From an uncultured Bacteroidia bacterium (GTDB lineage: Bacteria; Bacteroidota; Bacteroidia; JANWVE01), in the NCBI GenBank assembly GCA_938016205.1, contig CALLWV010000088.1:1-25524 (forward strand): a stretch of DNA of 25,524 nucleotides, given 5' to 3'. Within the stretch, counting starts at the first letter, position 1, and every line of letters begins with the position of its first letter. The translations under genes were made by a program, and so were the position numbers. Shown piece after piece: positions 1 to 25,524 of the stretch. The notes beneath the pieces are model-generated. The model did not search any database and was not told the DNA's origin. It saw nothing but the letters and a program-made list of their open reading frames with translations.

Positions 1-622
1 TTTTAATTCTTCTATATCCGCTGTATAAGGATAGTTTTTCATAATGCCATCTGGGTCTACAAAATTACTTTGTTCAAATAAAGACAACAGCTTTTCTAAC
101 CTTGTCTGATACTTGCCCTGAATACGTTTTACCTGTACAACATAACTATCATGCGTTAAACGCTCTACAAAACTACTCTTTTTAGGAATAATTTCTTTCG
201 TAAGTAAATCTTTGTAAATCCGTTCTGCCTTAAAACAAGCAGATTCTATTTCAGGAATGTTAAACCCAAGTATATAAATCGTAGTAATAGGTAAAGCCGT
301 ATTTTTACCTTCAATTATATCTTCTTTTTTGTACTGTTCAGCAAGATAATTTCTAAAACGCATTAAATCTACATATTCAAAGGCTTTTTGTACTTCAATC
401 AGAACTTTTTTATAGCCTTCTTCAGTTTTTACAGTAGCTACAAAATCCATTCGGAAGAGACGTGTGCCAACAAGTTCGTCAGAGTAGGTAAATTCTTGCG
501 GTTGTATAGTAAGGCTTTCTATTTCTTGTTCTGTAAGCGTGCTAATAAAGAATTTAGCTATTTTTTCGTTTTGCATCAAACGCTTAAAGACAAGGTCATA
601 GATAGGATTGGCAATAATCATG
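1..622 (-). CDS. PD-(D/E)XK nuclease family transposase-like protein (PDDEXK_2/Rpn-like). The start codon is at 622 and the C-terminus runs off the window edge.
   Basis: Reverse-strand translation from ATG (complement of 620-622) gives MIIANPIYDLVFKRLMQNEKIAKFFISTL...RMDFVATVKTEEGYKKVLIEVQKA.... I remember the NP(I/F)xDxxFKxLF...FLxxLL N-terminus and the (I/V)EVQKA motif as typical of the Bacteroidetes PD-(D/E)XK 'transposase-like' family. The ORF track misses it because no stop lies inside the window. A -7-like box TATTTTTG (complement of 626-633) lies 4 nt upstream of the ATG. Confidence 0.6.
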
Positions 623-742
623 GTACAAAAATAGGGAAAATATACAATTTTTTGATTTTTAACTTTTGATCACTATGAGATAAAGAGTTGTAGTATCTAA
701 ATTTTGATTGGTCAGGTCGGAAGTATTTTATAATTTCGTGGC

Positions 743-1537
743 ATGAGAAAAATAAATGCTTTTTTAATTATAGACGCACAGTATGATTTTTGTAATCCAC
801 AAGGTAGCTTATATGTACCGGGTGCAGAGCAAGATATTCAAAGAATAAGCGAATTTATTCAAAATAATACTCACAAAATAGACCATATCTGTTTAACTAT
901 GGATGCCCACCCTGTGAATGATATTGCTCACCCTGCTTTTTGGCAAGATGAACACGGGAATAATCCCACTCCTTTTACTCAAATATCCTTTGAAGATGTA
1001 GAAAATGGTAAATGGAAGCCGCGTTATTTTGTAGAACAAGCCAAAGAATACTTGCAAAAATTAGAAGAACAGGGCGAGTTTCCGCATACAATATGGCCAG
1101 AACACTGTCTTATGGGACACAAAGGAAGTTGTATAGAACAAACCCTCATAGATGCCGTAATACATTGGTCAAGACATACAGGTAGATATTATCAGATAGT
1201 CAGCAAAGGTACATATCCCCTTACAGAACATTTTGGTATTTTCATTGCCCAAGTTACTTATCCTGACAGACCTGAAACCCAACTTAATCAAACTCTGATA
1301 GATACACTCATGCAATTTGAACATGTGTATTTGTGCGGAGAAGCTAAATCTCATTGTGTAGCTACCAGTTTGAAACAAATTATGCGCTATGCACCTGAAC
1401 TTGCCCAAAAAGTAATCGTATTACAAAACTGCATGTCTGATGTACCAGGGTTAGGGCATTTAGGCGAACCTATCTATCAAGAAGCAAAAAATATAGGCGT
1501 AAAATTTGCCAATATTGAGGACATTACTTTGTTCTAA
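743..1537 (+). CDS. Isochorismatase-family cysteine hydrolase, nicotinamidase/pyrazinamidase (PncA)-like
   Basis: 264-aa ORF. The N-terminal 'AFLIIDAQYDFCNPQGSLYVPGA' resembles the PncA 'ALLVVDxQNDFC..G.L.V.G' substrate-pocket motif. A candidate catalytic Cys lies in 'LCGEAKSHCVATS' (family pattern G-x-a-x-d-x-CV-x-T). The family assignment comes from motif memory only. Confidence 0.6.
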   Translation: MRKINAFLIIDAQYDFCNPQGSLYVPGAEQDIQRISEFIQNNTHKIDHICLTMDAHPVNDIAHPAFWQDEHGNNPTPFTQISFEDVENGKWKPRYFVEQAKEYLQKLEEQGEFPHTIWPEHCLMGHKGSCIEQTLIDAVIHWSRHTGRYYQIVSKGTYPLTEHFGIFIAQVTYPDRPETQLNQTLIDTLMQFEHVYLCGEAKSHCVATSLKQIMRYAPELAQKVIVLQNCMSDVPGLGHLGEPIYQEAKNIGVKFANIEDITLF

Positions 1538-1538
1538 C

Positions 1539-1569
1539 TTTGCTTTTGCATTTTGTTTATTTACTTTTG
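1539..1569 (+). promoter_or_regulatory. Candidate Bacteroidetes sigma-A promoter for purB (TTTG 1539-1542, 19-nt spacer, TACTTTTG 1562-1569)
   Basis: Exact TTTG-N19-TAnnTTTG match to the Bacteroides/Flavobacterium -33/-7 consensus, read directly from the sequence. The predicted transcription start (~1575-1580) lies downstream of the ORF-track start (1540) and upstream of ATG 1600. Confidence 0.45.
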
Positions 1570-1599
1570 TGGGCAAAACTTTTAAGCACTTTCTTAACT

Positions 1600-2943
1600 A
1601 TGGAATTAAAACCACTAACCGCTATCAGTGCCATAGACGGCAGATATAGAGATAAAGTAAAGGAGCTATCCGTTTATTTTTCTGAATATGCTTTGCATGT
1701 ATATCGTGTAAAAATAGAGATTGAATATTTTATTGCACTAACAGAAATACCTCTTCCCGCGCTTGTGAATTTTCCATCTTCGGCAGCATCCGCTTTAAGA
1801 AATTGGTCTAATCACTTAAATTACAATGAAATCCGTGAGATAAAAAGCATAGAAAAAATCACCAATCATGATGTAAAGGCAGTAGAATACTTTATTAAAC
1901 AAAAGTTTGATGAATTAGACCTGTCAGAATACAAAGAATATGTGCATTTTGGGCTTACTTCGCAGGATATTAACAATACCGCCATTCCTTTGCTTTTGCA
2001 AGATGCCCATGAAAAAGTGTATATACCTGAACTGCAAAAAATAATAGATAAACTTAAAGAATATGCTAATTTATGGAAAAAAGTACCTATGCTTGCCCGT
2101 ACCCATGGACAGCCTGCCAGCCCTACAAGACTAGGTAAAGAAATTAAAGTATTTGTAGAACGATTAGAAAAACAATTAGAACTTTTGCAAGATGTGCCTT
2201 TTTCTGCCAAATTTGGGGGAGCAACAGGTAATTTCAATGCCCATAAAGTTGCTTTTCCTGACATTGACTGGGTTGCTTTTGCTAATATGCTCATCAACCA
2301 AAAATTAGGTTTGTATCGTAGTCAGACCACAACACAAATAGAACATTATGATAATCTAGCCGCTTATTGTGATAATCTCCGCAGGATAAATATCATTCTC
2401 ATAGATTTTGCTCGTGATATGTGGCAGTATATTTCTTATGGATATTTTTCCCAAAAAATAAAAGCAAATGAAGTAGGTTCTTCAGCTATGCCCCATAAAG
2501 TAAATCCCATAGATTTTGAAAATGCAGAAGGTAATCTTGGCTATGCCAATGCTATTTTTGAGTTTTTAAGTAATAAATTGCCTATCTCTCGCTTACAAAG
2601 AGATTTGACGGATTCCACAGTTCTCCGTAACCTCGGAACCCCCATAGCACACACCTATTTAGCCTTCAAATCTTTAATGGCAGGATTAAAAAAGATAGAA
2701 ATTAACCTCCCCGCTATCAAAAAAGACCTTAATAACAACTGGGCAGTAGTAGCAGAAGCTATACAAACTATTCTCCGCAGGGAAAACTATCCCAATCCTT
2801 ATGAAAAACTCAAAGAGCTTACTCGCGTAAATAGCAAAATTACCCAAGAAGACATACACAATTTTATAGACAGTCTGGACATCAGCGATGCGCTTAAAAA
2901 TGAACTTAAAGAAATAACCCCGTTCAATTACACAGGAATATAG
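1600..2943 (+). CDS. purB: Adenylosuccinate lyase
   Basis: 'TAISAIDGRYRDKV' matches the adenylosuccinate lyase N-terminal 'SPLDGRYxxKV'. 'GSSAMPHKVNPIDFEN' is the fumarate-lyase/ASL signature (GSSxMPxKxNP). At 447 aa the length matches the long-form PurB. The start is placed at ATG 1600 (MELKPLTAISAIDGRY) rather than 1540, because the extra 20 residues are hydrophobic junk and the promoter -7 box lies inside them. Confidence 0.9.
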   Translation: MELKPLTAISAIDGRYRDKVKELSVYFSEYALHVYRVKIEIEYFIALTEIPLPALVNFPSSAASALRNWSNHLNYNEIREIKSIEKITNHDVKAVEYFIKQKFDELDLSEYKEYVHFGLTSQDINNTAIPLLLQDAHEKVYIPELQKIIDKLKEYANLWKKVPMLARTHGQPASPTRLGKEIKVFVERLEKQLELLQDVPFSAKFGGATGNFNAHKVAFPDIDWVAFANMLINQKLGLYRSQTTTQIEHYDNLAAYCDNLRRINIILIDFARDMWQYISYGYFSQKIKANEVGSSAMPHKVNPIDFENAEGNLGYANAIFEFLSNKLPISRLQRDLTDSTVLRNLGTPIAHTYLAFKSLMAGLKKIEINLPAIKKDLNNNWAVVAEAIQTILRRENYPNPYEKLKELTRVNSKITQEDIHNFIDSLDISDALKNELKEITPFNYTGI

Positions 2944-2980
2944 AAGCACAATGTCTTTGTTAAAGATTATGATACAACAC

Positions 2981-3010
2981 TTTGTTTTTGGGTAAATTTT
3001 CTTAACTTTG
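2981..3010 (+). promoter_or_regulatory. Candidate promoter (TTTG 2981-2984, 18-nt spacer, TAACTTTG 3003-3010) for the 3031 gene
   Basis: A TAnnTTTG -7 box sits 20 nt upstream of ATG 3031, with an upstream TTTG at near-consensus spacing. Confidence 0.35.
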
Positions 3011-3030
3011 TTTTTTATACTGTTATTGTT

Positions 3031-3561
3031 ATGGAAAAATTTCTCGTACTGGTAGTAGTGTTGTTATTTATATACAATCTACTCAAACCCAATAAAAAAA
3101 AGCAAGGTAAAGCAACAGCAAATACTTTTCAGGATTTGCAGAAACTGCTTTCCAATATAGAACAAAATAAAACTGTCAGTACCAAAACAGCAAACAATAA
3201 TACACCCCAGAAGCAGAATACTGCATTAAAAACAGAAAGTTATACCACACTTGAAAAAACAGATATAGAGGTTGAAACATACGAAACCAACACGTATGAT
3301 GATGAAATTAGTCTGTCTGAGTATCTAGAAAGCAAAAAGAGAAGTAAAGGTTTTGAAAATTTAGAAGTGTCACAATTGTATACAAGTGATAGCATAGATA
3401 CGAATACATCTTTTGAAAAAGAAGATGCAAAATGGTTAAATCAGTCTTTGAAAGACAATGCTGACCATTCTGACAAACACACAAAAAAAGCTAAACTTAC
3501 TGCAAAAGACATCAAAAAAGCCTATATCACTAATCAGATTTTGGAAAGAAAATACATCTAA
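3031..3561 (+). CDS. Hypothetical membrane-anchored protein (N-terminal TM helix, K/N/T/E-rich low-complexity tail)
   Basis: 176-aa ORF. 'MEKFLVLVVVLLFIYNLL' is a single hydrophobic anchor, and the rest is polar and low-complexity. No family recognised. Confidence 0.45.
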   Translation: MEKFLVLVVVLLFIYNLLKPNKKKQGKATANTFQDLQKLLSNIEQNKTVSTKTANNNTPQKQNTALKTESYTTLEKTDIEVETYETNTYDDEISLSEYLESKKRSKGFENLEVSQLYTSDSIDTNTSFEKEDAKWLNQSLKDNADHSDKHTKKAKLTAKDIKKAYITNQILERKYI

Positions 3562-3601
3562 CCTGTTAAATCTTGGTATAAAAATAGTCTATATAGAAAC
3601 C

Positions 3602-4822
3602 TTACTTATTTCCTAGTACAATTACCCAAAAGAAGCCTTCATTTTTTTGTTCAGGAATAGAATTATGCTCAGCTACGGGAACAATACCTATGCCTATTTG
3701 TTTTACATCAGGTTTGGTAATGTTCATTTGAGAAACTTCTTGTTTTAGCCATGCATCTAATACTTCGTTTGGATTTTTAGTACCTATGTAGATACACTCT
3801 ACGCACTTACCTTCATAACCTGCTTGTTTAGCACGTTTAGTAGCATCAGATTTGTTTACTCCTGCATCAGAAAAATAGTTTATAGTGCGCATATCCCATG
3901 CGTGCAATGCGGCTGCGCGGGAAAGTTCGGTACTGATATTAGCAGGGGCAGGACGTTTTTTATTCACTTCGGTAGCTAATGCATCAATTACAGATTTATG
4001 AGCGTTGAGTAGAGAATCAGCAAAAGTAATTTGTTCTGAAGTATAAGGTTCATAGAAAAATTTGAGTTTTTTAGTCTTAGGGTCTTTTTTCTTGGTTGTC
4101 AGCATGATAGGAGTCATTTTAAGTTCCCTTACTTTGCTATCATTTGGGAACATCTCTGAAGCCTGCGTAAGTAACTCTTGTGCTTTAAGATAGTTATTTA
4201 CCTGTGCATAATAACGGATAAGTTCTACAAAAACCTCGGCATTGTATCTGTCCTTAAACTTTGGTCTTTTACTTTTGAAATCCGCATATTGAGACTCTGC
4301 AATAGGTGTAAAACTATTTACATAATCTTTTTCTTTGTTGTTCAGCGCGCATTTACCTGCATAATAATACCCCATGCCATCAGGGTCTATTTTACCTGCT
4401 TGTAAAAAAATGGGCTTAGCTTCACTATATTTTTTCTCATTGTATAACGCCATTCCTTTACGAATAGTAATGTTACTAATAGTATCTAAAAAAGGACGGA
4501 ATTTTTTTATGTTCTTGTCCTTTGGAGAAGCAGAACGAGTAGCCGTCATGGCATCTTTGGTAGCTAACTCTACTGCGTTAGGGTATTTTTCCACTAATTT
4601 AGGGTCTTTTGAAAGTTGATAGTAAGCATCAGCACGATATAGCAATAATTTTACGCGTTCGCTACCTCCTGCTTTTTTCAGCACTTTTCCCACCATTTGC
4701 ACACATTCTTCATATTCAGCCTGTTCATAAGCCGCCATTGCTTGTTTTGGAGTAGGAGTTTGTGCTATACTTACAGCTAAACCAAACAATGAGATAACGA
4801 TAAAAGAAAATACTGTTTTCAT
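3602..4822 (-). CDS. Secreted hypothetical protein with TPR-like repeats
   Basis: 406 aa. The N-terminal signal peptide is MKTVFSFIVISLFGLAVSIAQ. Several helical repeat segments have the A/Y/L spacing typical of TPR, for example 'YRADAYYQLSKDP', 'YNEKKYSEAKPIFLQAGKIDP' and 'YYAQVNNYLKAQELLTQASEMFPND'. Confidence 0.5.
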   Translation of the reverse strand: MKTVFSFIVISLFGLAVSIAQTPTPKQAMAAYEQAEYEECVQMVGKVLKKAGGSERVKLLLYRADAYYQLSKDPKLVEKYPNAVELATKDAMTATRSASPKDKNIKKFRPFLDTISNITIRKGMALYNEKKYSEAKPIFLQAGKIDPDGMGYYYAGKCALNNKEKDYVNSFTPIAESQYADFKSKRPKFKDRYNAEVFVELIRYYAQVNNYLKAQELLTQASEMFPNDSKVRELKMTPIMLTTKKKDPKTKKLKFFYEPYTSEQITFADSLLNAHKSVIDALATEVNKKRPAPANISTELSRAAALHAWDMRTINYFSDAGVNKSDATKRAKQAGYEGKCVECIYIGTKNPNEVLDAWLKQEVSQMNITKPDVKQIGIGIVPVAEHNSIPEQKNEGFFWVIVLGNK

Positions 4823-4841
4823 AGGTTTTTGATATGATTTA

Positions 4842-4872
4842 CAAAATTACAACTATTCTTAAAAATTGCAAA
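4842..4872 (-). promoter_or_regulatory. Candidate promoter for the 3602-4822 gene (minus strand TTTG, 19 nt, TAATTTTG)
   Basis: On the minus strand, TAATTTTG is the complement of 4842-4849 and TTTG is the complement of 4869-4872, separated by exactly 19 nt. The -7 box lies 19 nt upstream of ATG 4822. Confidence 0.4.
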
Positions 4873-5024
4873 TTTTTCTTTAAACTTATTAGATAAATTT
4901 TACAACTTAACATTTTTTTATTTCTCAATATGCCTTAAATTAGTAAAAACACACATTTTCCCACATTTTTTAGAAACATTTTTTCTGTATTAAATAATAG
5001 TTTCCTTTACTTTGAACCTAATTC

Positions 5025-6806
5025 ATGTATTGGCAAACCGCAGGTGTATATTGTGGGATAGGATATATTCAAGTAATGCTTATACTTGGCATAGGAATAG
5101 GCATACTACGCATTTTACAGATAAAAATAGAAAGTATATTCAAACTTATCTTTTATGCTTTATGTACGGGCATATATGTATGGATATTAGTTACATCACT
5201 CATTTATACACAAGGTAAAACCATTTTATTAGGCAGTTTGCCCTTGATAATAGCTTTAACTTGGCAATTCAAATCTAATAAAGATATTTCTAAACAAATT
5301 GCTTCATATTTTTATTTCCACAACTCTTTTTTTAAGTTCATTGCAATAAGTTTAGGTATCTGGATTTGGACATCACTATTGAATATATATTGTATTTCAC
5401 TTAACGGTCAGCATTTATATTTGCCCCACTTTGATATTTTACACAGCATTGAGATTAGCCAAAATTTACAACAGAATGGCACAGAAACGTACTATTATTG
5501 GCAAAAAGGTTCAAATACCTTTCCATACCATTATGCAGAGATATGGTTGCATGCGGGTATACAAGCCTTATGGCATACTCAAAAAACATGGACTTGGCAA
5601 GGTATAGTTGTACCCTTATTACAATTTACGCTTGTTATAGGATTATTGAGTATAGCTGAGCATTATCAAAAAGAAGTAAACAGATACTGGATAAGTATTG
5701 CTTGCGGATTTTTGTTGTTTCAAGGCTGGTTAAATATCTCTCTACCTCATTTTGATGCTCATTTTGATTTTACACGGTACGTAAGCATGATAGGCGCTAC
5801 AAAATTTCTCGTAGTAGGAATAGTTTGTATTGTATATCTATTGAGTAACGATAAGGTAAAACACTGGACTATATTACTTTTGCCTATATTCTCTATTATT
5901 ACTTTACCTGCCGTTGTAACACTCATAGCTTTAACATGGATAAAAACTAAACAAAAACAATGTATACTCGGAATTGGACTTTTAATAATATGGATATTTG
6001 GATTTTATTTTATTACAGGAACGCACAATTCTTCTTTTTCTGATGTATTAGTATCTCCATCAAATAGAGATTTTCGGCAAAATCAAGCATATTCGCTTAT
6101 TTTAGCTATTATTTTTTATTTACCTACATTGTTCTGGGTACAAGAAAAGACTATTTTAATACAACTATTGGTAATTTTTGTAATAGGTTACGCATTATTT
6201 TTAGGAATTTATTGGTTGTATGATAGCTATCAATTTTTAGTTTTGTTTGGGATACCTTTTGCATGGGCGCATTCTTGGGTAGTGATAGTAAAAAATAAGA
6301 AAAAAATTATGACAACGTTTTTGTATGTAATTATAGCATTTTCATTGATACAAACACTTTTATACAAAAAAGATTTTCAGCGTACAGCAATAGACAATGC
6401 TTGGATAAATGAAATTTATACTTATTTAATTACAAAAAATGTTATACAACAAGGTGCGGCATTATGGTATTATGATATTAGACAATCGCATGTATTTTGT
6501 TGGAAGGAAAAAAACATTAAAATAACTTCATTATTAGCACAACCTACTTCTTTTAACTTTGATAAAATTACGCGAGAGTCTCTTTCTGATACACTTTCTA
6601 ACTACATGGTACAAAAAAATTTGCTTTTTCACCCTAAATCCAATAAAAAATTAGAAACACAAATATTCTCATTTTGTAAGCAGAATAAACTACATTTTTT
6701 AGTCTATCCGACAGAACTTTTATCTTTTGATGAATATCAAGCGGATATTTTATGTTATTTTGAGAGTAAGAAAGATAAGTTAAATTGTATAGTGTTTGAA
6801 CCTTAA
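5025..6806 (+). CDS. Polytopic integral membrane protein (at least 12 predicted TM helices) with a ~150-aa soluble C-terminal domain; function unknown
   Basis: 593-aa ORF dominated by hydrophobic W/Y/F-rich segments. No catalytic motif recognised. The true start could be an internal Met. Its stop overlaps the convergent M1 peptidase stop within a shared TTAA. Confidence 0.5.
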   Translation: MYWQTAGVYCGIGYIQVMLILGIGIGILRILQIKIESIFKLIFYALCTGIYVWILVTSLIYTQGKTILLGSLPLIIALTWQFKSNKDISKQIASYFYFHNSFFKFIAISLGIWIWTSLLNIYCISLNGQHLYLPHFDILHSIEISQNLQQNGTETYYYWQKGSNTFPYHYAEIWLHAGIQALWHTQKTWTWQGIVVPLLQFTLVIGLLSIAEHYQKEVNRYWISIACGFLLFQGWLNISLPHFDAHFDFTRYVSMIGATKFLVVGIVCIVYLLSNDKVKHWTILLLPIFSIITLPAVVTLIALTWIKTKQKQCILGIGLLIIWIFGFYFITGTHNSSFSDVLVSPSNRDFRQNQAYSLILAIIFYLPTLFWVQEKTILIQLLVIFVIGYALFLGIYWLYDSYQFLVLFGIPFAWAHSWVVIVKNKKKIMTTFLYVIIAFSLIQTLLYKKDFQRTAIDNAWINEIYTYLITKNVIQQGAALWYYDIRQSHVFCWKEKNIKITSLLAQPTSFNFDKITRESLSDTLSNYMVQKNLLFHPKSNKKLETQIFSFCKQNKLHFLVYPTELLSFDEYQADILCYFESKKDKLNCIVFEP

Positions 6807-9800
6807 AAGCATCTACCGATACCGATAATCCATCTGAATTGAAAGGGATTTTGTCCTTGCGGTACATAAGAAAGCCAAAATGGCATATCCAATCTCAATA
6901 CAAAAGGATTAGATTGATAGCCACGCGGAGGAGGTAAAGTAAACGCAATTCCTATTCCTGCATCTTGTAATATGCGTGTATTAGGCATGTTATTATACAC
7001 ATATGTACTATTAGCGATAATGTTTGTAATGTATCCTGCATCATAAAACAAATATGGATTCCATTTGATACGCCCGCGTAAACGTGAAGGTACTTTGCTG
7101 TGCCATCTCGTACGCAATAACTTTACAAAATCTAATTCTATGTTTGTGGCTAAACCTGTATTGCCTACCGTGATGAGATTATTATTTTCATCTAACACAA
7201 AATAACGAGCATAACCTCTTACATTTAGTCCTCCGCCAAGTTGAAGGTGTGCAGGTATTTTACCTTGATTTCTTACATACAAACTTTCAGGAAACATGTA
7301 TGCTCTATACCATTGATTATCAAACTCTTGTTCAGGATTAGCACCATAAAGATATAAATTACTTTCAGCAATGTTATTCATTCCAATTTGTCCAAATAAA
7401 CGCCATTTAATATCAAATTTTTTGCGATTATGTTGTAGTAAAATCTGCGTATTGAAGTAACTATTATTATTTTGAGCAACTAATCCAGGTACTACAAGTT
7501 CGGCATTAGTTCGGATAAGTCCCCAAGAAGTCAGTTTTTGTTTTTCTGTACCAATGCGAATAGATGAGTTAATTGTATTATTTGACCAAAGATTAGGGTT
7601 AGGTAAAAACTCGTTATCTATATCCGTAGGTCTAACCATAATTTTGTAGTAAGCAAATACTTTTGTATAATTTTTACTGCCTACTACCGCGGCAAAAGTT
7701 TTACGCAAACCTTCTTTAATCTGCCATAATCCATCACGTATTTCTGCATGATGAAAATGATAAATTTGTTTATCTAATTTACGTATGGGTGCAGAATAAC
7801 TTGCTCTAAAAGAAACAAGGTTAATTTTATTTTTGTAAGTACTATCTGTTATTCCGTAGCGATAAAACCTGCCTAACGTAGTATTTGCCCATATTGCGGA
7901 TTCAAAAAGATGTGTATTAAAATAATTACTTTTAATTTGAATACCTGTTTGAACTCCTGTTAAACCGTTATACCATATATCAGGTCTGTAATAGGTACGT
8001 GTATGTTTCCAATCAGGATAGTCAGGATAAACACCACTTTCAAATTTAATGATGTTTTTGTGTTTAAGTTGATTATCGCGTAAATCTATATCAGCGAGTA
8101 GATATTCAGGGTCTATGACAAGGTTATCTAACTGAGCAGGGAGTTCAAATTCAAAGGTATAAGTAGGATTTAAGCGTTTTCCCCAACCTCGCCATATAGG
8201 TAATACTCGGGTATTGGGATATTTGAAAGGTTTTACAAAATCTCTGTTTGGAATGTATGCGTAAAGAGTGTCTCCTTTTTTTGTAGTGAACATCAAATCT
8301 AATGGCATTTCCATGTCTGCTTTGCGTACTAATGTAACTTTTACCTTGTTATTATTCATTTTTTTTACAGACTGAATGCCGTAATCTATTTGTTTTTTTG
8401 TAGTTATCCACTCGTCAAAGAACCAATTAAGGTCTATTTTAGTAGCATCTATCATAGCTTGGCGAAAATCTTCTTCGTAAGGGTGTGCTATACACCATTT
8501 TTTGAAGTACGCTTGCATGCCTTGCCAAAAAAGTTTATCTCCGAGTACATATTTAAGGTTAAATAACATAGTAGCTGTTTTAGTGTATACTAATGTATGC
8601 CCTCTATCTTCACCGTTTCTGCGAAGTGAACCATCAAAGTCATCAGCATGGGTATTCAGTTGGATATCATAGCCGTTTTTTGCTCTCCATAAGTAGCTAT
8701 AATACGCATTAGAATAAATAGCTTCTACTTCTTCATAGCGTTTTTCTACATAAGGAATGTATTTTAGGCGAATATCGTATTTACCATGTAAAATTTGCAT
8801 CGCAATAATTTCCATAAATTGAGTAAAACCTTCGTCTAACATAGGGCGATAAGTTTCATTAGAACCAATCATACCAAAAAACCAATTATGACCTACTTCA
8901 TGGGCAAAAAGGCTTTTATATGTAGGCGACGAACCTCCGCACAAGGTAAGCATAGGATACTCCATGCCATCACGGGCGTCTGCTACTACCATTTTGGGAT
9001 AAGCATATTTTCCTACCATAACAGAATATGTCTGAATGATATTTGCAGTAAACTCTGCGGCATCTTGCCAACGTGGAGCATTAGGTTGCATAGCTAAGGC
9101 TATCACTTGTATACCATTCCAATTGGCTTCACCAATGCGATAGGAAGGGTCTGCGGTAAAGCCAAAGTCATGTACATTAGTGGCATAGTATATCCAAGTT
9201 TTCTTTTTACCCTGCTCGGGGGCTATGAGACTAATAGGCGTTTGTGTAGCAGATTTGAAATTTTTTATATCTAATGCGGCACGCAAATCAGGGGGTAGTA
9301 CTTGATTTTTATTTTGTAAAGTACCAGTGGCCTCTACAATGTAATGGTGTGGTAAAGTTAAGTTAACTAAAAAACTACCAAAATCGCCGTAGAATTCGCG
9401 GTTAAGGTGCTGGTCTAATGCCCATTTGAATTTACGGTCATACACAGCTATACGCGGATACCAATGTACAGCATCATAATGTTTTACACCATCATGTATA
9501 AACATTTTCATTCTACGGGGCTGTGAACCTATATCAAAATAGGTCTTGAACTGTATGCTAAAAGTAACCTTGCTATGAGGTAGAATAGGTTTATCCAAAA
9601 ATACTTTGAGAATAGTACCTTGTAATTCTGTATTTTGTAAGTTTCCTTCGTATTTAAGAGAGAGAACTTCAATATTCTTGTCTTGTTGTTCATATTTACC
9701 GTATTTAGGTTTAATATGTGTGCTATTTATGGTTAGGTTATGTAAGTCAGAGTGCGGATTAAACGCATTTTGATATAGATTAAAATACGCTACTTTAAGA

Positions 9801-10057
9801 GTATCAGGGGAATTATTAGTATAAATAAGAGTTTCTGAACCTTGAATAATATCAGTTTGGTCATCTAATTCGGCATCAATGGTATAGGCTACATCTTGTT
9901 GCCAATAACTTGGATAAGGGGGTTTGTTTTTCCAATAATAAGGATTTTTTTGGCTGTCGTATTTATGAGCAGGATTAGTGTTATCAAACTGTGCGTGAGT
10001 ATAACGGCACAGCCCCAAAAGCAAGATAAAAAAGATAAAGTGCTTCATGAAGCACAA
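6803..10057 (-). CDS. Secreted M1-family zinc metallopeptidase (aminopeptidase N-like) with a long C-terminal extension
   Basis: 1084 aa. The signal peptide is (MCF)MKHFIFFILLLGLC. 'FAHEVGHNWFFGMIGSNETYRPMLDEGF' gives HEXXH followed by E exactly 18 residues later, the gluzincin M1 signature. The upstream 'DGMEYPMLT' is the GxMEN exopeptidase motif. The C-terminal ~450 aa are unassigned and end in ...FRWIIGIGRCF. Confidence 0.8.
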   Translation of the reverse strand: MCFMKHFIFFILLLGLCRYTHAQFDNTNPAHKYDSQKNPYYWKNKPPYPSYWQQDVAYTIDAELDDQTDIIQGSETLIYTNNSPDTLKVAYFNLYQNAFNPHSDLHNLTINSTHIKPKYGKYEQQDKNIEVLSLKYEGNLQNTELQGTILKVFLDKPILPHSKVTFSIQFKTYFDIGSQPRRMKMFIHDGVKHYDAVHWYPRIAVYDRKFKWALDQHLNREFYGDFGSFLVNLTLPHHYIVEATGTLQNKNQVLPPDLRAALDIKNFKSATQTPISLIAPEQGKKKTWIYYATNVHDFGFTADPSYRIGEANWNGIQVIALAMQPNAPRWQDAAEFTANIIQTYSVMVGKYAYPKMVVADARDGMEYPMLTLCGGSSPTYKSLFAHEVGHNWFFGMIGSNETYRPMLDEGFTQFMEIIAMQILHGKYDIRLKYIPYVEKRYEEVEAIYSNAYYSYLWRAKNGYDIQLNTHADDFDGSLRRNGEDRGHTLVYTKTATMLFNLKYVLGDKLFWQGMQAYFKKWCIAHPYEEDFRQAMIDATKIDLNWFFDEWITTKKQIDYGIQSVKKMNNNKVKVTLVRKADMEMPLDLMFTTKKGDTLYAYIPNRDFVKPFKYPNTRVLPIWRGWGKRLNPTYTFEFELPAQLDNLVIDPEYLLADIDLRDNQLKHKNIIKFESGVYPDYPDWKHTRTYYRPDIWYNGLTGVQTGIQIKSNYFNTHLFESAIWANTTLGRFYRYGITDSTYKNKINLVSFRASYSAPIRKLDKQIYHFHHAEIRDGLWQIKEGLRKTFAAVVGSKNYTKVFAYYKIMVRPTDIDNEFLPNPNLWSNNTINSSIRIGTEKQKLTSWGLIRTNAELVVPGLVAQNNNSYFNTQILLQHNRKKFDIKWRLFGQIGMNNIAESNLYLYGANPEQEFDNQWYRAYMFPESLYVRNQGKIPAHLQLGGGLNVRGYARYFVLDENNNLITVGNTGLATNIELDFVKLLRTRWHSKVPSRLRGRIKWNPYLFYDAGYITNIIANSTYVYNNMPNTRILQDAGIGIAFTLPPPRGYQSNPFVLRLDMPFWLSYVPQGQNPFQFRWIIGIGRCF

Positions 10058-10134
10058 AAATAAGTAGAAAGAACTTTATTTTGGTTTAATAATTCTAAAA
10101 ACTGTCTGAGTCTTTGTTCCAAAGTTAGCATATA

Positions 10135-11340
10135 CTACATACACACTCTTTTGATAAAATTCAGCCATTCTTCTTGTGTTGTTTGGGGTAGCTTTGGGGA
10201 TAAAGTTAATCTATCAGGAATTTTGATATTAGGAGGAAATTTATTATCATTGATATAAGCTTGTTTAAGTTCTTTCCAATTCTCACCTAACCCGCAAGGT
10301 ACTTTATAGAGCAAATTAGAAGATATATCAAACCATTGAAGTTTATCCCACATTTTACCAAAATCTCTTGGAATTTCTGAAATTCTGTTCTGATGCAATA
10401 AACAAGAAACAAGTTTTGTCCATGTTTTGCCAAAATCATCAGGGAGTTTTACAATTCCATTAGCGTACAAATGAATTTCTCTTAAATCTGTACAATGCGC
10501 AAGCCATGCATTAGGAATAGTAGTTAGATTATTTGCAGAAAACACAAAGTATTTGAGTTTTGTCCAACTTTTAGCGAAGTTAGTATCTACTTGTGCTAGT
10601 TTAGCGTTATGTGCGGAGAAAAAAGTAAGTTCTTTCCAACTTGCACCAAAATCTTTGGGTAAAGTAAGTATATTTTTACGAGGTGCGTTATCATTGAGCG
10701 TAAAAGATTTTAAGTTTACCCAAGTACTTCCAAAACCTGTCTGTATGGAGTCTATGCGATTATCATTACAGGTAAAACTAGTTATTTTTGTCCATGTAGC
10801 TCCCAACCACTGCGGTAGATAATAGATGTACGTTTTTTTGATAGTAAATTCTTGTAACTCTGTCCAGTTTGCACCAAAATTATTAGGAATGTCGCGTAAA
10901 GTGCAGTTTTCAATATGAAATTTTTTAAGGTTTTTCCAGTTCTGTCCGAAGCCTTCGGGAAGAGAATAAATCAAAGTATAATCAAAAGTAAATTCTTCTA
11001 ATTGTGTCCAGTTTTCGCCAAATTTTTTAGGTAGACGTGTGATACGGTTGTTAAGCATTTTAAACTTTTTAAGATTTTTCCACATAGCGCCAAAATCTTC
11101 GGGTAGTTTACTAACAATGTTATTCGTAATATCTAACGTTTCTAAGTTAACACATTCTTTAAGCACAGGATACAACTTATAGGTAAATAAAGAGTCATTA
11201 ACTTCATAAAAAAACTGTAAGTGATAAACTTGTTTTGGGTCAATATCGGGGTCGCGGAGGTCGTAGTAGATTTTATCTTTCTGAGCAAAAAGGATAAAAG
11301 GAACGAAAATAAAAAATTGTATTATGATTTTCTGAATCAT
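10135..11340 (-). CDS. Secreted leucine-rich-repeat-like protein made of about eleven ~24-aa 'FGxxWxxLxxF' repeats
   Basis: 401 aa with signal peptide MIQKIIIQFFIFVPFILFAQ. The tandem repeats are visible in the translation (FGENWTQLEEFTF..., FGQNWKNLKKFHI..., FGANWTELQEFTI..., FGSTWVNLKSFTL..., FGASWKELTFFSA..., FGKTWTKLVSCLL..., FGKMWDKLQWFDI...), each followed by an N/LP-containing LRR-like half. Confidence 0.7.
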   Translation of the reverse strand: MIQKIIIQFFIFVPFILFAQKDKIYYDLRDPDIDPKQVYHLQFFYEVNDSLFTYKLYPVLKECVNLETLDITNNIVSKLPEDFGAMWKNLKKFKMLNNRITRLPKKFGENWTQLEEFTFDYTLIYSLPEGFGQNWKNLKKFHIENCTLRDIPNNFGANWTELQEFTIKKTYIYYLPQWLGATWTKITSFTCNDNRIDSIQTGFGSTWVNLKSFTLNDNAPRKNILTLPKDFGASWKELTFFSAHNAKLAQVDTNFAKSWTKLKYFVFSANNLTTIPNAWLAHCTDLREIHLYANGIVKLPDDFGKTWTKLVSCLLHQNRISEIPRDFGKMWDKLQWFDISSNLLYKVPCGLGENWKELKQAYINDNKFPPNIKIPDRLTLSPKLPQTTQEEWLNFIKRVCM

Positions 11341-11428
11341 ATCGCAAAGTTACAATAAAATGGTTCAAAAGAAGTATAAGTATTTAGGGTAAGTTAAAAC
11401 GCTTATTAGGTAGTTTATGCATAAAATC

Positions 11429-11459
11429 TTGTTAATCCACAAAATCTATCTTAACTTTG
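11429..11459 (+). promoter_or_regulatory. Candidate promoter for the M4 protease (TTG 11429-11431, 20 nt, TAACTTTG 11452-11459). The -7 box ends 4 nt before the ATG.
   Basis: Consensus -33/-7 spacing. The predicted transcription start coincides with the start codon at 11464, implying a leaderless or near-leaderless mRNA. Confidence 0.35.
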
Positions 11460-11463
11460 TGAG

Positions 11464-14400
11464 ATGAAAAAGTTAATCATTGTTTTTCTAATTTGTTTTT
11501 TATCTTGGTTTTCTATACAAGCACAAAGTTTTTATGGATTAGATGCTGAAAAAAAGATACCTAACACAAGTATTGTACATTACACTACACAACGTACACC
11601 TGCCTACATACAGGTACGTCCTGGATATAATATTTCACAACAAAATAGCATAGAATGGTTGAAAGATGCACTTAATGCTAATTCAAGATGTAGTTTTAGT
11701 CTTATTAGAAGTATTCAAGATGAATTAGGATATACTCATGAACGGTATCAACAATATTATGATGGCTTCCCCGTAGAAACTGGTATCTATATTTTGCACT
11801 TCAAAAATGGACTTTTACAGAGTGCTAACGGCGTTTTTTATGATAGTCTGCAAAGTTCATATTCGGTAAATATCAACGAAAATACAGCTCTACAAAAAGC
11901 ACTAGAATACATAGGTGCAGATAAATATATGTGGCAAATTCCTGAATTAGAACAACATTTCAAAGTAGAACAACGCAATCCTGATGCTACGTATTATCCC
12001 AAAGGACAGTTGGTGTATGCACCTAAAAATCATGTGTTCAAAGCTGAAAACTTTTATTTAGCCTATAAATTTGACATTTATGCACATCAGCCCCTTGCTC
12101 GCAAAAATGTATATGTAGATGCACGCACAGGGGAAGTTATTTTAACCCAGGATTTAATTCATACTATTGATTCCATAGCAGTTGCTCATACTAAATACAG
12201 TGGTGTACAAACTATGAAAACCAGTTTTATCAGTACAAATTTATTTCATCTTAAAGAAACCTCTCGTTGTGGTATAGAAACCTATAATTTACAAAACACG
12301 ACAAATTATGGCTCCGCGGTAGACTTTGTAGATACGGATAATGTTTGGAATAATGTTAATGCCCAACAAGATGAAGCGGCTACAGACGCACACTGGGGTG
12401 CAGAAATTACGTATGATTATTACAAGAACATACATAATCGTTTGAGTTATAATGGTGCTGATGCGCCTTTGTACAGTTATGTACATTATGGAACAAGCTA
12501 CTTAAATGCTTTTTGGGACGGCTGGCGTATGACGTATGGGGACGGTAGTGGTTCTTTCAGTGCTTTAACCTGTATAGATGTAGTCGCTCATGAACTTACG
12601 CACGGTGTTACAGGAAATAGTGCAGGTTTAATTTACTATGCAGAGTCTGGGGCTTTGAATGAGTCTTTCAGTGATATTTTTGGCAAATGCGTTGAAAAAG
12701 CCTATCGCCCAAGTAATTTCAGCTGGATAATTGGTAAAGATATGCACTCTTTCGGTACAGGCTTACGCAATATGAGTAACCCTAATGCTAACGGTAATCC
12801 TGATACTTATTATGGTACATACTGGTATTTTGGTTCGGGAGATAACGCAGGCGTACATACAAATAGTGGCGTTCAAAATTATTGGTTTTACCTATTATGT
12901 GAAGGAGGAAGCGGTGTTAATGATATAGGAAATACTTTTACTGTAAGTGCTATCGGTTTTAATAAAGCAGAGAGAATTGCATACCGTAATTTGAATGTGT
13001 ATCTAACCCCAAGTTCTAACTACGCCGAAGCACGTTTGTATTCTTTAATAGCCGCAGGAGATTTGTATGGCTATTGTAGTGCAGAATACGCAAGTGTGGC
13101 TAATGCGTGGTATGCTGTGGGAATTGGAAATGCCTATTTACCTGGTGTAGAAGCTGATTTTGAAGCTACTAATCAGAATTTTTGTTATGTACCTGTAAGT
13201 GTTCAGTTCAAAGATAAAAGTAATAATGCTTTTGTTTATAATTGGAACTTTGGGAATAGTACGACCAGCACAGCCGATAATCCTGTTGCAAATTATACGC
13301 AACCAGGTAGTTACAATGTACAACTTATCGTGGACGGCGGCTGTGGCAAAGATACTACTATCAAAACGAATTATATTCAGATTAACACTTTGGCTAATCC
13401 CACAGCAAATAATGTAGGTATCTGTCAAGGTGCAAGCGCTACAATTACAGCTAATCCTAATGGAAGTGGAGAGATATATTGGTACAACAGCATTACTAAT
13501 ACTAATCCACTATTTGTAGGAAATACATTTAATACACCATTGCTTATTTCAAATACTACCTATTACATTGCAGAAGAGGTAAAAAATCCTATACAAACAT
13601 TAGGTGCAGTAGATACTAATTTTGCTTTGGTTTCTAATACAGTGTCTCCGAACTATTACTTAATTTTTGATGTGTATAAAGATATGGTATTAGACAGTGT
13701 AACCGTATATTCCACACAGGCAGGGGACAGAACCATAGAACTACAAGATAAAAATGGCAATATCATAACTACTAAAACCGTGAATTTAGGTGTTGGTAAA
13801 CAACAGGTTTATCTTGGATTTGCTATTATGACGGGTTCAGATTATAGACTTGGCTTAGCTACAAGTTCAATGGGCAGACTGTTAAGAAATTACAATGGTA
13901 TTCCTTATCCTTATACCATTTCAGGATTAGCAAGCATCAAAAAATCCAATGTAAGTAATAATTATTTTTTCTTTTACAACTGGAAAGTAAGAGAAAGAAA
14001 TTGTACCAGTCCTCGTGTACCTGTGCAAGTAACGGTTTCTGTAAAACCTTCTACTCCTGTAATTATTCCGTCAGGAAGTGGATTAGCCGCTGTTGCTACT
14101 CCTGCTACCAGTTATCAGTGGTATTTGGCAGGTAATCCTATATCAGGTGCAACTAACAATACCTATATGCCCACTGTTACAGGTAACTACACTGTAATTG
14201 CCTATAATAATGGTTGTGCATCTAACACATCAGCAAATTATTATTATGTAGCTTCTTCTATATCTACTCAAAATATTGATTTGCCACAGTTTTATCTGTA
14301 TCCTAATCCTGCACAAGAAGAGATACATATTCATATAACAGATTACAAGGTAAAACAAGGTCATATATTTGATATGCAAGGTAAAGTCGCTCAAGAATTT

Positions 14401-14505
14401 ATTGTAAATCAAGCTGTTACAATGTTAAATGTAGGTAATTTACCCAAAGGAGTATATTTTGTAAAAATATCAGGGTATAAAACTGAAAAGTTCGTAAAAG
14501 AATAA
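11464..14505 (+). CDS. Secreted M4 (thermolysin-family) zinc metalloprotease with PKD domain and T9SS (Por) C-terminal sorting domain
   Basis: 1013 aa with signal peptide MKKLIIVFLICFLSWFSIQAQ. 'DVVAHELTHGVTGNSAGLIYYAESGALNESFSDIFG' is almost identical to the thermolysin active site (VVAHELTHAVT...GAINEAISDIFG). The HELTH codons are at 12589-12603. A PKD-like segment is 'NWNFGNSTTSTADNPVANYTQPGSYNVQLIVDGGCGKDT'. The C-terminus 'LYPNPAQEEIHIHI...GVYFVKISGYKTEKFVKE' fits the type IX secretion C-terminal domain. Confidence 0.85.
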   Translation: MKKLIIVFLICFLSWFSIQAQSFYGLDAEKKIPNTSIVHYTTQRTPAYIQVRPGYNISQQNSIEWLKDALNANSRCSFSLIRSIQDELGYTHERYQQYYDGFPVETGIYILHFKNGLLQSANGVFYDSLQSSYSVNINENTALQKALEYIGADKYMWQIPELEQHFKVEQRNPDATYYPKGQLVYAPKNHVFKAENFYLAYKFDIYAHQPLARKNVYVDARTGEVILTQDLIHTIDSIAVAHTKYSGVQTMKTSFISTNLFHLKETSRCGIETYNLQNTTNYGSAVDFVDTDNVWNNVNAQQDEAATDAHWGAEITYDYYKNIHNRLSYNGADAPLYSYVHYGTSYLNAFWDGWRMTYGDGSGSFSALTCIDVVAHELTHGVTGNSAGLIYYAESGALNESFSDIFGKCVEKAYRPSNFSWIIGKDMHSFGTGLRNMSNPNANGNPDTYYGTYWYFGSGDNAGVHTNSGVQNYWFYLLCEGGSGVNDIGNTFTVSAIGFNKAERIAYRNLNVYLTPSSNYAEARLYSLIAAGDLYGYCSAEYASVANAWYAVGIGNAYLPGVEADFEATNQNFCYVPVSVQFKDKSNNAFVYNWNFGNSTTSTADNPVANYTQPGSYNVQLIVDGGCGKDTTIKTNYIQINTLANPTANNVGICQGASATITANPNGSGEIYWYNSITNTNPLFVGNTFNTPLLISNTTYYIAEEVKNPIQTLGAVDTNFALVSNTVSPNYYLIFDVYKDMVLDSVTVYSTQAGDRTIELQDKNGNIITTKTVNLGVGKQQVYLGFAIMTGSDYRLGLATSSMGRLLRNYNGIPYPYTISGLASIKKSNVSNNYFFFYNWKVRERNCTSPRVPVQVTVSVKPSTPVIIPSGSGLAAVATPATSYQWYLAGNPISGATNNTYMPTVTGNYTVIAYNNGCASNTSANYYYVASSISTQNIDLPQFYLYPNPAQEEIHIHITDYKVKQGHIFDMQGKVAQEFIVNQAVTMLNVGNLPKGVYFVKISGYKTEKFVKE

Positions 14506-14635
14506 AGCAAATAAAACTTTTACCCAAATATATCATACTTTTGCGTATTTTGTTTGATAAAATACCTAAAATCATTTTTATCTATTTTCAGGAAATTTCT
14601 ATATTTGGACATAGGTATAATTGCTGATATAACCT

Positions 14636-15502
14636 GTGTGTATGAAAGCAATCGTAAAAAAAGTAGAAAAACTACCCCACCCGCCTTCAGCGTCAGGAAT
14701 TGAGTATGTAAATGGTTTGTATTACATTATTGGTGATGATGCTAATGCCCTTTTTGTATTAAGCGAAGACTTGAAAGTACAAAAAACTATTCCATTTGTG
14801 CGAGGTAGAGAGGTAAAAGAGCATATCCCGAAAAAAGAAAAAACAGATTTTGAATGTATGACTTTTCTGTATGTAGAGGAAGTACCCCATATTTTAGTAA
14901 TGGGTTCAGGAAGTAAGCCCCAACGTAAGATAGCTTTTTTATACAATATGATTACAGAAGAGATGCAAAAATTAGAATATAATGGCTTTTACGATAGAAT
15001 AGAAAAAGATACCCATTTTACACTAAACACTGAACTGAATGTAGAGGCACTGTGTGCTACACAAGATTATATTTATCTTTTTCAACGTGGGAATATTGCT
15101 GATAAAAACACTTTTTTACGTTTTCCTATTCAAAATATACATAAACCCAATGAATACGAAGTTTTTAACACTAAATTAGATGGTATACAACAAGGTAAAG
15201 CAGGTTTTTCAGGGGCTTGCTATGTATTAGAATGGAACAGTATTTTATTTACAGCTTCGGTAGAAATAACTAAAAATGCTTATGATGATGGAGAAGTATT
15301 AGGAAGTACAGCAGGACTTATCCAAAATCATGAAGTAAAGGCAAACACCGTAATTACCTACTCTGACGGCAAACCTTACGTTGCCAAAATTGAGTCTATC
15401 ACGATTAAAAAGATATTGAAAGCGAATACTTTGCTCGCTGTGGCAGTAACAGACGCCGATGGTAAAGAATCTGAAATAGCAGAATTAGAAATCATAATAT
15501 AA
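14636..15502 (+). CDS. Hypothetical protein immediately upstream of the vault-protein homolog, possibly a beta-propeller (phytase-like/SdiA-regulated-like) fold
   Basis: 288 aa. The start may be ATG 14642 (MKAIVKK...). 'SASGIEYVNGLYYIIGDDANALFVLSEDLKVQKTIPF' loosely recalls the E-SGL-tyd...LfavsDe...ld.dGkv repeat of YjiK/SdiA-regulated propellers. No signal peptide. It lies 72 nt upstream of the MVP homolog on the same strand. A -7-like box TATATTTG at 14600-14607 sits upstream. Confidence 0.45.
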   Translation: MCMKAIVKKVEKLPHPPSASGIEYVNGLYYIIGDDANALFVLSEDLKVQKTIPFVRGREVKEHIPKKEKTDFECMTFLYVEEVPHILVMGSGSKPQRKIAFLYNMITEEMQKLEYNGFYDRIEKDTHFTLNTELNVEALCATQDYIYLFQRGNIADKNTFLRFPIQNIHKPNEYEVFNTKLDGIQQGKAGFSGACYVLEWNSILFTASVEITKNAYDDGEVLGSTAGLIQNHEVKANTVITYSDGKPYVAKIESITIKKILKANTLLAVAVTDADGKESEIAELEIII

Positions 15503-15574
15503 AGTGTATAAAAAACACAACTATTTTGTAAAAATTACGTTAAAGTGTAAAAAATAAACTTAATCCTATAAAAT

Positions 15575-25524: not shown

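What the first reader, a model, noticed from the sequence alone, without database searches (positions are those of the whole stretch)
11338..11466. Divergent gene pair whose -7 promoter boxes each sit exactly 4 nt before the start codon, suggesting leaderless mRNAs
Both the LRR gene (minus) and the M4 protease gene (plus) have the identical Bacteroidetes -7 box TAACTTTG followed by 4 nt and then ATG (TAACTTTGcgatATG on the minus strand, TAACTTTGtgagATG on the plus strand). The transcription start would then fall on or at the A of the ATG. The PD-(D/E)XK gene at the left edge shows the same geometry (TATTTTTGtaccATG, complement of 620-633). Three identical spacings in one window are unlikely to be chance. 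They point to frequent leaderless translation initiation in this organism, which would be consistent with the weak Shine-Dalgarno usage of Bacteroidetes. Both divergent genes encode signal-peptide proteins, so the start-codon assignments are well anchored.
Basis: seen in the sequence. Interest (0 to 1): 0.5.

Follow-up and report, generated by a model that had tools for sequence, protein, structure and literature searches.

The report
Promoters abutting start codons: leaderless genes
Several genes in this uncultured Bacteroidia genome have their promoter box exactly four bases before the ATG, so their mRNAs probably start at the start codon; this layout, rare in studied Bacteroidota, looks common in this little-sampled clade.

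Summary
TAACTTTG-N4-ATG precedes both the LRR gene (minus strand) and the M4 protease gene (plus strand), and TATTTTTG-N4-ATG precedes the left-edge gene. The pattern occurs 6 times in the window against 0.75 expected. A fourth gene, an M1 peptidase, has N6.

Published mapping of transcription start sites in Flavobacterium places the box at -12 to -5, with the start 4-5 nt downstream. N4 therefore puts +1 on the A of the ATG.

The geometry is under selection. Five M4 orthologs at 69-80% identity keep N4 while the free letters change: four have a perfect box and one has a single mismatch. The LRR orthologs keep N4, or N5 in one case.

The window belongs to an isolated Bacteroidia clade. In about 220 kb from this clade, 29 of 109 gene families have a box 3-7 nt before the ATG, with a sharp peak at 4, and 27 have a box 8-60 nt upstream. 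In other Bacteroidota loci the counts are 9 and 68 among 308 genes (p=6e-7). That comparison group matches the published 4-13% leaderless rate.

Leaderless mRNAs from -7 promoters are a known minority class in Bacteroidota. The apparent novelty is their high frequency here. Nothing has been tested experimentally; start sites must still be mapped.

The parts
11452..11459 (+). -7 promoter box TAACTTTG of the M4 protease gene (predicted T-12 to G-5)
   Evidence: It is the only box with at most one mismatch on this strand in the intergenic region. TA, TT, G and the ATG are invariant across the six aligned M4 genes (the window plus five orthologs).
11429..11431 (+). TTG, a candidate -33 element, 20 nt upstream of the M4 -7 box
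   Evidence: Read. A TTG at 19-20 nt is enriched upstream of both leaderless-type and leadered boxes (0.20 and 0.34, against 0.05 for other boxes).
11460..11463 (+). 4-nt spacer (tgag) between the box and the ATG
   Evidence: Its length is constant and its sequence varies among orthologs: tgag, tatt, tatt, tgct, tgta, cgta.
11464..14505 (+). M4 (thermolysin-family) protease gene with signal peptide and T9SS C-terminal domain. The predicted transcription start is the A at 11464.
   Evidence: TSS position inferred from PMC6847099.
11345..11352 (-). -7 promoter box TAACTTTG of the LRR gene
   Evidence: Orthologs carry TAGGTTTG-N4 (L073), TAATTTTG-N4 (L076) and TAATTTTG-N5 (L075).
10135..11340 (-). 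Leucine-rich-repeat protein gene with signal peptide. ATG at 11340-11338; the predicted transcription start is the A at 11340.
626..633 (-). -7 box TATTTTTG of the left-edge gene
   Evidence: A homolog in L075 (N-terminus MIIANPVYDVVF...) has TATTTTTG-N5-ATG.
1..621 (-). Left-edge gene, which runs off the window. ATG at 621-619, 4 nt after the box. Weak YhgA/Transposase_31-like hit.
10055..10062 (-). -7 box TATTTTTG of the M1 peptidase gene, 6 nt before its ATG (leader of 1-2 nt predicted)
   Evidence: N6 is also found in the L073 ortholog.
6803..10048 (-). M1-family peptidase gene with signal peptide. ATG at 10048-10046.
3003..3010 (+). For contrast: a leadered promoter, TAACTTTG 20 nt before the ATG at 3031
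   Evidence: N20 is also found in L073, and N19 in L085.
4842..4849 (-). For contrast: a leadered promoter, TAATTTTG 19 nt before the ATG at 4822
24400..24407 (+). For contrast: a leadered promoter, TATCTTTG 17 nt before the ATG at 24425

Best explanation
The two TAACTTTG boxes are back-to-back sigma-A (Bacteroidota -33/-7 type) promoters for the divergent LRR and M4 protease genes.

Each box occupies -12 to -5, so RNA polymerase starts 5 nt after the final G. That base is the A of the ATG, and the mRNA would begin 5'-AUG with no untranslated leader. Translation would then have to start by direct recognition of the 5'-terminal AUG by a ribosome carrying initiator tRNA, without any upstream A-rich or Shine-Dalgarno signal.

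The left-edge gene (N4) uses the same layout. The M1 peptidase gene (N6) would have a leader of 1-2 nt.

This is not a local oddity. In the isolated Bacteroidia clade that the window belongs to, about a quarter of gene families, and about half of those with a recognisable -7 box, have this geometry.

What is shown and what is inferred:
- Shown: the motif, the spacing, the enrichment, the ortholog conservation and the shared promoter context.
- Inferred from published TSS maps in other Bacteroidota: the position of +1.
- Inferred from established knowledge of leaderless mRNAs: the translation mechanism.
For: 1. The sequence is exact, with 6 hits against 0.75 expected.

2. Baez 2019 (PMC6847099) gives the box as T-12 A-11 .. 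T-8 T-7 T-6 G-5, with 4 or 5 nt between box and TSS. Guerin 2021 (PMC9723704) places the box at -12 to -5.

3. M4 orthologs keep N4 while the free letters change:
   - window: TAACTTTGtgagATG
   - L073 (80% identity): TATATTTGtattATG
   - L075 (74%): TACCTTTGtattATG
   - L076 (70%): TAACTTTGtgctATG
   - L088 (69%): TAATTTTGtgtaATG
   - L002 (71%): TATTTTCGcgtaATG
   The invariant columns are TA, TT, G, ATG and an A-tract at about -22 to -20. Intergenic length ranges from 52 to 763 bp. More distant M4 homologs (37-47% identity) show box-like motifs 24-36 nt upstream by eye, only one matching strictly, and the 50-54% paralogs have no strict box within 60 nt.

4. LRR orthologs show N4, N4 and N5. 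The M1 ortholog shows N6.

5. Clade sample: 29 leaderless-type, 27 leadered and 53 no-box families out of 109. Among internal ATGs used as a control, 2 of 803 had a box at N3-7. By family, the spacings are N4:16, N5:6, N6:4, N7:2. A scan that does not depend on choosing gene starts counted 24 boxes followed at k=4 by an ATG opening at least 80 codons, against 0-5 at most other offsets.

6. Other Bacteroidota loci gave 9 leaderless-type, 68 leadered and 231 no-box genes. Fisher p=6e-7 for leaderless-type against leadered, and 1e-11 against all genes.

7. Leaderless-type boxes share the extended context of leadered promoter boxes, and intragenic boxes lack it: a pyrimidine at -4, an A-rich stretch at -22 to -18, a T-rich stretch at -17 to -15, few G at -10/-9, and a TTG 19-20 nt upstream.

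8. The starts are anchored by an in-frame TAA inside each box and by signal peptides beginning at the Met.

9. No other consensus box, no sigma-70-like site and no Rfam family lies in the 123-bp intergenic region.
Against: - No transcription start has been mapped in this organism or any relative. Everything rests on sequence statistics and on TSS geometry measured in Flavobacterium.
- The LRR promoter has no TTG at the canonical 19-21 nt spacing; its nearest TTTG is 13 nt upstream. A one-mismatch box (TTCTTTTG, lacking A-11) lies 25 nt upstream of its ATG and could give a leadered transcript.
- The M4 spacer ends in G, not the usual pyrimidine, at -1.
- The clade sample is about 220 kb from roughly five genomes, chosen around two marker genes. 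It is not a whole genome. One housekeeping-rich contig (L077) had 3 leaderless-type families (1 among the pipeline-called starts) of 17.
- Tests of 5'-end structure and of -1 base identity did not separate leaderless-type genes from leadered ones.
Confidence: 0.8

Rival explanations
1. The boxes are real promoter-like sequences, but most transcription of these genes starts elsewhere, from a weaker upstream promoter or by read-through. The functional mRNAs would then have ordinary leaders, and the box next to the ATG would be a minor or conditional promoter.
For: A one-mismatch box lies 25 nt upstream of the LRR ATG. Published Bacteroidota transcriptomes are 87-96% leadered. Many genes in the clade (53 of 109 families) have no strict box, so non-consensus promoters must exist.
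Against: On the M4 side the intergenic region has no other box with at most one mismatch. Selection keeps the exact N4 spacing in orthologs even though intergenic length varies from 52 to 763 bp. A minor promoter would not produce a sharp genome-wide peak at N4. The region 15 nt upstream of leaderless-type starts lacks the A-richness of leadered genes: A fraction 0.20 against 0.34.
Confidence: 0.12
2. The start codons are mis-assigned. Translation would begin at a downstream codon, and the stretch after the box would be a normal leader.
For: Automatic pipelines did choose other starts for some orthologs: PGAP starts the SKYG108 M4 gene 43 codons downstream, and JGI uses the second ATG for the L076 LRR gene.
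Against: The predicted N-termini are canonical signal peptides starting at the Met (MKKLIIVFLICFLSWFSIQAQ, MIQKIIIQFFIFVPFILFAQ). These are needed for exported T9SS and LRR proteins and are conserved in type across orthologs. The PGAP model lacks a signal peptide and so is implausible. No nearby downstream in-frame ATG exists.
Confidence: 0.03
3. Chance or compositional artefact. In an AT-rich genome, T-rich octamers can fall next to ATG codons without any function.
For: Three of the six window hits are non-functional intragenic matches. Strict TANNTTTG boxes are common: 69 in the window.
Against: The window has 6 hits against 0.75 expected, and no shuffle reached 6. Among internal ATGs, 2 of 803 had a box at N3-7, compared with 29 of 109 gene families. 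Orthologs conserve the spacing. The peak sits at one specific offset.
Confidence: 0.02
4. The conserved octamer next to the ATG acts as something other than a promoter, for example a binding site for a regulator or an RNA-level translation signal in a longer transcript.
For: A 17-nt direct repeat (11413-11447) and a mirror symmetry of the two promoter/start regions (34-nt arms, 74% complementary) exist in the intergenic region.
Against: The octamer is the phylum's -7 consensus. Other genes in the same loci have it 15-35 nt upstream, as expected for promoters. The leaderless-type copies share the upstream promoter context of those boxes. The symmetry simply follows from two identical boxes, each followed by ATGA.
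Confidence: 0.03

Closest known systems
Leaderless mRNAs of studied Bacteroidota (Flavobacterium johnsoniae, F. psychrophilum, Bacteroides thetaiotaomicron)
   Same: The promoter type is the same (sigma-A, TAnnTTTG at -12 to -5, TSS 4-5 nt downstream), and so is the consequence when the ATG sits at that distance. Such transcripts were seen experimentally. About 13% of F. johnsoniae transcripts have leaders of 10 nt or less (PMC6847099). The share is 5.5% in F. psychrophilum (PMC9723704) and about 3.7% below 10 nt in B. thetaiotaomicron (PMC7366714). My comparison loci from other Bacteroidota give 9 of 77 box-associated starts, which agrees.
   Different: Here the class is not a small minority. 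It covers 29 of 56 box-associated gene families (52%) and 27% of all families sampled. The cases here are predicted, not mapped.
GeneMarkS-2 'group C' bacteria (Actinobacteria, Deinococcus-Thermus), with frequent leaderless transcription
   Same: A promoter box sits at a fixed short distance from the first gene of many operons. The predicted share of leaderless operons in group C is 25-50% (PMC6028130), similar to the estimate here.
   Different: Group C is defined with a Pribnow (-10, TATAAT-like) box 6-8 nt from the start. Here the box is the Bacteroidota TAnnTTTG, 4 nt from the start. In that study 90% of Bacteroidetes/Chlorobi genomes were classed as group B (leadered, A-rich non-SD site). 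An earlier survey found leaderless genes in only 1 of 37 Bacteroidetes/Chlorobi genomes, while noting that it could detect only Pribnow-type boxes (PMC3160421).
Leadered, SD-less, A-rich ('Kozak-like') initiation typical of Bacteroidota
   Same: It occurs in the same organisms and the same window. At least five genes in the window have the box 17-34 nt upstream.
   Different: Leaderless-type starts have the promoter where the A-rich signal would be. The A fraction at -15 to -1 is 0.20, against 0.34-0.35. They cannot use upstream mRNA signals.

Membership tests
Bacteroidota sigma-A (sigma-ABfr type) -33/-7 promoter | -7 element TAnnTTTG | tested here: met
   Exact matches at 11452-11459 (+), 11352-11345 (-), 633-626 (-) and 10062-10055 (-).
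Bacteroidota sigma-A (sigma-ABfr type) -33/-7 promoter | No G at the two free positions (TAHHTTTG, Baez 2019) | tested here: met
   The free positions are AC, AC, TT and TT in the window's four boxes. G frequency is 0.08 at both positions in the 39 clade leaderless-type boxes, against 0.15-0.16 in other boxes. One ortholog is an exception (TAGGTTTG, L073 LRR).
Bacteroidota sigma-A (sigma-ABfr type) -33/-7 promoter | -33 element TTG/TTTG about 19-21 nt upstream of the -7 box, or AT-rich tracts near -18 and -28 | tested here: inconclusive
   The M4 promoter has a TTG at a 20-nt spacer. The LRR and left-edge promoters do not (13 and 11 nt). At set level, TTG at 19-20 nt is enriched (0.20 against 0.05), and the A-rich and T-rich tracts are present. 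The literature itself calls the -33 element weak.
Bacteroidota sigma-A (sigma-ABfr type) -33/-7 promoter | Transcription starts 4-5 nt downstream of the box | not testable with these tools
   This needs 5'-end mapping. The geometry is taken from PMC6847099 and PMC9723704.
Leaderless mRNA | Primary 5' end at, or within a few nt of, the start codon | not testable with these tools
   Only predicted from the box-to-ATG distance: N4 gives +1 at the A, and N6 gives a 1-2 nt leader.
Leaderless mRNA | AUG start codon that is the true translation start | tested here: met
   All are ATG. An in-frame TAA lies 12 nt upstream of both divergent genes. Signal peptides start at the Met and are conserved in type among orthologs. 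Protein-level proof is not available.
Leaderless mRNA | Promoter element at a fixed short distance from start codons, in excess over other distances | tested here: met
   There is a sharp peak at N4 in the clade: 16 of 29 families, and 24 boxes at k=4 against 0-5 at most other offsets. Window: 6 hits against 0.75 expected.
Leaderless mRNA | Spacing maintained by selection in orthologs | tested here: met
   All five M4 orthologs keep N4, one of them with a one-mismatch box. LRR orthologs show N4, N4 and N5. The M1 ortholog shows N6.
Genome with frequent leaderless transcription (GeneMarkS-2 group C-like) | A large fraction (about 25-50%) of first-in-operon genes have the promoter box at leaderless distance | tested here: inconclusive
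   This is met on the sample: 29 of 56 box-associated families and 29 of 109 of all families. Other Bacteroidota give 9 of 77 and 9 of 308. The sample is only about 220 kb from roughly five related genomes; whole genomes were not available to the tools.
Genome with frequent leaderless transcription (GeneMarkS-2 group C-like) | Pribnow-type (TATAAT-like) -10 box about 6-8 nt from the start | tested here: not met
   The box is the Bacteroidota TAnnTTTG at 4 nt, and no sigma-70-type site lies in the intergenic region. It works like group C but does not match that definition.

The most novel reading that the evidence does not exclude
The window belongs to a deep, sparsely sampled Bacteroidia clade in which about half of the recognisable sigma-A promoters fire directly on the start codon. 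The clade's isolation shows in two markers: PurB is 88-97% identical within the clade and at most 69% to everything else, and GldM is 73-92% within and at most 35% outside. This would be the first leaderless-rich lineage described in Bacteroidota/FCB, a phylum otherwise taken as the model for leadered, SD-independent initiation. It implies a lineage-specific shift in how ribosomes are recruited, and systematic start-codon errors in current annotations of these genomes.
Probability: 0.6. Interest if true: 0.6.

Novelty: new variant of a known kind. Interest (0 to 1): 0.45.

Why it matters
Bacteroidota are the textbook case of bacteria that translate without Shine-Dalgarno pairing although their ribosomes keep the anti-SD sequence. 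Published work concluded that leaderless mRNAs are only a minor part of that story.

A clade in which leaderless starts are roughly as common as leadered ones would offer a natural contrast inside the phylum. One could ask what changes in the ribosome or the initiation factors allow or accompany the shift.

There is also a practical consequence. Gene callers tuned to upstream signals mis-place starts in these genomes. The NCBI model of the SKYG108 M4 protease lacks its first 43 residues, including the signal peptide. That error would propagate into predictions of secretion and localisation.

For the window itself, the result fixes the starts and promoters of four exported or peptidase genes. 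It also shows that the 123-bp divergent intergenic region is all promoter, with no untranslated region.

Tried and rejected
- Exact-sequence look-up of the window's M4 protein found nothing. The MAG is not in that collection.
- The metagenome scan with M4 found no relative above 47% identity. Close relatives came only from the protein search followed by contig look-ups.
- The closest species-level genome (L002, SKYG108) shares no synteny with the window apart from M4. It could not serve for gene-by-gene comparison; L073 could.
- A pyrimidine at -1, as expected for a TSS context, is not diagnostic. It is equally frequent before leadered and no-box genes: 87% against 84%, p=1.
- 5'-end folding: the first 45 nt of leaderless-type genes are less structured than interior windows (-3.06 against -4.16 kcal/mol, p=0.011). 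Leadered genes trend the same way, and the two classes do not differ (p=0.98).
- The -33 TTG is present for M4 but absent for the LRR gene and the left-edge gene. It is informative only at set level.
- Rfam found nothing in the window. The sigma-70 scan matched the shuffled expectation, with no site in the intergenic region.
- Supplementary tables of PMC6847099 and PMC9723704 were opened to extract individual leaderless promoters. The relevant sheets were truncated or not searchable.
- Searches for the MAG accessions in the literature found nothing. Environment and finer taxonomy remain unknown.
- The 8-bp inverted repeat TTAACTTT/AAAGTTAA around the M4 ATG, and the hairpin centred on the M1 ATG, are not conserved in L073 (by eye, from the sequences). 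They were dropped as regulatory candidates.


Full report
**Observation**

- Plus strand: TAACTTTG (11452-11459), tgag, then the ATG (11464) of a 1013-aa protein.
- Minus strand: TAACTTTG (11352-11345), cgat, then the ATG (11340-11338) of a 401-aa protein.
- Left edge, minus strand: TATTTTTG (633-626), tacc, then an ATG (621-619).

Pfam confirms the M4 protease: Peptidase_M4 and M4_C, an FTP propeptide, PKD and a T9SS Por_Secre_tail. It also confirms the LRR protein. The left-edge gene has only a sub-threshold YhgA/Transposase_31 hit.

TANNTTTG-N4-ATG occurs 6 times in the window against 0.75 expected, and none of 100 shuffles reached 6. The other three hits are intragenic and open ORFs of 2, 6 and 2 codons.

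In both divergent genes the first three letters of the box form an in-frame TAA 12 nt upstream of the ATG, with no start codon in between. The proteins begin with typical signal peptides, so the starts are secure. One more case was missed: the M1 peptidase gene has TATTTTTG-N6-ATG (box 10062-10055, ATG 10048).

Other genes in the window have the same box 17-34 nt upstream: N17, N19, N20, N30 and N34. The window therefore already shows two classes of spacing.

**What the spacing means**

In F. johnsoniae the -7 element is T-12 A-11 n n T-8 T-7 T-6 G-5, and bona fide promoters have 4 or 5 nt between the element and the transcription start (PMC6847099). In F. psychrophilum the box lies at -12 to -5 (PMC9723704). 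With N4, +1 is the A of the ATG, so the transcript would have no leader.

Such transcripts are known in the phylum but rare:
- 13% with leaders of 10 nt or less in F. johnsoniae;
- 5.5% in F. psychrophilum;
- about 3.7% below 10 nt in B. thetaiotaomicron.

Genome surveys class about 90% of Bacteroidetes genomes as leadered with an A-rich non-SD site (PMC6028130). An earlier survey found leaderless genes in only 1 of 37 Bacteroidetes/Chlorobi genomes, while noting that its method sees only Pribnow-type boxes (PMC3160421).

**Origin of the window**

The window is part of contig CALIZB010000066.1 of a MAG named 'uncultured Bacteroidia bacterium N1_Bin_MAXBIN__037_1'. The clade is isolated:
- GldM relatives are 92, 92, 90, 89 and 73% identical, then the best outside hits drop to 35% or less (Cytophagales-type).
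- PurB relatives are 88-97% identical (12 sequences), then drop to 69%.

**Conservation of the geometry**

Contigs carrying M4 orthologs were retrieved. Every one has a -7 box exactly 4 nt before the ATG, while the two free box positions and the spacer letters differ:

| Locus | M4 identity | Sequence |
|---|---|---|
| window | - | TAACTTTGtgagATG |
| L073 | 80% | TATATTTGtattATG |
| L075 | 74% | TACCTTTGtattATG |
| L076 | 70% | TAACTTTGtgctATG |
| L088 | 69% | TAATTTTGtgtaATG |
| L002 | 71% | TATTTTCGcgtaATG (one mismatch) |

In the alignment the invariant columns are TA, TT, G, the ATG and an A-tract near -22 to -20. The rest is not conserved. Intergenic length ranges from 52 to 763 bp.

The LRR orthologs behave likewise:
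- L073: TAGGTTTG-N4.
- L076: TAATTTTG-N4. The pipeline had called the second of two ATGs.
- L075: TAATTTTG-N5.

The M1 ortholog in L073 keeps N6. More distant M4 homologs (37-47% identity) show box-like motifs 24-36 nt upstream by eye, only one of them a strict match. The 50-54% paralogs inside the clade have no strict box within 60 nt. The leaderless layout therefore belongs to this orthologous group, not to M4 genes in general.

**Frequency in the clade**

I used about 220 kb of clade DNA: the window, L002, L073, L075-L077, L079 and L081-L085. I selected non-overlapping ORFs, clustered them into 109 families and classed each start.
- 29 families have a strict box 3-7 nt before an ATG.
- 27 have a box 8-60 nt upstream.
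- 53 have none.
- Control: 2 of 803 internal ATGs had a box at N3-7.

By family the spacings are N3:1, N4:16, N5:6, N6:4 and N7:2. A scan that does not depend on choosing gene starts gives the same picture. 24 boxes are followed at offset 4 by an ATG opening at least 80 codons, 9 at offset 5, 6 at offset 6 and 4 at offset 7, against 0-5 at most other offsets.

The same procedure on 27 loci (398 kb) from other named Bacteroidota gives 9 leaderless-type, 68 leadered and 231 no-box genes. That is 12% of box-associated starts, in line with the literature. Fisher p=6e-7 for leaderless-type against leadered, and 1e-11 against all genes.

Non-Bacteroidota loci show no signal.

**Are these boxes promoters?**

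Leaderless-type boxes share with leadered boxes a context that the other 389, mostly intragenic, boxes lack:

| Feature | Leaderless-type | Leadered | Other boxes |
|---|---|---|---|
| Pyrimidine at -4 | 0.88 | 0.91 | 0.52 |
| G at -10/-9 | 0.08 | 0 | 0.15-0.16 |
| TTG 19-20 nt upstream | 0.20 | 0.34 | 0.05 |

Both promoter classes also have an A-rich stretch at -22 to -18 and a T-rich stretch at -17 to -15.

In the 123-bp region between the LRR and M4 genes there is no other consensus box. The only one-mismatch candidate that could give a leadered transcript is TTCTTTTG, 25 nt upstream of the LRR ATG, and it lacks the near-invariant A-11. There is no sigma-70-like site and no Rfam family.

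**Mechanism**

Two back-to-back sigma-A promoters, 100 bp apart, drive the divergent genes. Each would start transcription on the A of its ATG. The 5'-terminal AUG would then be recognised directly by the ribosome with initiator tRNA, as established for leaderless mRNAs in other bacteria; that step is inferred from general knowledge.

Shown here: the motif, the spacing, the excess, the conservation and the promoter context. Inferred: the +1 position, from TSS maps in Flavobacterium, and the mode of translation.

**Limits**

- No TSS data exist for this clade.
- The sample is small and centred on two marker genes.
- One housekeeping-rich contig (L077) had 3 leaderless-type families (1 among the pipeline-called starts) of 17.
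- The -33 element is absent for two of the three genes.
- Tests on 5' structure and on the -1 base did not discriminate.

**Comparison and novelty**

The individual sites are new members of a known minority class: leaderless transcripts from -7 promoters in Bacteroidota. What appears new is the frequency in this clade, which is comparable to the 25-50% predicted for GeneMarkS-2 group C bacteria but uses the Bacteroidota box at 4 nt rather than a Pribnow box at 6-8 nt. I found no paper describing a leaderless-rich Bacteroidota lineage in the searchable library. That is not proof that none exists.

There is a practical corollary. Annotation pipelines mis-place starts here: the NCBI model of the SKYG108 M4 protease begins 43 codons too late and lacks the signal peptide.

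**Verdict**

Interest is moderate (0.45). The decisive test is 5'-end mapping together with a whole-genome spacing count.

Noticed in passing
window 15575-18061 (+), with 14642-15502 (+): An 828-aa protein with major-vault-protein domains (MVP_shoulder 1.2e-32, Vault_3) lies just downstream of a DUF6929/DUF6910 gene. It is a bacterial vault-like protein. In the syntenic relative L073 the same gene is split into two ORFs of 466 and 341 aa.
   Followed up: no
window 18199-23360 (-): This is a gldK-L-M-N (T9SS/gliding motor) operon. GldM is unusually long (617 aa against about 530) and gives no hit to the usual N-terminal GldM domain. Its nearest relatives outside the clade are only 34% identical. 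The only strict -7 box lies 161 nt upstream of gldK, and 159 nt in L073, suggesting a conserved long leader.
   Followed up: partly
L002 9290-9450 and 9800-9905; also L079, L083, L088: GC-rich repeats containing GGGCGTGTCC / GACACGCCCAAAA stand out in an otherwise 35-39% GC background in the SKYG108-type genomes. They form inverted pairs around AT-rich repeated units and often end immediately upstream of promoters. They may be a MITE- or REP-like element family.
   Followed up: no
L002 10001 (P0124); L076 9906-9909: Public gene models mis-place leaderless-type starts. The NCBI model of the SKYG108 M4 protease is 972 aa, starts 43 codons downstream and has no signal peptide. The JGI/Logan model of the L076 LRR gene uses the second of two adjacent ATGs.
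   Followed up: yes
window 11413-11447 (+): A 17-nt direct repeat, GTTTATGCATAAAATCT / GTTAATCCACAAAATCT with 18-nt period, lies at about -51 to -17 of the predicted M4 transcription start. It could be a regulator binding site or simply phased A-tracts.
   Followed up: no
L077 2306-2345 (-), upstream of rpsA: The ribosomal protein S1 gene of a clade member has a leadered promoter (TACTTTTG, N36-38). Its leader is GGAG-rich ('aaaggagaaaaggagaac') just before the ATG. This Shine-Dalgarno-like sequence is unusual for Bacteroidota.
   Followed up: no
L004 (MAG Bacteroidetes bacterium SZAS-5, JAFDYI010000014.1): Outside the clade, this locus alone has 4 leaderless-type starts against 5 leadered ones. 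It may mark a second lineage with many leaderless genes.
   Followed up: no
39 leaderless-type starts in clade loci (list): The base after the ATG (+4) is A in 31 of 39 leaderless-type starts, against 51 of 106 other starts (p=7e-4; orthologs are not independent). This could reflect a preference in the initially transcribed or translated sequence.
   Followed up: partly
L075 19955-19969 and L076 15102-15116: A conserved TATCTTTG-N4-ATG for an M61 peptidase gene lies only 3 nt after the stop of the upstream same-strand gene. The promoter box is therefore embedded in the end of the preceding coding sequence.
   Followed up: partly
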